Below the pieces are notes generated by a model. That model was not told the origin of the DNA. It saw nothing but the letters and a program-made list of their open reading frames with translations, and ran no database searches. A program made the translations under genes and the position numbers. A stretch of DNA of 64,000 nucleotides from an uncultured Actinomycetes bacterium. Its GTDB lineage: Bacteria; Actinomycetota; Thermoleophilia; UBA2241. Below are positions 1 through 64,000 of this stretch, piece by piece. The DNA is taken from positions 1-64,000 of the forward strand of contig CAVWIH010000031.1 of the NCBI GenBank assembly GCA_963755025.1. Direction: 5' to 3'. The first letter of the stretch is position 1; each line of letters starts with the position of its first letter.

Positions 1-80
1 GCGGTCCGTAGCTTACGAAGATGAGCCTGTGACCCTGCAGGACCGCAAGTGAGGGTCGCAAACCTAGGGATTGTACCACC
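1..80 (-). promoter_or_regulatory. Extended -10 promoter (TGG-TACAAT) followed by a structured leader with H-type pseudoknot potential, for a gene left of the window
   Basis: Minus strand reads GGTGGTACAAT at 80..70. GACCCT (57..52) pairs with AGGGTC (36..31), and loop GCGGTCC (46..40) pairs with GGACCGC (7..1). Confidence 0.5.
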
Positions 81-147
81 TGCGCCGATTTTGAGGCGAG
101 GGCGGCCGGCGGGTCGGCCGGCCCGACGGCGAGTCGGCGGCGCGGCG

Positions 148-2758
148 CTATTTGGCCGACAGCCAGGTGTCGCCGACGCCGATCGAGACGTCGAGCGGGG
201 GCTCCATGGCGAAGGCGCCGCACATCGCCTCGCGCACCAGCGGCACGACCTCGGCGAGCTCGTCGTCGGGGCTCTCGAAGACGAGTTCGTCGTGGATCTG
301 CAACACGAGGCGGCTGCGCAACCCCCGGGCGGCGAAGGCCGCCGTGACGCGCAGCATGGCGACCTTGATGATGTCGGCCGCGCTGCCCTGCAGCACGCTG
401 TTGACCGCCAGGCGTTCGCCCAGCGAGCGCTCGCGAAAGACGTTGCTGCGCAGCTCGGGCACGGCGCGGCGGCGCCCGAAGACCGTCGTCACGTAGCCCT
501 CCTGCAGGGCGTCGGCGATGACCTTCTCGCGAAACACGCGGACCTGGGGGTACTTCGCGAAGTAGGCGTCGATGAAGGCGCGCGCCTCTTCTAAGGGCAT
601 ATCGACCTGCTCGGACAGGCCGAACGCCGAGAGGCCGTACATGATGCCGAAGTTGGTCGCCTTGGCGCGCTCGCGCTGGGTCTTGGAGACCTGCTCGACC
701 GGTATGCCGGCGACCGCGGCGGCCGTGACGCGGTGCACGTCTTCGCCGCGCCGGTAGGCGTCGACCAGGGCCGGCTCGTGGGCGAGGAAGGCCATCAGGC
801 GCAGCTCGATCTGCGAGTAGTCGGCGACCACCAGGCGCATGCCTTCGGCGGCGATGAAGCAGTCGCGGATCTGACTGCCGAGCTCGGTGCGGATGGGGAT
901 GTTCTGCAGGTTCGGGTTGGAGCTCGACAGGCGCCCCGTCGCCGCGACGGTCTGGTTGAACGTGGTGTGCAGGCGTCCGCTGCGCGGGTCGATGGCCGCC
1001 GGCAGCGGCTCGAGGTAGGTGTTGACGAGCTTGGTGAGCTCGCGCCACTCCTCGATGAGCGGCACGATGGCGTGCTGGTCGCGCAGCGTCTTGCAGCACG
1101 CGGGCGTCGGTCGAGTAGCCGGTCTTGCCCTTGCGCACCGGCTGCAGGCCGAGGGTCGTGAACAGCACTTCGGCGAGCTGCTGCGGCGAGCCGATGGTGA
1201 AGTCGGCGCCGGCCAGCGCGACGATGCCGTCGCGCACCTCGTCGATGCGGTCGCGCAGGCGCGCCGTGATCTCGCCGAGCCGGTGCACGTCGATGGCCAC
1301 GCCGACCGCCTCCATGGCGGCCAGCACGCGCACCAGGGGCAGTTCGACGGTGCGGTACAGCGTGTCGACGCCGAGCTCGGTGAGGCGCAGGCGCTGCTCG
1401 GCAGCGAGGCGCCAGGTGAGCACCGCCCGGGTGGCGGCCAGGGCTTCGTGACGCGGGCCTTCGGCGATGGACTCGTGATCGACGCGCGCCAGCTTGAACA
1501 GGTCGTCCTCGGGCCGTTCGGGGGCCAGCAGGTAGCCGGCGATGTCGGTGTCGAAGGCGGGGTCGGCCGCCGCGCCGGCGAAGCCCGGCAGCGCTTTGGC
1601 GTCGTGCGCCACCACGTGGGCGGCGTGACGCCACAGGCGAGCCCAGTCGTCGGCGCCGGCGACGGGGGCGGCGACGGCCGCGTCGCCGCCGTCGTAGACG
1701 GCGGCGATCGAGCCGTCGCCCTCGCCCGCCGCGACCACTCCGAGCGCCGCGTCGCCGCGCTGCAGCAGGGCTTCGAGGGCGTCGGGGCCGTCGGCCAGGC
1801 GCACCTCGGGAAAGTCGGTGGCGAGCGCCGCGCCGGCGGGCTCGGGAGCGGCGGCGGCCGGGCGCGCGAAGTCGCGCACGCGGCGCACGAGGCTTGTGAA
1901 CTCGAAGCGCTTGAAGAACTCCTCGACCTCGCGAGCCGGCAGCGCGTACCCGGTGCGCGCCACCATCTTCACGATGTCCTCGTCGAGCGGCACGTCGAGC
2001 ACCATGCAGGCGAGCCGCTTGGACAGGCGCGCCGCCGCTTCGTGCTCGGCCAGCAACGCACGGCGCTTGTCGGAGCCCACCTCGGCGAGGTGCTCGTAGA
2101 GGTTCTCGACCGTGCCGAACTGCTGCACCAGCGCGGCCGCCGTCTTCTCGCCGACGCCGGGGATGCCGGGGATGTTGTCGGAGCTGTCGCCCTTGAGGCC
2201 GATGTAGTCGGGGATCTGCGCCGGCGTCACGCCGAAGCGCTCGACCACGCCGGCCGGCGTGTAGACCTTGACGTCGGTCACGCCGCGCCCGGTGGTGACC
2301 ACCCAGATGTCGTCGTCGACGATCTGCAGCGCGTCGCGGTCGCCGGTGACCACGAGCGAGCCGCGGCCCTGCCGCTTGGCCTCTTCGGCCAATGTGCCGA
2401 GGATGTCGTCGGCCTCGTAGCCCGGCTTGACCAGGTTGGGTATGCCGAAGGCGTCCATGAGGCCGGGCAGGTGGGGCCACTGTCGCGAGAGCGGGTCGGG
2501 CATAGGCGGCCGCTGCGCCTTGTAGCCGTCGAACTCGTCGTGGCGAAAGGTCTTCTCGCGGGCGTCCCAGGCCACGGCGATGGCCGCCGGCTCGAAGTCG
2601 CCGACCAGCTTGAGGAGCATCTGGGCGAGGCCGTAGATGGCGTTGGTCGGAAAGCCCTCGCGCGTGGCGATGCCTTCGGGCAGGGCAAAGTACGCCCGGT
2701 AGGCGAGGCTGGAGCCGTCGATGAGAATGAGGCGGTCTTTGACCGCGGCCTCGTTCAT
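148..2758 (-). CDS. polA: DNA polymerase I (one apparent frameshift near 1094)
   Basis: N-terminal 5'-3' exonuclease LILIDGSSLAYRAYFALP. C-terminal TATGRLSS-type motif (AATGRLSSSNPNLQNIP), ADYSQIELR, KATNFGIMYG, LQIHDELVFE. An extra C in CTG-C-AAG-ACG shifts the frame. Confidence 0.95.
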
Positions 2759-2770
2759 GAGTCGATTCTA
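2759..2770 (-). promoter_or_regulatory. Leaderless -10 box for polA
   Basis: TAGAAT lies 6 nt upstream of the ATG, and there is no SD. Confidence 0.6.
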
Positions 2771-2868
2771 CAGCGAACGACGGCGCCGCCGGGGCGGCGC
2801 GGGCGGATGCCAGGCGCGCGACGTCAGTCACTCCTTCCTGAGCGGCGGCGGCGAAGTCGAGCGGCGGC

Positions 2869-3487
2869 CTAGTCGAGCAGCCTGTGGCGGCGCAGCAGCG
2901 GCCCACACTCCGGCGCGCTGTGCGGCCGGGCGAACAGGTAGCCCTGCATCTCGTCGCAGCCGTGCTCGCGCAGCACGGCGAGCTGCTCGCGCGTCTCCAC
3001 GCCGTCGGCCACCACGTTCCGGCCGAGCCGGTGGCCGAGGGCGATGACCGAGGTCACGATCGTCATGTCGCGGTCGTGTCGCAGCATGCCGCCCACGAAC
3101 GACCTGATCGATCTTCACCGTGTGGATGGGCAGCGAGCTCAACAGGCTCAGTGACGAGTAGCCGGTGCCGAGGTCGTCGAGGGCGATGCGCACGCCGAGC
3201 TTGTTCAGCTCGCGCAGCGTCGCGCCGGCCTGCGCGGCGTCGGCCATGACGGCCGTCTCGGTGATCTCGATCTCGAGGAAGCGGGCCGCGAGGCCGCTCA
3301 CCTCGAGCGCTCGCGAGACCTTGGCGAGGAGCAGCTCGCGGCGCTCGTCGGTGCGCCGCATCTCGCGCCGGGTAGCGACGCGCACGCGGCTCGCGGCGTG
3401 TCCGGCCCGTGCAAAGGCCGCAACGACGGCGTCGGCGTCGCCGGGGGAATCGCCCAGGAGTAGGATACGCGGCGTCACCGGACGCAT
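2869..3487 (-). pseudogene. Remnant REC-EAL phosphodiesterase (first ~45 aa of a receiver domain joined to the C-terminal half of an EAL domain; frameshift ~3105)
   Basis: RILLLGDSPGDA (REC start), then [41 protein letters not shown]. The EAL motif half is missing. Confidence 0.75.
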
Positions 3488-3685
3488 GCGGGTGCCACGC
3501 TGTCATGCGCCCCTCTCCCGAGCCGTTGCGTGGACGTGAGCGGACGCGCCGAACGTTCCTGTTCGGCCGAGCAGTCCAGCGCAGGAAGGTCCCACGTCCC
3601 GCGCGGTAGTGGTTGTCGTCAGAAACGATGCCTACGAGAAGCCCGCTGACACGATACGTAATCCACCACACGAGAGGAGCAGCAC

Positions 3686-4117
3686 ATGAGCGGCATGGAG
3701 TTCGCGCCCGGAAGGACCATCGTCGCCCGCCTCACGCATGGCGCCGACCTGCTCGACGAGATCGTCGCTCTGGCCGAGCTGCACGGCGTGGAGACCGCCG
3801 CCCTGCAGGGCCTGGGCGCCCTGCGCCACGCCCGGCTTGCCTACTACGACCAGGCGGGCAAGAGCTACCACGAGTTCGACTTGGACGGGCCGCTCGAGAT
3901 CACGGCCCTCGCCGGCAACCTCTCGCGGCGCGACGGCGCGACGGCCGCCCACGTGCATCTGACGCTCGCCGACGACCAGGGTCGTGCGTACGGCGGCCAC
4001 GCGGCTCCCGGGTGCGTCGTGTTCGCCTGCGAGCTCGTCGTCAACGAGCTCCGCGGACCGGCGCTCGAGCGCGCCTACGACGCCGAGACGGGCTTGCCCC
4101 TCTGGCGCGGCCTGTAG
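3686..4117 (+). CDS. PPC/DUF296 domain protein
   Basis: VARLTHGADL, GLGAL, LEITALAGN, HVHLTLAD, YGGH. SD GAGGAG. Confidence 0.9.
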   Translation: MSGMEFAPGRTIVARLTHGADLLDEIVALAELHGVETAALQGLGALRHARLAYYDQAGKSYHEFDLDGPLEITALAGNLSRRDGATAAHVHLTLADDQGRAYGGHAAPGCVVFACELVVNELRGPALERAYDAETGLPLWRGL

Positions 4118-4123
4118 CCAGGG

Positions 4124-5317
4124 TCAGCGCGCCGCCGACGCCGGCCGGCCGCCGTGGGCCGGGGCCGGAGCGGCCGCCTGGGTGAGCACGGCGATGCCGC
4201 CCACCACTGTACCGTCGGCCTCGGTCACCGGCTGCGCGTGCAGGCTGAAGGGGCCGGCAGCCGCTGCGGCGCCGTGCATGGGCGGGTAGGGGCCGAGGTA
4301 CGACGACTCATCGCCGCGCAGCGCCGCCTCGAGGGTCGCCGTGAAACCCTGGTCGCGCAGCCCCCGAAGGTCGAGCCCGAGGAGCCGTTCGCGCGGCAGG
4401 CCGGTCACGGCGACGATCGCGTCGTTGCAGGTCGTGAGTCGCAGCCGGTCGTCGAACAGGAACATGCCCACCGCCGCGCGCTCGAAGAACGACCGATAGA
4501 GGCGCTCCGAGCGGGCGAGCTCGTCGCGGGCCCGGCGCTGCTCGGTCATGTCGCGCACGATCACGACCGCGCCGCCGTCGGGCAGCGTCACGTGCCGACC
4601 CTCGAAGCACGACGTTCCCGCCTGCGGCGTCTCGAGGGTGACCTCGAAGGCCTGCACGTCACGAGCGAGCAGCGACTCGGCGCGCGCCTTGCGCATGCCG
4701 GCGGCGACCTCGGCCGGCAGGAACTCGTCGGGGCGGCGCCCCAGGAAGTCGTCGGAGTTGACGTGCTCGTCGAACCCCGAGCCGATGTTGAAGTCGATCA
4801 CGAAGCCGTCGGGATCGAGCCTGAAGTAGAGGTCGGGCAGGGCGTGCAACACGCCGTGGAGCTCGTCGACGACGCTTGCGTACAGCGTCTCCACGCATTT
4901 CTGCGCGGTGATGTCGGTCAGCGTGACCACCGCGCCCGTCGCGCGTCCCCGTTCGTCGGGTGGCAGAGGGTGGGCGCTCACGAGGATCCAGTCGGGTTCG
5001 CTGCGGTCGTCGTGCCAGGCGCCGACCACGGTGGGCGCCACGCTGAGCCCGGCGCGCAGCTCGTGGAGGGCGGTCTCGCCGAAGCGCCCGGCCGACCGGC
5101 CGTCTTCGAAGAACGGCGGCGCGGGCAGCCAGGAGAGGTCGGCGACGGTGCGGCCCACGATCGTGTCGTGTCCCAGGCGCATGATCTCGGCGGCCGTGCG
5201 GTTGCAGTCGACAATCACGCCGTCGGCGGCGCAGATGAGCACGCCGCTCGCGATACGGTCGGCGTGGAAACCGATCAGGGTCGGTCCGGTGACCGGCGTC
5301 TCCAGCTGATCGCTCAT
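4124..5317 (-). CDS. Multi-PAS domain protein without an output domain
   Basis: Three PAS-like repeats (DGVIVDCNRTA...DITAQK; LPDLYFRLDPDG...RDMTEQR; FERAAVGMF...CND). Start taken at MSDQ. Confidence 0.75.
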   Translation of the reverse strand: MSDQLETPVTGPTLIGFHADRIASGVLICAADGVIVDCNRTAAEIMRLGHDTIVGRTVADLSWLPAPPFFEDGRSAGRFGETALHELRAGLSVAPTVVGAWHDDRSEPDWILVSAHPLPPDERGRATGAVVTLTDITAQKCVETLYASVVDELHGVLHALPDLYFRLDPDGFVIDFNIGSGFDEHVNSDDFLGRRPDEFLPAEVAAGMRKARAESLLARDVQAFEVTLETPQAGTSCFEGRHVTLPDGGAVVIVRDMTEQRRARDELARSERLYRSFFERAAVGMFLFDDRLRLTTCNDAIVAVTGLPRERLLGLDLRGLRDQGFTATLEAALRGDESSYLGPYPPMHGAAAAAGPFSLHAQPVTEADGTVVGGIAVLTQAAAPAPAHGGRPASAAR

Positions 5318-5512
5318 GCCTGACGTAGCCCCCCGCCATCGTCCGTGAAAGACGGTGCAAACGCCGGGCGACGCGGTGACCGCACACCCGGCGGATCTGA
5401 CCCCAAGAGCAGGCCGTGAGCGTACTACAGGCGCGTCGCCACTAGCCACCCAGTATGGCCGGGGCGCGACGTCGAACGAGGGTCGCCGACCGGCGGCGAG
5501 AGAGGAAGAAAG

Positions 5513-5601
5513 TGGTGTCGGAAGGGGGACTTGAACCCCCATGAGGTAATGCCCTCACTAGGCCCTCAACCTAGCGCGTCTACCAATTCCGCCATTCCGA
5601 C
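5513..5601 (-). tRNA. tRNA-Leu(GAG)
   Basis: GTCGGAATGGCGGAATTGGTAGACGCGCTAGGTTGAGGGCCTAG...GGTTCAAGTCC...TTCCGACACCA. Long variable arm, encoded CCA. Confidence 0.97.
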
Positions 5602-6075
5602 ACGCGCGCCCGGGACGCACACGCGCCCGGGACGAGAGAGTATAGATGCCCGGCTTGCGGGGGTCAACGCACCTGCGGCCGGCGGGACCGCCGGGCGGCC
5701 ATGCGGGCGGGCTCAGGCACGAAAGGAGACTGCCTGTCGGCGGCGCCAGACGGAGCGGACTCGAGTTGTGGGCGCCGGCGGACCAGCCGCCGCGTACCCG
5801 CGCCGGGGCGACCCCGGTGAGGACCGCTCATGTGGCGCCACAGTGCGCCGCCGACAGACTGGTTGGGCGCCTGATGGCCGATGGCCTCGCGACCATCGAC
5901 CCGACTATAGGCCGACGATCGCTGGTTGGCAACGTAGACGAATAGGCAAACGCGCGGGCGCCGGCCGCCGCGGGCGATAGACTGCTCGAGACGGCGGAGC
6001 CGGGCCGGCGCGCGCCGCGGCGCGCCACACGACGCGGCGGCGGCAACGGCCCCGGGAACGGCCCACGGAGGTCAC

Positions 6076-7080
6076 ATGGCGCAGACGCAGACAGGACGTA
6101 TCCTGGTCGGCAACTGTTCGTGGACCGACCCCACCCTGATCGCCGCTGGCAGCTTTTACCCGGCCGGCGTCACGAGCGCCGCCGGCCGCCTCGGGTACTA
6201 CGCCACGCGCTTCCCCATCGTCGAGGTCGACTCCACCTTCTACGGCCCTCCGAACGAGCGCAACGCGCAGCTCTGGGCCGAGCGCACCCCGCCGGGCTTC
6301 GTCTTCGACGTCAAGGCCTTCGCCCTGCTCACCGGGCACGGCGCCGCGCCCGAGCGTCTCACTCCCGAGCTGCAGGCCTTCGTGCCGCCGGCCCGCGCCG
6401 GCACGCGCAACGTCTACCTGCGCGACCTGCCGGCGACCGCCGAAGAGCTGCTCTGGGAGACGCATCGCCGGGGGCTCGCCCCGCTACAGGCGGCCGGCAA
6501 GCTCGGCGCCGTGCTGTTCCAGTTCCCGCCCTGGTTCAAGGCGGGGCACGCCGCTCGCGAGCACATCCGCAAGGCCGTGCGCGAGCTCGACCCCTTCCCC
6601 ATCGCCGTCGAGTTCCGCGGCGGCGGCTGGCTCGACGACGAAGGCGCCACGGCCCGCACGCTGTCGTTCCTCGAGTCGGCGGGCGCGAGCTACGTCTCGG
6701 TCGACGAACCGCAGGGCTTCGCCAACAGCACGCCGCCGCTGTCGGTCGCCACGGCGAGCACCGCCGTGGTGCGCTTTCACGGACGCAACCGCGCGACCTG
6801 GCAGATCCGCGGACGCGCCGCGTCCGACCGCTTTAAGTACCTCTACGACGAGTCCGAGCTCACCGAGTGGGTGCCGCAGATCCACGCCCTGGCCGAGCGC
6901 GCCGCCAGCGTGCACGTGCTGTTCAACAACAACTATCGCGACTACGGCGTGCGCAACGCGGCGCAGATGACGGCGCTCCTCGGGCTGGCCGCCGGCGGGC
7001 CCGGGGGCATCGCGGCCGAGTCCGCCGACGAGGCGCCGGCGGAGCGTCGGCGGCCGCCCGGCCAGGGCAGCCTGCTGTAG
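6076..7080 (+). CDS. DUF72 family protein
   Basis: VEVDSTFY, FVFDVKAF, GKLGAVLFQFPPWF, VRFHGRN, FKYLY, FNNN. Confidence 0.9.
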   Translation: MAQTQTGRILVGNCSWTDPTLIAAGSFYPAGVTSAAGRLGYYATRFPIVEVDSTFYGPPNERNAQLWAERTPPGFVFDVKAFALLTGHGAAPERLTPELQAFVPPARAGTRNVYLRDLPATAEELLWETHRRGLAPLQAAGKLGAVLFQFPPWFKAGHAAREHIRKAVRELDPFPIAVEFRGGGWLDDEGATARTLSFLESAGASYVSVDEPQGFANSTPPLSVATASTAVVRFHGRNRATWQIRGRAASDRFKYLYDESELTEWVPQIHALAERAASVHVLFNNNYRDYGVRNAAQMTALLGLAAGGPGGIAAESADEAPAERRRPPGQGSLL

Positions 7081-7148
7081 GCGCGCGAGCCGCGCCGCCG
7101 CAAACCCGGTATCATGAAGGGCAAGCAGCGGCGACGGAAAGGACAACG

Positions 7149-8507
7149 GTGCGGGTACCGGGCTTGGCGCGCGACGAGCGGAACGCGCTCGAACGCGAGA
7201 CCGTCGCACTGCTTTCCGCCTTGCTCCAGGCGGACACCACCAACCCCCCGGGCAACGAGACCCGCGCCGCCCTGGTGCTGGTCGACTACTTCGCACGACA
7301 AGGTCTCGAGGCGCGCCTCGTGGGCGACCTTCCCGACCGCCAGAACCTGATCGTGCGCCTGCCGGGCGCGCGTCCCGGACCGCGGCTCGGGCTCCTGGGC
7401 CACCTCGACGTCGTGCCGGCCGAAGCCGACGAGTGGAGCGTCCCGCCGTTCTCGGGGGCGGTGCGCGACGGCTACGTCTGGGGCCGCGGCGCGACCGACA
7501 TGAAGAACCAGGTGGCCGCCCAGGCCGTCGCCGTGGCGCGCCTGGCGCGCGCCGGGGCGCCGTTCGCCGGCGAGCTGCTTTTCATCGCCACCGCCGACGA
7601 AGAGCGCGGCGACTACTGCGGGGCGCGCTGGCTGGTCACGCAGCACCCCGAGCTCGTGCGCTGTGACTACCTGCTGAACGAGGGCGGCGGCACCTACTCG
7701 GTGGTCGGCGGCACGCGACTCTACCCGCTCACCGTCGGCGAGAAGGCCTTCGCCCAGTTTCGCCTGACCGTGCGCGGCCGCGGCGGACACGGTTCGGTGC
7801 CGCTGCACGACCTCAACCCCGTCGAGCGCCTCGCGCGGGTGATCGCGGCGCTCGCCGACCACGAGTCGGCGGTCACGGTGGCGCCCATCACGGCCAGCTT
7901 CATCGACCGCCTGGTGGCCGACGCCGCCCTGCGGGCGCGCCTCAAAGACCCAGAACGGGCGCGCGCCGCCATCCGCGAGCTGCTGGCCCGCGACCCCGAG
8001 TCGGCGTACCTGATCGAACCGTTGCTGGGCGTGACCTTCTCGCCCACCATCCTGCGCGGCGGCGGCGAGGCCGTGAACGTCATCCCCTCGCACGCCGCGG
8101 TCGACATCGACTGCCGCATGCTGCCCGGCCAGGGGCCCGACGACGTACGCCGCGAGGTCGATGCCGCCCTCGCCGGCATCGCCGGCTGGGAGTTCTCCTG
8201 GACCGACCTGACCGACGGCAACGAATCGCCCGTCCCCACGCCGCTGAGCGCCGCGGTCGAGCGCGTCATGAACGGCCTCGTGCCGGGCTGCGAGGTCGTC
8301 CCCCTGCACCTCTGCGGCTTCACCGACTCACGCTGGTTCCGCGAGGCGTTCCCCGACATCGCCGCCTACGGCTTCTGTCCGTTCGTCGCCGAAGACACGG
8401 CGACCATGGGCGGCCGCGAGCACGCCCGCGACGAACGCATCGCCGTCGACGACCTGCCCTTCCAGGCGCGCTTCTTCGAACTGCTCGTGGGCGAGCTGCT
8501 CGCCTGA
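7149..8507 (+). CDS. M20/M25/M40 family metallopeptidase/deacylase
   Basis: DTTNPPGNE, GHLDVVP, GRGATDMK, ADEE, GGHGS, TDSR, HARDER. Start (GTG) approximate. Confidence 0.9.
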   Translation: MRVPGLARDERNALERETVALLSALLQADTTNPPGNETRAALVLVDYFARQGLEARLVGDLPDRQNLIVRLPGARPGPRLGLLGHLDVVPAEADEWSVPPFSGAVRDGYVWGRGATDMKNQVAAQAVAVARLARAGAPFAGELLFIATADEERGDYCGARWLVTQHPELVRCDYLLNEGGGTYSVVGGTRLYPLTVGEKAFAQFRLTVRGRGGHGSVPLHDLNPVERLARVIAALADHESAVTVAPITASFIDRLVADAALRARLKDPERARAAIRELLARDPESAYLIEPLLGVTFSPTILRGGGEAVNVIPSHAAVDIDCRMLPGQGPDDVRREVDAALAGIAGWEFSWTDLTDGNESPVPTPLSAAVERVMNGLVPGCEVVPLHLCGFTDSRWFREAFPDIAAYGFCPFVAEDTATMGGREHARDERIAVDDLPFQARFFELLVGELLA

Positions 8508-8549
8508 CATGCGGCTCGCGACCGTGACATCCGCCACCGTGACGCCCGC

Positions 8550-9497
8550 ATGAGCACGTTCGGCGCCGGCCACACCCTGCCGCGGCCCGTGCCGCGTGAC
8601 CGCTTTCGCGGCGCCCTGCTCGGCCTTGCCGTCGGCGAGGCCCTGGGCGCGCCCGCCGAGTTCCTCACGGCAAGCCAGGTGCGCGAGCGCTGGGGCGTGC
8701 TCGACGAGATGGTCGGCGGCGGCTGCCACGGGGTCTGCCCCGGCGAGGCCACCGACGCCACCGAGATGATGCTCGCGCTGGCCGAGAGCCTGGTCACCGT
8801 CGGCGAGTTCGAACCCGAAGACGTCGTGTCGCGCTACCGCGCCTGGTTTGCCGGCGGGCCTCGCGACTGCAGCCTCACCACCCGCACGGTCATGCTCGCC
8901 CTGTCGTCGGGCACGCCCTGGGACGTCGCCTCACGGCGCGCCCACGAGGTGCTCGGCTTTCCGCAGGCGGGCAACGGCAGCGTCATGCGCTGCGCGCCGG
9001 TCGCGCTGCGCTACGCCCGCGACCCCGAGGCGCGGCGCCGCAACACCCTGCGCGAATCGACCCTCACCCACTACGACCACCTCGCCGGCTGGTCGTGCGT
9101 GGCCTTCAACGAGCTCGTCGTCGCCGCCATGGCCGACAGCCTGCCCGAGAGCCTGCCGGCCATCGCCGCGGCCCTCGACGACGAAGACTCGCGCGTGGCG
9201 GGCGCCCTGCGCGACGCCCTCGACGCCGAGCCCGACGAGATCCACGCCACCTCGTTCGTGATCGACTCGCTGCGGGCCGCCGTCTGGGCCGTGGTGCGCA
9301 CTACGACCTTCGAAGACGCGCTGATCGAGATCGTCAATCGCGGCGGCGACTGCGACGCGGTCGGCGCCGTAGCGGGCGCCCTCGCGGGCGCCCGCTACGG
9401 CGCCGACGCCATCCCGGCGCGCTGGCTCGAGCCGCTGCTCGCGCGCGAGGCCGTCACCGCCGTCGCCGACGGGCTCGCCGACCGCGCCGACGGCTGA
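8550..9497 (+). CDS. ADP-ribosylglycohydrolase family protein (degenerate metal motifs)
   Basis: GALLGLAVGEALG, TDAT, GNGSVMRCAP, GGDCDAVGAVAGALAGARYG. Confidence 0.85.
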   Translation: MSTFGAGHTLPRPVPRDRFRGALLGLAVGEALGAPAEFLTASQVRERWGVLDEMVGGGCHGVCPGEATDATEMMLALAESLVTVGEFEPEDVVSRYRAWFAGGPRDCSLTTRTVMLALSSGTPWDVASRRAHEVLGFPQAGNGSVMRCAPVALRYARDPEARRRNTLRESTLTHYDHLAGWSCVAFNELVVAAMADSLPESLPAIAAALDDEDSRVAGALRDALDAEPDEIHATSFVIDSLRAAVWAVVRTTTFEDALIEIVNRGGDCDAVGAVAGALAGARYGADAIPARWLEPLLAREAVTAVADGLADRADG

Positions 9498-9618
9498 CGC
9501 GACCACTGGGGCGCGCCGTCGCTCGCCGTTCCCTGTGTGATAGACATACGAGGCAGACCGCGACCGCGCCGCCGGCCCGTGCGCCGCGGCGGTCGAACCG
9601 CCCACAAAGGAGCCCCGT

Positions 9619-10134
9619 ATGCCCAAGACCGACGGCCACAGCGCCAAGGCCACCCGCAAACCCATCGCCAAGCCGGCCGCCAAGCCGCGCGCCGAGTCGG
9701 CCGCCGTCGCGGCGCCGCTCACCAAGGCGAAGCTCGTCGACTACCTGAACGCCGACCTCGCCAAGGAGTTCCAGGCGCTGATCCAGTACGTGCAGCACGC
9801 GGCCGTCATCACGGGGCCCCAGTACGACGCCATCCGCGCCGAGCTCACCATCCACTCCAACGAAGAGCACGCCCACGCCCTCTCGCTGTCTGAGCAGATC
9901 GACTTTCTCGGCGGCACGCCCGGCGTCGACGTGGCCACCGTGCGCGTCTCCAAGGTCTCCAAGGAGATGCTCGAGCAGGACCTCGAGGGCGAGCTCGACG
10001 CCATCGCCCGCTACAAGGCGCGCATCGGCCAGGCCGAGCACCTCCAGGAGTACGGGCTGCGCCGCGCCCTCGAAGACATCCTCATGGTCGAAGAGGAGCA
10101 CGCCCGCGACCTGCAGAACGCGCTCGACCTCTAG
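9619..10134 (+). CDS. Ferritin-like (bacterioferritin-type) protein with Lys/Ala/Pro-rich N-terminal tail
   Basis: LNADLAKEFQALIQY, EEHAHA, LGGTP, DLEGELDAIARY, EEEH. SD AAGGAG. Confidence 0.85.
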   Translation: MPKTDGHSAKATRKPIAKPAAKPRAESAAVAAPLTKAKLVDYLNADLAKEFQALIQYVQHAAVITGPQYDAIRAELTIHSNEEHAHALSLSEQIDFLGGTPGVDVATVRVSKVSKEMLEQDLEGELDAIARYKARIGQAEHLQEYGLRRALEDILMVEEEHARDLQNALDL

Positions 10135-10240
10135 AGCCGCGCTCGGCCTCTAGAGCCGCGCCCGACACCTGGGCCGCGCCCGACACCTGGGCGCGCCGCC
10201 GTGGAATGGGCGCGGCCTCTGAGGTCGCGCCCGACACCGA
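10127..10240. repeat. Degenerate ~19-nt tandem repeats between convergent genes
   Basis: cctctagagccgcgc x2 and gcgcccgacacc x3. Confidence 0.6.
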
Positions 10241-10298
10241 GGCCGCCGTCGCCGGCGCCCCCGGCAGCTCAAGGGCTGCCGGGGGCGCCGCCTCGTTT

Positions 10299-11642
10299 TC
10301 AGTCGGCCTCGGGCGCCGTCCGGCGCCGCGCCGCCGGCCGCGACACCACCCTGCCGCGCAGCGCCAGAAAAAGGCCGGCGCCGGCGAGGCCCACGAAGAA
10401 CACGATGGCGAAGGTCTGGCGCCCGCCCAGAGTCTGCATCGACCAGCCGCCGAAGGCCGGGCCCAGCGACGCGCCGCCGTTCCAGACGATCGTCCAGACG
10501 CCGTTGTAGCGACCGCGGATGGCCTCGGGCGCGAGGTCTGAGACCACCGCGGCGGCGACCGGCCCCATCAGCACCTCGCCCAGGCTGAGCACGCAGACCA
10601 GCGCGTAGAGCTGCCAGCCCGGCTGGGCGATCGCCGTGCCGCCCAGCCCGACCGCCACGAACACGCTCGCGATGGAGAGTAGCAGCATGCGGTCGACGTG
10701 GCGCACGGCGCGCATGACGGGGTAGCCCAGCAGCGCGACGACCGCCGCGTTCAGGGCGAGCAGCAGGGCCCAGGTGCTGTTCGGCACGTGCAGGAAGCTT
10801 GTGATGAAGATCGAGTACATGGCGCCGAACATGCCGAAGCAGAAGACGGGCAGCAGCGCCACGGCGCAGAACAGGCGAAGGCGGCCGTCACGGGCGACGA
10901 TCGCCCAGCCGCTGCGCCCGGCCGCGTCGACGTGGCGCGCCGGGTGGCGCGCGCTCTCGGGGCGCGTCTCGCGCAGGAACACTGCGACCAGCACGAGGAA
11001 GGACAGGCAGCCGATGGCCGCCGCTACGAAGAGCTGCCGAAACGACGCCCCGAGGGCGAGGGCCAGGCCGCCGAGCGGCGGCCCGCCGACGACGCCGACG
11101 TTCATCGCCGTGCGCAGCACGCTGAAGGCTTCGGCGCGCTGCTCCTCGGGCAGCAGGTCGGCGGTCATGGCGTTGGCCGCCGTCTGGAACAGCGGCCAGC
11201 CGAAGGCGCCCTCCATGCCCACCAGGATCGCGACCTGCCAGGCGTGATGAGCGGCCGCGAAGCCGACGAACCAGATGGTGGCGCTGACGGCCGCCACGAT
11301 CATCATGCTCTTGCGCCCGAAGCGGTCGGTGAGCGTGCCGCCCAGCACCTGGAAGGGCATGACGGCGATCGTCACGAGGCCGAACACCACGCCGATCAAG
11401 GTGAGTGAGATGTGCAGCGTCTGGCGCATGTAGAGGCCCTCGAACGGAAAACCGAGGGCGGCCGCGCCCGTGTAGACGAAGGTGCCGATCACGAGGAGCC
11501 AGAACTGCCGCGGAAAGGCGTGCAGGTCGTGCGAGAGCCGCGACATCGCCGCCGCCACGCCCCGCCACAGTCTGCTCAGTCGCCCCATCTTCCCCGCCCC
11601 TGCGTGCCCGTCATGGGCCGCGACCTCGTGGTCGCCGGCCAC
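10299..11642 (-). CDS. MFS transporter
   Basis: About 12 hydrophobic segments and motif A GGTLTDRFGRK. The true start may be ~11547. Confidence 0.9.
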   Translation of the reverse strand: MAGDHEVAAHDGHAGAGKMGRLSRLWRGVAAAMSRLSHDLHAFPRQFWLLVIGTFVYTGAAALGFPFEGLYMRQTLHISLTLIGVVFGLVTIAVMPFQVLGGTLTDRFGRKSMMIVAAVSATIWFVGFAAAHHAWQVAILVGMEGAFGWPLFQTAANAMTADLLPEEQRAEAFSVLRTAMNVGVVGGPPLGGLALALGASFRQLFVAAAIGCLSFLVLVAVFLRETRPESARHPARHVDAAGRSGWAIVARDGRLRLFCAVALLPVFCFGMFGAMYSIFITSFLHVPNSTWALLLALNAAVVALLGYPVMRAVRHVDRMLLLSIASVFVAVGLGGTAIAQPGWQLYALVCVLSLGEVLMGPVAAAVVSDLAPEAIRGRYNGVWTIVWNGGASLGPAFGGWSMQTLGGRQTFAIVFFVGLAGAGLFLALRGRVVSRPAARRRTAPEAD

Positions 11643-11782
11643 GCAATCAGTGAGTCGAAGGCCGCACCGCCAATGCTATCGAAAACGCCGCTCGGGCGGT
11701 GACCCGGCGCCGCGGCGGCGCTCCGCAAAGGTCCACCGCGGGGGCGGTGCCGCCGGCCGCGCCGCCGTGGTAGGCTCGCCCC

Positions 11783-14641
11783 ATGCCTCGCCCGCCCGAC
11801 CAGCTCGTCGTCGTCGACACCGAGACCACCGGGCTCGACCCGTCCCGCGACCGCGTGATCGACATAGGCGCCGTACGCCTCGACGCCGATCTTCAGGTGA
11901 CCGGCTCGTGGAGCACCCTGGTGGGCCCCGCCGACGCGCTGCCCCTGCAGATCACGCGCCTCACCGGCATCACGGCCGACGACCTCGCCGGCGCGCCGTC
12001 GTTCGCCCAGGCCTACGACGAGCTGCGCGAGTTCGCCGGCGACGCCCTCGTCGTGGGCCAGAACATCGCCTTCGACCTCGGCATGCTGAACGCCGGCGCG
12101 ACGCGCTGCGGGGCGCCGCCGTGGCGCGGCCGCGCCTTCGACACCCTGCACGCCGCGCTCCTGCTCTACCCCGACATCGACCGCCACGGCCTCGCCTCGA
12201 TGGCGGCGACCCTCGACCTCGGTGAGCCGCCGCACCGCGCGCTGCCCGACGCCCAGGTCACCGCCGCCCTGCTGCGCGCCCTGCGCGACCGCGCCGCGGC
12301 GCTCGCCGCCGACGAACGCCGTCTGCTCGAGTCGGCGGCCTGGGAGCCCCTGGCGGTGCTCGACGCCCTCGGCGGCGGCGCCAAGCCCGGCGCGGCCGCC
12401 CTGGACGCCGCGCCCCCGCCCATCGCCGAGCCCGCGGCGGCCTCCGCCGACGGCCGCCCCGCCGCGCTGCCCTGCGCGGCCGGCGACTGGCGCGCCGCCT
12501 TCGCCCGCGACGGCGCCCTGGCGCAGGCGCTGCCGGGCTTCGCCGAGAGGCCCGGTCAGGTCGAGCTCGCCGCCGAGATCGCCGCGCTGCTGGCATCCGG
12601 GGGCCTCGGCCTGCTCGAGGCCGGCACGGGCATGGGAAAAAGCCTCGCCTACCTCCTGCCGGCCGCCTTTCGCGCCGCCGCCAGCGGCTCGCGGGTGACG
12701 ATCAGCACCAAGACCAAGGCGCTGCAACGCCAGCTCGCCGAGCGCGAGCTGCCGCTGGTCGCCTCATGCCTGCCCGACGGCTTTCGCTGGACCCTGCTCA
12801 TGGGCCGCGAGAACTACCTCTGCCGGCGCCGCCTCGACGAGGCCGTGGCCGGGGCGGGCGACCGCCTGCCGGGCCCCGACCGCCTGCTGGCGCTCGCCTG
12901 GCTCGCCGGTCGCGCGCGGCGCGCCGAGGTCGACGTCTCGGCGCTGCCCTACGGGGCGACCATGGCTCTGCCCGCCCTCGCCGAGACCGCCCGCGAGCTG
13001 CGCGCCCACGCCGCCGCCTGCCTGGGCGGGCGCTGCGGCAAGCGCGCGCAGTGCGCCTGGCGGCGAGCGCGCACCGAGGCGCGCGCGGCCCACCTCGTCT
13101 GCGTCAACCACGCCCTGCTGCTCACCGGCGGCGACACGCTACCCCCGTTCGACGACCTGATCGTCGACGAAGCCCACCTGCTGCCCGACGAGGCCGTCTC
13201 GACCTTCACCGAGCGCGCCGAGCGCGCCACCGTCGACGACCTCCTCGCCGAGGCGCTCGGGCGCCACGGGCGCCGTCCGCTCGCCGCCGTGGCGCGCACG
13301 GCGGCCGCCAAGGCGCCCGCCGACGTCGCCGCCGGCCTCACCAGGGCCGCCGATGGCTTCGAACGCGCCGCCCGCGTCCTGCCCGGTCTGGCCGACGACC
13401 TGGGCAGCGCCCTCGAAGAGCTCGTCGCGGCCGCCGCGCCCGACGCCGAGGCAGCGGCCGCCGAACTGTACGGGCGCACGCTGCTGCTCACCGCCGGCCT
13501 GCAGGAGCAGTCCCTGTTCGACGGCTTCGCCGGCGCCTGTGGCGCGCTGGCCGAGGCCCTCTCGGGCCTGGCCCAGGCCGCCTCGGCGGCCGCCGAGGCC
13601 CTGCCCGAAGAACACCGCGAGCGGCCCCGCGCCGTCGCCGTCGGGGTCGACGCCGCCGCGGCCGCCCGCCTGCTCACCGACGTCACGCGGCCGCCGCCCG
13701 GCGATCTCGTGCTGTGGGCCGAGCACGCCCGGCGGCGCTTCGGGTCGTCGGGACGCGGGGCCTTTCAGGCGCGACTCTGGTCGCTCAACCAGGCGCCGCT
13801 CTCGCCGGCGCCGATCGTGCGCGAGCGGCTCTGGGACAAGCTGCGCAGCGGCGTGCTCATGAGCGCCACGCTCAGCGTGGCCGGCTCGTTCGCCTACTAC
13901 CGCGGCGAGGCCGGCCTGGCCGCCGACCTCGACGTGCACGAGCGCATCTACGCCTCGCCGTTCGACTACCGCCGCCAGGCGACGCTCGTGCTCGAGCACG
14001 ACCTCGGCACGCGCTACGACTCAGGGCAGCAGCCGGCGCGCCTGGCCGAGCGGCTGCGCCGCCTCACCGACCTCACAGGCGGCCGGCTGCTGGCGCTGTT
14101 CACCAACAAGCGCGAGGTCGAAGCGGTCGCCGAGCTCATCGGCCCGCACGTCGAAGACGAGGGGGTCGTGCTCCTCGCGCAGGGGGTGCACGGCGGCGCC
14201 GCGGCGCTCGCCGAGGAGTTCCGCAGCCACCCGGCCACGGTGCTGCTCGGGGTCGACGCGCTCTGGACGGGCCAGGACTTTCCGGGCGACGCCCTCGTCT
14301 GCCTGGTCATCGCCCGCCTGCCGTTCCCCCGCCAGGACGCCCGCTTTCAGGCGCGCCGACGGGCGGCCGAAGAGGAGGGTCGCGACTGGTTTCGCGGCTT
14401 CTACCTGCCCGAAGCCGTGCTGCGCTTTCGTCAGGGCTTCGGCCGCCTGATCCGCACCGAGTCCGATGCCGGCGTGATCGTGGTGCTCGACCACCGCCTC
14501 ACCCAGAAGGCCTACCAGCGCGACTTTCTCGAGAGCCTGCCCGAGATCGAGGTCGTGCGTGCCGCGCCCGACGCGCTGCCCGACGCGGTGGCCGCCGCCC
14601 TCGCCCGTCTGGGTATAGCGGCGCGGCCGTCGGCGCACTGA
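11783..14641 (+). CDS. dinG: DnaQ-like 3'-5' exonuclease / DinG family helicase fusion
   Basis: VDTETTG...HRALPD (DEDDh), EAGTGMGKS, DEAH, MSATL, QGFGRLIR. Leaderless TGG-TAGGCT box 6 nt before the ATG. Confidence 0.9.
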   Translation: MPRPPDQLVVVDTETTGLDPSRDRVIDIGAVRLDADLQVTGSWSTLVGPADALPLQITRLTGITADDLAGAPSFAQAYDELREFAGDALVVGQNIAFDLGMLNAGATRCGAPPWRGRAFDTLHAALLLYPDIDRHGLASMAATLDLGEPPHRALPDAQVTAALLRALRDRAAALAADERRLLESAAWEPLAVLDALGGGAKPGAAALDAAPPPIAEPAAASADGRPAALPCAAGDWRAAFARDGALAQALPGFAERPGQVELAAEIAALLASGGLGLLEAGTGMGKSLAYLLPAAFRAAASGSRVTISTKTKALQRQLAERELPLVASCLPDGFRWTLLMGRENYLCRRRLDEAVAGAGDRLPGPDRLLALAWLAGRARRAEVDVSALPYGATMALPALAETARELRAHAAACLGGRCGKRAQCAWRRARTEARAAHLVCVNHALLLTGGDTLPPFDDLIVDEAHLLPDEAVSTFTERAERATVDDLLAEALGRHGRRPLAAVARTAAAKAPADVAAGLTRAADGFERAARVLPGLADDLGSALEELVAAAAPDAEAAAAELYGRTLLLTAGLQEQSLFDGFAGACGALAEALSGLAQAASAAAEALPEEHRERPRAVAVGVDAAAAARLLTDVTRPPPGDLVLWAEHARRRFGSSGRGAFQARLWSLNQAPLSPAPIVRERLWDKLRSGVLMSATLSVAGSFAYYRGEAGLAADLDVHERIYASPFDYRRQATLVLEHDLGTRYDSGQQPARLAERLRRLTDLTGGRLLALFTNKREVEAVAELIGPHVEDEGVVLLAQGVHGGAAALAEEFRSHPATVLLGVDALWTGQDFPGDALVCLVIARLPFPRQDARFQARRRAAEEEGRDWFRGFYLPEAVLRFRQGFGRLIRTESDAGVIVVLDHRLTQKAYQRDFLESLPEIEVVRAAPDALPDAVAAALARLGIAARPSAH

Positions 14642-14653
14642 CTCGGGGCGCCG

Positions 14654-14704
14654 GCGCTAGCCGGCGCTTGCGCCCTGCCGGGCGCGGCAGGCGCCGGCTA
14701 GCGC
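14654..14704. terminator. GC-rich hairpin between convergent genes
   Basis: gcgctagccggcgc / gcgccggctagcgc inverted repeat. Confidence 0.55.
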
Positions 14705-15123
14705 TTGCGCCCGCCGCGACGCTGCGGCGCGCGCGACTTGTCGCTCGTTCCGGAGCGCACGCCGGGACGCGACTCGTAGGGCGTGGCCGCGGCGGCCTGG
14801 CCGGGCCGTGCCTTGACGGCGACCGCCCGCGTGCGCTTGCCGCAGCTCGGACAGGTCAGCGACTTCCAGGTGTTCCAGGTGCCGTCGGGGTTGCGGCCCA
14901 TGCCCGAGAAGGTCAGGTAATGCACGAGGAACGGCGCCTTGAACTGGTTGCCGCAGTTCAGGCAGCGGTACAGATACCCGCGCGAGAAGGCACGCACCAG
15001 CATGATGGTGAGCACGAACATGACGAACAGCGAGAAAGCCGTGCCGTAGCGCGGATAGATGAAGAGGGTGACCATGGCGAAGGCCACGGCAAACCCGAGG
15101 GCGGTGAGTATCCGGCCCATCAT
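14698..15123 (-). CDS. Small membrane protein with zinc ribbon
   Basis: Two TM segments, then YRCLNCG...LTCPSCG. Confidence 0.7.
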   Translation of the reverse strand: MMGRILTALGFAVAFAMVTLFIYPRYGTAFSLFVMFVLTIMLVRAFSRGYLYRCLNCGNQFKAPFLVHYLTFSGMGRNPDGTWNTWKSLTCPSCGKRTRAVAVKARPGQAAAATPYESRPGVRSGTSDKSRAPQRRGGRKR

Positions 15124-15157
15124 CTCGCGAGGGCGGTAGCTTTGGTTCACGTGGGCA

Positions 15158-16249
15158 TCACTCCCAACGGAAGAATCGGACAGAACACGCAAAGAACACC
15201 GCGATCACGGCGAGCAGTATCAGGATATCCCAGCGCACGGCCCACAGCGCGAATCCCTTGATCATCACATCGCGCATGGCGTTGGCCAGATAGTACAGCG
15301 GCATGGCTTTGACGACCGGCTGGATCCAGGCCGGGGCGTTGTCCATGGGGAAGAAGATCCCGGACAGGAACATCATCGGCGTGCCGATGACCTGGCCCAG
15401 GGCGGCCGCCGCCTCGACGTTCTTCGACACCGCCGCCACGAAGAAGCCGATCGACACGAAGCTGCCCGACCCGATCAGGGCGAGCACGGCGATGCGCGCC
15501 AGGGTGGGTCCGGGCGCCATGTGCACGTGGAACAGCCCGACGCCGACCGCGACCACGAGGGCCGCCTGGATGAGCGCCAGGCCCAGGTGGACGAGCACGC
15601 GCGAGCCGATGAAGCTGGGCAGCGGCATGGGCGTCGCCTTGAGGCGCCGCAGCACGCCGCGCTGGCGGTAGGCCACGAACGTGCCCGAAACGCCGTAGAT
15701 GCCGTTCGTCATGAGCGCCATGGCGACCACGCCGGGCACCAGGAAGCTGATGTAGTTGAAGCTCGAGCTGGCGATGCCCCGCGAGGCGAGCTCGAACCGG
15801 GGGTGCGTGCCGGCCGCCTGCGCGGCGAAGCCGTCGACCACCTGCTGGGTCACCATGGTGACCGTGCCGGCCTGCACGAGCGAGGTGTTGTCGAAGTAGA
15901 AGGGCAGCCGTGTCTGACCCGCCGCCAGGCGCTGCTCCAGGCCGGCCGGCAGCACCAGCACGGCGGCGTAGTCGCCGTTCTTGAGCGACTTGAGCGCCTG
16001 CGGCTCGGCCGCGACGGTCGCGACCTTGAGCGCGTCGACCCTCTTGAACCCCGTCACCATCGCGGCCGACAAGGGCCCGTGGTCCTGATTGACGATGGCG
16101 AGCTTCGCCGTGAAGCTGCCCGACTGGCCGAACACCACGCCGAGCAGGAACATGAGCAGTACCGGAAAGAAGAACGTCCAGAACAGCGCCTGACGGTTAC
16201 GCGCCGTGATCTGCACGTCGGCCTTGACGAAGTCCCAGAAGGTACGCAC
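15158..16249 (-). CDS. ABC-2 type permease
   Basis: FWTFFFP, FLVPGVVAM, GVLRRLKATP, MFLSGIFFP. Confidence 0.9.
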   Translation of the reverse strand: MRTFWDFVKADVQITARNRQALFWTFFFPVLLMFLLGVVFGQSGSFTAKLAIVNQDHGPLSAAMVTGFKRVDALKVATVAAEPQALKSLKNGDYAAVLVLPAGLEQRLAAGQTRLPFYFDNTSLVQAGTVTMVTQQVVDGFAAQAAGTHPRFELASRGIASSSFNYISFLVPGVVAMALMTNGIYGVSGTFVAYRQRGVLRRLKATPMPLPSFIGSRVLVHLGLALIQAALVVAVGVGLFHVHMAPGPTLARIAVLALIGSGSFVSIGFFVAAVSKNVEAAAALGQVIGTPMMFLSGIFFPMDNAPAWIQPVVKAMPLYYLANAMRDVMIKGFALWAVRWDILILLAVIAVFFACSVRFFRWE

Positions 16250-16251
16250 CC

Positions 16252-17307
16252 TCAGCGGCCTCCGCCGCGGCCGAAACGGCGCCGTTTGGCGGGCGCCGCG
16301 CCGAGCGCCGCCTCGTCGTCGTCGGTCAGCTTGCGGCCGGTCATGCTCAGAAAGACGTCTTCGAGGTCGGCGCCCTTGACGTCCAAGTGCGCCACCCGCA
16401 GGCCGCGGGCGCGGGCGAGCTCGAGCAGCGAGACGACCGTGCGCTGGGCGTCGTCGGCCACGACCTCGTAGCCGTTCTCGACCGCGCGGCAGGCGGTGGC
16501 GCCGTCGAGCTCGCAGAGCTCGCCCTCGGGCACCGGTTCGCTCAGGTCAAAGCGCACCGTCGCCTCGGCGCCAAGCTGCGTGATGAGCGCGCGCGGCGCG
16601 TCGAGCGCCATGATGCGGCCGCGGTCCATGACGGCGACGCGCTCGCAGAGGCGCTCGGCCTCTTCCATGTAGTGGGTCGTGAGCACCACCGTGGTGCCGT
16701 CGCGGTTGATCTCGCCGATGACCTCCCAGAGCGCCCGCCGGGCGCGCGGGTCGAGGCCGGTGGTGGGCTCGTCGAGGAAGGTCACCACGGGGTCGTTGAC
16801 AAGCGCAAGCGCGATCGACAGCCGCTGGGCCTGTCCGCCGGAGAGCTCGTTGACGAAAACCTCGGACTTGTCGGCCAGGCCGACGCGCTCGAGCAGCGCC
16901 ACGCAGGCGGCGCGCTCGCGGTAGATGCCGTAGCACGAGCCGAAGACGTAGATGATCTCGTGCAGCCTCTGGTAGTCGAACAGCGCGGTGGCCTGCAGCT
17001 GCACCCCGATGCGCCGCTTGACCGCGGTCGGTTCGGGCCACACCGGCAGGCCGTCGACCACGACCTCGCCGCCGTCCGGGCGCCGCAGCCCCTCGATCAT
17101 CTCGAGCGTGGTCGTCTTGCCGGCGCCGTTGGGGCCGAGGATGCCGAAGATCTCGCCGCGCTGCACGCTCAGGGAGATGCCGTCGACGGCCACCAGGTCG
17201 CCGTACCGCTTGGTCAGGCCGTCGACCTGGATGACGGCCGCGCCCGCGGCCGGCTCAGTCGCGAACGGCCGGACCGACGGCAGAGTTGAGCGACGTAGGT
17301 GGACCAA
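16252..17307 (-). CDS. ABC transporter ATP-binding protein
   Basis: GPNGAGKTT, LSGGQ, FLDEPTTGLD, TTHYMEEA. Confidence 0.92.
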   Translation of the reverse strand: MVHLRRSTLPSVRPFATEPAAGAAVIQVDGLTKRYGDLVAVDGISLSVQRGEIFGILGPNGAGKTTTLEMIEGLRRPDGGEVVVDGLPVWPEPTAVKRRIGVQLQATALFDYQRLHEIIYVFGSCYGIYRERAACVALLERVGLADKSEVFVNELSGGQAQRLSIALALVNDPVVTFLDEPTTGLDPRARRALWEVIGEINRDGTTVVLTTHYMEEAERLCERVAVMDRGRIMALDAPRALITQLGAEATVRFDLSEPVPEGELCELDGATACRAVENGYEVVADDAQRTVVSLLELARARGLRVAHLDVKGADLEDVFLSMTGRKLTDDDEAALGAAPAKRRRFGRGGGR

Positions 17308-17446
17308 GACCGCTCCCTCGTGAGCATGGGCGACCCCCGAAGTATAGCGCGGCGAGGCGCTCCGAGGCTCGCGCCTCGCGCGCCCACCCGGCAGCGGCGC
17401 AGCGCTTACGAGCCGACCTGCCCCGCCGCGGCCCGGCCCCTGCGGC

Positions 17447-18592
17447 TTACGCCGGCGGCCGCGGCGGCGTAGGTGGCGTCGGCGGCCGCACGTCGGGCGC
17501 CGCAGGCGTGTCGGGCGACCACGGGTGCTCGCTTTCGGGGGCGGCGGGCGGCGCAGCGTCTCCCGGTGGCGCGGCGTGACCGGACGGCGGGTAGGCGGAG
17601 GGCGCAGCCTGACCGGGCGGCGGTGGCGGGTAGGCGGGCTGCGTTGACGAACCGGGCGGCGGCGGGCAGGCGGGCTGCGTGGACGAACCGGGCGGCGGCG
17701 GGTAGGCGGGCTGCGTAAAGGAGCCGGGTGGCGGCGGAGCGGCGGACGGCCTCACCGGCCAGCCGGAGCCGGACGACGGACCGTAACCCGGCGGCGGACC
17801 GTAACCCGGCGGCGGGCCGTAAGCAGTTGGCGGCGCGCCGTAGCCCGGGGCGCCGTAGGGCGGCGCGTAGCCGCTGAACGCGCCGCCGCCCTGCCAGGCC
17901 GACCAGGGCGCCGGGAACGCCGACGGCAGCAGCGCCCCCTCGCCCGCGCTTTGCAGGTACATCGACGTGTAGGCCGCCATCTCCCACGGCACGAGCAGGA
18001 ACGTCAGCAGGCTGCCGACCCCGAAGGTGAACGTGCCGAGCACACTGCCCGCGACCCCCGCGAGGGCGCCGACGACGATCATGGTGAGCAGCGTCATCCA
18101 GAACCCGCTCTTCATGACGATCCGCCGGCTTTCGCCGAGCGCTTCGATCACGGTGCGCCGGCGGTCGACCATGAGGATCGTCCAGTAGACCCACACCGTC
18201 GCCAGATAGGCGAGCACGACGGCCGCCGCCCCGGCGGCCAGCAGGAGCAGCACGATGCCGAGCGCACGGGCGCCGTTGTTGGGGATGACGAGCAGCACGG
18301 CCGGCAGGCCCACGACCAGGGCGAGCGCGGCCACGAGCGCGAGCAGCAGCAAATAGGCGACGACGAAGGCGCCGAGGCGGTCGAAGCATGCGAAGACGTC
18401 GCCGGCCCGCGCCTTGCGGCCCGCGCGCACGCGCTGCAAGATCATGTTGTAGAGGCCGGCGCTCAGCGCGACCGACAGCACTCCTAGTGTGACGATGCCG
18501 AGCGCGAAGGTGATGAAGGCCGCCAGGATCAGGGCGCCCCAGTCCTTCGCGAAGATCGCCCACGAGTCCTTGAGCACCCGGCCGATATCCAT
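17447..18592 (-). CDS. Membrane protein with proline-rich repetitive C-terminal tail
   Basis: 5-6 TM segments, then YGPPPG and (PPPPGSxTQPAY/C) repeats. Confidence 0.75.
   Translation of the reverse strand: MDIGRVLKDSWAIFAKDWGALILAAFITFALGIVTLGVLSVALSAGLYNMILQRVRAGRKARAGDVFACFDRLGAFVVAYLLLLALVAALALVVGLPAVLLVIPNNGARALGIVLLLLAAGAAAVVLAYLATVWVYWTILMVDRRRTVIEALGESRRIVMKSGFWMTLLTMIVVGALAGVAGSVLGTFTFGVGSLLTFLLVPWEMAAYTSMYLQSAGEGALLPSAFPAPWSAWQGGGAFSGYAPPYGAPGYGAPPTAYGPPPGYGPPPGYGPSSGSGWPVRPSAAPPPPGSFTQPAYPPPPGSSTQPACPPPPGSSTQPAYPPPPPGQAAPSAYPPSGHAAPPGDAAPPAAPESEHPWSPDTPAAPDVRPPTPPTPPRPPA
17612..17737 (-). repeat. 36-nt coding tandem repeat x3
   Basis: PPPPGSFTQPAY PPPPGSSTQPAC PPPPGSSTQPAY. Confidence 0.8.
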
Positions 18593-18739
18593 GCAGACCC
18601 CTCGTGGTCGTGTGGTCGTACGCGGCCGTCGGAGCCGCTCTGTCGGTACCCTATCATCGCGCAGGCGCGACGCATGCCGGCCTCGGCGGTCACCGCACCT
18701 GCCGCCGCCGCACCGGCGGACCGACCCAGCGCAGCCCGG

Positions 18740-19676
18740 CTACCCGGCAGCGAGCAGGGCCTTGAGGTTACGCGCCAGGGTCACGCCCAGGAACGCGTCG
18801 TCATAGCCCAGCAGGCCGAGCTCGCCGAGCTTGCCGCGCAGGCCGGGCTCGCCCGCGAGCAGGGCGTGGTCGATGCCGGCGAGCAGCAGGGCGGTCTCGC
18901 GCTCGTCGAAGGCGGCCGTCTCGGCCACCGCGTCGCGGTACGCGAGGTCCTCGGGACAGACGCGCTGACAGCGCAGACAGCCCCAGAGGCAGCGGTGCCA
19001 GGCGGGGTCGATCCACTGCGCGAAGGGCTCGTCGCTTTCGTTGTGCAGGGTGAGGCAGAGCTCGCCGTGCAGCAGAAAGCGGTCGTCGCCGATGGCGCCC
19101 GAGGGACAGGCGCGCCGGCAGGCGTCGCAGGTCGCGCAACGCTCGAGGGCGCGCAGCCCGGTCCACGGGTCGCTCGCCGCGGCCAGGTCGGAGACGCAGA
19201 CGGCGAGCTCGACGTAGCTGCCCGGACCGTCGACGTAGGCGATGTTGTTGCGCCCGTAGCGCGCCACGCCGGCGCAGACGGCGAGGAGCTTCTCGGGCAG
19301 CCCCATGAGCGCCGCCGTACGGCCGGCCGGCGCCAGCGCCGCGGCGACCGTGGCGGCCACCTGCCCCTGGATCTCCCGATGGTGGCAGTAGGTCGTCGGG
19401 ATGGGCACGGCGAGTCTCGCGGCCGGCGACCGTGACCGTGACGCGCGCGCAGGCGTGCGGCACGGCGACCACGATCAGCGAGCGCGGGGCCGAGACGGCG
19501 GTGGGCACGGTGAAGTCGAAGTTGCGGTCGGCGACCGCCATCACAGCCGGCGCCGCCGCGGCGCGGCGCGCCTCGATCTCGGCGCGCAGGTCGGCGAGGC
19601 GAGCGAGCGGCACCACGGCGGCGTGCCAGCCCCTGGCCGCGAGATCGTCCACCAACTCCATGCTCGTCATGGTCAT
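18740..19676 (-). CDS. QueG/epoxyqueuosine-reductase-like 2x[4Fe-4S] protein (frameshift ~19410)
   Basis: RSLIVVAVP, GVARYGRNNI, CATCDACRRACPSGAI, CLWGCLRCQRVCP. SD GAAAGGA. Confidence 0.75.
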
Positions 19677-19790
19677 CGTTGTCCTTTCGCCGGCTTCACG
19701 AACGGTGCGGTGCTCGCGCCGGCCACAGAGGCCGCGTCCGCGGTTGACCGTTCGTCGTTCGCAGTCCAAGGTTAGCCTCTTCGGGGAGCC

Positions 19791-19826
19791 TCGTATACGA
19801 TGCATACATGCATACTCGCTATAAAT
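19791..19826 (+). promoter_or_regulatory. AT-rich palindromic operator-like region and -10 upstream of arcC
   Basis: TCGTATACGA (perfect palindrome), ATGCAT-AC-ATGCAT, then TATAAAT. Confidence 0.4.
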
Positions 19827-19872
19827 TGGCGACCGTGAGAAGGAGCCCGACCGGTCGCGGCGGAACAGGAGC

Positions 19873-20830
19873 GTGGTGAAAGAGACGCGCCAGACGGTGG
19901 TCGTCGCGCTGGGCGGCAACGCCATCCTGCAGCCCGGCCAGCTCGGCACCTTCGAGGAGCAGCTCGTCAACGTCGACCAGAGCTGCCGGCGCATCGCGCG
20001 CCTGGTGGCCGACGGCTGGCGCGTGGTGCTCACTCACGGCAACGGCCCCCAGGTGGGCAACATCCTCATCCAGAACGACCTGGCCGCCAAGCTCGTGGCG
20101 CCGATGCCCATGGACGTCTGCGGCGCCGAGACCCAGGGGCAGATCGGCTACCTGTTGCAGCAGAGCCTGCACAACCACCTCATCAGGCTGCGCCTCAAGG
20201 TGCCCGTCGCCACCTTCCTGACCGAGGTCGTGGTCGACGAACGCGACCCCGCCTTCGCATCGCCCTCCAAGCCCGTCGGCCCTTTCTACCCGGAGGCTCG
20301 CGCCCACGAGCTCGCCATCGAGCAGGGGCTCGTCGTGCGCGAAGACGCGGGCCGCGGCTGGCGACGGGTCGTGCCCTCGCCGAAGCCCGACCGAGATCGT
20401 GCAGCGCCCCGCGATCGCCGACGCCCTCGCCGCCGGCGTGCTCGTCGTCTGCAACGGCGGCGGCGGCATCCCGGTCGTGCGGCACCGCGACGGCTCGCTG
20501 CACGGCGTCGAGGCGGTCATCGACAAAGACCTGGCGGCCGCCCGCCTCGCGCTCGACGTCGAGGCCGACGCGCTGCTCATCCTCACCGACGTGCCGGCCG
20601 TGTACGTCGGCTACAAGACGCCCGAGCAGCGCGCCCTCGGCCAGGTGACCGTCGCCGAGATGGAGAGCTAGCAGGCCGCCGGCGAGTTCAAGGCCGGCAG
20701 CATGGGGCCCAAAGTCGAAGCCGCGCTGCAGTTCGCCCGCGCCGGAGGGCGCGCGGTCATCGCCTCGCTGCTCGACGTAGCGCCCGCCATGCGCGGCGCC
20801 GCCGGCACCACCATCGCGCCCTCGCGGTAA
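19873..20830 (+). CDS. arcC: Carbamate kinase (frameshift ~20391 and in-frame TAG at 20669)
   Basis: [61 protein letters not shown]. Confidence 0.9.
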
Positions 20831-20928
20831 TCCCTCGCGGCCATCCGGCCGATACCGGTCTGCAGAAAGCGATACGAGACCGGTGACCACGCCCCCGAGC
20901 GGCGGCGGCGAACGAAAGGGATGCCCCC

Positions 20929-21363
20929 ATGCACAGGATCTGGCGACTGCTGACGCTCACCTGCCTGCTCTGCGCCGCGGCGGCGATCGCGGGCTGCAGC
21001 CTGACGAGCGTCTCGAGCACCCAGGGCTCCAAGAGCATCGACGTCACCATGGGCGGCCACGTGACGACCGACTCCACCCTCGACTTCAAGGCCGTGGGCT
21101 ACAGCGCCGGACAGCTCCAGATCGAGAACACGGCGACCTCGCAGAACCTCGACATAGGCCTCGGCACGCCGATCACCACCGGCGACGGCACCGTAGTCGC
21201 CAAGGTCGAGGGCGCCATCACCATCCCCCCGGGCAAGGTGGGCGCGCTGGTGCTCGACAGCCAGCTCTCGCCGGGCATGGAGTACTACCTGGGCGCCACC
21301 TCGAGCGGCACGCCGAGCATCCGCCAGATGTTCATGTGCCCGGGCGACGCGGCCGGCCTGTGA
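20929..21363 (+). CDS. Putative lipoprotein
   Basis: Signal peptide with lipobox-like IAGC. SD AAGGGG. Confidence 0.65.
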   Translation: MHRIWRLLTLTCLLCAAAAIAGCSLTSVSSTQGSKSIDVTMGGHVTTDSTLDFKAVGYSAGQLQIENTATSQNLDIGLGTPITTGDGTVVAKVEGAITIPPGKVGALVLDSQLSPGMEYYLGATSSGTPSIRQMFMCPGDAAGL

Positions 21364-21369
21364 CCGCGC

Positions 21370-22032
21370 TCAGCGCCGCGTGAGCGAGGCGACTTTCGCG
21401 GGCGTGAGCTCGGCTGCCGACGTCACCACGAGGTCGGCGAGCTCAAGGTCGGCCGGCGCCGGCGGAAAGCGCGGGTTCGGCACGGCGATCACCGCAAGCC
21501 CGGCGCTGCGGGCGGCGCGCAGGCCGTTGCCCGAGTCTTCGACCGCGGCCGCCTGGTCGCGCTCCACGCGCAACCGTGAGCAGACCGCCAGATAGGCGTC
21601 GGGCGCCGGCTTGCCGGCCGCGACGTCGTCCGACGACAGCCAGGCGCTGAACACCTCGGAGAGGCCCGCCTTGTGCAGCACGAAGCGAATCACCTCGGGC
21701 GGCGCCGACGACGCCAGGCCCAGACGGTAGGCTCGCGAGAGGCTCACCACCGCCTCGCGCGCCCCGGCGATCAGCGGCAGGTGCTCGTCGTAGCGGGCCA
21801 GCAGCCTGGCCACCACCCCATCGATGATGCGCCGCTCGCCGAGCGCCACCCCGCTGACCTCGCGGATGTGCCGCGCCCACTGCCGCGAGTTGTCGCCCAT
21901 CACGGCGCGCTGGTCGTCTTCTGTCCAGGAGCCGCCGTGAGCGACCGTGAAGTCGCGGCGGACCTCGTGCCAGAGGTCCTCGGAGTCGATGATGACGCCG
22001 TCCAGGTCGAAGACGATGGTCGTGATCGGCAC
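21370..22032 (-). CDS. HAD family phosphatase
   Basis: FDLDGVIIDS, LASS, GKPAPD, VEDSGNG. Confidence 0.9.
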   Translation of the reverse strand: MPITTIVFDLDGVIIDSEDLWHEVRRDFTVAHGGSWTEDDQRAVMGDNSRQWARHIREVSGVALGERRIIDGVVARLLARYDEHLPLIAGAREAVVSLSRAYRLGLASSAPPEVIRFVLHKAGLSEVFSAWLSSDDVAAGKPAPDAYLAVCSRLRVERDQAAAVEDSGNGLRAARSAGLAVIAVPNPRFPPAPADLELADLVVTSAAELTPAKVASLTRR

Positions 22033-22267
22033 CTCGTTCCCCTTTCAGGGTCGTGCGCGGCGGCTGTGCGCCGCCGCCCGCCGCTTCGTAGGATTGCCGC
22101 TTTGCCGTCGCCTCACGCCGCCGCGTCCGCGGCGCGGCGCGGTCGCGCGCGCGTCACACGACGAGGGAGCGCGCATGTCGCGCGGCGGAGGTCGCGCCGC
22201 GGCTGCGCACGGCCGCCACACGGCCGCGCGACGCGCGTACGAGGCGCGTCCCGTATACTGATGGCCC

Positions 22268-24215
<1,948 letters not shown>

Positions 24216-24281
24216 GCGGCGCCCCGCCCCCGCGGCGCGAGCCGCTCGCCCGCCGGCGGCGCGCGGCGCTCGCCTGAGAAC

Positions 24282-25063
24282 GTGAGCGCGCTCCAGGAAC
24301 GCCTGCTGACCTGGTATGCGACCCACGGCCGCGACCTGCCCTGGCGCCACACGAGCGATCCCTACGCCGTCCTCGTCAGCGAGATCATGCTGCAGCAGAC
24401 GCAGGTCTCGCGCGTGGCGCTGCGCTACCCCGAGTTCCTGGCGCGCTTTCCCACCCTCGAGGCGCTGGCCGCGGCGCCGCTTGCCGACGTGCTCTCGGCC
24501 TGGCTGGGCCTGGGCTACAACAACCGCGCGCTGCGCCTGCGCGGCTGCGCCCAGGCCGTGCCCGGCGGCCGGCTGCCCGACGACGTCGAGGGCTTGCGCG
24601 CCCTGCCCGGCATAGGGCCCTACACGGCGCGCGCCGTGCTCATCTTCGCCCACAATGCCGACCTCGCCGCCGTCGACGCCAACGTGCGCCGCGTGCTCAC
24701 CCACGAACTTGGGTTGGCGCCCGACCTGAGCCCCGCCGCCCTGCAGGCGGTCGCCGACGGCGCGCTGCCCCGCGGCCGCTCGCGCGACTGGCACAACGCC
24801 CTCATGGACTACGGCTCGCTCGTGCTCACCTCGCGGGCCACCGGCATCGCACCGCTCACCCGCCAGACGCCGTTCGCCGGTTCGCACCGGCAGCGCCGGG
24901 CGCGCCTGTTGCGCGCGCTGGTCGAAGGCGGCCCGCTCACGGTCGCTCAGGCCACAAGCGCACTCCGGGTCTCCCCCGCCGAGTGCCGCAAGGTGCTCGC
25001 GAGCCTCGCCGCCGATGGCTCGTCGCGGTGCGCGACGACATCGTGACGGTGACCCAGGGCTGA
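24282..25063 (+). CDS. mutY: MutY-like HhH-GPD adenine glycosylase, short and Fe-S-less (frameshift ~25020)
   Basis: RDLPWR, VSEIMLQQTQV, WLGLGYNNRA, LPGIGPYTA, VDANVRRV, ALMDYGS. Confidence 0.75.
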
Positions 25064-25219
25064 GAAAGGGTTCGTCGCGATCGGCGCCTGCGGCGCGCGC
25101 CGCGACGCGCAGCGTCGTCGCGCCTCACAACGTCTTCTCGAGGCTCAAGCCCCGCGGCTCTCGAGGCCGATGCGCCGCTCGCCGGCCCAGCCGCGGCTCG
25201 CCGTGCCCGTGGGCCCGGC

Positions 25220-26187
25220 TTATCTGGCCACGAGGGGGATCGTCACCGTGTGCAGCGCGTCGCCGTTCTCGGCCGAGGCGTCCCAGACGACGAGCTTCGT
25301 GGCGCCGGTTCCCGGCAGCGGCAGCCCGAAGTGAGAAGACGCCGCGCGTGCCGCTGCCCGAGCTTGCGGTCACGGTGATCGTCCTGGCGACCGACCCCAC
25401 GACAAGGCGCGCCCGGAAGGTGGCTTCGAAGACGTCGGCCGTGCCCGCCGCGTGGAGCGTCCCGGTCACTGTGTCGAACGGCGCCGGGCTCTCGACGAAG
25501 ATAGGCGGCGTGACCGCCTCGTAGTCGGCGCGGCGCTGCGGGTGAGAGAAGCTGATACCGGTAGCGCCGAACGACGTGAGCGCCGCGCCGTCGACCTTGA
25601 AGAGCACGCCCTCGACCGACGGGAACTGCGTGAGCGTGTAGACGACTTGGGCGAGTCGCGCGGTCATCGCCGCCTTCGTGGCGGTCGCGGCAAAGGCGTT
25701 CGAGAGATCGACCGTGGCCACCCCCGCCGCGATCTTGACGCCGCGCAGGGTCGTGCCGGCCGGAATGTCGCTGGTCATGGCGATGCCGCGTTCGCGCGCC
25801 GTCGGGCCCGCGAGCAGGGCGTTCACGGCGGCCGTGGCGAGCGCGAGGGTCTGGGGCACGGCGCGGTGCGCGGTGGCGACGAACGGCCCGTGAAGCGGCT
25901 GGGCGCCGCCTATGGGGCGCAGGAAGTAGACCGACACAGTGCGGGTCGCGATCGACGACGGCGACGCACTCGGCGAAGGCGACGAGGAGGCCGCCGTACG
26001 AGGCCGCACTCGGCGACACAGTGACCGTGGCGGTGACCACCGCCTGGGGTGACGTGCTGCCACCGCAGGCGGTCAAGCCCACCGCGGCGGTCGCGGTCAC
26101 CGCAGCACTCAGCGCGATGGCGACGAGCAGCAGCCGCGGAGCCCGCGAAGATCGACGCACTCCGGCCTTCGCCTTCGGCATCCTCAT
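25220..26187 (-). CDS. GerMN + Gmad2 Ig-like domain lipoprotein (frameshifts ~26000 and ~25325)
   Basis: Lipobox LTAC, LLAGPT, ATVDLS, QVVYTLTQFPSV, GTADVFEATF. Confidence 0.8.
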
Positions 26188-26233
26188 GTCGACCCCCCTC
26201 GTCGTTTGGCACGCAGGGCGCGCCGGCCCGGGG

Positions 26234-26554
26234 TCAGGTGCGGAACATGGTGAGCAGGAAGACCAGGTCTTCTCGTGCCCGCACCGCGTGCCTGAGCTCG
26301 GCCGGCATGTAGTAGAGCATTCCGGGTCGGGCCTCGTGCTCCTGCCCGGCGAGCTCCACGGTGCCCGCACCGCTCACGATGTGGATCGAGGCCGGGACGC
26401 TCGCGGTATGCTCGGAGAGTTCCTGGCCGGCGGCCAGGGTGAAGAGGATGATCTTGTGGTGGTCGTTCTCGACCACGCTCTTGCTCACGATGCCGTCGCT
26501 TGCGAACTCGCTCATGGCGGCAAGGTCGGCGGTCACCGGTGGCAGCTCGGTCAT
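26234..26554 (-). CDS. Cupin domain protein
   Basis: GQELSEHTA...MPAELRHAVRA. SD GAAGGGA. Confidence 0.85.
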   Translation of the reverse strand: MTELPPVTADLAAMSEFASDGIVSKSVVENDHHKIILFTLAAGQELSEHTASVPASIHIVSGAGTVELAGQEHEARPGMLYYMPAELRHAVRAREDLVFLLTMFRT

Positions 26555-26591
26555 GCTCGTCCCTTCGCGTATGGTGAGGCGCCGGGAGCGG

Positions 26592-27940
26592 CTAGAAGCA
26601 GGCGGGGTACCGCCGCACCGGCGTCTTACGGTGCTGATAGGTGCGCGCGAGCTCGAGGAAGATGCCGATGTCGCGTTCCATGTCGCTCTGCGTGCCGTCG
26701 AAGTAGAAGGTGCGGATCGGCAGGCCGTCGTAGTCGCGACTCACGGCCGGATAGATGGCCTCGGTCACGATGCCGTTCATGCAGGTGAAGGGGCTGACGT
26801 CGATGATGCCGTCGGCGCCCTTGCCCTGCAGGTAGATCGCCTTGCCGGTGCTCAGCACCATCTCGCCCAGGGCCCCGTCGTACGGCAGGTACGGGTAGCT
26901 CAGGTCGAGCACCTCGTTGACCGACTCCGCCTCTTCGTAGCCCAGGAAATCGTCGTGGTAGGGGCCCACGATGGCGTGCTCGTCGCGCGCCTGCACCTTT
27001 GACTTGATGACGCGCACGAGGTTCTCGCGCGAGATCTTGCGGCCTTCTTCGGTGAGGCGCCGGCCGTGCTCGTCGTCGACGTACCAGACCCATTCGGCGA
27101 TGTCGGCCAGCCAGCACTCCCCGCCCTGCTCTTCGACCAGGCGGATGAGGTCGGCGTTGGCGAACTGGTTGAGGCGGCAGAAGATCTCGCCGACCACGCC
27201 GATCAGCGGGCGCGAGCGGTCGTAGCGCGCCGGCACGGCGCGAAAGCGGTCGCGCGCCGCGGTCATGGCGCCCACGGTCGCGGCCAGCCGCTCCTTGTGC
27301 GAGACGTCGCGCAGCGACAGCGCCAGGCCGGCGTCGCGCAGGCCGTCCAGGTAGACCTGGTCGGCGGCCCCCGGCTCGAGCTCGTAGGGCCGCACCCGCA
27401 GCAGCATCTTCATGAGCGTGTCGTGGGCCACCACGGCGCGCCAGGCGGTGCGGATGAGGTCCTGCGAGTACTGGCCGATCGACGAGTAGCCGTCGTTGGA
27501 GGTGATGCTGAGCACGGGCACGTCGGTGTACCCCAGGTCGTCGAGCGTGCGCCGGATGAGGTGCAGGTACTGGCCAAAGCGGCAGGGCCCGTTGGCCTCG
27601 GGCATGAGAAAGGCGACCTTGTCGCGGCCGAGCTCGTCGATCATGCGCAGAAAGTCGCCGACGGTGATCTTTTGCGGATAGCACTCTTCGCCCGAGGTGA
27701 CCTTGCCGCCGAACTCGAGCGTGCGCTCGTCGGAGTGCGTGGTGGGCCAGCAGTCGAAGCCGATCGAGCGGATGGCCGCCGCCAGCAGGTAGCTGCCGCC
27801 GTAGGGCATGTGCGGCAGGTAGAGCGTGCGGCCCTCGAGGCCGAAGTCGGCGACCGCCTGCACGACCCGCGGGTCGGTGGGCGGCGCCGGCTGTCGGCGC
27901 GCCTGTCGCCCGTGACCACCAGTGAACCGTAATCGACCAC
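26592..27940 (-). CDS. 2-hydroxyacyl-CoA dehydratase/reductase-like subunit (PlsR/Ger C-terminal type; frameshift ~27890)
   Basis: GEECYP, GPCRFGQY, IGVVGEIF, PFTCMNG. SD TAAGGAGG before GTG 27940. Confidence 0.8.
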
Positions 27941-27949
27941 GCCGCCTCC

Positions 27950-30900
27950 TTACGCCCGCGCCGGGGCGCCCGACAGCTGGTCGGCGGCCACCGCGGCGGT
28001 CGGGGCGTCGTCGCCGTGCTGGGACCACCAGCGCAGGAAGCCCTTGCTGTCGAGGTAGGCCTCGCAGCGGGTCATGGCGCCGGCGTCGTTCTGGTGCTCG
28101 TCGAACTGCAGCGTGAGGAAGGGCTTGCCCGAGGCGGCGCCCACGTAGTGCTTGATGTACGAGTCGGGACCGCACTTGAAGTTGGTGAGGTAGATGATGT
28201 GCAGGCGCTCGTGCTGTCCCACGAACTTGCCGGCCTGCAGGATCTTGCGGCCGTAGTTCCAGTACATGTTGGGCACCACGTCGCCCACCTCGATGCCCTT
28301 CAGCGCCGAGGAAGTCCATGGGGATCACGTTGACGCCGTAGAACGAGCGCAGCTTGCGCGGGATATCCATGTTCACGCCCTTGTCGTACATGTTGTACGG
28401 GCGTCCGATGATGACGATGCCGAGCTCGCCCGACGCTTCGAGGTCGGCCAGGGCCTTGCGCCCGGCCGCGGCCAAGCCCTCGCGGAACACCTCTTGCGCG
28501 GCGTTGGCGGCGGCCACGGCGTCGTGCAGCGCAGCCTGGCTCGCCCCGCAGCGACTCGGCCAGCGGCCGCAAGTCGCGTTCGAGCTGCGCCATGTCGAGC
28601 CGAAAGCGCACCCGCGGCGTGAGCAGCCGGTCGCGGTAGCGCTCGAGGCGCGGCGCCGTGCGAATGACGAAGGGCAGCGTCTGCCCCCAGGGGCAGGCGT
28701 GCGAGTTGACCTCGGGAAACTCGGTCTCCTCGTTCAGCACGTTGGGCAAGAAGACGTAGTCGGCGCCCTCGGCGAACAGCGCCTCGACGTGCCCGTGCGC
28801 GACCCTGATGGGGAAACAGGGCTCGGCCACGGTCATGTCGACGCCGTTCTCGCGGATGCCCTTGTCGGTCTCGCGCGACAGCATGGGCCGCGCGCCGAGG
28901 TGGGCGAAGAAGGTGGCCCAGAAGGGCAGGCGGTCGAAGGTGTACATGGTGCGCGGGATGCCCACGGTGACGGCGGCGTCGGCGCTGCGCTGCGCCGCCT
29001 CTTCGAAGGGCGCCAGCAGCAGGCGCTCGCGCAGGGCGACGAGGTCGTCGATGACCGGCTCCTTGTCGACCTTGGCGCGCTTGCGGTAGCGGTCGGAGCA
29101 CTTGTCGCCCCAGTAGGTCTTCTCGCCTTCGATGGTGAACTGGCGGATGTCGCACTCGTTGGAGCAGTGCTTGCAGACGAAATCCTTGACCGTGTAGTCG
29201 ACCGCCGAGAGGTCCCAGCCGCGGAAGGTCGTGACCTCGCCGGTGCGACCCATGCGCTCGCGGGCGAGCAGCGCCATGCCGATGGCGCCCATGACGCCGT
29301 TGTGCGGCGGCACGATGATCTCCTTACCGAGGATCTGGGCGAAGGCGGCGGCCACGGCGTCGTTGTAGGCGGTGCCGCCCTGGAAGAAGATGCAGTCGCC
29401 GATCTTGCGCTCGCGCACCAGGCGGTTCAGGTAGTTGTAGGCGATCGAGTAGGCGAGTCCGGCGACGAGGTCTTTGCGCTCCGCGCCGCGCGACTGGTAG
29501 CTCATCACGTCGCGTTCCATGAACACGGTGCAGCGCTCGCCCAGGCGGATCGGCGCGGTCGACTGCAAGGCAAGCTCGGCGAACTCGCCGACGATCTCGA
29601 TGCCGAGCTTCTCGGCCTGCTCTTCGAGGAACGAGCCGGTGCCCGCCGCGCAGGCTTCGTTCATGGCGAAGTCGACGACGATGCCGTCCTGCATGGAGAT
29701 GAACTTGGAGTCCTGGCCGCCGATCTCGAAGATGGTGTCGACCTGGCGCGCGATGCTGCGGCTGATGAAGTCGGCGCCGGTCTTGTGGGCGGTGATCTCG
29801 TCGGTGATGAGGTCGGCGCCGCAGAGCTCGCCGACGAGCTCGCGGCCCGAACCGGTGGTGCCCACGCCGAGCACGCGGATGCGGTCGCCGATCTCGTCGC
29901 GGATCTCGGCTAAGCCGGCGTCGACGACCTCGACCGGCCGCGCCTGCGTCTTGGTGTAGATCGCCTTGACCACCTCGCCGGCCTGGTCGAGCACGACCAG
30001 GTTGGTCGACACGGAGCCGATGTCGATGCCCAGAAAGACGTCGACGACGGCGCCGTCGGCCGGAAACTCGTAAGGCCGCGCCAGGTCGCGCAGCAGCAGG
30101 ACCCGCTCGGTCGACAGCGGCTCGGCCGTGGGGAACACGGCGGCCGGCAGGCGCGCGGGGTCGAGCGCGACACCGCCGGCGCGGGCGGTCTCGGGGGCGC
30201 TGGCGGCGGCGTCGGCTTCGATCAGCCCGGCGCCGACCGCGCCCATCCAGGCGTAGAGGTCGGGGACGAAGAGCTGGTCGTCGGTCAGGCCGAAGGCGTC
30301 GCGCACGGCTTGCACCGCGCCCTCGTTGGCGGCCACGCCGCCGATGAAGGCCACGGGCGCCTCGACGAGCTTGCCCTTGGTGATCGTGCCCTTGTAGTTG
30401 CGGATGACGGCGTCGCACAGGCCTTTAAGGACCTCGGGCGGCTGGTAGCCCTTCTGCTGGGCGTGGATCATGTCGGACTTGGCGAACACGCTGCAGCGCC
30501 CGGCGATGTTGGCCGCGCGGCCCGCCGCGGCGACGATGCCGCCCACGTCTTCGATCTCATAGAGCAGGCGGCTGGCCTGCTGGTCCATGAACGAACCGGT
30601 GCCCGCCGCGCAGTCGCCGTTGGTCTGGTAGTCGGCGATGCCGGTGCGGCCCGTGGTGCCGTCGGTGTCGAGGCGCAGGAACTTGGAGGTCTCGCCACCC
30701 ATCTCGAAGACCGTGACGACGTCGGGGTGCAGCCCCGTGAGGCCGCGGGCGATGGCCTTGAACTCGTTCTCGTACGTGGCGCCGAGCGCCTGGCTGATGA
30801 GACGTCCGCCCGAGCCGGTCACGCGCACGCCGGTCACGGCGGCCGCGGGCACGACGGCGAAGAGCTCGTCGAGGAGGTTGCGGGTGGCTTCGCTCGGGCT

Positions 30901-31089
30901 GCCCTTGATGCGCTGATAGCGCGTGGCCAGCACGAGGCGCTCGCCGGCCGGCGCGGGGCCGGTCGCGGGCTCGTGGAAGAGCGCGGGGGCCTGGGCAACG
31001 GCGCGTTCCAGGAGGTCGCGTTCGAGCGGCTCGCCGATGAGCGCGGCCTTAAGGCTGATGCAGCCGATGTCTATGCCAAGAAACGCCAT
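27950..31089 (-). CDS. CoA-substrate-specific enzyme activase with tandem activase domains + DUF2229-like domain (PlsA/Ger type; frameshifts ~28550 and ~28305)
   Basis: GIDIG...CAAGTGSF...CSVFAKSD and GIDIGS...CAAGTGSF...CTVF, VGIPR, CFPIRVAHGH, GRPYN, NFKCGPDS, DEH..DAG..TRCEAY. Confidence 0.85.
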
Positions 31090-31281
31090 ATCGGAGTGTG
31101 GTCGGACCTCCCGCGGGACTCGTATGAAAGCCCAGTGTAGGGTAGCGGGCGAAGCTGCTCATCGCAAGCATCCGCCCGCCGAGTGGAATGAAGACTAACT
31201 TCATCCCCATTGCGGGTCAACTGTTCCTGCTTCGCCGCGCGAGCCAGAGCGGCCGCGGCGGGGCGGCGCCCCGCAGTCGCC

Positions 31282-31362
31282 CGCCACCGGGCCGCTCTTC
31301 GCGTTCGCCACCAGGCTGCTCTTCGCGTTCGCGCACCGGGCTGCTCTTCGCGTGCGCGCACC
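31282..31362. repeat. 24-25-nt tandem repeat x3.3 in a divergent intergenic region
   Basis: cgc(g)cacc(g/a)ggc(c/t)gctcttcgcgt(t/g). Confidence 0.75.
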
Positions 31363-31535
31363 CGCCGCCGACGCGACGTCACCCCCGCTCCCCGCGGTCG
31401 TGTACCTACAGCCGGCGCGACGTCACCCCGGACCGCGGTGCGTCACCTTCCCGGCCCTTCGCCGCCGCCGCTAGGCTCGACTCGCTCACCGAGCAAGGCG
31501 ACACCCCCCCGTCCCTGGCGACTGCAGGAGGTACC

Positions 31536-32336
31536 GTGGAGACCCAAGCGCCCCTGACCAACACCGAGCGTCGCGACGACGTGCTGTTCCTGGTGCAGCG
31601 CTACCAGGCCAGCGAACGCGCCCCGGCCGACCTCCTCGACGACGACGAGAAGCGGCGCTTCCTGGGCGGCGACGCCCATACGCAGTGCCGGCTGTTCTAC
31701 CGGCTGCTGTGCTACGGCGCGCTGGCCGCGCAACCGGCGCCCGAAGCCCTCGTGCGCGCCGATTGGCAGCGCCTGCGCGCTGCCGGCCTGCCCGACGACA
31801 TCTTCGATCGGCGCTTCGACATCGAGCGGTTCGCCGCGGCCGCGCCGGTGGCGCGCACCGACAGCAAGGGCCGCGTCATCGACTTCGTGCGCCTGAGCGA
31901 GACGCGCGACGTGTGGGCCCGCCTGCTGCCCTGGCCGGCCGAGCCCGCCACCGTGGTCGACGTGCTGTATGCCTGCTCCGGAGGCGCCCTCAAGTCGCGC
32001 GCCTTCTGGGTGGTCCGCGAGATGCTGCGGGCGGGCCTGTGGCAGCCCGCCGGGCTCGACCGCTTCGCCTGCGTACCCGACGGCCGCGTGCGCAAGCGCG
32101 CGGCTCGCATAGGCCTCGTCGATATCGACGAAAAGGCCGACGGCATCGACGACATGAAGGCGGTGTCGGCCGGCCTCTACGCCGCGCTGGGGCTCGCCGG
32201 CAACGGCTCGCGCTCTCACTACGACCTGCCGGTCTCGACCGCCGAGCAGCGCTGCGAGATGTGCGACCGTCAGCGCATGGCCGACTGCGCCATGCCCCAC
32301 TGCCGCCACCGCCGCGCCGCCCTGGGCGCCGACTAG
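31536..32336 (+). CDS. Hypothetical protein, possible remote HhH-GPD DNA glycosylase with C-terminal Cys cluster
   Basis: SD GGAGG before GTG. KSRAFWVVREM, VPDGRVRKRAARIGL, CEMC-x7-C-x4-C. Confidence 0.6.
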   Translation: METQAPLTNTERRDDVLFLVQRYQASERAPADLLDDDEKRRFLGGDAHTQCRLFYRLLCYGALAAQPAPEALVRADWQRLRAAGLPDDIFDRRFDIERFAAAAPVARTDSKGRVIDFVRLSETRDVWARLLPWPAEPATVVDVLYACSGGALKSRAFWVVREMLRAGLWQPAGLDRFACVPDGRVRKRAARIGLVDIDEKADGIDDMKAVSAGLYAALGLAGNGSRSHYDLPVSTAEQRCEMCDRQRMADCAMPHCRHRRAALGAD

Positions 32337-32358
32337 CCGAGCCGCACAGCCGAAAGCC

Positions 32359-32596
32359 CGGCGCCATGGTGCGTACGCCTGTAGCGAGAGCGGAGACCGG
32401 GGCACGGCGCACCCTCGTGCCCGCGCCCCTATGGCTTTAGCGAAGGCCGGGGCAACGGCGCCGCCGGTGCCTGCGCCAATGGCCGTAGCGAAGGCCGGCG
32501 CAACGGCGCCGCCGGTGCGTGCGCCTGTGGCGATGGCGGAGACCGGGGCACGGCGCACCCTCGTGCCCGCGCCATATGGCTTTAGCGAAGGCCGGA
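32359..32596. repeat. Five degenerate ~46-51-nt tandem units (A-B-C-A'-B')
   Basis: Units start ggcgc and end with gcg(g/a)ag(a/g)ccgg followed by ggca(a)c or a variant. gcggagaccggggcacggcgcaccctcgtgcccgcgcc..atggctttagcgaaggccgg occurs twice. Confidence 0.8.
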
Positions 32597-32803
32597 GTGA
32601 GGCCGCGGCAGGTGATAGGTCCGTCCGACGAAAGCGAAGGCCGGGGTAAGGGCGGAAGGTCGGCCTGCGAGGTGCCAACGCTCCCACAGAGCGCAGCGTA
32701 CCGTAACCGAGACAGCTCCGACCTGTAGCCCTTGCCCCGGCCGCAGCACCCTCCCGGCGTGAGCGAGCGTCGACCGCCTCATGCCCCGAGCCGGAGCGTC
32801 CTT

Positions 32804-35476
32804 CTAGGTCACTTTAACGGTCAGCTCGGCCGCCACCGTCTGACGGTTGCCCGCCAGGTCGACCGCCAGCAGCGTCACGAGGTAGGTGCCCCGCGCTTTA
32901 GGCTTGAACGACCAGCTGCGCACCACGCCGATCGTCGCCGCCGGCAGCGTCGCCGACGACACGACCGTACCCGCCGACGAGCGCGCCACGATCGTCGCCG
33001 ACGCCCTCGGGCTAAGCTTGTCGCTGACCCGGTAGGCCGCGTGCAGCGTCCTGCCGAGTTTGAGGGACACGGTGCCCGCGTGCCAGGCGGCGACCGGCGG
33101 CACGGTATCGACGTGCAGGCTCATGACAGAGGCGACCGTGCCGACCGCGTTCTTGGCCGACAGCGTGCACACATACGAGCCGTCGGCGACTACGACGCCA
33201 CCGGCGTCTTTGCCGTCCCACCGCCAGGTGTGCGCGCCGCCGGCCAGGCTGCCGAGCGCCACGCGTCGCACCACGGCCCCGCCGGGGCCGGTCAGCGCCA
33301 CGCTGACCGTGGCGGTGCGCGTCTGACGAAACGAGAGCACGGTCGGTGTCGTTCACGCCGTCGCCGTTGGGCGACACCCAGACGGGCACGAAGTGCGGCG
33401 TTGACCGAGCGTGTCGTCGACCCAACGGCGCGCTTCGCGGTCGCCGTGTTGCCCGCCGCGTCGGTCGCGCGCACCACGAGGTCGTACGACGCCGTCGGGC
33501 GCGACCGCAAGCGCGCCGCGCCGAGCTCACCTTGCCGTCCCAGACCAGATGCAGCTTGCCGGCCTTGGTGGCCGTCGGGCCGACCGTGCGCACCAGCGCG
33601 CCGCTCGCGTCGCGCACGCTCAGGGTGGCCGTGCACGGCCTCGCCCGCCGTCAGCGCGATCTGCGCGGCGTCGGCGAAGCGATCGCCGTTCGGGCTGATC
33701 ACGGCGGGCGTCGACGGCTGAGCCCCGAGATGACCGGAGGCGACTGTGTCGATGCGCACCGCGACGCTCGCCGGCCGCGCCGTGCCGTTCGCGCTGGTGG
33801 CCGCGAAGGTCGCCGTGTAGGCGCCGTCGGGCAGGCGCGCGCCGGCGGCGTCGCGGCCGTGCCACACCGCGCTCGCCGTCGTGCCGGTGCCGGCGAAGCG
33901 GGCGACCACGCTGCCCGCCGCGTCGCTCAGGGCGATGCTCCAGCCGTCGTCGCCCGACAGCCGGCCTTGAAGGCGACGCTGTCGCGCACGCCGTCGCCGT
34001 TGGGGCTGAAGGCGCGCGGCGAGGCGCGTCGGGGTGTAGATCTTGGGATCGCCGATGCCGGCCACGGCCGTGCGGATGGCGGGCAGCATGCCGAACAGCA
34101 CGTTGCCGGGGCACTCGGTGTAGTTGACCTGACGATGGCCCAGGATGACCGGCACCGTGACCCACTGCCCCGCCTTGTACATCTCGGTCGTGAGAGCACT
34201 CGACGCGCGCCGTGCCCTGCGGGTCGAGGTGCGAGAGGTCGAGCTTCCAGGCCAGGAGGCGCTCGAGTGAGGTCACCGCCGCCTTCGAGGGCGCGACCGT
34301 CTGAAAGGTGCCGATCAGCGAGACGCCGGTGCTCATGCTGTTGAAGCCCAGCACCTGGGCGCCGATCACGGCGCTGGCGACGCCGCCGTAGCGGCCTTCG
34401 TAGATCGTCCCGAAGCGGTCGATCAGGAAGTTGTAGCCGATGTCGTTCCAGCCGTTGACCTGGGTGTGGTAGTAGTAGATGCCGCGCACGAGCGCCGGCG
34501 CCTGGGCGCGCGTGTAGTTGTTGGCGTTGACGGTGTGATGGACAAAGGCACAGCGCACCACGCCGTACGAGGGCGAGTTCGAGCGCAGCGACTCGTCGGC
34601 GCCCCACTTGGCGCGCGACACGATCGGCGGTTCGGGCGGTCCGCCCACGGTGGTGGCCCCCACGACCGCCGCGCCGGCGGCGTCGGGAGCAGCCGGCTCC
34701 GTCGTCGTAGACCCGGACGTCGTCGTCGCGACCGCAGGCGCCATCGTCGGGGCGACGGACGCCGCCGGCGATGCCGCAACGGTCGGCGCCGTCGAGGCCG
34801 TGACCTGCGCGTCGATGCAGGCAAGGCGCACATCGCTCACCGGCGCGCCGCCGGCCTCGTATTGCACGTAGCGCGCGGCGCCGACCCAGACCGGCTCGGT
34901 CACCAGGTCGGCGGCGCCTTCGACGCTGCCCGCCGGACCGCTCTGGGCGTCCGCCTTCACCGTGAACCACGGCGTCCAGGAGAGCCCGTCGAGGCTGGTC
35001 CGCACGTGGAACTGAGCGGCGAGCACGCCGGCGCTCGTGGAGCGGAACAGGACGCCGATCATGTCGAACCGGGCTCCGGCGTCGACCGTGGTGGCCGCGC
35101 GTCCGTCGGGTCCGATGCCCGCCGGCAGCACCTGTGCGCGCCGTCCGCCCAGCGTGAGGGGCGCGGCCCCGTCGGTGCGGCCGAGGGGCGCCGCGCGCAG
35201 CGCCGTGCCGGCCGACGCCGCCGCGCCCGGCGAGGGCGCGGCCACGATGAACCCGGTGGTCACGGGCGTGGCCGATGGCGTGGTCGGGGCCGCGGCCAGG
35301 GCCGTCGCGGCGCAGGGGCCGAGCGCGCCTATGAGCAGCGCGGCGCCGCCCGCAAGGACGGCGGCGGCCGCTGCGCGCATGGGCAGCCGGCGTGGGCCAC
35401 GCGCCGCGGCAGCGCCAGAACAGAAGAGAGTCGAGAAGGATGAGAAACGACCGAGACGGCACGGTGGTAGGTTCAT
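32804..35476 (-). CDS. Secreted N-acetylmuramoyl-L-alanine amidase (Amidase_2) with FlgD-Ig-like repeats (several frameshifts)
   Basis: SRAKWGADE, VHHTV, GWNDIGYNFLIDRFGTIYEGR, GHRQVNYTECPG, repeated SPNGDG and WDGK motifs. Confidence 0.8.
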
Positions 35477-35642
35477 TGGCACTCCCTGGAGGCTCGTGCG
35501 GTCATCGTCGTCACAACCGCCGGCAACCTTTACGGGTCGGCCTTACCCCGGCGGCGGCCGCGTGGGCGCGCCCCCCTGTCCCTTTCACCCTAGTGCGCAA
35601 CGGCGCTCAGGCGCAACGGCGGGAGCGCCCGGCGCGGTGAGA

Positions 35643-35682
35643 CGGGGCGGTGCGGCGGCCCTGGGGCCGCCGCCCCGCCCCG
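35643..35682. terminator. Strong GC hairpin downstream of the radical SAM gene
   Basis: cggggcgg-t-gcggcggccc tg gggccgccgc-c-ccgccccg. Confidence 0.5.
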
Positions 35683-35732
35683 AGCGGTCGTGCGGGAGAG
35701 ACGCCGGCGCATGAACCGCGCCGGCGGCGCGC

Positions 35733-37094
35733 TCATTCTTCGGCGTCGGCCTTGGCCTGGGTCATGCACGACCAGACGGGCTGGTAGACGCGATCGACCT
35801 CGTCGGCGTAGTCGTCGAGGTCGGCGCGCAGCTGCGTGATGAGCGTCTCGGCGCCGACGTGCGTGGGGTGCGCGCCGGTCTGCTCGATGATCTCGCGTGA
35901 GTGATGCGGGTTGTCGATCAGCATGCACGGCATGAGGAGGTTGTGGTTGAAGGGCTGCCGGCGGCGGATCTCCTGGAAGAAGGCCGACGAGAACGCCTCT
36001 TTGAGCGAGACGTCGTGCACGTTGTCGGTGGCGAAGTGCGTGAAGATGCAGGGCTCGACCCAGCCCTCGTTGTTGATGTGGATGTAGTGCTTGCCGGCGA
36101 TGCAGCCTTTGACGTACGGCGCGTCGCCCCAGAAGTCGACCGGGAACAGAGCCTTGCTGTTGCGCACGCGCTCGATGCCCAGGCGGAACTCGTTGCGCTC
36201 GGCGGGCGTGAGCATGAGGCTCATGTCGGGGTCGACGCCGACCGGCATGTAGAGGAAGTTCCAGCAGATCATGGCGCCTTTTTCGACCATGGCGTCGACG
36301 AACTCGTCGCTCACCAGGGTCTGCCAGTTGTGGCGCGTGACCGTGGCCGAGTAGCCGAACACCATGCCGCGTTCGCGCAGGCCGTCCATGCTCTTCATGA
36401 TCTGGTCGAAGATGCCCGGGCCGCGCCGCGCGTCGGTGTGCTCGCGGCCGCCTTCGATGCTCAGCATGGGGGCGACGTTGCCGAGGGCGGCGAGGCGGTC
36501 GAGGGTCGCCTCGTCGAGCAGGGTGCCGTTCGTGTAGACGTGGAAGTAGACGTCGGGGTTGGCGGCGTAGAAGTCGAGCAGGTCCTCGCGGAAGAACGGT
36601 TCGCCGCCGAGGATGGTGATGAGGTACACGCCCATCTCGTTGGCTTGGTCGACGATGCGCTGCAGGGTGGCGATGTCCATATCGCTGTCGCGCGAGTACT
36701 CGCCGGCAAAGCAGCCTTCGCAGGTGAGGTTGCAGCGCATCGTGGGGCTGATGAGGATCGTGAAGGGGGTCGGCACGCCTTCGCGCTGGGTGAACTCGGT
36801 GCGTTTCGCCGAGCCGCGCAGCATGGTGTTGATCACGAAGCACTCGATGAAGCGGTCGCGCGCGCGAGGACTCAGCTGGCCCACGACGTGCTTGGCGATG
36901 TTCAGCGCCGGGTGATCGTCGATGATCTTGTCGCGGACGAACAGGATCTCGGCTTTGTGGTTGTCGGGGGTGAGCTTCTCCGCCAGATTGAAGGCCTTGA
37001 CGATCTTGGCCTTGTCGTCGGTGGTGGCAAGCTTGAGAATCTGGTTGATGGTCCGCCGCTGCACCGCAGTGTACAGACCTTCGGTCGTGCTCAT
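35733..37094 (-). CDS. Radical SAM protein with SPASM/Twitch-type C-terminus
   Basis: CNLTCEGC, GGEP, YTNGT, SIEG, GCIAGKHYIHINNEGWVEPC, PCMLIDNP. SD GGGAGGG. Confidence 0.92.
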   Translation of the reverse strand: MSTTEGLYTAVQRRTINQILKLATTDDKAKIVKAFNLAEKLTPDNHKAEILFVRDKIIDDHPALNIAKHVVGQLSPRARDRFIECFVINTMLRGSAKRTEFTQREGVPTPFTILISPTMRCNLTCEGCFAGEYSRDSDMDIATLQRIVDQANEMGVYLITILGGEPFFREDLLDFYAANPDVYFHVYTNGTLLDEATLDRLAALGNVAPMLSIEGGREHTDARRGPGIFDQIMKSMDGLRERGMVFGYSATVTRHNWQTLVSDEFVDAMVEKGAMICWNFLYMPVGVDPDMSLMLTPAERNEFRLGIERVRNSKALFPVDFWGDAPYVKGCIAGKHYIHINNEGWVEPCIFTHFATDNVHDVSLKEAFSSAFFQEIRRRQPFNHNLLMPCMLIDNPHHSREIIEQTGAHPTHVGAETLITQLRADLDDYADEVDRVYQPVWSCMTQAKADAEE

Positions 37095-37256
37095 CGTGTC
37101 GTCCCCTCCCCGGTCGGCAACTTCCTCGAGCCTTGCGCAATCATACCAACGATGTCGAGGCCTTCCGAGCCGTTTTGTGTTCGTGAATCCTCAAAAACGG
37201 CCCGCGTCAGGGCTGGCAACGTTGCCGAGACGGCTACGCTAAGTTGCCGAAAGCTA

Positions 37257-37283
37257 TTCAGGAAGCATTCGACCTGTCGATAG
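37257..37283 (+). promoter_or_regulatory. Sigma28 (FliA/WhiG)-like promoter
   Basis: TTCA-N15-GTCGATAG versus consensus TAAA-N15-GCCGATAA. The predicted start falls at the riboswitch 5' end. Confidence 0.45.
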
Positions 37284-37286
37284 TGC

Positions 37287-37376
37287 TACTTGACAAGGGC
37301 AAACCTGCCGCGAGGCAGGGACGCAAAGCCAGAGGTCTTGAGGTGATCAAGATAGCTCGGTTGCCGAGATCGAGAG
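37287..37376 (+). ncRNA. c-di-GMP-I (GEMM) riboswitch
   Basis: AAGGGCAAACC-TGCC-GCGA-GGCA-GGGACGCAAAGCC...GATAGCTCGGTTGCCGA. P1 CTTGA/TCGAG, GNRA tetraloop, and G at the position equivalent to G20. Confidence 0.93.
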
Positions 37377-37405
37377 CCCAGAGTTCTCGCGGTACCCTCC
37401 TCTCC

Positions 37406-37499
37406 CCGCCTCCGTCTCGCGCGTCCGCCCTCGTCGCCGGCATCAGACCTGACGGTCCGGACAGTCGGCGAGCCGGTCGTCAGTGCGCAACGGAGGCGG
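37406..37499 (+). promoter_or_regulatory. Anti-SD/SD expression platform
   Basis: CCGCCTCCGT (37406-37415) is the exact reverse complement of ACGGAGGCGG (37490-37499), which contains the SD. Confidence 0.7.
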
Positions 37500-37503
37500 T
37501 GCG

Positions 37504-39099
37504 ATGAAAGCCAGATTCCTCGTGATGGGAGCAGCGCTGCTGCTTGCCATCGTCCTCGTTTGGGGGGGGACCGCATGGGCCGACCAGGCCGCGCCTGTCG
37601 ACCCGAGCGTCGTCACCGAGCTCGCTGCCGGCGGCAGCGTGCCGGTCATCGTCTACGCGACGCCCGGCCACCTCAGCGACCTGACGGCCGAGTTCGACCC
37701 CACGACCATCGACGACTCCCTTTCGCTGATCGGCGCGCTGTCCACCGACGTGACGTCGGATACCATCGACGACGTCGCCGCCCTCCCGTACGTCGACTAC
37801 ATCGCCGCCGACGTCCCCACCTTCGGGACCGACTACGCCGCCAGCCTCGACGCGACCAACGCGACGATCGGCTTGGGCAACATCACCTCGCCGATCGCCG
37901 GCGGCCTTGACGGCTCCGGCGTCGGCGTCGCGGTTCTCGACAGCGGCACCGCCGACGTGAACGACCTCGACGGCGCCAACGGCCAGACGCGCGTCTCGGC
38001 CTTCGTCGACTTCGTCAACGGCCGGCGTCGCATGTACGACGATGGCGGTCACGGCACGTTCGTCGACGGCATCATCGCCGGCAACGGCTCGAGCTCGCTG
38101 CCGACCGACCAGGGCGGCAAGGCCACGACCCAGTATCGCGGCGTGGCCCCCAACGCCAACATCATCTCGCTCAAGGTCCTCGACAGCCACGGCGAGGGCC
38201 GTGCGTCGGCCATGATCGCCGCCATCGCCTGGGCGATCAACCATCGCCAGCAGTACAACATCCGCGTCATGAACATCTCGGTCGAAGGCGACGTGACCAC
38301 ACCGGCCGCGTACGACCCGCTCGATCGCGCGGTCGACGCCGCCTGGCGGGCCGGCATCGTCGTGGTGTGCGCCGCCGGTAACGAAGGCGCCTTCGGCGAG
38401 GGCGGCGTGTTGTCGCCCGGCAACGATCCCTACGCCATCACGGTCGGCGCCTCCGACTCGCAGCAGACCGCCGACACGAGCGACGACACCGTCTGCACGT
38501 ACAGCTCGGTCGGTCCGACCCTCTTCGACGAGTACGCTAAGCCCGACCTGGTCGCCCCCGGCAACCACATCATCTCGCTGCGCGCCCCGGGCAGCTGGAT
38601 CGACGACACCTACCCGCAGACGCGTGTGGCGGTCTCGACCTACCAGCCCGGGGCCTCGAACCGCGCGACCCCGTCGTACGCGGTCATGTCGGGCACCAGC
38701 GCGGCGGCCCCCGTCGTCGCCGGCGCCGCGGCCCTCATGATTCAGAACGACGCCACGCTGACCCCCGGCGAAGTGAAGCTGCGCCTCATGGACAGCGCCC
38801 ACCAGCTGGCCGGCGCCGCCCCCTACTCTGAAGGCGCCGGCGAGCTCGACGTCGCAGCCGCGCTCAACGACGACTCGGTCACCAGCGGCTACGACCTCTC
38901 GGCCAAGCTCGGCAACGGCAGCACGATCCTGCCGATCGACGTACTGCTGCAGTGGCAGAAGTACGCCTGGTCGAAGTACGCTTGGTCGAAGTACGCGTGG
39001 TCGAAGTACGCGTGGTCGAAGTACGCCTGGTCCAAATACGCGTGGTCTAAATACGCATGGTCAAAATACGCATGGTCGGTCGTGATCGACGGGCAGTGA
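37504..39099 (+). CDS. Secreted S8 (subtilisin-like) peptidase with C-terminal (KYAWS)8 tail
   Basis: Sec signal ending AWA, prodomain, triad VAVLDSG / HGTFVDG / SGTSAAAP, oxyanion AAGNEG. Confidence 0.95.
   Translation: MKARFLVMGAALLLAIVLVWGGTAWADQAAPVDPSVVTELAAGGSVPVIVYATPGHLSDLTAEFDPTTIDDSLSLIGALSTDVTSDTIDDVAALPYVDYIAADVPTFGTDYAASLDATNATIGLGNITSPIAGGLDGSGVGVAVLDSGTADVNDLDGANGQTRVSAFVDFVNGRRRMYDDGGHGTFVDGIIAGNGSSSLPTDQGGKATTQYRGVAPNANIISLKVLDSHGEGRASAMIAAIAWAINHRQQYNIRVMNISVEGDVTTPAAYDPLDRAVDAAWRAGIVVVCAAGNEGAFGEGGVLSPGNDPYAITVGASDSQQTADTSDDTVCTYSSVGPTLFDEYAKPDLVAPGNHIISLRAPGSWIDDTYPQTRVAVSTYQPGASNRATPSYAVMSGTSAAAPVVAGAAALMIQNDATLTPGEVKLRLMDSAHQLAGAAPYSEGAGELDVAAALNDDSVTSGYDLSAKLGNGSTILPIDVLLQWQKYAWSKYAWSKYAWSKYAWSKYAWSKYAWSKYAWSKYAWSVVIDGQ
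38959..39078 (+). repeat. 15-nt coding repeat x8 encoding KYAWS
   Basis: AAR TAC GCN TGG TCN x8, with only synonymous differences. Confidence 0.98.
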
Positions 39100-40670
39100 C
39101 CCAGACCGAGACACACCCTGGCAGGCCAACGACGGCCGCGCGACCTCGCGCGGCCGTCGCGCTCTATGTAGTCCTCACCCTGATCGCCGCCGCCGTCTGC
39201 GCGCTCGTCGCCTACGGCATGCCGCACGGCACGCCCCGCGAGCTGCAGCTGAGCGGCCTGATCGCCTTCATCGCGCTCTCCACGGTCACCGACCTGCGCG
39301 AGGTGCGCCTGCCGGTGATCGGCCACGTGACGCTCTCGTTCGTGCCGGTGCTGGCCGCCCTCATCGTCTTCGGCCTCTGGCCGGCGATCGTGGTCGCCGC
39401 GGCGTCTGGTGTGGCCACCGTGGCCGTGACCCGCGACCCGCAGAAGATCGCCTTCAACGTCGGCGACTACGTCGTGTCGACCTTCATTGCGGGCCTCGTC
39501 TACCAGGCGTTCGTGCCCGCCCACGCGGCGTTCGTGCAGACCGTGCTGCCCGCCTTCGCCGCCACCGGCGCCGACTTCGTCATCAACACGGTGGTGCTCG
39601 CCGGCGTCATCGCCCTGGCGAGCGGCGCCACGCCCTGGCGGGTGTGGCGCGAGAACTACCAGTGGGGCCTGCCCAGCTACATGACCGGCGCCACCCTGAG
39701 CCTGCTGCTGGCGTTCCTGTACCTGTGGCTCGGCGTGCCCGGCCTCGTGCTCGGCGTGCCCCCGCTGTTCCTCGTCTGGTACTCCTACGACGTCTACGCC
39801 GGCCGCATGCGCGACCGCGCCACGTTCTCCACCGAAGTGGCCTCGTTTCGCGACGAGCTCGCCTCGGCCGTGCGCTCACAGGACGAGCTGCGCGACGCCC
39901 AGCGGCGCGTGGCCGCCGAGATCGAGAAGGCGCGCGGTATCCAGGCCGACCTGCTGCCGCGCAAGGCTCCCGAGGTGGCGGGTCTCGAGCTCGCCCACCG
40001 CATCGAGTTCATGACCGAGATGGGCGGCGACTACTTCGACTTCGTGCCGCTGGCCGACGGCCGCCTCGGCCTGGTCTGCGGCGACGTCATGGGCAAAGGC
40101 CTGTCGGCGGCGCTCATCATGACCATGGCGCGCAGCCTGATCCTCTCGGCGGCGCGCAACGGCCACCGCCCCTCCGAGGTGCTCTGCGAGGTCAACGACG
40201 CCCTCACCCGCGACCTCGCCGGGCAGTCGGCGCCCTCGTTCCTGACGCTCGCCTACGCCATCTACTCGCCCGCAGACCGTAAGCTCGTCGTGGCCAACGG
40301 CGGCCACAACCCGCTGCTCGTCTTCGGTTCGGCCGGCCTGCGGGAGTTTCCCTCGCGCGGCAGCATGCTGGGGGTGCGCGACGGCCTCGAGTTTCCCGAA
40401 GACTCGCTTGTGCTCGAGCCCGACGACACCTTCGCGCTCTTCACCGACGGCCTCACCGAGGCGCGCGACCCGAGCCGCGGCCTCTTCGGCACCGCGCGCC
40501 TGGTCGAGGCGCTGTCGAGCTCCCCGCAGGCGTCGGCCGGCACCGCCCTCGAGGCGGCCTGGCAGGCCGTGACCGACTTCCGCGCCGGCACACCGGCCAC
40601 CGACGACGCCACGCTGCTGCTCGGTCGCGTCGTGGCCATCGAGGAACGCCCGGAACGGCCGATACAGTGA
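39096..40670 (+). CDS. Multi-TM sensor fused to PP2C/SpoIIE (RsbU-like) phosphatase
   Basis: About 7 TM segments, a coiled coil, GGDYFDF, GDVMGKG, NGGHNP, FTDGLTEA, DDAT. GTGA overlap with the peptidase stop. Confidence 0.92.
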   Translation: MTQTETHPGRPTTAARPRAAVALYVVLTLIAAAVCALVAYGMPHGTPRELQLSGLIAFIALSTVTDLREVRLPVIGHVTLSFVPVLAALIVFGLWPAIVVAAASGVATVAVTRDPQKIAFNVGDYVVSTFIAGLVYQAFVPAHAAFVQTVLPAFAATGADFVINTVVLAGVIALASGATPWRVWRENYQWGLPSYMTGATLSLLLAFLYLWLGVPGLVLGVPPLFLVWYSYDVYAGRMRDRATFSTEVASFRDELASAVRSQDELRDAQRRVAAEIEKARGIQADLLPRKAPEVAGLELAHRIEFMTEMGGDYFDFVPLADGRLGLVCGDVMGKGLSAALIMTMARSLILSAARNGHRPSEVLCEVNDALTRDLAGQSAPSFLTLAYAIYSPADRKLVVANGGHNPLLVFGSAGLREFPSRGSMLGVRDGLEFPEDSLVLEPDDTFALFTDGLTEARDPSRGLFGTARLVEALSSSPQASAGTALEAAWQAVTDFRAGTPATDDATLLLGRVVAIEERPERPIQ

Positions 40671-41450
40671 GTGATATGGGCACGCCCCCGACCAAAGAGA
40701 ACCCCGCCACGCTGCAGGTCATGCGCTACGACGCCCAGCGCGGCACCCTGACGGTCATCGTCGGCGACCCCGCGGGGGTGCCTCGCGAGATCGTCGCCCA
40801 GCGCGCCGCCGAGGCCATGCGCGCCCGCAGCTTCATCTGCCACACCTCCGACGACGACGAGTTCCTCGGCGCCGACGAGATCTGTTTCATCCCGCGCGCC
40901 GACCGCTGCGAGATCGTCAGCATCCACACCAACGGCTGGCGCCGTCACCACGGCGACCACCGCCGCAGCCTCGTCGAGATCCTCAACGACCTGGCCGCCG
41001 CCGTGGCGCGCGGCAACCTGTCGTTCTTAGACGACGACGAGCTCGTGGCCATCTCCAGCGAGGGCCGCGAGATCTTCGCCTGCACGGTCAACGACTCCGC
41101 CTCGCTCGCCCAGGCGCGCGCCGGGGTGGCGCGGGTCTTAGACGACCAGCAGGTGGCCCCCGACGCCCGCCGGCGCCTCGAGCTCTGCGTCTCCGAAGCG
41201 GCCACCAACATGCTCGTGCACGGCGGGGGCGGCGGCACCATGAAACTGCTGCTCGTGGGCGACCACCTGCGCGCCGTCGTCGCCGACCACGGCCCGGGCT
41301 TGAGCTTTCTCAACTGGACCGAAGAGGCCGGCGGCCTGAACCAGCCTTCCATGGGGTACGGATACAAGATCATTCTTGATAACCTTGAGCGTGTGTACCT
41401 GCACACCGGCGACGAGGGCAACGACACTCGTCCTCGACCGGACCATCTAG
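40667..41450 (+). CDS. RsbW-like anti-sigma/Ser kinase (HATPase_c) with unknown N-terminal domain (frameshift ~41420)
   Basis: SEAATNMLVHG, ADHGPG, SMGYG. Removing one A gives GTTLVLDRTI-stop. GTGA overlap with the upstream gene. Confidence 0.8.
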
Positions 41451-41467
41451 GCGAAGGGACGCAAGCG

Positions 41468-41783
41468 ATGCTGCACACGCGTGTCGAGGCCGGCGAGATC
41501 CCCATCGTGTACCTCGAGGGCGAGATCGACCTCGACTCGGTCGAGACGTTCCGCTGGGTGATGAGCGACGCCATGCGCGACGTGTCCGAAGCCATCGTCG
41601 ACTTCGGCAAGGTCACCTTCATCGACTCGTCGGGCACCGGGCTGCTCGTGCGCTTCTGCCTCGACTACAAAGCCCAGGGCGTGCAACTGCGGCTGCGCAA
41701 CATCCCGCCCGTGGTCGACGACGTCTTCAGCATGCTCAAGGTGCGCACCCTGGTGGGCGACGAAGCCTTCCTCGACCGGCTGA
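41468..41783 (+). CDS. RsbV-like STAS anti-anti-sigma factor (3' end uncertain)
   Basis: [20 protein letters not shown] (phospho-Ser motif). SD GAAGGGA. The nearest TGA (41781) is out of frame. Confidence 0.85.
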
Positions 41784-41784
41784 G

Positions 41785-42308
41785 CTGCGGAGGCCGGAAG
41801 CGTCGCCTCGCCGGGCCGCCAGTCGACCGGGCACAGCTCGCCGGTCTGCAGCGCCTGCAGCACGCGCAGGGTCTCTTCGGTGTTGCGCCCCACGTTGTTG
41901 TCGTGCACGACCATGTAGCGCAGCATGCCTTCGGTGTCGATGATGAAGGTGCCGCGCAGCGTGTGGCCTTCGTCGGCCAGCAGCACGCCGTACTCGCGCG
42001 CAACGTCGCGGGTCATGTCCGACAGCAGCGGGAACCCCAGCTTGCCGAGCTCGTGCTCGCACCAGGCGAGGTGGCTGTACTTGCTGTCGACGCTGGCGCC
42101 GAACACCCTGGCGCCGAGCTCGTCGAACTCGCGCGCGGCGCTGGGCGAAGCCGCGGATCTCGGTCGGGCACACGAACGTGAAGTCGAGCGGATAGAAGAA
42201 CAGCACCACCCAGCTGCCACGCTGCGACGCGAGGTTCACCTCGACGAACTCGCCGTCGAGCACGCCGTCGAGGGTGAAATCGGGTGCGCGTTGTCCAACC
42301 TGGATCAT
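41785..42308 (-). CDS. ahpC: 2-Cys peroxiredoxin (frameshift ~42135; 3' end uncertain)
   Basis: [42 protein letters not shown]. Confidence 0.88.
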
Positions 42309-42532
42309 AGGGGCGCTCCTTCGTAAAGCCGGGGCCGCTGGTGCGGCACGTCGCGCTCAACAGATACCCAGCGCGCGCTACTCCCAAGCCGCGCCCGCGA
42401 CGGCGCCGGCAGGCCCGTGTGCGGTCATGGCCGTCATCCGTCCGGCTCGGGCCTCGGCCTGCGCTCGGCTCTGATCGAGGACGCCCGCAGCGGCGGCGGC
42501 TGCGTGCAGCTACTGTCGCGAGCGGCTCGGGC

Positions 42533-42883
42533 TCAGGCGGCGCGATGCCCCTCGACGCGACAGTCGGTCTCCTGGCAGCGTTCTTCGAGGTAGCGGCGGT
42601 AGCTCTCGAGGTCGTGCCGCAGGTGTTCGCGCACCCGGGCGGGCCTCTCCTCTCCCCCGCCCGCGTCGTACTGCAGGTCGACGGTGATCGTGACCATGCG
42701 GTCCTGTGCGCGGGCGAACTTCACGGTGCCTTTTGCGACCGGGCTCTCGTCGACCCACCAGCGCGTGTCGGATTGGCTCCTGGGGCGTCCGGCCGACTGC
42801 GACCGGAACACGAACTCGCTCCACATGCGGTCCGCAAAGCGCGCCGGCACGTCGGCGTGTATCGACTCGCTGATCGTCTCCAT
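42533..42883 (-). CDS. Small hypothetical protein, SRPBCC/cyclase-like
   Basis: SD GGGAGGA. METISESIHADVP...GTVKF...DLESYRRYLE. Confidence 0.6.
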   Translation of the reverse strand: METISESIHADVPARFADRMWSEFVFRSQSAGRPRSQSDTRWWVDESPVAKGTVKFARAQDRMVTITVDLQYDAGGGEERPARVREHLRHDLESYRRYLEERCQETDCRVEGHRAA

Positions 42884-42918
42884 GAGGGTCTCCTCCCTGC
42901 AAGGTGCTTCACCACCAC

Positions 42919-42945
42919 TGTCCCTGAGGGCCTGCCGAATCAAAC
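42919..42945 (-). promoter_or_regulatory. SigB/SigF-family-like promoter
   Basis: GTTT-N17-GGGACA about 35 nt upstream of the ATG. Confidence 0.45.
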
Positions 42946-42962
42946 GTGGGTACCTACAGGGC

Positions 42963-43787
42963 ATGGCGACGAGCGAACCGCACGGCCGCGGCGGGCGCGA
43001 CATGCTCGACGAGGCTCACCGCATCATCGACGCGGCCCGCGCCGAAGGCGTCACCCTGCGCCTGGTCGGCGGCCTCGCGGTGCGCGAGCACTGCCGCGAA
43101 GCCGCCTTCTGCGAGCGCCCCTACCGCGACATCGACCTGGCGGTCGCCAGACGCGCGGCCAGGCCCGCCACCGCCCTGCTGCAACGCCTCGGCTGGACGG
43201 AGAACCGCCAGGTCGCCATGGCGGCCGCGGGCGCCAAGCGGCAGTTCTTTCGGGCCTGCCGGCACCACGACGGCGGCGGCCTCGCGCACGTCGACGACCG
43301 CATCGACCTGTACCTCGACGCCTTCCGCCTGCACCACACGATCGACCTGCGCCGCCGTCTGGAGATCGAGCCCTACACGGTCTCGACGAGCGACGTCGCG
43401 CTCGTCAAGCTGCAGCGCACGGCGGCCAACGACGACGACCTGCGCGACATCGTCACGGTGGTCAAGGACGCCGCCGCCCTCACCACCAGCGACCTGCCGG
43501 GCGCCCTCAACGTCGCCTACATCGCGCGCCTCTGCGCCGCCGACTGGGGTCTCTACCACGACGTCGCGCGCAACGTCGCGCGCTGCCGCGGCGCGCTCGA
43601 GGCGCTGGGCGCCGGCCCCGCGACCGCCCGCGTGGCCGCCCGGCTCGACGCCCTCGACGACGCCCTGGCCGCCGCGCCCAAGAGTCGCCGCTGGCGGCTG
43701 CGCGCCGCGCTCGGCGAGCGCGTGGCCTGGCACGAGCCGGTCGACGACGCCGAAGGCGTGTACTTCGCCCCCGGCGAGCACCCCTGA
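42963..43787 (+). CDS. Nucleotidyltransferase-fold protein
   Basis: LRLVGGLAV...RPYRDIDL...IDLYLD...KLQ...DWGLYHD...WRLRAALGERVAW. Confidence 0.75.
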   Translation: MATSEPHGRGGRDMLDEAHRIIDAARAEGVTLRLVGGLAVREHCREAAFCERPYRDIDLAVARRAARPATALLQRLGWTENRQVAMAAAGAKRQFFRACRHHDGGGLAHVDDRIDLYLDAFRLHHTIDLRRRLEIEPYTVSTSDVALVKLQRTAANDDDLRDIVTVVKDAAALTTSDLPGALNVAYIARLCAADWGLYHDVARNVARCRGALEALGAGPATARVAARLDALDDALAAAPKSRRWRLRAALGERVAWHEPVDDAEGVYFAPGEHP

Positions 43788-43850
43788 CCGGCGCGCCGCG
43801 CGGCAGCGCGGCGCGCGCGACTCTTGTAGTGTCTCTGGCAAGCGCCCGAC

Positions 43851-43900
43851 GGCGCCAGATGGCGCGAGGTGGCGCATGGCGGCACGAGGTGGCGCAAGGG
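43851..43900. repeat. 10-nt period degenerate repeat x5
   Basis: ggcgccagat ggcgcgaggt ggcgcatggc ggcacgaggt ggcgcaaggg. Confidence 0.6.
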
Positions 43901-43943
43901 CCACTCGGCGAGGGCGAACGAGGACGTGCGAGCGGAGGCGACC

Positions 43944-44423
43944 GTGACCCAGACGAACAAGATGCGCAAGGCCGACAAGGAGATCACCGACCGCGACGAG
44001 CTCCACCGCATTCTCGACGAGGCGCTCGTCGTGCACGTCGGCATGATCGACGACGGGCAGCCCTATGTGGTGCCGCTCAACTTCGCGCGCGCGGGCGACG
44101 ACTTGCTCGTGCATTGCGCCGCCGAGGGGCGCAAGCTGCGCTGCCTGCGCCACGACCCGCGCATCTGCGTCGAGGTCGCGCGCCTGATCGAGGTGGCGGG
44201 CGGCGCCGCCGCCTGCGGCTGGAGCTGCCGCTACGAGTCGGTGATCGGCTTCGGCACCGCCAGCGTGGTCGACGACGAGCGCGCGCGCTCGCAGGCCCTG
44301 CAGACGATCATGGCCAAGTACTCGGGACGCGCCGACTGGGAGTTCGCGGCCGCGACCATGGCCCGCACCGTGGTCGTGCGGCTGCGCCTCGACACCCTCA
44401 CCGGCAAGCACGCGCCCGTCTGA
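43944..44423 (+). CDS. Pyridoxamine 5'-phosphate oxidase-like / NimA family flavin-binding protein
   Basis: MRKADKEI, PYVVPLNF, HCAAEGRK, YESVIGFG, TGK. Confidence 0.85.
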   Translation: MTQTNKMRKADKEITDRDELHRILDEALVVHVGMIDDGQPYVVPLNFARAGDDLLVHCAAEGRKLRCLRHDPRICVEVARLIEVAGGAAACGWSCRYESVIGFGTASVVDDERARSQALQTIMAKYSGRADWEFAAATMARTVVVRLRLDTLTGKHAPV

Positions 44424-44632
44424 CGGCGGGCCACCCGGGACGCCGCTGTCGCCGGCGTCAGTTGCTCGCCGACAACCTCCTCGGTGGCAGCCTCTTCGAC
44501 GGGCAGGCGCAGGCACACCCAGCTGCCGAGCTGGCGCCGGCGCACTGTGAGCTGGCCGTCACACGGCGTACGCGCCGCACCGGCAACCACCTCTATGGCC
44601 AGGCCCCCGTCGCTTGTGTGCAAATCCACCTA

Positions 44633-44950
44633 CTAGGCGGCCTTCTTCGTCTCGTCAGATGCGCTCGTGTCGCGGACTTGAGCAGCCCCAGTCGACTCGG
44701 CGAGCGCCAGTGCCACTCGCTGGCGCCTGCGCAGGACGATCGCGACCAGCGCGAACTGCACGATCATGACCGCCACGATCGCCACGACGACACTGGCGAC
44801 ATTGACGCTGTTCCAGTTGCTCTTGAGCGCATACGGAAGTGGGAAGCTCGGTCCGGCGAACGCTCCGGACACACCGACGCCAAGCATCACCACGAATGCT
44901 GCAAACCCCGCCCCAAGAGCGACAAGGCTCCTGTGCAGTGCAGTTGCCAT
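44633..44950 (-). CDS. Small membrane protein (signal/TM + second TM)
   Basis: SD GAGG/GGAG before the ATG, two hydrophobic helices, RRRQR stop-transfer. Confidence 0.6.
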   Translation of the reverse strand: MATALHRSLVALGAGFAAFVVMLGVGVSGAFAGPSFPLPYALKSNWNSVNVASVVVAIVAVMIVQFALVAIVLRRRQRVALALAESTGAAQVRDTSASDETKKAA

Positions 44951-45038
44951 TGCTCCACCTCGTGAAGAGAGATCTTCTCCAGGGACACCGTCGACCGGCG
45001 CCTTCTCGCGCCGGTCCCGGTGCCCGGGCCTGCACTCA

Positions 45039-45066
45039 CATCCCTTGCGTCCCGCGGGGTTAAACC
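45039..45066 (-). promoter_or_regulatory. SigB/SigF-family-like promoter
   Basis: GGTTT-N17-GGGATG upstream of the 44950 gene. Confidence 0.4.
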
Positions 45067-45700
45067 TGCACTGACAGTTCACTGCACGGCGGCAGCCCTG
45101 ACGAGATCGCATTTCTTCGTCGGCGGCCAAATCAGTGACCTGCGATTCCTCGAGCGGAGCCGCGACACGCAGAGACGTCTGACTCGGGCTTTCCGGGCGG
45201 GATGCCGACGACCTGGCCGGATCGCGGTAGCTGAGCAACGGCTCGCACATGCCGGGTCTCCTGGAGACCACTCGAGCGCGTGCGCTGCTTGACGACGCGC
45301 CGAGAGAGGCTCACCGCCGCGATCGGCTGGACGGGCAGATGGCGCGCCACGGCGCGCGTGGCGGCCGTCCCGAGCCGACCGGAGGGGCACAGCGACTCAA
45401 CACCGGACGCATCCGGCGCCGCGGCTGATGTCCTTCGGGCGGCCGCCGAGCGGCGGGGGGCGCTCTCGGCGGCGGGCCTCGAGGACTCATCGTGGGCGCA
45501 TACACCCTCGGACTACGACAGACCGAGGCCCGATGGCCTCGCGCCGTCACCGGTGTCGAGGCGTTACTTTTGTCTCTCCTGTGGCGTTTGTGCGCCACAG
45601 GCCGCAGTCCACCCCCGAACACCGAGCTGGCCGCCGCAGCGACCTCGGACCGGCCCGGCGCTATCTAGTCGGGACTCTGGTGGCGTCGTCGAAACTCAGG

Positions 45701-47038
45701 CTAGCCGCGGCCGCCGACGACTTCGCCCGGCAACCCGAGTTCCATGCCCTGGCGCAGCAGCTCGTCCTGGACTAAGCCGACATCGAGAACGCGTGGCGGC
45801 AGACCGTCGCGCACGGCGAGCGCCGCGGCGGTGCCGGCGGCCTGACCCGTGGCGAAGCACACTGGGATCAGCCGCAGCTGGACCATGGCGTCGGCTTCGG
45901 CCGACAGGCAGCGTCCCGCGAACAGTAAGCCATCGACGTCGCGCGGCACGAGCGAGCGGTACGGTATGCGCATGTTGCGGCGCGCGTAGGGCTTGGCCAC
46001 GGTGTCGGGGAACGACGTCGCGAACACCTCTTTAAGGCCCGGTGACGCAAGGCCCGTGATCCGCCGCGTGCCGCGCACGCCGACCTGGGCGGCCGTCAAC
46101 TCGAGGCGCGCTGTCTGAAAACCGTCGAGACTCTGCCTGAGAAAGGTGACCAGCTTCATGGTGTGCTGCCGGGTCACGATCTCGGCCCTCGTGAGATCGT
46201 CGGGATCGATGCCGTCGACCCCGAACATGCTGCCCGACCACAGGTTGATCTGCCCCGGATAGCACAGCTCGGCGGCGAACACGCCGGGCGCCCACTCCTT
46301 GGAGTGCACCTCGAGGTCGAACTCGAGGTCGCCGGCGGTGATCGCCTCTTCGACGAGCGCGCGCAGGCGGCCCCAGTTGCCGAGTTGCGCGAGCGCGCGC
46401 CCGGTGTCGACGCCGACGACGGTCGACATGAGGGTGACGGGCAGCGGCCGGCGATCGGTCTCGAAGGCCGCCCCGGCCGCGGCGGCAAGGTCGCCGTCGC
46501 CCGTGGTGTCGATCACGACGCCGGCGCGGATCGCCGCGCGGCCGGCCTTGCTCTCGACGATCACGCCGGTCACTCGTCCGTCGTCGGTCAGGCTGCCGAC
46601 CACGGCGGTGTGCAGCAGCAGCCGCGCGCCGGAGTCGAGCAGCAGCGTGAGCAGCTCGAACTTGAGAATCTCAGGATCGACGGCGATCAGGCCGTCGACC
46701 GAAGGTTCGTCGCCCGAGTTGGCGCACTCCTGATAGGTGCGCGCCTCTTCGAGGCGCAGGCGCACCTCGCCGTTGAAGCCGTTGTCGAGCGGCGGCACCG
46801 TGATCACGAGGCCGCCGGTGGCGAGGCCGCCGAGATAGCCGTAGCGTTCGAGCAAGATGACGCTCGCGCCGCAGCGGGCGGCGCAGGCGGCGGCGGCCAC
46901 GCCGGCGACGCCGCCGCCGCACACGACCACGTCGAACTCGCCGTAGACGGGCAGCGTGCGCGCGTCTTCGGTCACCTGGTCCGCGGGGCGGCCGCTCTGG
47001 GCGGCCCCGCCCGCGTCGCTCCCGTAGTGGCCGCTCAT
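45701..47038 (-). CDS. FAD-dependent oxidoreductase (FAD_oxidored type)
   Basis: DVVVCGGGVAG, ERYGYLGGLAT, IDTTGDGD, IPYRSLVP, AGRCLSA, TGQAAGTAAAL. ATGA overlap with the upstream gene. Confidence 0.9.
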   Translation of the reverse strand: MSGHYGSDAGGAAQSGRPADQVTEDARTLPVYGEFDVVVCGGGVAGVAAAACAARCGASVILLERYGYLGGLATGGLVITVPPLDNGFNGEVRLRLEEARTYQECANSGDEPSVDGLIAVDPEILKFELLTLLLDSGARLLLHTAVVGSLTDDGRVTGVIVESKAGRAAIRAGVVIDTTGDGDLAAAAGAAFETDRRPLPVTLMSTVVGVDTGRALAQLGNWGRLRALVEEAITAGDLEFDLEVHSKEWAPGVFAAELCYPGQINLWSGSMFGVDGIDPDDLTRAEIVTRQHTMKLVTFLRQSLDGFQTARLELTAAQVGVRGTRRITGLASPGLKEVFATSFPDTVAKPYARRNMRIPYRSLVPRDVDGLLFAGRCLSAEADAMVQLRLIPVCFATGQAAGTAAALAVRDGLPPRVLDVGLVQDELLRQGMELGLPGEVVGGRG

Positions 47039-48468
47039 GCCTGGGCTCCGGCCTCTTTGACCGCCTGCTTGAGCGCGGCGTAGCCGGGCAGGTCGCGGTA
47101 GAACTGGTCGGTCGTGTAGCAGCCCGAGACCGTGCCGAAGCCCGGGGAGACATCGCACCAGCTGCAGGCGTTGCAGAGGCGCTTGGCCTGCAGCGGCCGG
47201 CCGGCGATCACGTCGGCCACGATGTCGGGGTAGCTCAGGGCCATGCGGCCGATGCCGATGGTGTCGGCCCAGCCCTGGGTGACGACGGCCTGGGCGACGT
47301 TGGGCAGCCAGCGCTGCAGGTAGGAGTAGCCGCTGCCCACGTGAATGAAGCCGGGGCGCGCCTTCTTTAACGAAGCGACCGCCGCGATCAGGCGCACGAC
47401 GCCCAGCAGCGGGTCTTCGGGCGGACGGTGCGGCGCCACGGGCAGCGAGACGTAGGGCTCCATGACGTGCGAGTTGTACTCGGCGCCGGCCGACACCGAG
47501 ACGAGCCTGATGTCGAGCTCGGCGAGCAGGTCGAGAAAGGCCAGCGGCTCGGAGAGGTCGGTGCCCATGCCGGTGGCGTCGCCGCCGAAGGCGTAGTAGT
47601 AGCCGCCGCGGCCGACCGGCGCCGGCACGGGCCGGTCGTCGTCGCCGTCGACGAAGGGCACGAAATCGACGGCGCTGAAGCGCACCGCGATCTCGAGGCC
47701 GGGGGCCTCGGCGCGGATGCCGGCCACGATCTCGCGCAGGAACCTGGTGCGGTTCTCGAAGCTGCCGCCGTACTTGCCGGGGCGATCGACGGCGCTCAGG
47801 AACTCGTGGCCCAGGTAGCCGTGGCAATGTTTGATGTCGACGAAGTCGAAGCCGGCCCGCTGCGCGAGTTTGGCCGCCCGCACGAAGTCGGCGATGACGC
47901 GCTCGATCTCGCCGTCGCTCATGATGGCGTCGTCGCCGGTGGCGTCGTAGCGCTCGTCGAGCAGCGGGTGATGGTACAGGGTGCGCGGCTCGGGGCGGCT
48001 CATGTCGTGGGGGTGCGAGACGCGCCCGGAGTGCGTGAGCTGCACGCCGACGTAGAGGTCGTCGACCGTGTCGAAATGGGCGGCGTGGGTGGCCACCAGG
48101 TGCTCGCGCAACCCGGCGATGTCGGCCAGGGTCTCCTCGAGCATAATCAGCTGGCTCGGGCTGCCCCTGCCCTCGGGGCACACGGCGATCGCCTCGGCGC
48201 CGAAGATGAGCTTGGCGCCACTCAGGCCCCAGCGCTCCCAGCGGCGTCGCGTGAGGTCGGTGGGACGGCCGTCGGAGGTGCAGTCCCAGCCCTCCATCGG
48301 CAGGATGGCGAAGCGGTTGCCGATCGTGCGCCCGTGCAGGTCGAGCGGCTGGGCGAGCGGAGACTGAGGGCCCGACTGCACCGTGTCGTCGAACGGCAGT
48401 TCGACGTCGAGCGACTCAAAATAGCGCAGCAACGACGCTGCATCGTCTATGCGACCAATGTTGCGCAT
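47035..48468 (-). CDS. NADH:flavin oxidoreductase (old yellow enzyme family)
   Basis: NRFAILPMEG, QLTHSGR, AGFDFVDIKHCHGYL, YGGSFENRTRF, CNACSWC. Confidence 0.9.
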   Translation of the reverse strand: MRNIGRIDDAASLLRYFESLDVELPFDDTVQSGPQSPLAQPLDLHGRTIGNRFAILPMEGWDCTSDGRPTDLTRRRWERWGLSGAKLIFGAEAIAVCPEGRGSPSQLIMLEETLADIAGLREHLVATHAAHFDTVDDLYVGVQLTHSGRVSHPHDMSRPEPRTLYHHPLLDERYDATGDDAIMSDGEIERVIADFVRAAKLAQRAGFDFVDIKHCHGYLGHEFLSAVDRPGKYGGSFENRTRFLREIVAGIRAEAPGLEIAVRFSAVDFVPFVDGDDDRPVPAPVGRGGYYYAFGGDATGMGTDLSEPLAFLDLLAELDIRLVSVSAGAEYNSHVMEPYVSLPVAPHRPPEDPLLGVVRLIAAVASLKKARPGFIHVGSGYSYLQRWLPNVAQAVVTQGWADTIGIGRMALSYPDIVADVIAGRPLQAKRLCNACSWCDVSPGFGTVSGCYTTDQFYRDLPGYAALKQAVKEAGAQA

Positions 48469-48587
48469 GGTGTCTCTTTCAGTCCTTCCCTGGGGCGGTA
48501 CAGGCCGTGTTCGCGGCCTGCGGCGGCGAGGGCGGAGCCGTTTCGCTGCCGCCCTCGCCGCCTATTGTCTGCTTTCTTCGTGCTCTT

Positions 48588-50069
48588 TTACTCGTCGGCG
48601 ACGAGCGCCCCGACCTTGTCGCCGAGAGTCTTGTCGCGAGAGTTGAGGATGAGCGCGTAGATCAGCGCCACCACGATCATTGCCAGAGCGACGTAGGGGA
48701 ACCAGTTGTACGGCCAAGGCTGGCCGGGCTTGACCAGCTGATACAGCGGGAACACGATCGCTGCCGTGCCGACGACCGGCAGGATGAGGTCTCTCACGAG
48801 GCTGAACTGGCTGCGGTAGTGCTTCAGGTAGAAGACCGGCAGCGACAGGTTGGCCACTGCGTAGACGATGATGACGAGGATCGTGCCGAGCGTCGACGGT
48901 TCGGCGAACAGCACGATCGGCGTGATGTGCTGGGCCCAGGCCCAGCCAAAGCAGCCGACCAGACCGATGATCATGAAGACCGCCAGCGCGTTGACCGGCG
49001 TTCCGTTCTTGGCCGAAACCTTGCCCAACCACTTCGGGAACAGGCCCTCGCGACCGGAGTTGAACATGAGACGCGCCTGCGAGTTCACGGCGGAGATCAG
49101 GCAGCCGACCGTCGAGGTCACACCGGCGATGTAGGCGAGGAACGCGAGGAAGGCGAGCTCCTTCTGCGCCACCGCGATGAACGGGATCGGTGCGGCCGTG
49201 AGCTTGGTCACGTTCTGACCAAACGCCTCGACCGTGGCGTAGGCGAACAGCACGAAGCTGCCGAGCATGAGCGCCACGCTCAAAAACAGGGCCCGCGGGA
49301 TGTTCTTGCGGGGCTGGTCGGTCTCTTCAGCCATCGGTCCGGCTGCCTCCCAGCCGATGAACATGTAGACGGCCAGCGGGAAGCCCAGGCCCAGTCCCTT
49401 GAAGCCGCTCAGCAGGTAGTGCGGGTTGAACGGAGCCAGCGACAGATGGCCGGCGTGCTGGATGAGCGCGATGATGCTGACAAGCATCAGGATGATGAAC
49501 TCAAAGAGGAAGAAAGCGCCGGCCCAACGCACCGATACGTGGACTCCCCGGATCACGAGGAAGGCAGCCCCGCCGACGAACGCGAGAGTGAAGATCGGCC
49601 ACGTCCAAGATGGGAACGAATGGAAGTAGTTCTGCAGGAACATGGTCATGAAACCGCCGGAGATGGCCATGATCGAGAAGATGTTCACCAGGTATCCGCC
49701 GATCAGGACAATGGCGGTGGTGAGGGCCAGGACGGGCCCAAGGGCCATGCCGATGAAGGTGATGAACGACCCCGTCGACGGGTGTGCCTGCATGTAGCGC
49801 GACAAGGTGTTCGCCAGGAAGGCGACGGCGATGCCGGCCGAGATGATGGTGAGCGGCGAGGCTATGCCCGAGGTGGCTGCCAGAAATCCAAAGCCGAAGT
49901 AGAAGCTCATCGCCGGCGCGATGTCGGCCATGGTCGATGCGGCCACCTCGAACGGACCGAGAACGCCTCGCTTGAGGCGGTTCGATTGATCGGCCGGAGC
50001 GGCCGCGGTCTTGATGGGAACTACCGGTGGTGGCGCTTGCACAACGCCGCTTGAGTCGTCGGAAGCCAT
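48588..50069 (-). CDS. APC family amino acid/polyamine permease
   Basis: 12 TM segments, IAPAMS, FIGWEAAGPMAEE, ARLMFNSGREG. Confidence 0.9.
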   Translation of the reverse strand: MASDDSSGVVQAPPPVVPIKTAAAPADQSNRLKRGVLGPFEVAASTMADIAPAMSFYFGFGFLAATSGIASPLTIISAGIAVAFLANTLSRYMQAHPSTGSFITFIGMALGPVLALTTAIVLIGGYLVNIFSIMAISGGFMTMFLQNYFHSFPSWTWPIFTLAFVGGAAFLVIRGVHVSVRWAGAFFLFEFIILMLVSIIALIQHAGHLSLAPFNPHYLLSGFKGLGLGFPLAVYMFIGWEAAGPMAEETDQPRKNIPRALFLSVALMLGSFVLFAYATVEAFGQNVTKLTAAPIPFIAVAQKELAFLAFLAYIAGVTSTVGCLISAVNSQARLMFNSGREGLFPKWLGKVSAKNGTPVNALAVFMIIGLVGCFGWAWAQHITPIVLFAEPSTLGTILVIIVYAVANLSLPVFYLKHYRSQFSLVRDLILPVVGTAAIVFPLYQLVKPGQPWPYNWFPYVALAMIVVALIYALILNSRDKTLGDKVGALVADE

Positions 50070-50145
50070 GTCCTCTCCCCCTTGCCTTCAGGTCTGTGTC
50101 AGCGGGTGCGTGAAGTCGACTGAGGTGGCCTGAGCCGGCCGGCGG

Positions 50146-51507
50146 TCACCCCCTTGCCGTCGGGACCGGTGGCGTGATGGCGGCCACCAGAGGCTTGAGT
50201 ATGTCGACGATGCGGTCGGCCTCTTCGATCGTGGTCGTGCACGGCGGCGCGATCACGATGCGGTTAGAGCCCATCTGGCGCAGGTGCAGGCCCAGGCGGC
50301 GGGCCTCGTCGAGCAGCGGCATGATCGGGCCGACCGGCGGGTCGAACATGGCCCTGGTCTGCTTGTCGGCGACGATCTCGATGGCGAGCATGACGCCGAG
50401 GCCGCTGTAGGTGCCCACGCAGGGCATGGGCATGAACTCGTCGACGATGCGGTCGACGATGTGCTGGCCCACCCTGGTGGCGTTCTCGGCGACCTTGTCG
50501 TTCACGTAGACGTCGATCGCCGCGATGGCGGCGGCGCAGCCCGCCGGAGAGCCGCTGAAGGTGTACTGGTGCATGAGCGGCACGCCCGCGAGGCCGTCCC
50601 AGATCTTGTCGTTGAAGGCCACGGCGCCGAACGGCACGTAGCCGCCGGTGATGCCCTTCGACATGCAAAGCACGTCGGGCACGACGTTCCAGTGGTCGAT
50701 GCAGAACATGGTGCCAGTGCGGCAGAAGCCGCACATGACCTCGTCAGCAATCATGGCGACGTCGTATTTGGTGCAGATCTCGCGGATCAGCGGCCAGTAG
50801 GTCTCGGGCGGCACGAGGAAGCCCGAGGCGCCCAGTTCGGGCTCGGCGATGAAGGCCGCCACGTTCTCGGGACCCTCGGACTCGATGACGGTCTCGAGGT
50901 AGCGCGCGCAGCGCGTGTCGCACGACGGGTACTCAAGGCCGAACGGGCAGCGGTAGCAGTAGTAAGCGGGGATCTTGAGGTAGCCCGGCGCTTCGGGGCC
51001 GTAGCCGGCCTGCATGGCCGGGATGCCGGTCATGTTCATGGGCCCGTTGCCCGTGCCGTGATAGCTCATGTAGAGGCTGATCACCTTGCGCTTGGTGGGC
51101 TGCTCCTGGGCGGTGAAGTAGCGCCGTACCAGCCTGATGGCGGCGTCGGTCGACTCGCCGCCGCCCGAGGTGAACCAGAAGTGGTCGAGATCGCCGGGCG
51201 TGACGGTGGCGAGCTTCTGGGCGCACTCGACCATGGGCGTGCTGGAGTGGCCGTAATACTGGCCGACGTGCTGCAACTGGTCGAGCTGGGCCTTGACGGC
51301 GTCGATGATCTCGCGCCGGCCGTGGCCGAGGTTGGCGCTCACCATCTGCGACGACGCGTCGAGGTACTCCTTGCCCTCGGTGTCGCGCAGCACTATGCCG
51401 TCGGCGGAGTCGTAGATCACACCGAGCGTCTCGCCCAGGGGGATCTGGGCGTGCAGGATGTGCTCGCGGTCGTACTTGACGAGCTCTTCGGTACGCGCAC
51501 TTGCCAT
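50146..51507 (-). CDS. Class III (omega-amine) aminotransferase
   Basis: SGGGES, SYHG, AAFIAEP, IADEVMCGFCRTG, SKGITGGY. Confidence 0.93.
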   Translation of the reverse strand: MASARTEELVKYDREHILHAQIPLGETLGVIYDSADGIVLRDTEGKEYLDASSQMVSANLGHGRREIIDAVKAQLDQLQHVGQYYGHSSTPMVECAQKLATVTPGDLDHFWFTSGGGESTDAAIRLVRRYFTAQEQPTKRKVISLYMSYHGTGNGPMNMTGIPAMQAGYGPEAPGYLKIPAYYCYRCPFGLEYPSCDTRCARYLETVIESEGPENVAAFIAEPELGASGFLVPPETYWPLIREICTKYDVAMIADEVMCGFCRTGTMFCIDHWNVVPDVLCMSKGITGGYVPFGAVAFNDKIWDGLAGVPLMHQYTFSGSPAGCAAAIAAIDVYVNDKVAENATRVGQHIVDRIVDEFMPMPCVGTYSGLGVMLAIEIVADKQTRAMFDPPVGPIMPLLDEARRLGLHLRQMGSNRIVIAPPCTTTIEEADRIVDILKPLVAAITPPVPTARG

Positions 51508-51576
51508 CGTATCTGCGACCCATCCTTTCGAGCGATCCCTTGCCGGACCGTGAGGCGCGGCGTCTCGTGGATCCTC

Positions 51577-51626
51577 ACGTAAAACGATTTATACGGATAT
51601 AAAACGATTTCTCTGGGGGCTGTCAA
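51577..51626 (-). promoter_or_regulatory. Tandem LacI-type operators overlapping a promoter with TTGACA -35
   Basis: TAAAACGATTT at 51580 and 51600 (20-nt period). TTGACA on the minus strand at 51626..51621. Confidence 0.7.
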
Positions 51627-51639
51627 GCCACCCTGTTGC

Positions 51640-52380
51640 TTAGGAGGAGTAGTCCTGCTCGAGCGGCAGGATCTGGATCTGCGTGGTATTGACCACCCGA
51701 GGCTGGACCAGCGCGTAGGCGACCGCGTAGGCGATGTGCTCGGGCGAGAGCGCCTGGATCTTGTCGAGGTCGGCCTTGCCCTCGGGCAGGCTGTGGATCA
51801 TGGGCGTGTCGACCAGACCGGGTTCGATCTGCGTGACCCGCACGCCGTAGGCCAGGGCCTCTTTGCGCAGCGCGCCGGCCATGCCGGCGATGGCCCACTT
51901 GCTGGCGATGTACATGGGCTCGCCGACGTAGGTGACGCGTCCCGAGATCGAGGCCATGACGACGATGTGGCCGTCGTTCTGGGCCCGCATGTAGGGCAGC
52001 GTGGCGCGGATGATGTAGGCCGTGCCCAGCACGTTGGTCTCGATCATGCGCTGCCAGTCGGCCGGGTCGGCGTCGCACATGTTGCCTTCGATGTCGATGC
52101 CGGCGTTGGGCACGACGAAGTCGATCTTGCCGTAGGCGTCGACACAGGTCTTGGTCAGCCGCTCCATGTCGTCGAAGCGCCGCACGTCGCCGGCAAAGCC
52201 GACCGCGGTGCCGCCGGCCGCCTCGATCCTGGCGACCACGCGATCGAGGTCGGCCTGCGTACGGGCGCAGCAGACGAGCTTTGCGCCGAGGCCGGCGAGC
52301 TCGACAGCCACCGCCTCGCCGATACCCTTGCCGGCGCCGGTGACCACCCCGGCCCGGCCGCTCAGATCGAACTCGAGCAT
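51640..52380 (-). CDS. Short-chain dehydrogenase/reductase
   Basis: TGAGKGIG, NAG, YIASK, PGLVDT. Confidence 0.92.
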   Translation of the reverse strand: MLEFDLSGRAGVVTGAGKGIGEAVAVELAGLGAKLVCCARTQADLDRVVARIEAAGGTAVGFAGDVRRFDDMERLTKTCVDAYGKIDFVVPNAGIDIEGNMCDADPADWQRMIETNVLGTAYIIRATLPYMRAQNDGHIVVMASISGRVTYVGEPMYIASKWAIAGMAGALRKEALAYGVRVTQIEPGLVDTPMIHSLPEGKADLDKIQALSPEHIAYAVAYALVQPRVVNTTQIQILPLEQDYSS

Positions 52381-52472
52381 CTTCCCCTCACTTTCGTTGC
52401 CCCATAGTCGAACAGCAGTGCGGCACGTTGTCGCGGCGGGCGGCCGCTGGCGGCCGCCCGCCGTCTCGTTGG

Positions 52473-53963
52473 TCAGGCTCCGGCGAAGATCACGGCCTTG
52501 AGCTCGGTGAACTCCTCGATGCCGACGTCGCCGATCTCGCGGCCTATGCCGCTCTGCTTGTAGCCGCCCCAAGGCAGGCCCAGCGGGGCGCAGGCCCAGG
52601 TGTTGTTAACGAAGATCGTGCCGGCGCGCACCGCCCTGACGTAGCGCTTGGCCTTGGCCGTGTCGGCCGTCCAGACGCCAGCGGTCAGCCCGAAGACGGT
52701 GTCGTTGGCGATGCTGATGGCCTCGTCTTCTGTGTCGAAGGGGATGACCACGAGCACGGGCCCGAAGATCTCCTCCTGGGCGATGCGCATCTTGTTGTCG
52801 ACGCCCGTGAAGACGGTGGGCTGGTAGAAGAAGCCCCTGCCTTCGAGGCGCTGCCCGCCGCAGGCCAGGGTGGCGCCCTCGTCGCGGCCGATGGCCACGT
52901 AGCGCTCCACGGTGTCGAGCTGTTCGCGGCTCGAGAGCGGGCCGAGCTCGGAGTCGGGGTCGAGGCCGGGGCCTATGCGCAGGGCCTCGACGCGCTTCAC
53001 CAGAGCGGCCACGAAGCTGTCGTGGATGCTGCGCTCGACGAGCAGCCGCGAACCGGCGCAGCAGGCCTGGCCGCAGTTGCCGAAGGCGCTGAACACGACG
53101 CCGTCGAGCGCCGCCTCGAGGTCGGCGTCGGCGAAGACAGTGTTGGGGGCCTTGCCGCCGAGCTCGAGGCCGACCTTCTTCACCGTCTTGGCCGCCTGGG
53201 TCATGATGTGGCGGCCCACCTCGACGCTGCCGGTCAGGGTGACCATGTCGACGAGCGGCGAGCTCACGAGGTAGTCGCCCACGCTGCGCCCCGGGCCGAT
53301 GACGACCTGGAAGACACCCTTGGGCAAGCCCACCTCGTCGAAGATGCGGGCCATGCCGAGCGCCGTGAGCGGCGAGATGCTGGCCGGCTTGATGATGACG
53401 ACGTTGCCGGCCGCCAGAGCCGAGGCGAACTTGAACGAGGCCAGCACCAGCGGGAAGTTCCAGGGACAGACGCCCACCACGACGCCCACGGGCTCGCGCA
53501 CGAGGGCGGTGGGCTCGGTGATCGGCTGGTCGGCGAGATAGCGCTCGGCGAGCTCGCCGGCGTAGTCGAGCAGGTCGGCGACGCGACTGATGTCGCCCTG
53601 ACCATCGGCGAAGAGCTTGCCCATCTCGAGGCTCTCCCAGCGCGCCATCTCGTCGACGCGCTCGCGCACCAGCACGGCGGCGGCGCGCAGCACGGCGGCG
53701 CGCCCGGCGGCCGGCGTCTGCGGCCAGGGGCCTTCGTCGAAGGCGCGCCGCGCCGCCAGCACGGCGGCCTCGGCGTCTTCGACGGTGCCGTTGGCGACGC
53801 GCGCGATGACCTCTTCGGTGGCCGGGTCGACGATGTCGAGCAAGCCGCCGTCGTGGGCGTCGCTCCAGGCGCCGTCGATGTACATCTGATAGTCGCCCAG
53901 GGTGGTCGTGGCTACGCCCGGGTCGGCCGCGGCGACCTTCTGCCCGTCAGCTTCGTTACCCAT
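52473..53963 (-). CDS. Aldehyde dehydrogenase
   Basis: PWNFP, TGS, LELGGK, GQACCAGS, EEIFGPV, WGGYKQSG. Confidence 0.95.
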   Translation of the reverse strand: MGNEADGQKVAAADPGVATTTLGDYQMYIDGAWSDAHDGGLLDIVDPATEEVIARVANGTVEDAEAAVLAARRAFDEGPWPQTPAAGRAAVLRAAAVLVRERVDEMARWESLEMGKLFADGQGDISRVADLLDYAGELAERYLADQPITEPTALVREPVGVVVGVCPWNFPLVLASFKFASALAAGNVVIIKPASISPLTALGMARIFDEVGLPKGVFQVVIGPGRSVGDYLVSSPLVDMVTLTGSVEVGRHIMTQAAKTVKKVGLELGGKAPNTVFADADLEAALDGVVFSAFGNCGQACCAGSRLLVERSIHDSFVAALVKRVEALRIGPGLDPDSELGPLSSREQLDTVERYVAIGRDEGATLACGGQRLEGRGFFYQPTVFTGVDNKMRIAQEEIFGPVLVVIPFDTEDEAISIANDTVFGLTAGVWTADTAKAKRYVRAVRAGTIFVNNTWACAPLGLPWGGYKQSGIGREIGDVGIEEFTELKAVIFAGA

Positions 53964-54020
53964 GATCACTCTCCGTTCGGTCTCTCGGTGGCTGCGGTCG
54001 GCGGACGCTTGCCCTGCGAC

Positions 54021-55187
54021 TCACTGCAAGGTGGCCGGCGTTGCGGCGCCGCTCGGAGCGGCGCTCGCCACGCCGGCGGGGACGGTCTGGCGCGGCGGCC
54101 CGGTCGAGCCCCGCGCGACGAGGTCGACCGGCACGCGCTGGCCGCGCGGACCGACGGCCGCGTCGTCGGCCTTGAGCAGCCGCCAGGCGGCCTGGCCGAG
54201 CTCGCGGGCGGGCACGTGGATGGTGGTGAGCGGCGGGTCGCTGTGCGCCGACATGACGACGTCGTCGAAGCCCACCACGCTGACGTCGCGCGGTATGAGC
54301 AGGCCGTGCTCGCGCAGCGCCGACATGGCGCCGAAGGCGACTTCGTCGGTGGCGGCGAAGACGGCCGTGAAGGGCGCTCCGCCGGCGACCAGGCGGCCGA
54401 TCGCCTGCGCGCCGCCCTCGAGCGTGAGCGGCGTCTGCACGACGAGCCGCTCGTCGAGCGGCTCGCCGACGCGCATGAGCGCGGCGCTGTAACCGCTGTA
54501 GCGGTCCTGCACCGTGGTCGAGTTGAGGGGCCCGCCCAAAAAGGCGATCTGGCGGTGCCCGAGCGCCGTCAAGTGCTCGACCGCGCACGCGGCCGCAGCC
54601 ACGTCGTCGACCGCCACGTGCGGTATGTCGAGCTCGTAACGGCCTACGGCGACCACCGGCACGCCCTGCTCGCACAGGCGCTGCACGGCGAGGGCTACCG
54701 GCAGGGTGGCGGCCGGGTCGCGCAGCTGGCCGCCGATCAGCACCACGCCGGTCGGCTTTTGGCTGAGCAGCATGGTGAGGTAGCCCTCGAGCTTGTCGGC
54801 GTCGCGGTCGTCGTTGCCGACCAGCACGACGAGCCCCTCGGCGACGGCGGCGTCCTGCAGGCCGCGCACGACCACGCTGAAGAAGGGGTCGGCGATGTCG
54901 TGCACGATCGCCCCGACGATCTCGCTGCGGCCCGTGACGAGGGCGCGGGCGGCTGAGTTGGTGACGTAGTTGAGGGCGCTCGCGGCCTCTTCGACCCGGC
55001 TGCGAGCGCGGTCGCTCACCGGGTAGGTCGAGCCCGACAGCACGCGCGACGCGGTGCCCGCGGAGACCCCGGCGAGGCGCGCGACGTCGCGGATGGACAC
55101 GCCGTGCTGGCGGCCCGCGCCCTTGCGCGCCGGCGCCGGACGCTGCGCGTCGGGGCTGCCGTCGCCGGGCTTGTCGCGCGCCGTCAT
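54021..55187 (-). CDS. LacI family transcriptional regulator
   Basis: SIRDVARLAGVSAGTASRVL, hinge AARAL, VSVVGFDD, PPLTTI. Confidence 0.95.
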   Translation of the reverse strand: MTARDKPGDGSPDAQRPAPARKGAGRQHGVSIRDVARLAGVSAGTASRVLSGSTYPVSDRARSRVEEAASALNYVTNSAARALVTGRSEIVGAIVHDIADPFFSVVVRGLQDAAVAEGLVVLVGNDDRDADKLEGYLTMLLSQKPTGVVLIGGQLRDPAATLPVALAVQRLCEQGVPVVAVGRYELDIPHVAVDDVAAAACAVEHLTALGHRQIAFLGGPLNSTTVQDRYSGYSAALMRVGEPLDERLVVQTPLTLEGGAQAIGRLVAGGAPFTAVFAATDEVAFGAMSALREHGLLIPRDVSVVGFDDVVMSAHSDPPLTTIHVPARELGQAAWRLLKADDAAVGPRGQRVPVDLVARGSTGPPRQTVPAGVASAAPSGAATPATLQ

Positions 55188-55197
55188 GACGCCCTCG

Positions 55198-56298
55198 TCA
55201 TCGCTGCACCCGGGCCGACGCGCCGCGCACGAGCGCCTCGACTTCGGCGAGCGTGGCCATGGAGGTGTCGCCGGGCGTGGTCATGGCGAGGGCGCCGTGA
55301 GCGGCCCCGTATTCGAGGGCCTGCTGCAGGTCGTGACCCGAGAGCAAGCCGTAGATGAGGCCCGAGGCGAAGGAGTCGCCGCCGCCCACGCGGTCGAGGA
55401 TCTCGAGGCCGGGACGCGCCACCGAGCGGTACAGGACACCGTCGTGCCAGCAGACCGCGCTCCAGTCGTTGCGGCTCGCCGACAGCACGGCGCGCAAGGT
55501 CGTGCCCACCACGCGGATGTTGGGATAGGCGGCCGCCACCTGGGCCATCATGGCGCCGAAGCGCTCGGGGTCGAGTACCGACAGGTTGTGGTCGACGCCC
55601 GCCACCTCGAAGCCCAGGGCCGCGCTGAAATCCTCTTCGTTGCCGAGCATGACGTCGACCAGCGGCGCGACGGCGCGATTGACCTCGCGAGCGCGTTCCT
55701 GACCGCCGATCGCCCGCCAGAGCGAAGGCCGGTAGTTCAAGTCGTAGGAGATGATGGTGCCGTGGCGCCGGGCCGCGGTCATGGCTTCGGTGACGACGTC
55801 GGCGGTGCCCTCGCCGAGGGCCGCGAAGATGCCGCCGCAGTGGAACCAGCGCGCCCCCTCGGCGCCGAAGACGGCGTCCCAGTCGATATCGCCGGGGCGC
55901 AGCTGCGAGACGGCCGTATGGCCGCGGTCGGAGCAGCCCACCGCGCCCCGCACGCCGAAGCCGCGCTCGGTGAAGTTGAGGCCGTTGCGCACGGCCCGGC
56001 CGACGCCGTCGTAGGGCGCCCAGCGCAGGTGGCTCTGGTCGACCCCGCCGCGCAGGATGAGCTCTTCGATCAGGCGACCGACGGGGTTGTCGGCGAGCGC
56101 GCTCACCACGGCGGTGCGCAGGCCGAAGCAGCGCCGCAGGCCGCGCGCCACGTTGTATTCGCCGCCGCCCTCGCAGACGCCGAAGGAGCGGGTGGTCGCG
56201 ACGCGGCCCTCGCCGGGGTCGAGGCGCAGCATGACCTCGCCCAGGGCCACGAGGTCCCAGCGGCATTGGGCGGTATCGCGCAGTTCGAGGATGCTCAT
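55198..56298 (-). CDS. kdgK: 2-keto-3-deoxygluconate kinase (PfkB family)
   Basis: LGEVMLRLDP, GGGEYNVA, YDLNYRPSLW, GNEED, DRVGGGDSF. Confidence 0.85.
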   Translation of the reverse strand: MSILELRDTAQCRWDLVALGEVMLRLDPGEGRVATTRSFGVCEGGGEYNVARGLRRCFGLRTAVVSALADNPVGRLIEELILRGGVDQSHLRWAPYDGVGRAVRNGLNFTERGFGVRGAVGCSDRGHTAVSQLRPGDIDWDAVFGAEGARWFHCGGIFAALGEGTADVVTEAMTAARRHGTIISYDLNYRPSLWRAIGGQERAREVNRAVAPLVDVMLGNEEDFSAALGFEVAGVDHNLSVLDPERFGAMMAQVAAAYPNIRVVGTTLRAVLSASRNDWSAVCWHDGVLYRSVARPGLEILDRVGGGDSFASGLIYGLLSGHDLQQALEYGAAHGALAMTTPGDTSMATLAEVEALVRGASARVQR

Positions 56299-56311
56299 GG
56301 TCGTCCTTTCG

Positions 56312-57019
56312 TCACGCGACGGTCGGCCGGGCGGCGCAGGCGATCTCGCGCGCCTGCACGGCGAGCCTGCGGATGGTGTCGAACTCGCCCGCGGCGATCA
56401 GCGCCTTCTTGACCATCCAGCTGCCGCCGCAGGCGATGACCTGCTTGACGGCGAGGTACGCGGCCAGGTTGTCGGGAGAGATGCCGCCCGTGGGCACGAA
56501 GCGCACGCCGCCGAAGGGCGCGGCCAGCGCCTTGAGGTAAGCCACTCCGCCGGCCGCTTCGGCCGGGAACAGCTTGAGCACCGAGAGGCCGCGGTTGATG
56601 GCCATGCCGACCTCGGTCGGCGTGCAGACGCCGGGCACGATCGGCACGTCGTGGGCGAGGGCGAAGTCGACCACCGCCGGGTCGAAGCCGGGCGCCACCA
56701 GGAAGCTGGCGCCGGCGGCTAGCGCGGCCTCGGCCTGCGCGAGGGTCACGATGGTGCCGGCGCCCACGCGGATGTCGGGCACGGCGGCGGCGATCGCCGC
56801 GATGGCGCCGGCCGCCGAGGCGGTGCGAAAGGTGATCTCGGCGCAGGGCAGGCCCGCGTCGACCAGGGCGCGGGCGAGCGGCACGGCGTCGTCGACGGCC
56901 GGGATCTCGACCACGGGGATGACGCGCAGGGCGGCGATGAACTGCTCGAAGGCAAGGTCGGCGACGCCGCCTGCCGGCACGCCCTGAGCGACCTGCGCCG
57001 CGCTGCTGTCTGTGGTCAT
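56312..57019 (-). CDS. eda: KDPG/KHG aldolase
   Basis: EITFRT, VGAGT, PGVCTPTE, KLFPAE, FVPTGG, GGSW. Confidence 0.92.
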   Translation of the reverse strand: MTTDSSAAQVAQGVPAGGVADLAFEQFIAALRVIPVVEIPAVDDAVPLARALVDAGLPCAEITFRTASAAGAIAAIAAAVPDIRVGAGTIVTLAQAEAALAAGASFLVAPGFDPAVVDFALAHDVPIVPGVCTPTEVGMAINRGLSVLKLFPAEAAGGVAYLKALAAPFGGVRFVPTGGISPDNLAAYLAVKQVIACGGSWMVKKALIAAGEFDTIRRLAVQAREIACAARPTVA

Positions 57020-57076
57020 GAAGAGCCTCCCTGCGACCTGATTGTCCGGGCAAGTCCAGCATAGTGCGCGACGAAA

Positions 57077-57091
57077 AGCAAACGGTTTATA
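57077..57091 (-). promoter_or_regulatory. LacI-type operator upstream of eda
   Basis: GCAAACGGTTTAT pseudo-palindrome similar to the 51580/51600 sites. Confidence 0.6.
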
Positions 57092-57267
57092 TGCGGTCCA
57101 CCGACAAATCACGGTTGTTGCAGGCCTCACGCGGAGCAGCGCCGTCGTCCACGGCGCCGCGCGCGGCCGATGGCGGGCCGCCGCGGTTGAGGGAGGCGGC
57201 CACCGGCAATGATGGAGCGGCAAGGGCCGCCGGTCACGGCGCGGTCCACGAGCCTTGGGAGGACACC

Positions 57268-57591
57268 ATGAGCGACGAGCACCTGCCCGGCGTCTACCTG
57301 CGCTTTCGCAGCGGTTACCCGGCCGTCGCCGCGGCGCTCGACGACCTGGGTGAGGCGGTCGACAAGGCCGGCCCCCTCGACGAGCGCACGGCGCGCCTCG
57401 TGAAGCTCGGCCTGGCGATCGGCGGAGCGGCCGAGGGCTCGGTACGTTCCAACGCCCGCAAGGCGCTGGCCGCCGGCGCCACACCCGAGGAGCTGCGCCA
57501 CGTCGCCCTGCTCGCGGTCACCACGTGCGGTTTTCCGGCCGCGATCGCCGGCGTCGGCTGGATCGACGAGGTGCTCGCCGCTGGCCGCTGA
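57268..57591 (+). CDS. Carboxymuconolactone decarboxylase (CMD/AhpD-like) family protein
   Basis: GPLDERTARLVKLGLAIG, GATPEEL, TTCGFP. SD GGAGG. Confidence 0.85.
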   Translation: MSDEHLPGVYLRFRSGYPAVAAALDDLGEAVDKAGPLDERTARLVKLGLAIGGAAEGSVRSNARKALAAGATPEELRHVALLAVTTCGFPAAIAGVGWIDEVLAAGR

Positions 57592-57741
57592 CCGCCCTCC
57601 TTCGCCGGCCCGGCGCGCGCCGCGCATTTGCGCGGACTTGGGCTTCCGCCGGTAGTAAGATTCGGGGGCAAGCAGGAGCAGGACAACGCCTTGAGAGTCC
57701 GCCGTCGGGCGGACCACCGACGAGCGAGAAAGGCCGCCGCC

Positions 57742-59814
57742 ATAGACCCCACCGATTTCCACGCCCCCGATGCCGGCCGGGTAGTCACCTGTCCCGAAGG
57801 CTACGCGGCCTTCGTGCCCGCCCCTCTTCCCCCTCGCGTCACCTACAGCGCCGACCTCGTGCTGGCGCTCTCGCGCGCCGACGCCGCCCTGGGCGAGCTC
57901 TCGGGCGTCGCCGGCGAGCTGCCCGACCCCCAGTTGCTCGACGCGCCGTTCAAGCGCCAGGAGGCGCTCTGCTCGTCGCGCATCGAAGGCGCCCAGGTGA
58001 GCCTGTCCGACCTCTTGCTCGACCAGGTCGGCGCCGCTCCCGCGAGCGTGCCGCGCGACCACCTGCGCGAGGTGCGCAGCTGCATCGCCACGCTGCGCTA
58101 CGGCGTCGAGAGGCTGGCCGCGACGCCCCTCTCGCTCGGCGTCGTGCGCGAGCTCCACGAGAACCTGCTGCGCGGCGAGATCGGCGGCACGCGCACGCCC
58201 GGCGAGTTTCGCACCTCGCAGAGCTGGGTCGGACCGCCCGGAGCGACGCTCGCCACCGCGACCTACGTCGCCCCGCCGGTGCCCGACATGCTCGAGGCCC
58301 TCGAAGCCTGGGACGCCTTTCTGCACGAGCGCGGCGCCCTGCCCGACCTTGTGCAGTGCGCCATGCTGCACGCGCAGTTCGAGACCATCCATCCGTTCGT
58401 CGGCGGCAACGGCCGCCTCGGACGGCTGCTGATCACGCTGTTCCTCATCGACCGCCAGCGCCTCACGCGCCCGCTGCTCTACCTGTCGGCCTACTTCGAG
58501 GCGCACCGCGACGAGTACTACCGCCGGCTCCAGAGGGTGCGCACGCACGGCGAGTGGGAGCCCTGGCTGCTGTTCTTCCTGGCGGGCGTGCGCCAGACCG
58601 CCGAGCGCGGCGCGCGCCAGGCGCGCGCCCTGGTCGCGCTCCACCGCCAGTTCCGCGGCCAGGTCAAAGGCACCGCGCTCGCCCTGGCCGACGAGGCCTT
58701 CCGCACGCCCTGCCTCACGGTGCCGCAGGCCCAGCGCACGCTGTCGGTCAGCACCTCAGCCGCGCGCCGCGTGGTGCGCGAGCTGCAAGGCGCCGGGCTG
58801 CTCGAGGACTACGCCGAGAAGCGCCTGCCGCGCGTCTATCTGGCGCGCCCCATCCTCGACGCCGTGCTGCGCCCGCTCGAAGACCTGCGCTCGCCGGCGC
58901 CGGGCGGCGAAGCCGGCGGCGGCGACGCGGGCGCAGTCCTCAAGTCGGTGCCGGGCCAGCGCACGGGCCCCGTCAGGCGCGCCGACAAGGTCATGGCCGA
59001 AGCCATGGCGATCATCGACGCCGCGCGCGAGCAGGGCGTCCAGTTGCGGCTCACCGGCGGCCTCGCGGTGCGCCGCTACTGCATGGACCTCGAGTTCATG
59101 GACCGCGAGTACTCCGACATCGACGTGGTCGGCCTGAGCTCGCAGTTCAAAGACCTGCACCCCGTCTTCGCCGGGCTCGGCTACGCCGAGAACCGCTACG
59201 TCACGCAGGCCACCGACGCCGAACAGCTGCAGTACGTCAAGGCCGAGACGCTGGTCGCGCCCTCGAGCCAGTCCGACGGCGCGCACCACGAGGCGCCGAT
59301 CGTCGACCACGTCGACATCTTCCTCGACATCATGCGCATGGACCACGACGTCGAGATCCGCGACCGTCTCGACATCGACGACTACGCCATCTCGCCGGTC
59401 GACGCGCTGATCGCCAAGCTGCAGATCGGCAAGATCAACCAGAAAGACGTGCACGACGTCATCGCCCTGCTCAAAGACGTGCCGATCTACGACGCCGACG
59501 GCGGGGCCACGATCGACGTCGCCTACCTCGCCGATACTTGTGCGGGCGACTGGGGCCTCTATCACGACATCACCACCAACCTCGACGTCGTGCTCGCCAT
59601 GGTCGACGACTACGGCCTCTCCACAGCCGATCTCGAACGCGTCTGCGAACGCCTGGCGGCGATCAAGGAGTCGGTCGAAGACGAAGCCAAGCCGATCAGC
59701 TGGCGCCTGCGCGCCCGCGTCGGCGAGCGCGTCGCCTGGCGTCGCGAGGTCGAAGACACCGAAGGCACCCAGCTGATCGCCCCCGAATGGGACTGGCGGC
59801 GCGACCTCGGCTGA
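57742..59814 (+). CDS. Fic domain (with SxxxEG helix and wHTH) fused to a nucleotidyltransferase-fold domain
   Basis: SSRIEG, PGEFR, HPFVGGNGRLGR, then LRLTGGLAV...YSDIDV. Start uncertain (in-frame ATA after an SD-like AAAGG, or upstream TTG). Confidence 0.85.
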   Translation: MDPTDFHAPDAGRVVTCPEGYAAFVPAPLPPRVTYSADLVLALSRADAALGELSGVAGELPDPQLLDAPFKRQEALCSSRIEGAQVSLSDLLLDQVGAAPASVPRDHLREVRSCIATLRYGVERLAATPLSLGVVRELHENLLRGEIGGTRTPGEFRTSQSWVGPPGATLATATYVAPPVPDMLEALEAWDAFLHERGALPDLVQCAMLHAQFETIHPFVGGNGRLGRLLITLFLIDRQRLTRPLLYLSAYFEAHRDEYYRRLQRVRTHGEWEPWLLFFLAGVRQTAERGARQARALVALHRQFRGQVKGTALALADEAFRTPCLTVPQAQRTLSVSTSAARRVVRELQGAGLLEDYAEKRLPRVYLARPILDAVLRPLEDLRSPAPGGEAGGGDAGAVLKSVPGQRTGPVRRADKVMAEAMAIIDAAREQGVQLRLTGGLAVRRYCMDLEFMDREYSDIDVVGLSSQFKDLHPVFAGLGYAENRYVTQATDAEQLQYVKAETLVAPSSQSDGAHHEAPIVDHVDIFLDIMRMDHDVEIRDRLDIDDYAISPVDALIAKLQIGKINQKDVHDVIALLKDVPIYDADGGATIDVAYLADTCAGDWGLYHDITTNLDVVLAMVDDYGLSTADLERVCERLAAIKESVEDEAKPISWRLRARVGERVAWRREVEDTEGTQLIAPEWDWRRDLG

Positions 59815-59854
59815 AACGCAGGGCCACTCATCATCCACGACACGGGAGCACGGC

Positions 59855-60199
59855 ATGATCGGTCACATCGACGAGGTCGCGGGAAAGCCGCTCAGCGGCG
59901 AGGGCATCGATCAGGTCGTCAAGCGCCTGCTGGTGGGCCCGAACGAGGGCTGGCAGGGCTGGGCCATGCGCCAGTTCGAGCTCGCTCCGGGCGGCCACAC
60001 GCCGCGCCACCGCCACGACTGGCCGCACATCAACTTCGTCACGCAGGGCGGCGGCACGCTGTACGTCGACGGGGTCGACACCGCCGTCACCGCCGGTTCG
60101 TTCGCCTACGTGCCGGGCGGCGCGGAGCACCAGTTCAGCAATACGAGCGACGAGCCGTTCGCGTTTCTGTGCATCGTGCCCGAAGAGGGCGAGCGCTGA
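59855..60199 (+). CDS. Cupin domain protein
   Basis: GGHTPRHRHDWPH...EHQF. Confidence 0.88.
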   Translation: MIGHIDEVAGKPLSGEGIDQVVKRLLVGPNEGWQGWAMRQFELAPGGHTPRHRHDWPHINFVTQGGGTLYVDGVDTAVTAGSFAYVPGGAEHQFSNTSDEPFAFLCIVPEEGER

Positions 60200-60327
60200 C
60201 CGGTCCGGCCGCCTGAGAGCGCCGCAGCCGCGTCGCCGCGAAACGCCTTGCGCTACGCTTAAGCCGCGTGGGCGGCGCGGACCGTGCCCAAACGCCTACC
60301 GGCCGCGCGTCGGGGCCGCGCTCGTTC

Positions 60328-61596
<1,269 letters not shown>

Positions 61597-61775
61597 GCGA
61601 GCGCCTCCTGATAGCCGTGTGCGCAGGACCGGCCGCCGCCCGCAGGCGCGCCGCCGCACATCTTACCAGAGGGCGCCTGCGGCGCCGGCCGGCGCCGGCC
61701 CCGCCGGGACCGGCCGCGGGCGCGAGGCGTCTGGAGCGGCTACGCCGCCGGCGCGTTGCTCCCGAAGCGACGCCC

Positions 61776-64000
61776 CTACCCGCGCCGGCGGGCGCCGCTC
61801 GGGTCGTAGAACGGCTGCGCCGACAGCGTGGCCGGACTGCGCCTGCCGGCGATGTCGACCTCGACGGCGCCGCCCCCCGCACCCAGCAGCGCCTCGGCTT
61901 CGCCCGGCGCGCACTCGATCCAGGCAAGGCCGACCGAGGCGCCGACGGTGAACCCGTAGGCGCCCGAGGCGACGCGGCCCATGACGGCGCCCTCGTGCAG
62001 GAGCGACTCTCCCCGGTAGAGCAGGGGCTCGGGATCGTCGAGCCTGATGCCCACCAGCCGCCGCGCGGCCGGGCGCGCCCGGCGCTCGAGCAGCGCCTCG
62101 CGGCCCGTGAACCCTCCGGGCTTGTCGAGCGCCACCGTGAAGGCGAGGCCCGCCTCGAAGGGGTCGTCGGCCGGGCCCATGTCGAGGCCCCAGTGGCGAA
62201 AGCCCTTCTCGGCGCGCAGGCCGTCGAGCGCCAGGGAGCCGGCGAGGCGCAGCCCGACGCCGGCGCCGGCGGCCACGAGACGGTCGTAGAGCGCCACGAG
62301 CGACTCGACGGGCGTGTAGAGCTCCCAGCCGAGCTCGCCGGCATACGAGATGCGCAGCGCCAGGGCGGGCGCCCAGCCGACCTCGATCTCGCGCGAAGCG
62401 CCAAAGGGGAAGGCGTCGTCGTCCAAGTCGGCGTCGGTGAGGCGCCCCAGCAGCTGTCGCGCCTGCGGTCCCACGACGGCGATGGCGCCGAGGCCCGAGG
62501 TGACGTCGGTCACGACCGCGTCGTCGTCGCTCGCCCGGCGCAGCGCCTCGAAGGTACGAGCCTGGGTGACGGTCGGGGCAACGACCAGGAAGCTCTCGTC
62601 GGCCAGGCGCGTGACGGTGGCGTCGGTCTCTATCCCACCGCGCCGGTTGAGCAGGCACGTGTAGGTCACGCTCCCCGTGCGGCGGTCGAGGTCGGCCGAC
62701 GCCGCGCTCTGCACCGACGAAAGCGCGCCGGGGCCCTGTACGCGGAACTTGGCGAACGAGGAGAGGTCGAACAGCGCGACTGCCTCGCGCGCCGCGCGGT
62801 GCTCGGCGGCCACCGCGTCGAACCAGTTCTGCCGGCCGTACGAGTAGCGGTAGACGGGCTCCTGCCCGGGCGCGGCGAACCAGTCGGCGCGCTCCCAGCC
62901 GGCGGCCTCGCCAAAGCAGGCGCGCGCAGCCGCCAGGCGGTCGTAGAGCGGTACCCGGCGCAGGCCGCGCGCGGTCTCGGGCTGCAGGTGGGGCCAGTGC
63001 ATGGCATAGAGGCGGCCGAGCGACTCGCGGGTGCGCTCGAACAGGTAGCCGGCGCCGGCCTGCTGGGTGGCGAAACGCCGCACGTCGAGCTCGGCCGCGT
63101 CGATCGTAGGGGCGCCCGCCACGATCCAGGCCGCCAGGGCGCGGCCGAGGCCCGGACCCGGGATGATGCCCTGTGAGTTGAGCCCGGCGGCGACGTACAG
63201 CGAGGCGACCTCGGCCGTCTCGCCGAGCAGGAAGGCGCCGTCGGGCGTGAAGCTCTCGGGGGCGTTCAGAAAGTGAACGACCTCGGCGGCGCGCAGGGCC
63301 GGCACGAGCTCGCGCGCCTTGTCGAGCGACGGCGTGAAGTGCCGCCAGTCCGGGGTGAACTCGCCAAAGGCGAAGTCGGGCGGCAGCGACAACGCCGTGC
63401 GCGGCTTGCCGTCGGGCTCGAAGGCGCCCACCACGAAGCCGCCGTGGTAGTGCCGCACGTAGATGTGTCCATCGAGGTCGCGCAGGATCGGCAAGGCGCG
63501 CGCGGCGCCCTCGACGGGGGCGGTCTGCACCCACATGTGCTCGGCGGCGTGCAGCGCCAGGCGCACGCCCACACCGGCGGCCAGGTCGCGCGACCAGAGG
63601 CCGGCGGCGATCACAGCCACCTCGCAGTCCACGGTGCCGCGCTCGGTCACCACGCCGGTCACGCGGCCGTTCGACAGGCGAAAGCCGACGACGCGGCAGC
63701 CTTCGACGATGCGTACGCCGAGATCGAAGGCGGCCTTGGCTGTGGCCAGGGCGGCGACGCCCGGGTTGACCGTGGCGTCGCCCTCGAACAGGGCGCCGCC
63801 CACGAGACCGCGGGGCTCGATCGGCGGCCACTCCTCGGAGAGCTCGGCGACGGTCAGCCGCCGGTTCGGAAAGCCGTGATGGCGCGCCATGGCGAGCGCG
63901 TAGTCGAGCTCGGTCATGCGCTCGGGGGTGCGCGCCAGCGACAGCGAACCGCTCTCGTAGTAGCCGATGTCTGTGCCGGAGCGCGCGGCGAGGCCTGCGT
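61776..64000 (-). CDS. GcvT-family FAD-dependent dehydrogenase (dimethylglycine/sarcosine dehydrogenase-like), 5' end outside the window
   Basis: AAGLWS, ESFTPDG, GWERADWF, DLSSFAK, SYAGELGWELY, LRAEKG. Confidence 0.9.
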   Translation of the reverse strand, partial: AGLAARSGTDIGYYESGSLSLARTPERMTELDYALAMARHHGFPNRRLTVAELSEEWPPIEPRGLVGGALFEGDATVNPGVAALATAKAAFDLGVRIVEGCRVVGFRLSNGRVTGVVTERGTVDCEVAVIAAGLWSRDLAAGVGVRLALHAAEHMWVQTAPVEGAARALPILRDLDGHIYVRHYHGGFVVGAFEPDGKPRTALSLPPDFAFGEFTPDWRHFTPSLDKARELVPALRAAEVVHFLNAPESFTPDGAFLLGETAEVASLYVAAGLNSQGIIPGPGLGRALAAWIVAGAPTIDAAELDVRRFATQQAGAGYLFERTRESLGRLYAMHWPHLQPETARGLRRVPLYDRLAAARACFGEAAGWERADWFAAPGQEPVYRYSYGRQNWFDAVAAEHRAAREAVALFDLSSFAKFRVQGPGALSSVQSAASADLDRRTGSVTYTCLLNRRGGIETDATVTRLADESFLVVAPTVTQARTFEALRRASDDDAVVTDVTSGLGAIAVVGPQARQLLGRLTDADLDDDAFPFGASREIEVGWAPALALRISYAGELGWELYTPVESLVALYDRLVAAGAGVGLRLAGSLALDGLRAEKGFRHWGLDMGPADDPFEAGLAFTVALDKPGGFTGREALLERRARPAARRLVGIRLDDPEPLLYRGESLLHEGAVMGRVASGAYGFTVGASVGLAWIECAPGEAEALLGAGGGAVEVDIAGRRSPATLSAQPFYDPSGARRRG

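Follow-up and report, generated by a model that had tools for sequence, protein, structure and literature searches.

A riboswitch-preceded operon joining a repeat-tailed subtilase to a MASE9-like membrane phosphatase and an RsbW/RsbV-like pair

Partner-switching modules such as RsbU/RsbV/RsbW and SpoIIE/SpoIIAA/SpoIIAB act on a cognate sigma factor, which is usually encoded in the same operon. SpoIVB acts on SpoIVFA/SpoIVFB in Bacillus sporulation, and the secreted protease ZmpI/PPEP-1 of Clostridioides difficile is under the control of a c-di-GMP riboswitch. At P1 and P4, subtilases prefer large hydrophobic side chains. Enzymes of the S8 family process tandem-copy precursors, as in the case of yeast alpha-factor (Kex2) and the cyanobactins (PatA/PatG). 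For MASE9, the accessible part of the source describes a membrane domain of eight transmembrane (TM) segments with short loops and no known ligand, for which intramembrane binding was inferred and which is found with HD-GYP, HD-GYP-GAF-GGDEF and GGDEF-EAL output partners (bioRxiv 10.1101/2021.11.05.467447).

The locus described here lies in a window of 64,000 nucleotides, the whole stretch of DNA analysed, from an uncultured Actinomycetes bacterium. It places a tail-bearing S8 protease next to a MASE9 protein, a pairing of which no published description was found in the literature searched. The features of the locus are as follows, with the method in brackets.

35733-37094, minus strand: radical SAM/SPASM gene, its product extended N-terminally by ~100 aa (Pfam)
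37289-37369, plus strand: c-di-GMP-I clan aptamer (CL00126), best model c-di-GMP-I-GGC (Rfam RF03167)
37406-37499, plus strand: candidate expression platform, CCGCCUCCG (37406-37414) pairable with CGGAGGCGG (37491-37499) (MFE fold)
37504-39099, plus strand: putative pre-pro subtilase (S8), 531 aa from ATG 37504 (Pfam; catalytic residues; AF2)
38959-39078, plus strand: eight in-frame KYAWS units of 15 nt each (TRF; translation)
39096-40670, plus strand: MASE9 (~8 TM, residues 17-231) plus PP2C/SpoIIE (residues 321-512) phosphatase (Pfam; hydropathy)
40667-41450, plus strand: RsbW-like HATPase_c_2 protein with an N-terminal region of ~140 aa outside any family (Pfam)
41468-41783, plus strand: RsbV-like STAS protein with FIDSSGTG motif (Pfam)

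Anatomy and conservation of the operon

A c-di-GMP-I riboswitch had been placed ahead of the operon by the initial annotation, and an aptamer of this clan is indeed found there, with the GGC variant as the best-matching model (71.3 bits in the window against a gathering score of 59). The aptamer precedes the S8 gene in 19 of 20 related loci searched with Rfam, one of these as RF01051, and in 33 of 40 searched with our own model; it also lies 5' of tail-bearing S8 genes in five of seven Armatimonadota loci and one Acidobacteriota locus. Elsewhere in the source genome the aptamer model matches at two places only, both 5' of pilin-like genes. Downstream of the aptamer, CGGAGGCGG spans the S8 gene's Shine-Dalgarno sequence and is paired with CCGCCUCCG in the MFE fold; in a crude scan of 34 leaders, 20 have a stretch of at least 6 nt complementary to the Shine-Dalgarno region. 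This sequestering helix is a candidate for the expression platform of the leader. Both the ligand of the riboswitch and the direction of its regulation we infer.

The S8 frame is open from GTG 37483 (37483-39099), with ATG 37504 behind GGAGG as the likely start. The protein matches Peptidase_S8 (PF00082) at 153.4 bits against a threshold of 21.8 and reaches no NCBIfam subfamily, with mycosin at 137 against 278.75; its closest solved relatives are 9ues and 3afg (E ~1e-38). The intact D/H/S triad noted in the initial annotation is borne out by alignments of 14 and 91 sequences, in which D153, H190 and S406 (ORF numbering) are invariant together with the oxyanion residue N300. A putative signal peptide (~37504-37581, N-terminus MKARF...TAWA/DQ, read by eye) is followed in the AF2 model by a beta-alpha-beta module at residues 53-109 that resembles an I9 propeptide and by a catalytic domain with pLDDT mostly 80-98; Inhibitor_I9 matches, all below threshold, occur only in S8 homologues. 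The gene is single-copy and, at E<=1e-60, present in 64 of 79 genomes of the source family and in none of 321 genomes from other families of the class.

The stop codon of the S8 gene overlaps the GTG start of the second gene at 39096-39099 (GTGA), as does that of the second gene with the GTG of the kinase gene at 40667-40670, both as annotated before. The second protein combines a marginal match to MASE9 (PF20972, 25.8-25.9 bits against 24.3, and 28.9 bits in the genome search) with a strong one to SpoIIE (PF07228, 160.6 bits). MASE9 had been a guess of the initial annotation for the membrane domain, and a correct one, the match lying above the cut-off; the PP2C/SpoIIE domain also stood, while the count of about seven TM segments did not, as hydropathy gives about eight hydrophobic segments (17-44, 50-67, two in 72-113, 126-140, 149-181 and two in 194-231) before the phosphatase. 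Across 34 sequences the PP2C motifs GGDY.D, CGDVMGKG, TDG.TE and DDATLL are kept, and D312, D315, D330, D451, D503 and D504 are invariant and presumably form the metal-binding acidic motifs. The source genome holds four MASE9 genes, only one of which adjoins an S8 gene; MASE9 in general does therefore not depend on the protease.

Next come the RsbW-like kinase (HATPase_c_2, 41.5 bits, residues 142-255 of the fused frame), whose N-terminal region of ~140 aa has no PDB relative by sequence, and the STAS protein (49.8 bits, residues 275-360 of the same frame). The assembly carries the two in a single 504-codon frame (40667-42181) without an intervening stop, and this fusion is due to an extra A at 41420/41421, which shifts the kinase's native stop codon (TAG, 41448-41450) out of frame. 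The extra A is absent from all 39 aligned relatives, in which kinase and STAS are separate adjacent genes (39/39), and from the contigs of three DNA runs (X1, X2 and X3). Both domains of the earlier RsbW-then-RsbV reading are thus present, the separation into two genes being lost in the assembly through this base. The TGA at 41781-41783, earlier taken as the end of STAS, is one base out of frame, leaving the assembly's STAS without an in-frame stop; the contigs from the DNA runs do not extend over this codon. The STAS proteins of relatives end in FLDG or FLDR directly before the stop after 101-109 residues; that of locus L125 has 93 residues, its frame running to the end of the contig.

In genomes of the same family, S8 is followed on the same strand by MASE9-PP2C at 40 of 40 loci and then by kinase and STAS at 39, the fortieth being ended by the contig end, and the S8/PP2C stop-start overlap (RTGA) persists in 27 or more of 35 relatives; these genomes represent one bacterial family and are not independent samples. 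Neither an exporter or processing gene conserved alongside nor a sigma factor gene was seen in this conserved block. A SigB/F/G-type gene is found on another contig of the source genome (296.5 bits).

The tryptophan-repeat tail and its MASE9-like neighbours

The S8 protein ends in (KYAWS)8, as previously annotated. LLQWQ stands before the array (TRF period 15, 8.1 copies), and after it come the cap VVIDGQ (39079-39096) and the stop codon. All eight units are identical as peptides and differ only by synonymous changes, with seven distinct DNA versions among the eight and a mean synonymous divergence of 2.0 per 15 nt. A C-terminal tail of the form (K[YF]xW[ST])n is found in 113 of the best 120 homologues, and in all 113 exactly seven residues, the cap, follow the last Trp; the copy number is eight in 23 of 31 close homologues. 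Between orthologues the units change together within each protein (KYAWS, KYGWS, RYSWS, KFRWT, KFKWS), while arrays of other genera follow an ordered higher-order pattern of two basic units and then one xVxWT unit. By these comparisons, selection acts on the tail, which is a trait of the family.

The fold of the tail is less clear-cut. AF2 gives residues 488-538 a pLDDT below 35 and predicts no confident fold with either eight or ~24 units (pLDDT <45 in both), and the window's tail has no match among the Pfam repeat families. These include the pentapeptide repeats (PF00805/PF13599), and no right-handed quadrilateral beta-helix appears in the AF2 model. One long pentapeptide tail (P0101) matches Pentapeptide_4 at a sub-threshold 27 bits against 38, and one S8 homologue (L068) carries in the same position a true hexapeptide left-handed beta-helix (Hexapep, 69.7 bits). 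The constancy of eight copies and the seven-residue cap are no less compatible with a tail of set length than with a precursor. Instead of releasing peptides, the tail may equally remain attached, as tether, anchor or solenoid.

Tails of this kind extend beyond the family. Of the 80 best-matching S8 loci from other genomes, 57 have a Trp-periodic tail of pentamers or hexamers; tails of this kind are carried by relatives in Acidobacteriota, Chloroflexota and Armatimonadota. The units are basic, acidic or neutral depending on phylum, and those of other phyla lack Lys; some distant homologues have a conserved xIVWG core with spacers of variable length, and in Vicinamibacterales homologues variable spacers separate the motifs. 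A MASE9-like ORF lies within 1.5 kb of S8 in 44 of these 80 loci, a count made with an HMM built in part from the matches it recounts. This ORF is placed 3' of S8 in the same orientation or 5' of it in divergent orientation. Such neighbours are found in Actinomycetota (3/3), Chloroflexota (3/4) and Acidobacteriota (38/62). They are absent from the other 36 loci, including all seven of Armatimonadota, and the protease must therefore also function independently of MASE9. No such neighbour occurs at any of the three Bacillota S8 loci that lack a Trp tail. The Pfam MASE9 model matches only 13 of 32 of the TM proteins at E<=1e-3.

The outputs attached to these membrane domains vary. Among the 31 neighbours that tblastn returned, HD_5/HD is present in 22, GAF in 17-18, GGDEF in six and HisKA/HATPase/REC in one, with HHExWDGxGYP in the alignment consensus; nine are ~210-250 aa long, too short for an output domain. 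The initial annotation had asked whether a repeat-tailed S8 consistently adjoins this TM family with variable outputs; this linkage holds, in 40 of 40 related loci and in 44 of 80 distant ones. The pairing across phyla suggests a hitherto undescribed route by which outside signals could enter the cell. Adjacency as such could also reflect co-regulation within a c-di-GMP regulon and not interaction.

Possible roles of the protease and its tail

The reading preferred here, to which we give a probability of about one half, is that of a riboswitch-gated sensory operon, with the exported protease serving MASE9 as an extracytoplasmic partner. The cyclic-dinucleotide aptamer would control, probably at the level of translation, a set of translationally coupled genes for a Sec-exported pre-pro subtilase with its tail, MASE9-PP2C, the RsbW-like kinase and the RsbV-like STAS protein. 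MASE9 itself is nearly devoid of exposed loops. The protease would supply the extracytoplasmic input, and the Trp-rich tail, expected to seek the membrane interface, would carry this input to MASE9. It would most likely do so as part of the intact protein, as a tether of fixed length or a docking element, and less likely in the form of clipped-off peptides. In response, MASE9 would set the activity of PP2C on the phosphorylated STAS protein and thereby switch the RsbW-like partner and a target encoded elsewhere. Coupling (physical or functional), tail role and downstream target alike we infer. A functional coupling of S8 and MASE9 seems probable; that the tail is the coupling element has slightly less than even odds, and the narrower proposal that it is a genetically encoded MASE9 ligand, tethered or self-clipped by the protease active site, is doubtful.

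The initial annotation had gone further: the subtilase would cut its own tail into many copies of one pentapeptide (such as SKYAW or AWSKY), which would diffuse and be sensed by MASE9 as an autocrine or quorum signal. Units that stay identical while their DNA drifts and vary together across orthologues would suit this proposal, as would the persistent S8-MASE9 linkage, the lack of a predicted tail fold and the xIVWG cores with variable spacers, which resemble a multi-core precursor more than a solenoid. On the other side, repeats were seen only fused to S8, a search for stand-alone repeat-peptide genes gave none (ten of its 12 short matches were inspected, of which seven are C-terminal S8 fragments, one is a short ORF with a degenerate tail and two are short low-complexity repeat ORFs), and the operon has no sigma factor. 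The preferred copy number, the invariant cap, the ordered arrays of other genera and the missing exporter or processing gene also speak against it, as does a unit chemistry that varies widely by phylum next to a MASE9-like partner that remains recognisably constant. Gene types of peptide quorum sensing (Agr/Com/Phr) are absent from the conserved block, a histidine-kinase output occurs on only the one neighbour mentioned above, and the gene arrangement departs from that of a multi-core RiPP, with no separate precursor gene, no conserved exporter and the radical SAM gene on the opposite strand. A release of peptides from the tail, and with it this autocrine circuit, is thus judged unlikely. It is also rather unlikely that no signalling link exists, i.e. 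that a c-di-GMP-controlled extracellular protease serves matrix, adhesin or pilus remodelling or nutrition, with a beta-solenoid or an envelope or matrix anchor as its tail and with MASE9 nearby through a shared surface-behaviour regulon. The Hexapep tail of L068, the Pentapeptide_4 match of P0101, a constant length with a terminal cap suited to a folded or measured tail, the pilin-like genes behind the genome's other aptamers and the Armatimonadota, which keep riboswitch and tail-bearing S8 without MASE9, are all in line with this; the same applies to the motifs, as S/T-K-F/Y-x-W fits the small-x-hydrophobic pattern and W-G-x-x-[AVI]-x the hexapeptide motif, which we take to be those of pentapeptide and hexapeptide repeats. 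On the other hand, AF2 shows no solenoid for either tail, the window's tail matches no repeat family and the irregular Vicinamibacterales spacers poorly suit a regular solenoid. The translational coupling of S8 to MASE9-PP2C is widely kept, and adjacency in 44 of 80 loci, in two orientations and three phyla, is tighter than usual for regulon membership. The nine TM-only neighbours have no c-di-GMP domain, so a shared c-di-GMP metabolism does not explain them.

A further proposal starts from the radical SAM gene (Radical_SAM 68.9 bits, SPASM 24.2 bits; no NCBIfam family reached), which lies divergently upstream of S8 in 35 of 40 related loci. Its product could modify the tail, making the protein a protease-fused RiPP-like precursor with, for example, Trp-Lys cross-links at each W-[ST]-K, of the darobactin type or as three-residue cyclophanes. 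Darobactin carries a W-S-K cross-link, W-S/T-K occurs at every unit junction, and anSME enzymes modify Sec substrates ahead of export; the product also resembles WgkB, the KxxxW cyclic-peptide maturase and DynA, though weakly and with scores well short of the thresholds. Nevertheless this is highly improbable: synteny inside one bacterial family is weak evidence, the gene sits beyond the riboswitch on the opposite strand with an amidase gene after it, its best NCBIfam matches are heme/mycofactocin-type enzymes, none near the cut-off, and the tails of other phyla offer no Lys. In addition, a tblastn search of 77 distant loci with the window's protein returned one weak partial match (L013, 34% over ~100 residues).

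Should the tail prove to be the ligand of MASE9, it would be the first input for an orphan MASE sensor, and the pairing would constitute a protease-coupled signalling module present in at least three phyla and connected to different outputs, namely HD-GYP breakdown of c-di-GMP, GGDEF synthesis, a histidine kinase or, as here, a PP2C partner switch behind a cyclic-dinucleotide riboswitch.

Comparison with described systems

Like the pentapeptide-repeat (Rfr) and hexapeptide (LbH) beta-helices, the tails have a period of five or six with small and hydrophobic residues at fixed positions, but Trp is invariant in every unit and the spacers are irregular in some homologues. With alpha-factor/Kex2 and PatE with PatA/PatG they share many identical short units and an S8 protease at hand, the difference being that here the protease carries the units in its own chain, that dibasic or recognition-sequence spacers are lacking and that no separate precursor gene was found. 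The c-di-GMP-I (GEMM-I) regulons of C. difficile place an aptamer of the same clan before a secreted protease and pilin genes, as the source genome does before the S8 protease and pilin-like genes; here the best-matching model is the GGC variant, and, unlike ZmpI/PPEP-1, the enzyme is not a metalloprotease but an S8 protease with a repeat tail, whose gene shares a transcript with those for a membrane sensor and a partner-switch pair.

The second protein resembles TM1467 of Thermotoga maritima and HdgA of Streptomyces venezuelae, MASE9 proteins with an 8-TM N-terminal sensor and an output domain, as far as the accessible description goes, although its match to MASE9 is marginal (25.8 bits). The HD-GYP and GGDEF outputs of the distant loci agree with the accessible part of that work, in which neither the PP2C output nor the neighbouring protease of the window's protein appears (bioRxiv 10.1101/2021.11.05.467447).

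The closest counterparts of the cytoplasmic half are RsbU/V/W and SpoIIE/AA/AB, which also combine PP2C, a HATPase_c_2 kinase and STAS, the last with a DSSG-type serine motif, in one operon, and in SpoIIE the PP2C domain also follows a multi-pass membrane domain. The operon differs in having no sigma factor gene, in the extra N-terminal region of its kinase, in its MASE9 membrane domain, in the exported protease as first, coupled gene and in the cyclic-dinucleotide riboswitch ahead of the whole unit. On the extracytoplasmic side, SpoIVB belongs to S55 and not S8, has no repeat tail and acts by cleavage of its target, while cleavage of MASE9 is not among the observations made here; what the two systems have in common is an exported serine protease genetically tied to a membrane-embedded signalling protein.

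The operon and its repeat-tailed subtilase

An exported subtilase that carries a C-terminal tail of Trp-periodic repeats is probably tied in function to a MASE9 membrane domain encoded beside it, a reading to which we give a probability of about 70% on the basis of sequence comparisons. In the window, the two genes belong to an operon led by a riboswitch, which begins with the following elements.

37289-37369, + strand: c-di-GMP-I-clan aptamer, best model the GGC variant RF03167 (Rfam 71.3 bits against a gathering score of 59)
37504-39099, + strand: S8 subtilase gene, with its ATG at 37504 about 130 nt past the aptamer and behind GGAGG (Peptidase_S8, 153.4 bits)
38959-39078, + strand: eight KYAWS units within this gene (TRF period 15, 8.1 copies)

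The initial annotation had recognised a c-di-GMP-I riboswitch ahead of the operon, an S8 protease with an intact triad and a (KYAWS)8 tail, and these assignments hold, with D153, H190 and S406 being invariant, together with N300, in alignments of 14 and 91 sequences. The reading frame is also open from a GTG at 37483; homologues begin at MKARF, and the N-terminus (MKARF...TAWA/DQ) was read by eye as a predicted Sec signal peptide. AlphaFold2 places a propeptide-like β-α-β module before a confidently modelled catalytic domain, and the protein's nearest relatives of known structure, by sequence, carry the label subtilisin-like serine protease (9ues and 3afg, both at E ~1e-38). The C-terminus reads LLQWQ-(KYAWS)8-VVIDGQ. 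One RNA-library contig of 400 nt matches 38021-38420 exactly, with carry-over DNA as a possible source.

Among the best 120 homologues examined in a search with the S8 protein, 113 close with (K[YF]xW[ST])n and then exactly seven more residues, the other seven proteins being truncated or frameshifted, and the penultimate residue is Gly in nearly all of the 113. The unit varies by lineage (KYAWS, KYGWS, RYSWS, KYAWT, KFAWT, KFRWT, KFKWS, KYRWT) and is uniform inside any one protein, with eight units present in 23 of the 31 proteins of the close group. DNA differences between the units in the window fall only on the third base of Lys, Ala and Ser codons, which gives seven versions of one peptide, and throughout the window's genus same-peptide units differ by 2.0-2.8 of 15 nt, the exception being one copy ended early by an in-frame stop with just two same-peptide units left. 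As the peptide stays the same while the DNA drifts, the uniformity of the units is kept by selection on the peptide and not by recent duplication. Other genera have ordered arrays in which a pair of basic units precedes one xVxWT unit, and synonymous differences there are fewer.

The stop codon of the subtilase gene shares GTGA (39096-39099) with the GTG start of a 524-residue protein, the stop of which in turn overlaps a GTG at 40667-40670, as had been described for both junctions. This second protein had been annotated with about seven transmembrane segments and a PP2C domain; the SpoIIE/PP2C domain is confirmed (160.6 bits, acidic motifs invariant among 34 sequences), while hydropathy gives about eight hydrophobic segments. 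Its MASE9 match is marginal, at 25.8 bits against a cut-off of 24.3. The next frame encodes about 140 residues without a family, an HATPase_c_2 domain (41.5 bits) and a STAS domain (49.8 bits). The N-terminal ~140 residues of the RsbW-like protein (40667-41090, + strand) matched no Pfam family and no PDB sequence, and the NCBIfam RsbA family covers only its residues 140-212.

RsbW-like and RsbV-like proteins had been described as separate. The domains are there, but the window's assembly encodes both in a single frame of 504 codons (40667-42181) that has a stop codon neither between them nor behind them, whereas 39 of 39 relatives have separate genes with 10-20 nt between the two, and a STAS protein of 101-109 residues (93 in the related locus L125, where the frame runs to the contig's end). 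In the DNA alignment the window has a surplus A at 41420/41421, which puts the native TAG at 41448-41450 out of frame. Since this base is found neither in the relatives nor in the contigs of three public DNA runs covering the stretch, we attribute the fusion to faulty assembly or to a strain-specific lesion and do not regard it as biological. The TGA at 41781-41783, previously given as the end of the STAS gene, is one base off its frame in the window; relatives end there in FLDG or FLDR followed by the stop. Two genes on the opposite strand are also disrupted.

41736-42308 and 41447-42220, - strand: convergent peroxiredoxin (AhpC/TSA), split over two frames and without an in-frame stop at the expected end
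32807-35482, - strand: cell-wall amidase (Amidase_2 + FlgD_ig/Big_13), spread across three reading frames

The frameshift in the peroxiredoxin gene is probably an assembly error; the contigs of two of the three DNA runs (X1 and X2) also omit a base at 42132 within it. The three frames of the amidase gene are another sign of indel errors or decay in the contig.

Conservation of the operon and of its riboswitch

The S8 gene is single-copy in the source genome (a MAG of 3.37 Mb, 84% complete). Of 79 genomes in its family, 64 carry it, with no match at E<=1e-60 in 321 genomes of the class's other families. Forty related loci were compared over about 8 kb either side of the gene. The MASE9-PP2C gene follows on the same strand in all 40, and the kinase and STAS genes come next in 39, the fortieth ending at a contig edge; of 35 intact cases, at least 27 keep the RTGA overlap of the S8 stop with the PP2C start. 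In one related locus, L134 (G335:C5), the kinase gene is set off from the PP2C gene by about 2.3 kb of additional DNA, which places the kinase match at +5461 as against ~+3200 elsewhere. Synteny ends downstream past the STAS gene in the related loci, and upstream it takes in, on the opposite strand, a radical SAM/SPASM gene (35 of 40 loci), the amidase gene and others. Further features on that strand are listed here, including a tRNA gene.

35733-37094, - strand: radical SAM/SPASM gene with an N-terminal extension of ~100 residues, divergent from the riboswitch and below every NCBIfam cut-off
28303-31158, - strand: large BcrAD_BadFG + DUF2229 gene (CoA-enzyme activase type), whose synteny with the S8 operon holds in 38 of the 40 related loci
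5516-5601, - strand: tRNA gene of 86 nt with a long extra arm (Rfam 54.8 bits)

The aptamer lies upstream of the S8 gene in 19 of 20 related loci by Rfam and in 33 of 40 by our own model, the training set of which included some of the same genomes later scored. Predicted pairing in the leader of the S8 gene allows a helix that would mask its Shine-Dalgarno sequence. In the aptamer alignment A8, the window's genus has AAGGGC at 37297-37299, just 5' of the conserved GCAAACC, as opposed to AAAGGC in most other genera, a difference at one aptamer position. The GGC riboswitch variant is not discussed in a 2017 paper in NAR. The source genome (G000) holds two further aptamers, at loci L160 and L161.

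G000:C15:29225-29306, - strand: c-di-GMP-I-GGC aptamer before a pilin-like gene with an N_methyl motif
G000:C32:50230-50311, + strand: c-di-GMP-I-GGC aptamer before a pilin-like gene with an N_methyl motif

As these precede pilin-like genes, the operon would belong to a surface-behaviour regulon. The C32 aptamer directly follows a sigma-70 family gene that scores 175 bits on the SigB/F/G model, below the cut-off.

Subtilase and MASE9 partners in other phyla

The distant set comprises the 80 loci closest to the S8 protein among the matches listed, with one genome scanned per species; three come from the same family, and most others from Acidobacteriota (62), Armatimonadota (7) and Chloroflexota (4). 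By a simple periodicity criterion, Trp-periodic tails occur in 57 of these 80 proteins, and several further ones have irregular motifs. Among the matches listed, the tails consist of hexamers such as SNAMWG, SSAIWG and TNIVWG or of acidic pentamers (ISWED, VAWDS), and in Vicinamibacterales of an xIVWG core with spacers of variable length. A cationic antimicrobial-peptide tail was considered and rejected on account of these acidic and neutral versions in other phyla.

When the window's second protein was used in tblastn, only its membrane part was matched, in a gene adjoining S8, directly downstream or divergently upstream, at 31 of the 77 non-family loci among the matches listed. The outputs of these 31 neighbours differ: Pfam finds HD_5/HD in 22 (the alignment consensus contains HHExWDGxGYP), GAF in 17-18, GGDEF in 6 and HisKA/HATPase/REC in 1, and nine are ~210-250 aa long, too short for any output domain. 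The Pfam MASE9 model itself matches 12 of the 31 (13 of 32 with the window's protein). An HMM built from the tblastn neighbours detects a MASE9-like ORF within 1.5 kb of S8 at 44 of the 80 loci among the matches listed (Actinomycetota 3/3, Chloroflexota 3/4, Acidobacteriota 38/62) and, by the same measure and among the same matches, at none of those from Armatimonadota (0/7), Bacillota (0/3) or Betaproteobacteria (0/1). The three Bacillota S8 genes lack a Trp tail. The initial annotation had suggested looking for repeat-tailed S8 proteases beside this membrane domain with variable outputs, and such pairs are thus found within the family and far outside it. At the 36 listed loci without MASE9, no other neighbour recurs (Pfam, 46 flanking ORFs).

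Among the matches listed, a c-di-GMP-I-clan aptamer precedes a tail-bearing S8 gene in five of seven Armatimonadota loci and in one Acidobacteriota locus. Two Armatimonadota loci have a pair of them, in tandem before the S8 gene in L016 (9439-9742), and in L067 (11630-11721) one before S8 and the other after it, ahead of the next gene. The protease is therefore tied to c-di-GMP in two ways, by an aptamer ahead of it or by a neighbour that makes or breaks c-di-GMP, and the window's family unites the aptamer with a MASE9 protein of PP2C output.

Role of the tail and relation to known systems

Ligand binding by MASE9 is inferred to take place inside the membrane in the accessible part of the paper that named the domain (bioRxiv 10.1101/2021.11.05.467447), where no ligand or partner is named. 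The MASE9 loops are very short, and a tail rich in Trp, Lys and Tyr would be expected to favour the membrane interface. Taken together, these properties make the tail the most plausible candidate for the element that couples S8 to MASE9, at slightly under even odds, and we lean towards a tail that acts while attached over one that acts after cleavage, its release being unlikely. By the established logic of partner-switch modules, a PP2C phosphatase dephosphorylates a STAS protein, and this protein then engages an RsbW-type kinase; the three proteins encoded here would act in the same way. No gene for a sigma factor lies with the operon in the related loci, and the genome has one SigB/F/G-type gene, on another contig.

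The initial annotation proposed that peptides are released from the tail as a quorum signal. The uniform peptide despite drifting DNA, the co-changing units across orthologues and the variable spacers of some lineages would favour such a precursor, or a linear-motif tail, while the hexapeptide β-helix of L068 and the conserved copy number and terminal cap would speak against a purely disordered or precursor tail. In L068 (9743-11998, Pyrinomonadaceae), a GDGVVL β-helix (Hexapep 69.7 bits) stands in the same position of the S8 homologue instead of Trp repeats, and the gene has no MASE9 neighbour. A Pentapeptide_4 match in P0101, an S8 homologue with ~24 units, was likewise counted against a purely disordered or precursor tail, although it is sub-threshold (27 bits vs 38). 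A search for short proteins with repeats returned mainly S8-gene fragments and no recurrent stand-alone precursor gene. We consider release as a quorum signal doubtful. Rather unlikely, too, is a reading in which S8 is a surface protease under c-di-GMP control, its tail being a solenoid or an anchor, and shares no more than a regulon with MASE9 proteins; the L068 helix would favour this reading, and the recurrent adjacency of the two genes disfavours it.

Structure prediction was applied to the tail as well. AlphaFold2 models residues 488-538 of the eight-unit protein below pLDDT 35 and residues 544-668 of P0101 at pLDDT 25-43, and the window's tail matches no repeat family in Pfam. An uncontrolled co-fold of tail residues 497-538 with the MASE9 domain (residues 1-245, aligned in 34 rows) scored 0.01 against a mark of 0.32 and carries no weight here, and matches of the tail in the ESM Atlas, all below 0.9, are leads at most. 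Cross-linking of the W-[ST]-K junctions of the tail by the neighbouring radical SAM enzyme is very improbable: the tie of that gene to S8 is synteny inside one bacterial family, and Lys is absent from the tails of other phyla. Coupling of the attached tail to MASE9 stays the preferred reading.

Membrane sensor domains of the MASE type occur commonly in the signalling proteins of bacteria, and to our knowledge few have a known input. A large, unannotated clade of Trp-tailed subtilases that adjoins MASE9-like genes in Actinomycetota, Acidobacteriota and Chloroflexota offers a concrete, testable candidate for that of MASE9, be it the protease, the tail or both. It also links two major regulatory currencies, as the partner makes or degrades c-di-GMP in some phyla and here a c-di-GMP-clan riboswitch would gate a module feeding a partner switch. 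Should the tail be an anchor, the clade would still be a widespread c-di-GMP-controlled surface protease of soil and peat bacteria, worth naming. Literature searches, with supplementary gene-context tables outside their scope, returned nothing on these repeats, this subtilase clade or a protease-MASE9 pairing. The component families are known, while the pairing, the tail and their combination with riboswitch and partner switch are undescribed as far as these searches reach; a tail that serves as a ligand, whether tethered or released, would represent a new principle by which bacteria take in signals.
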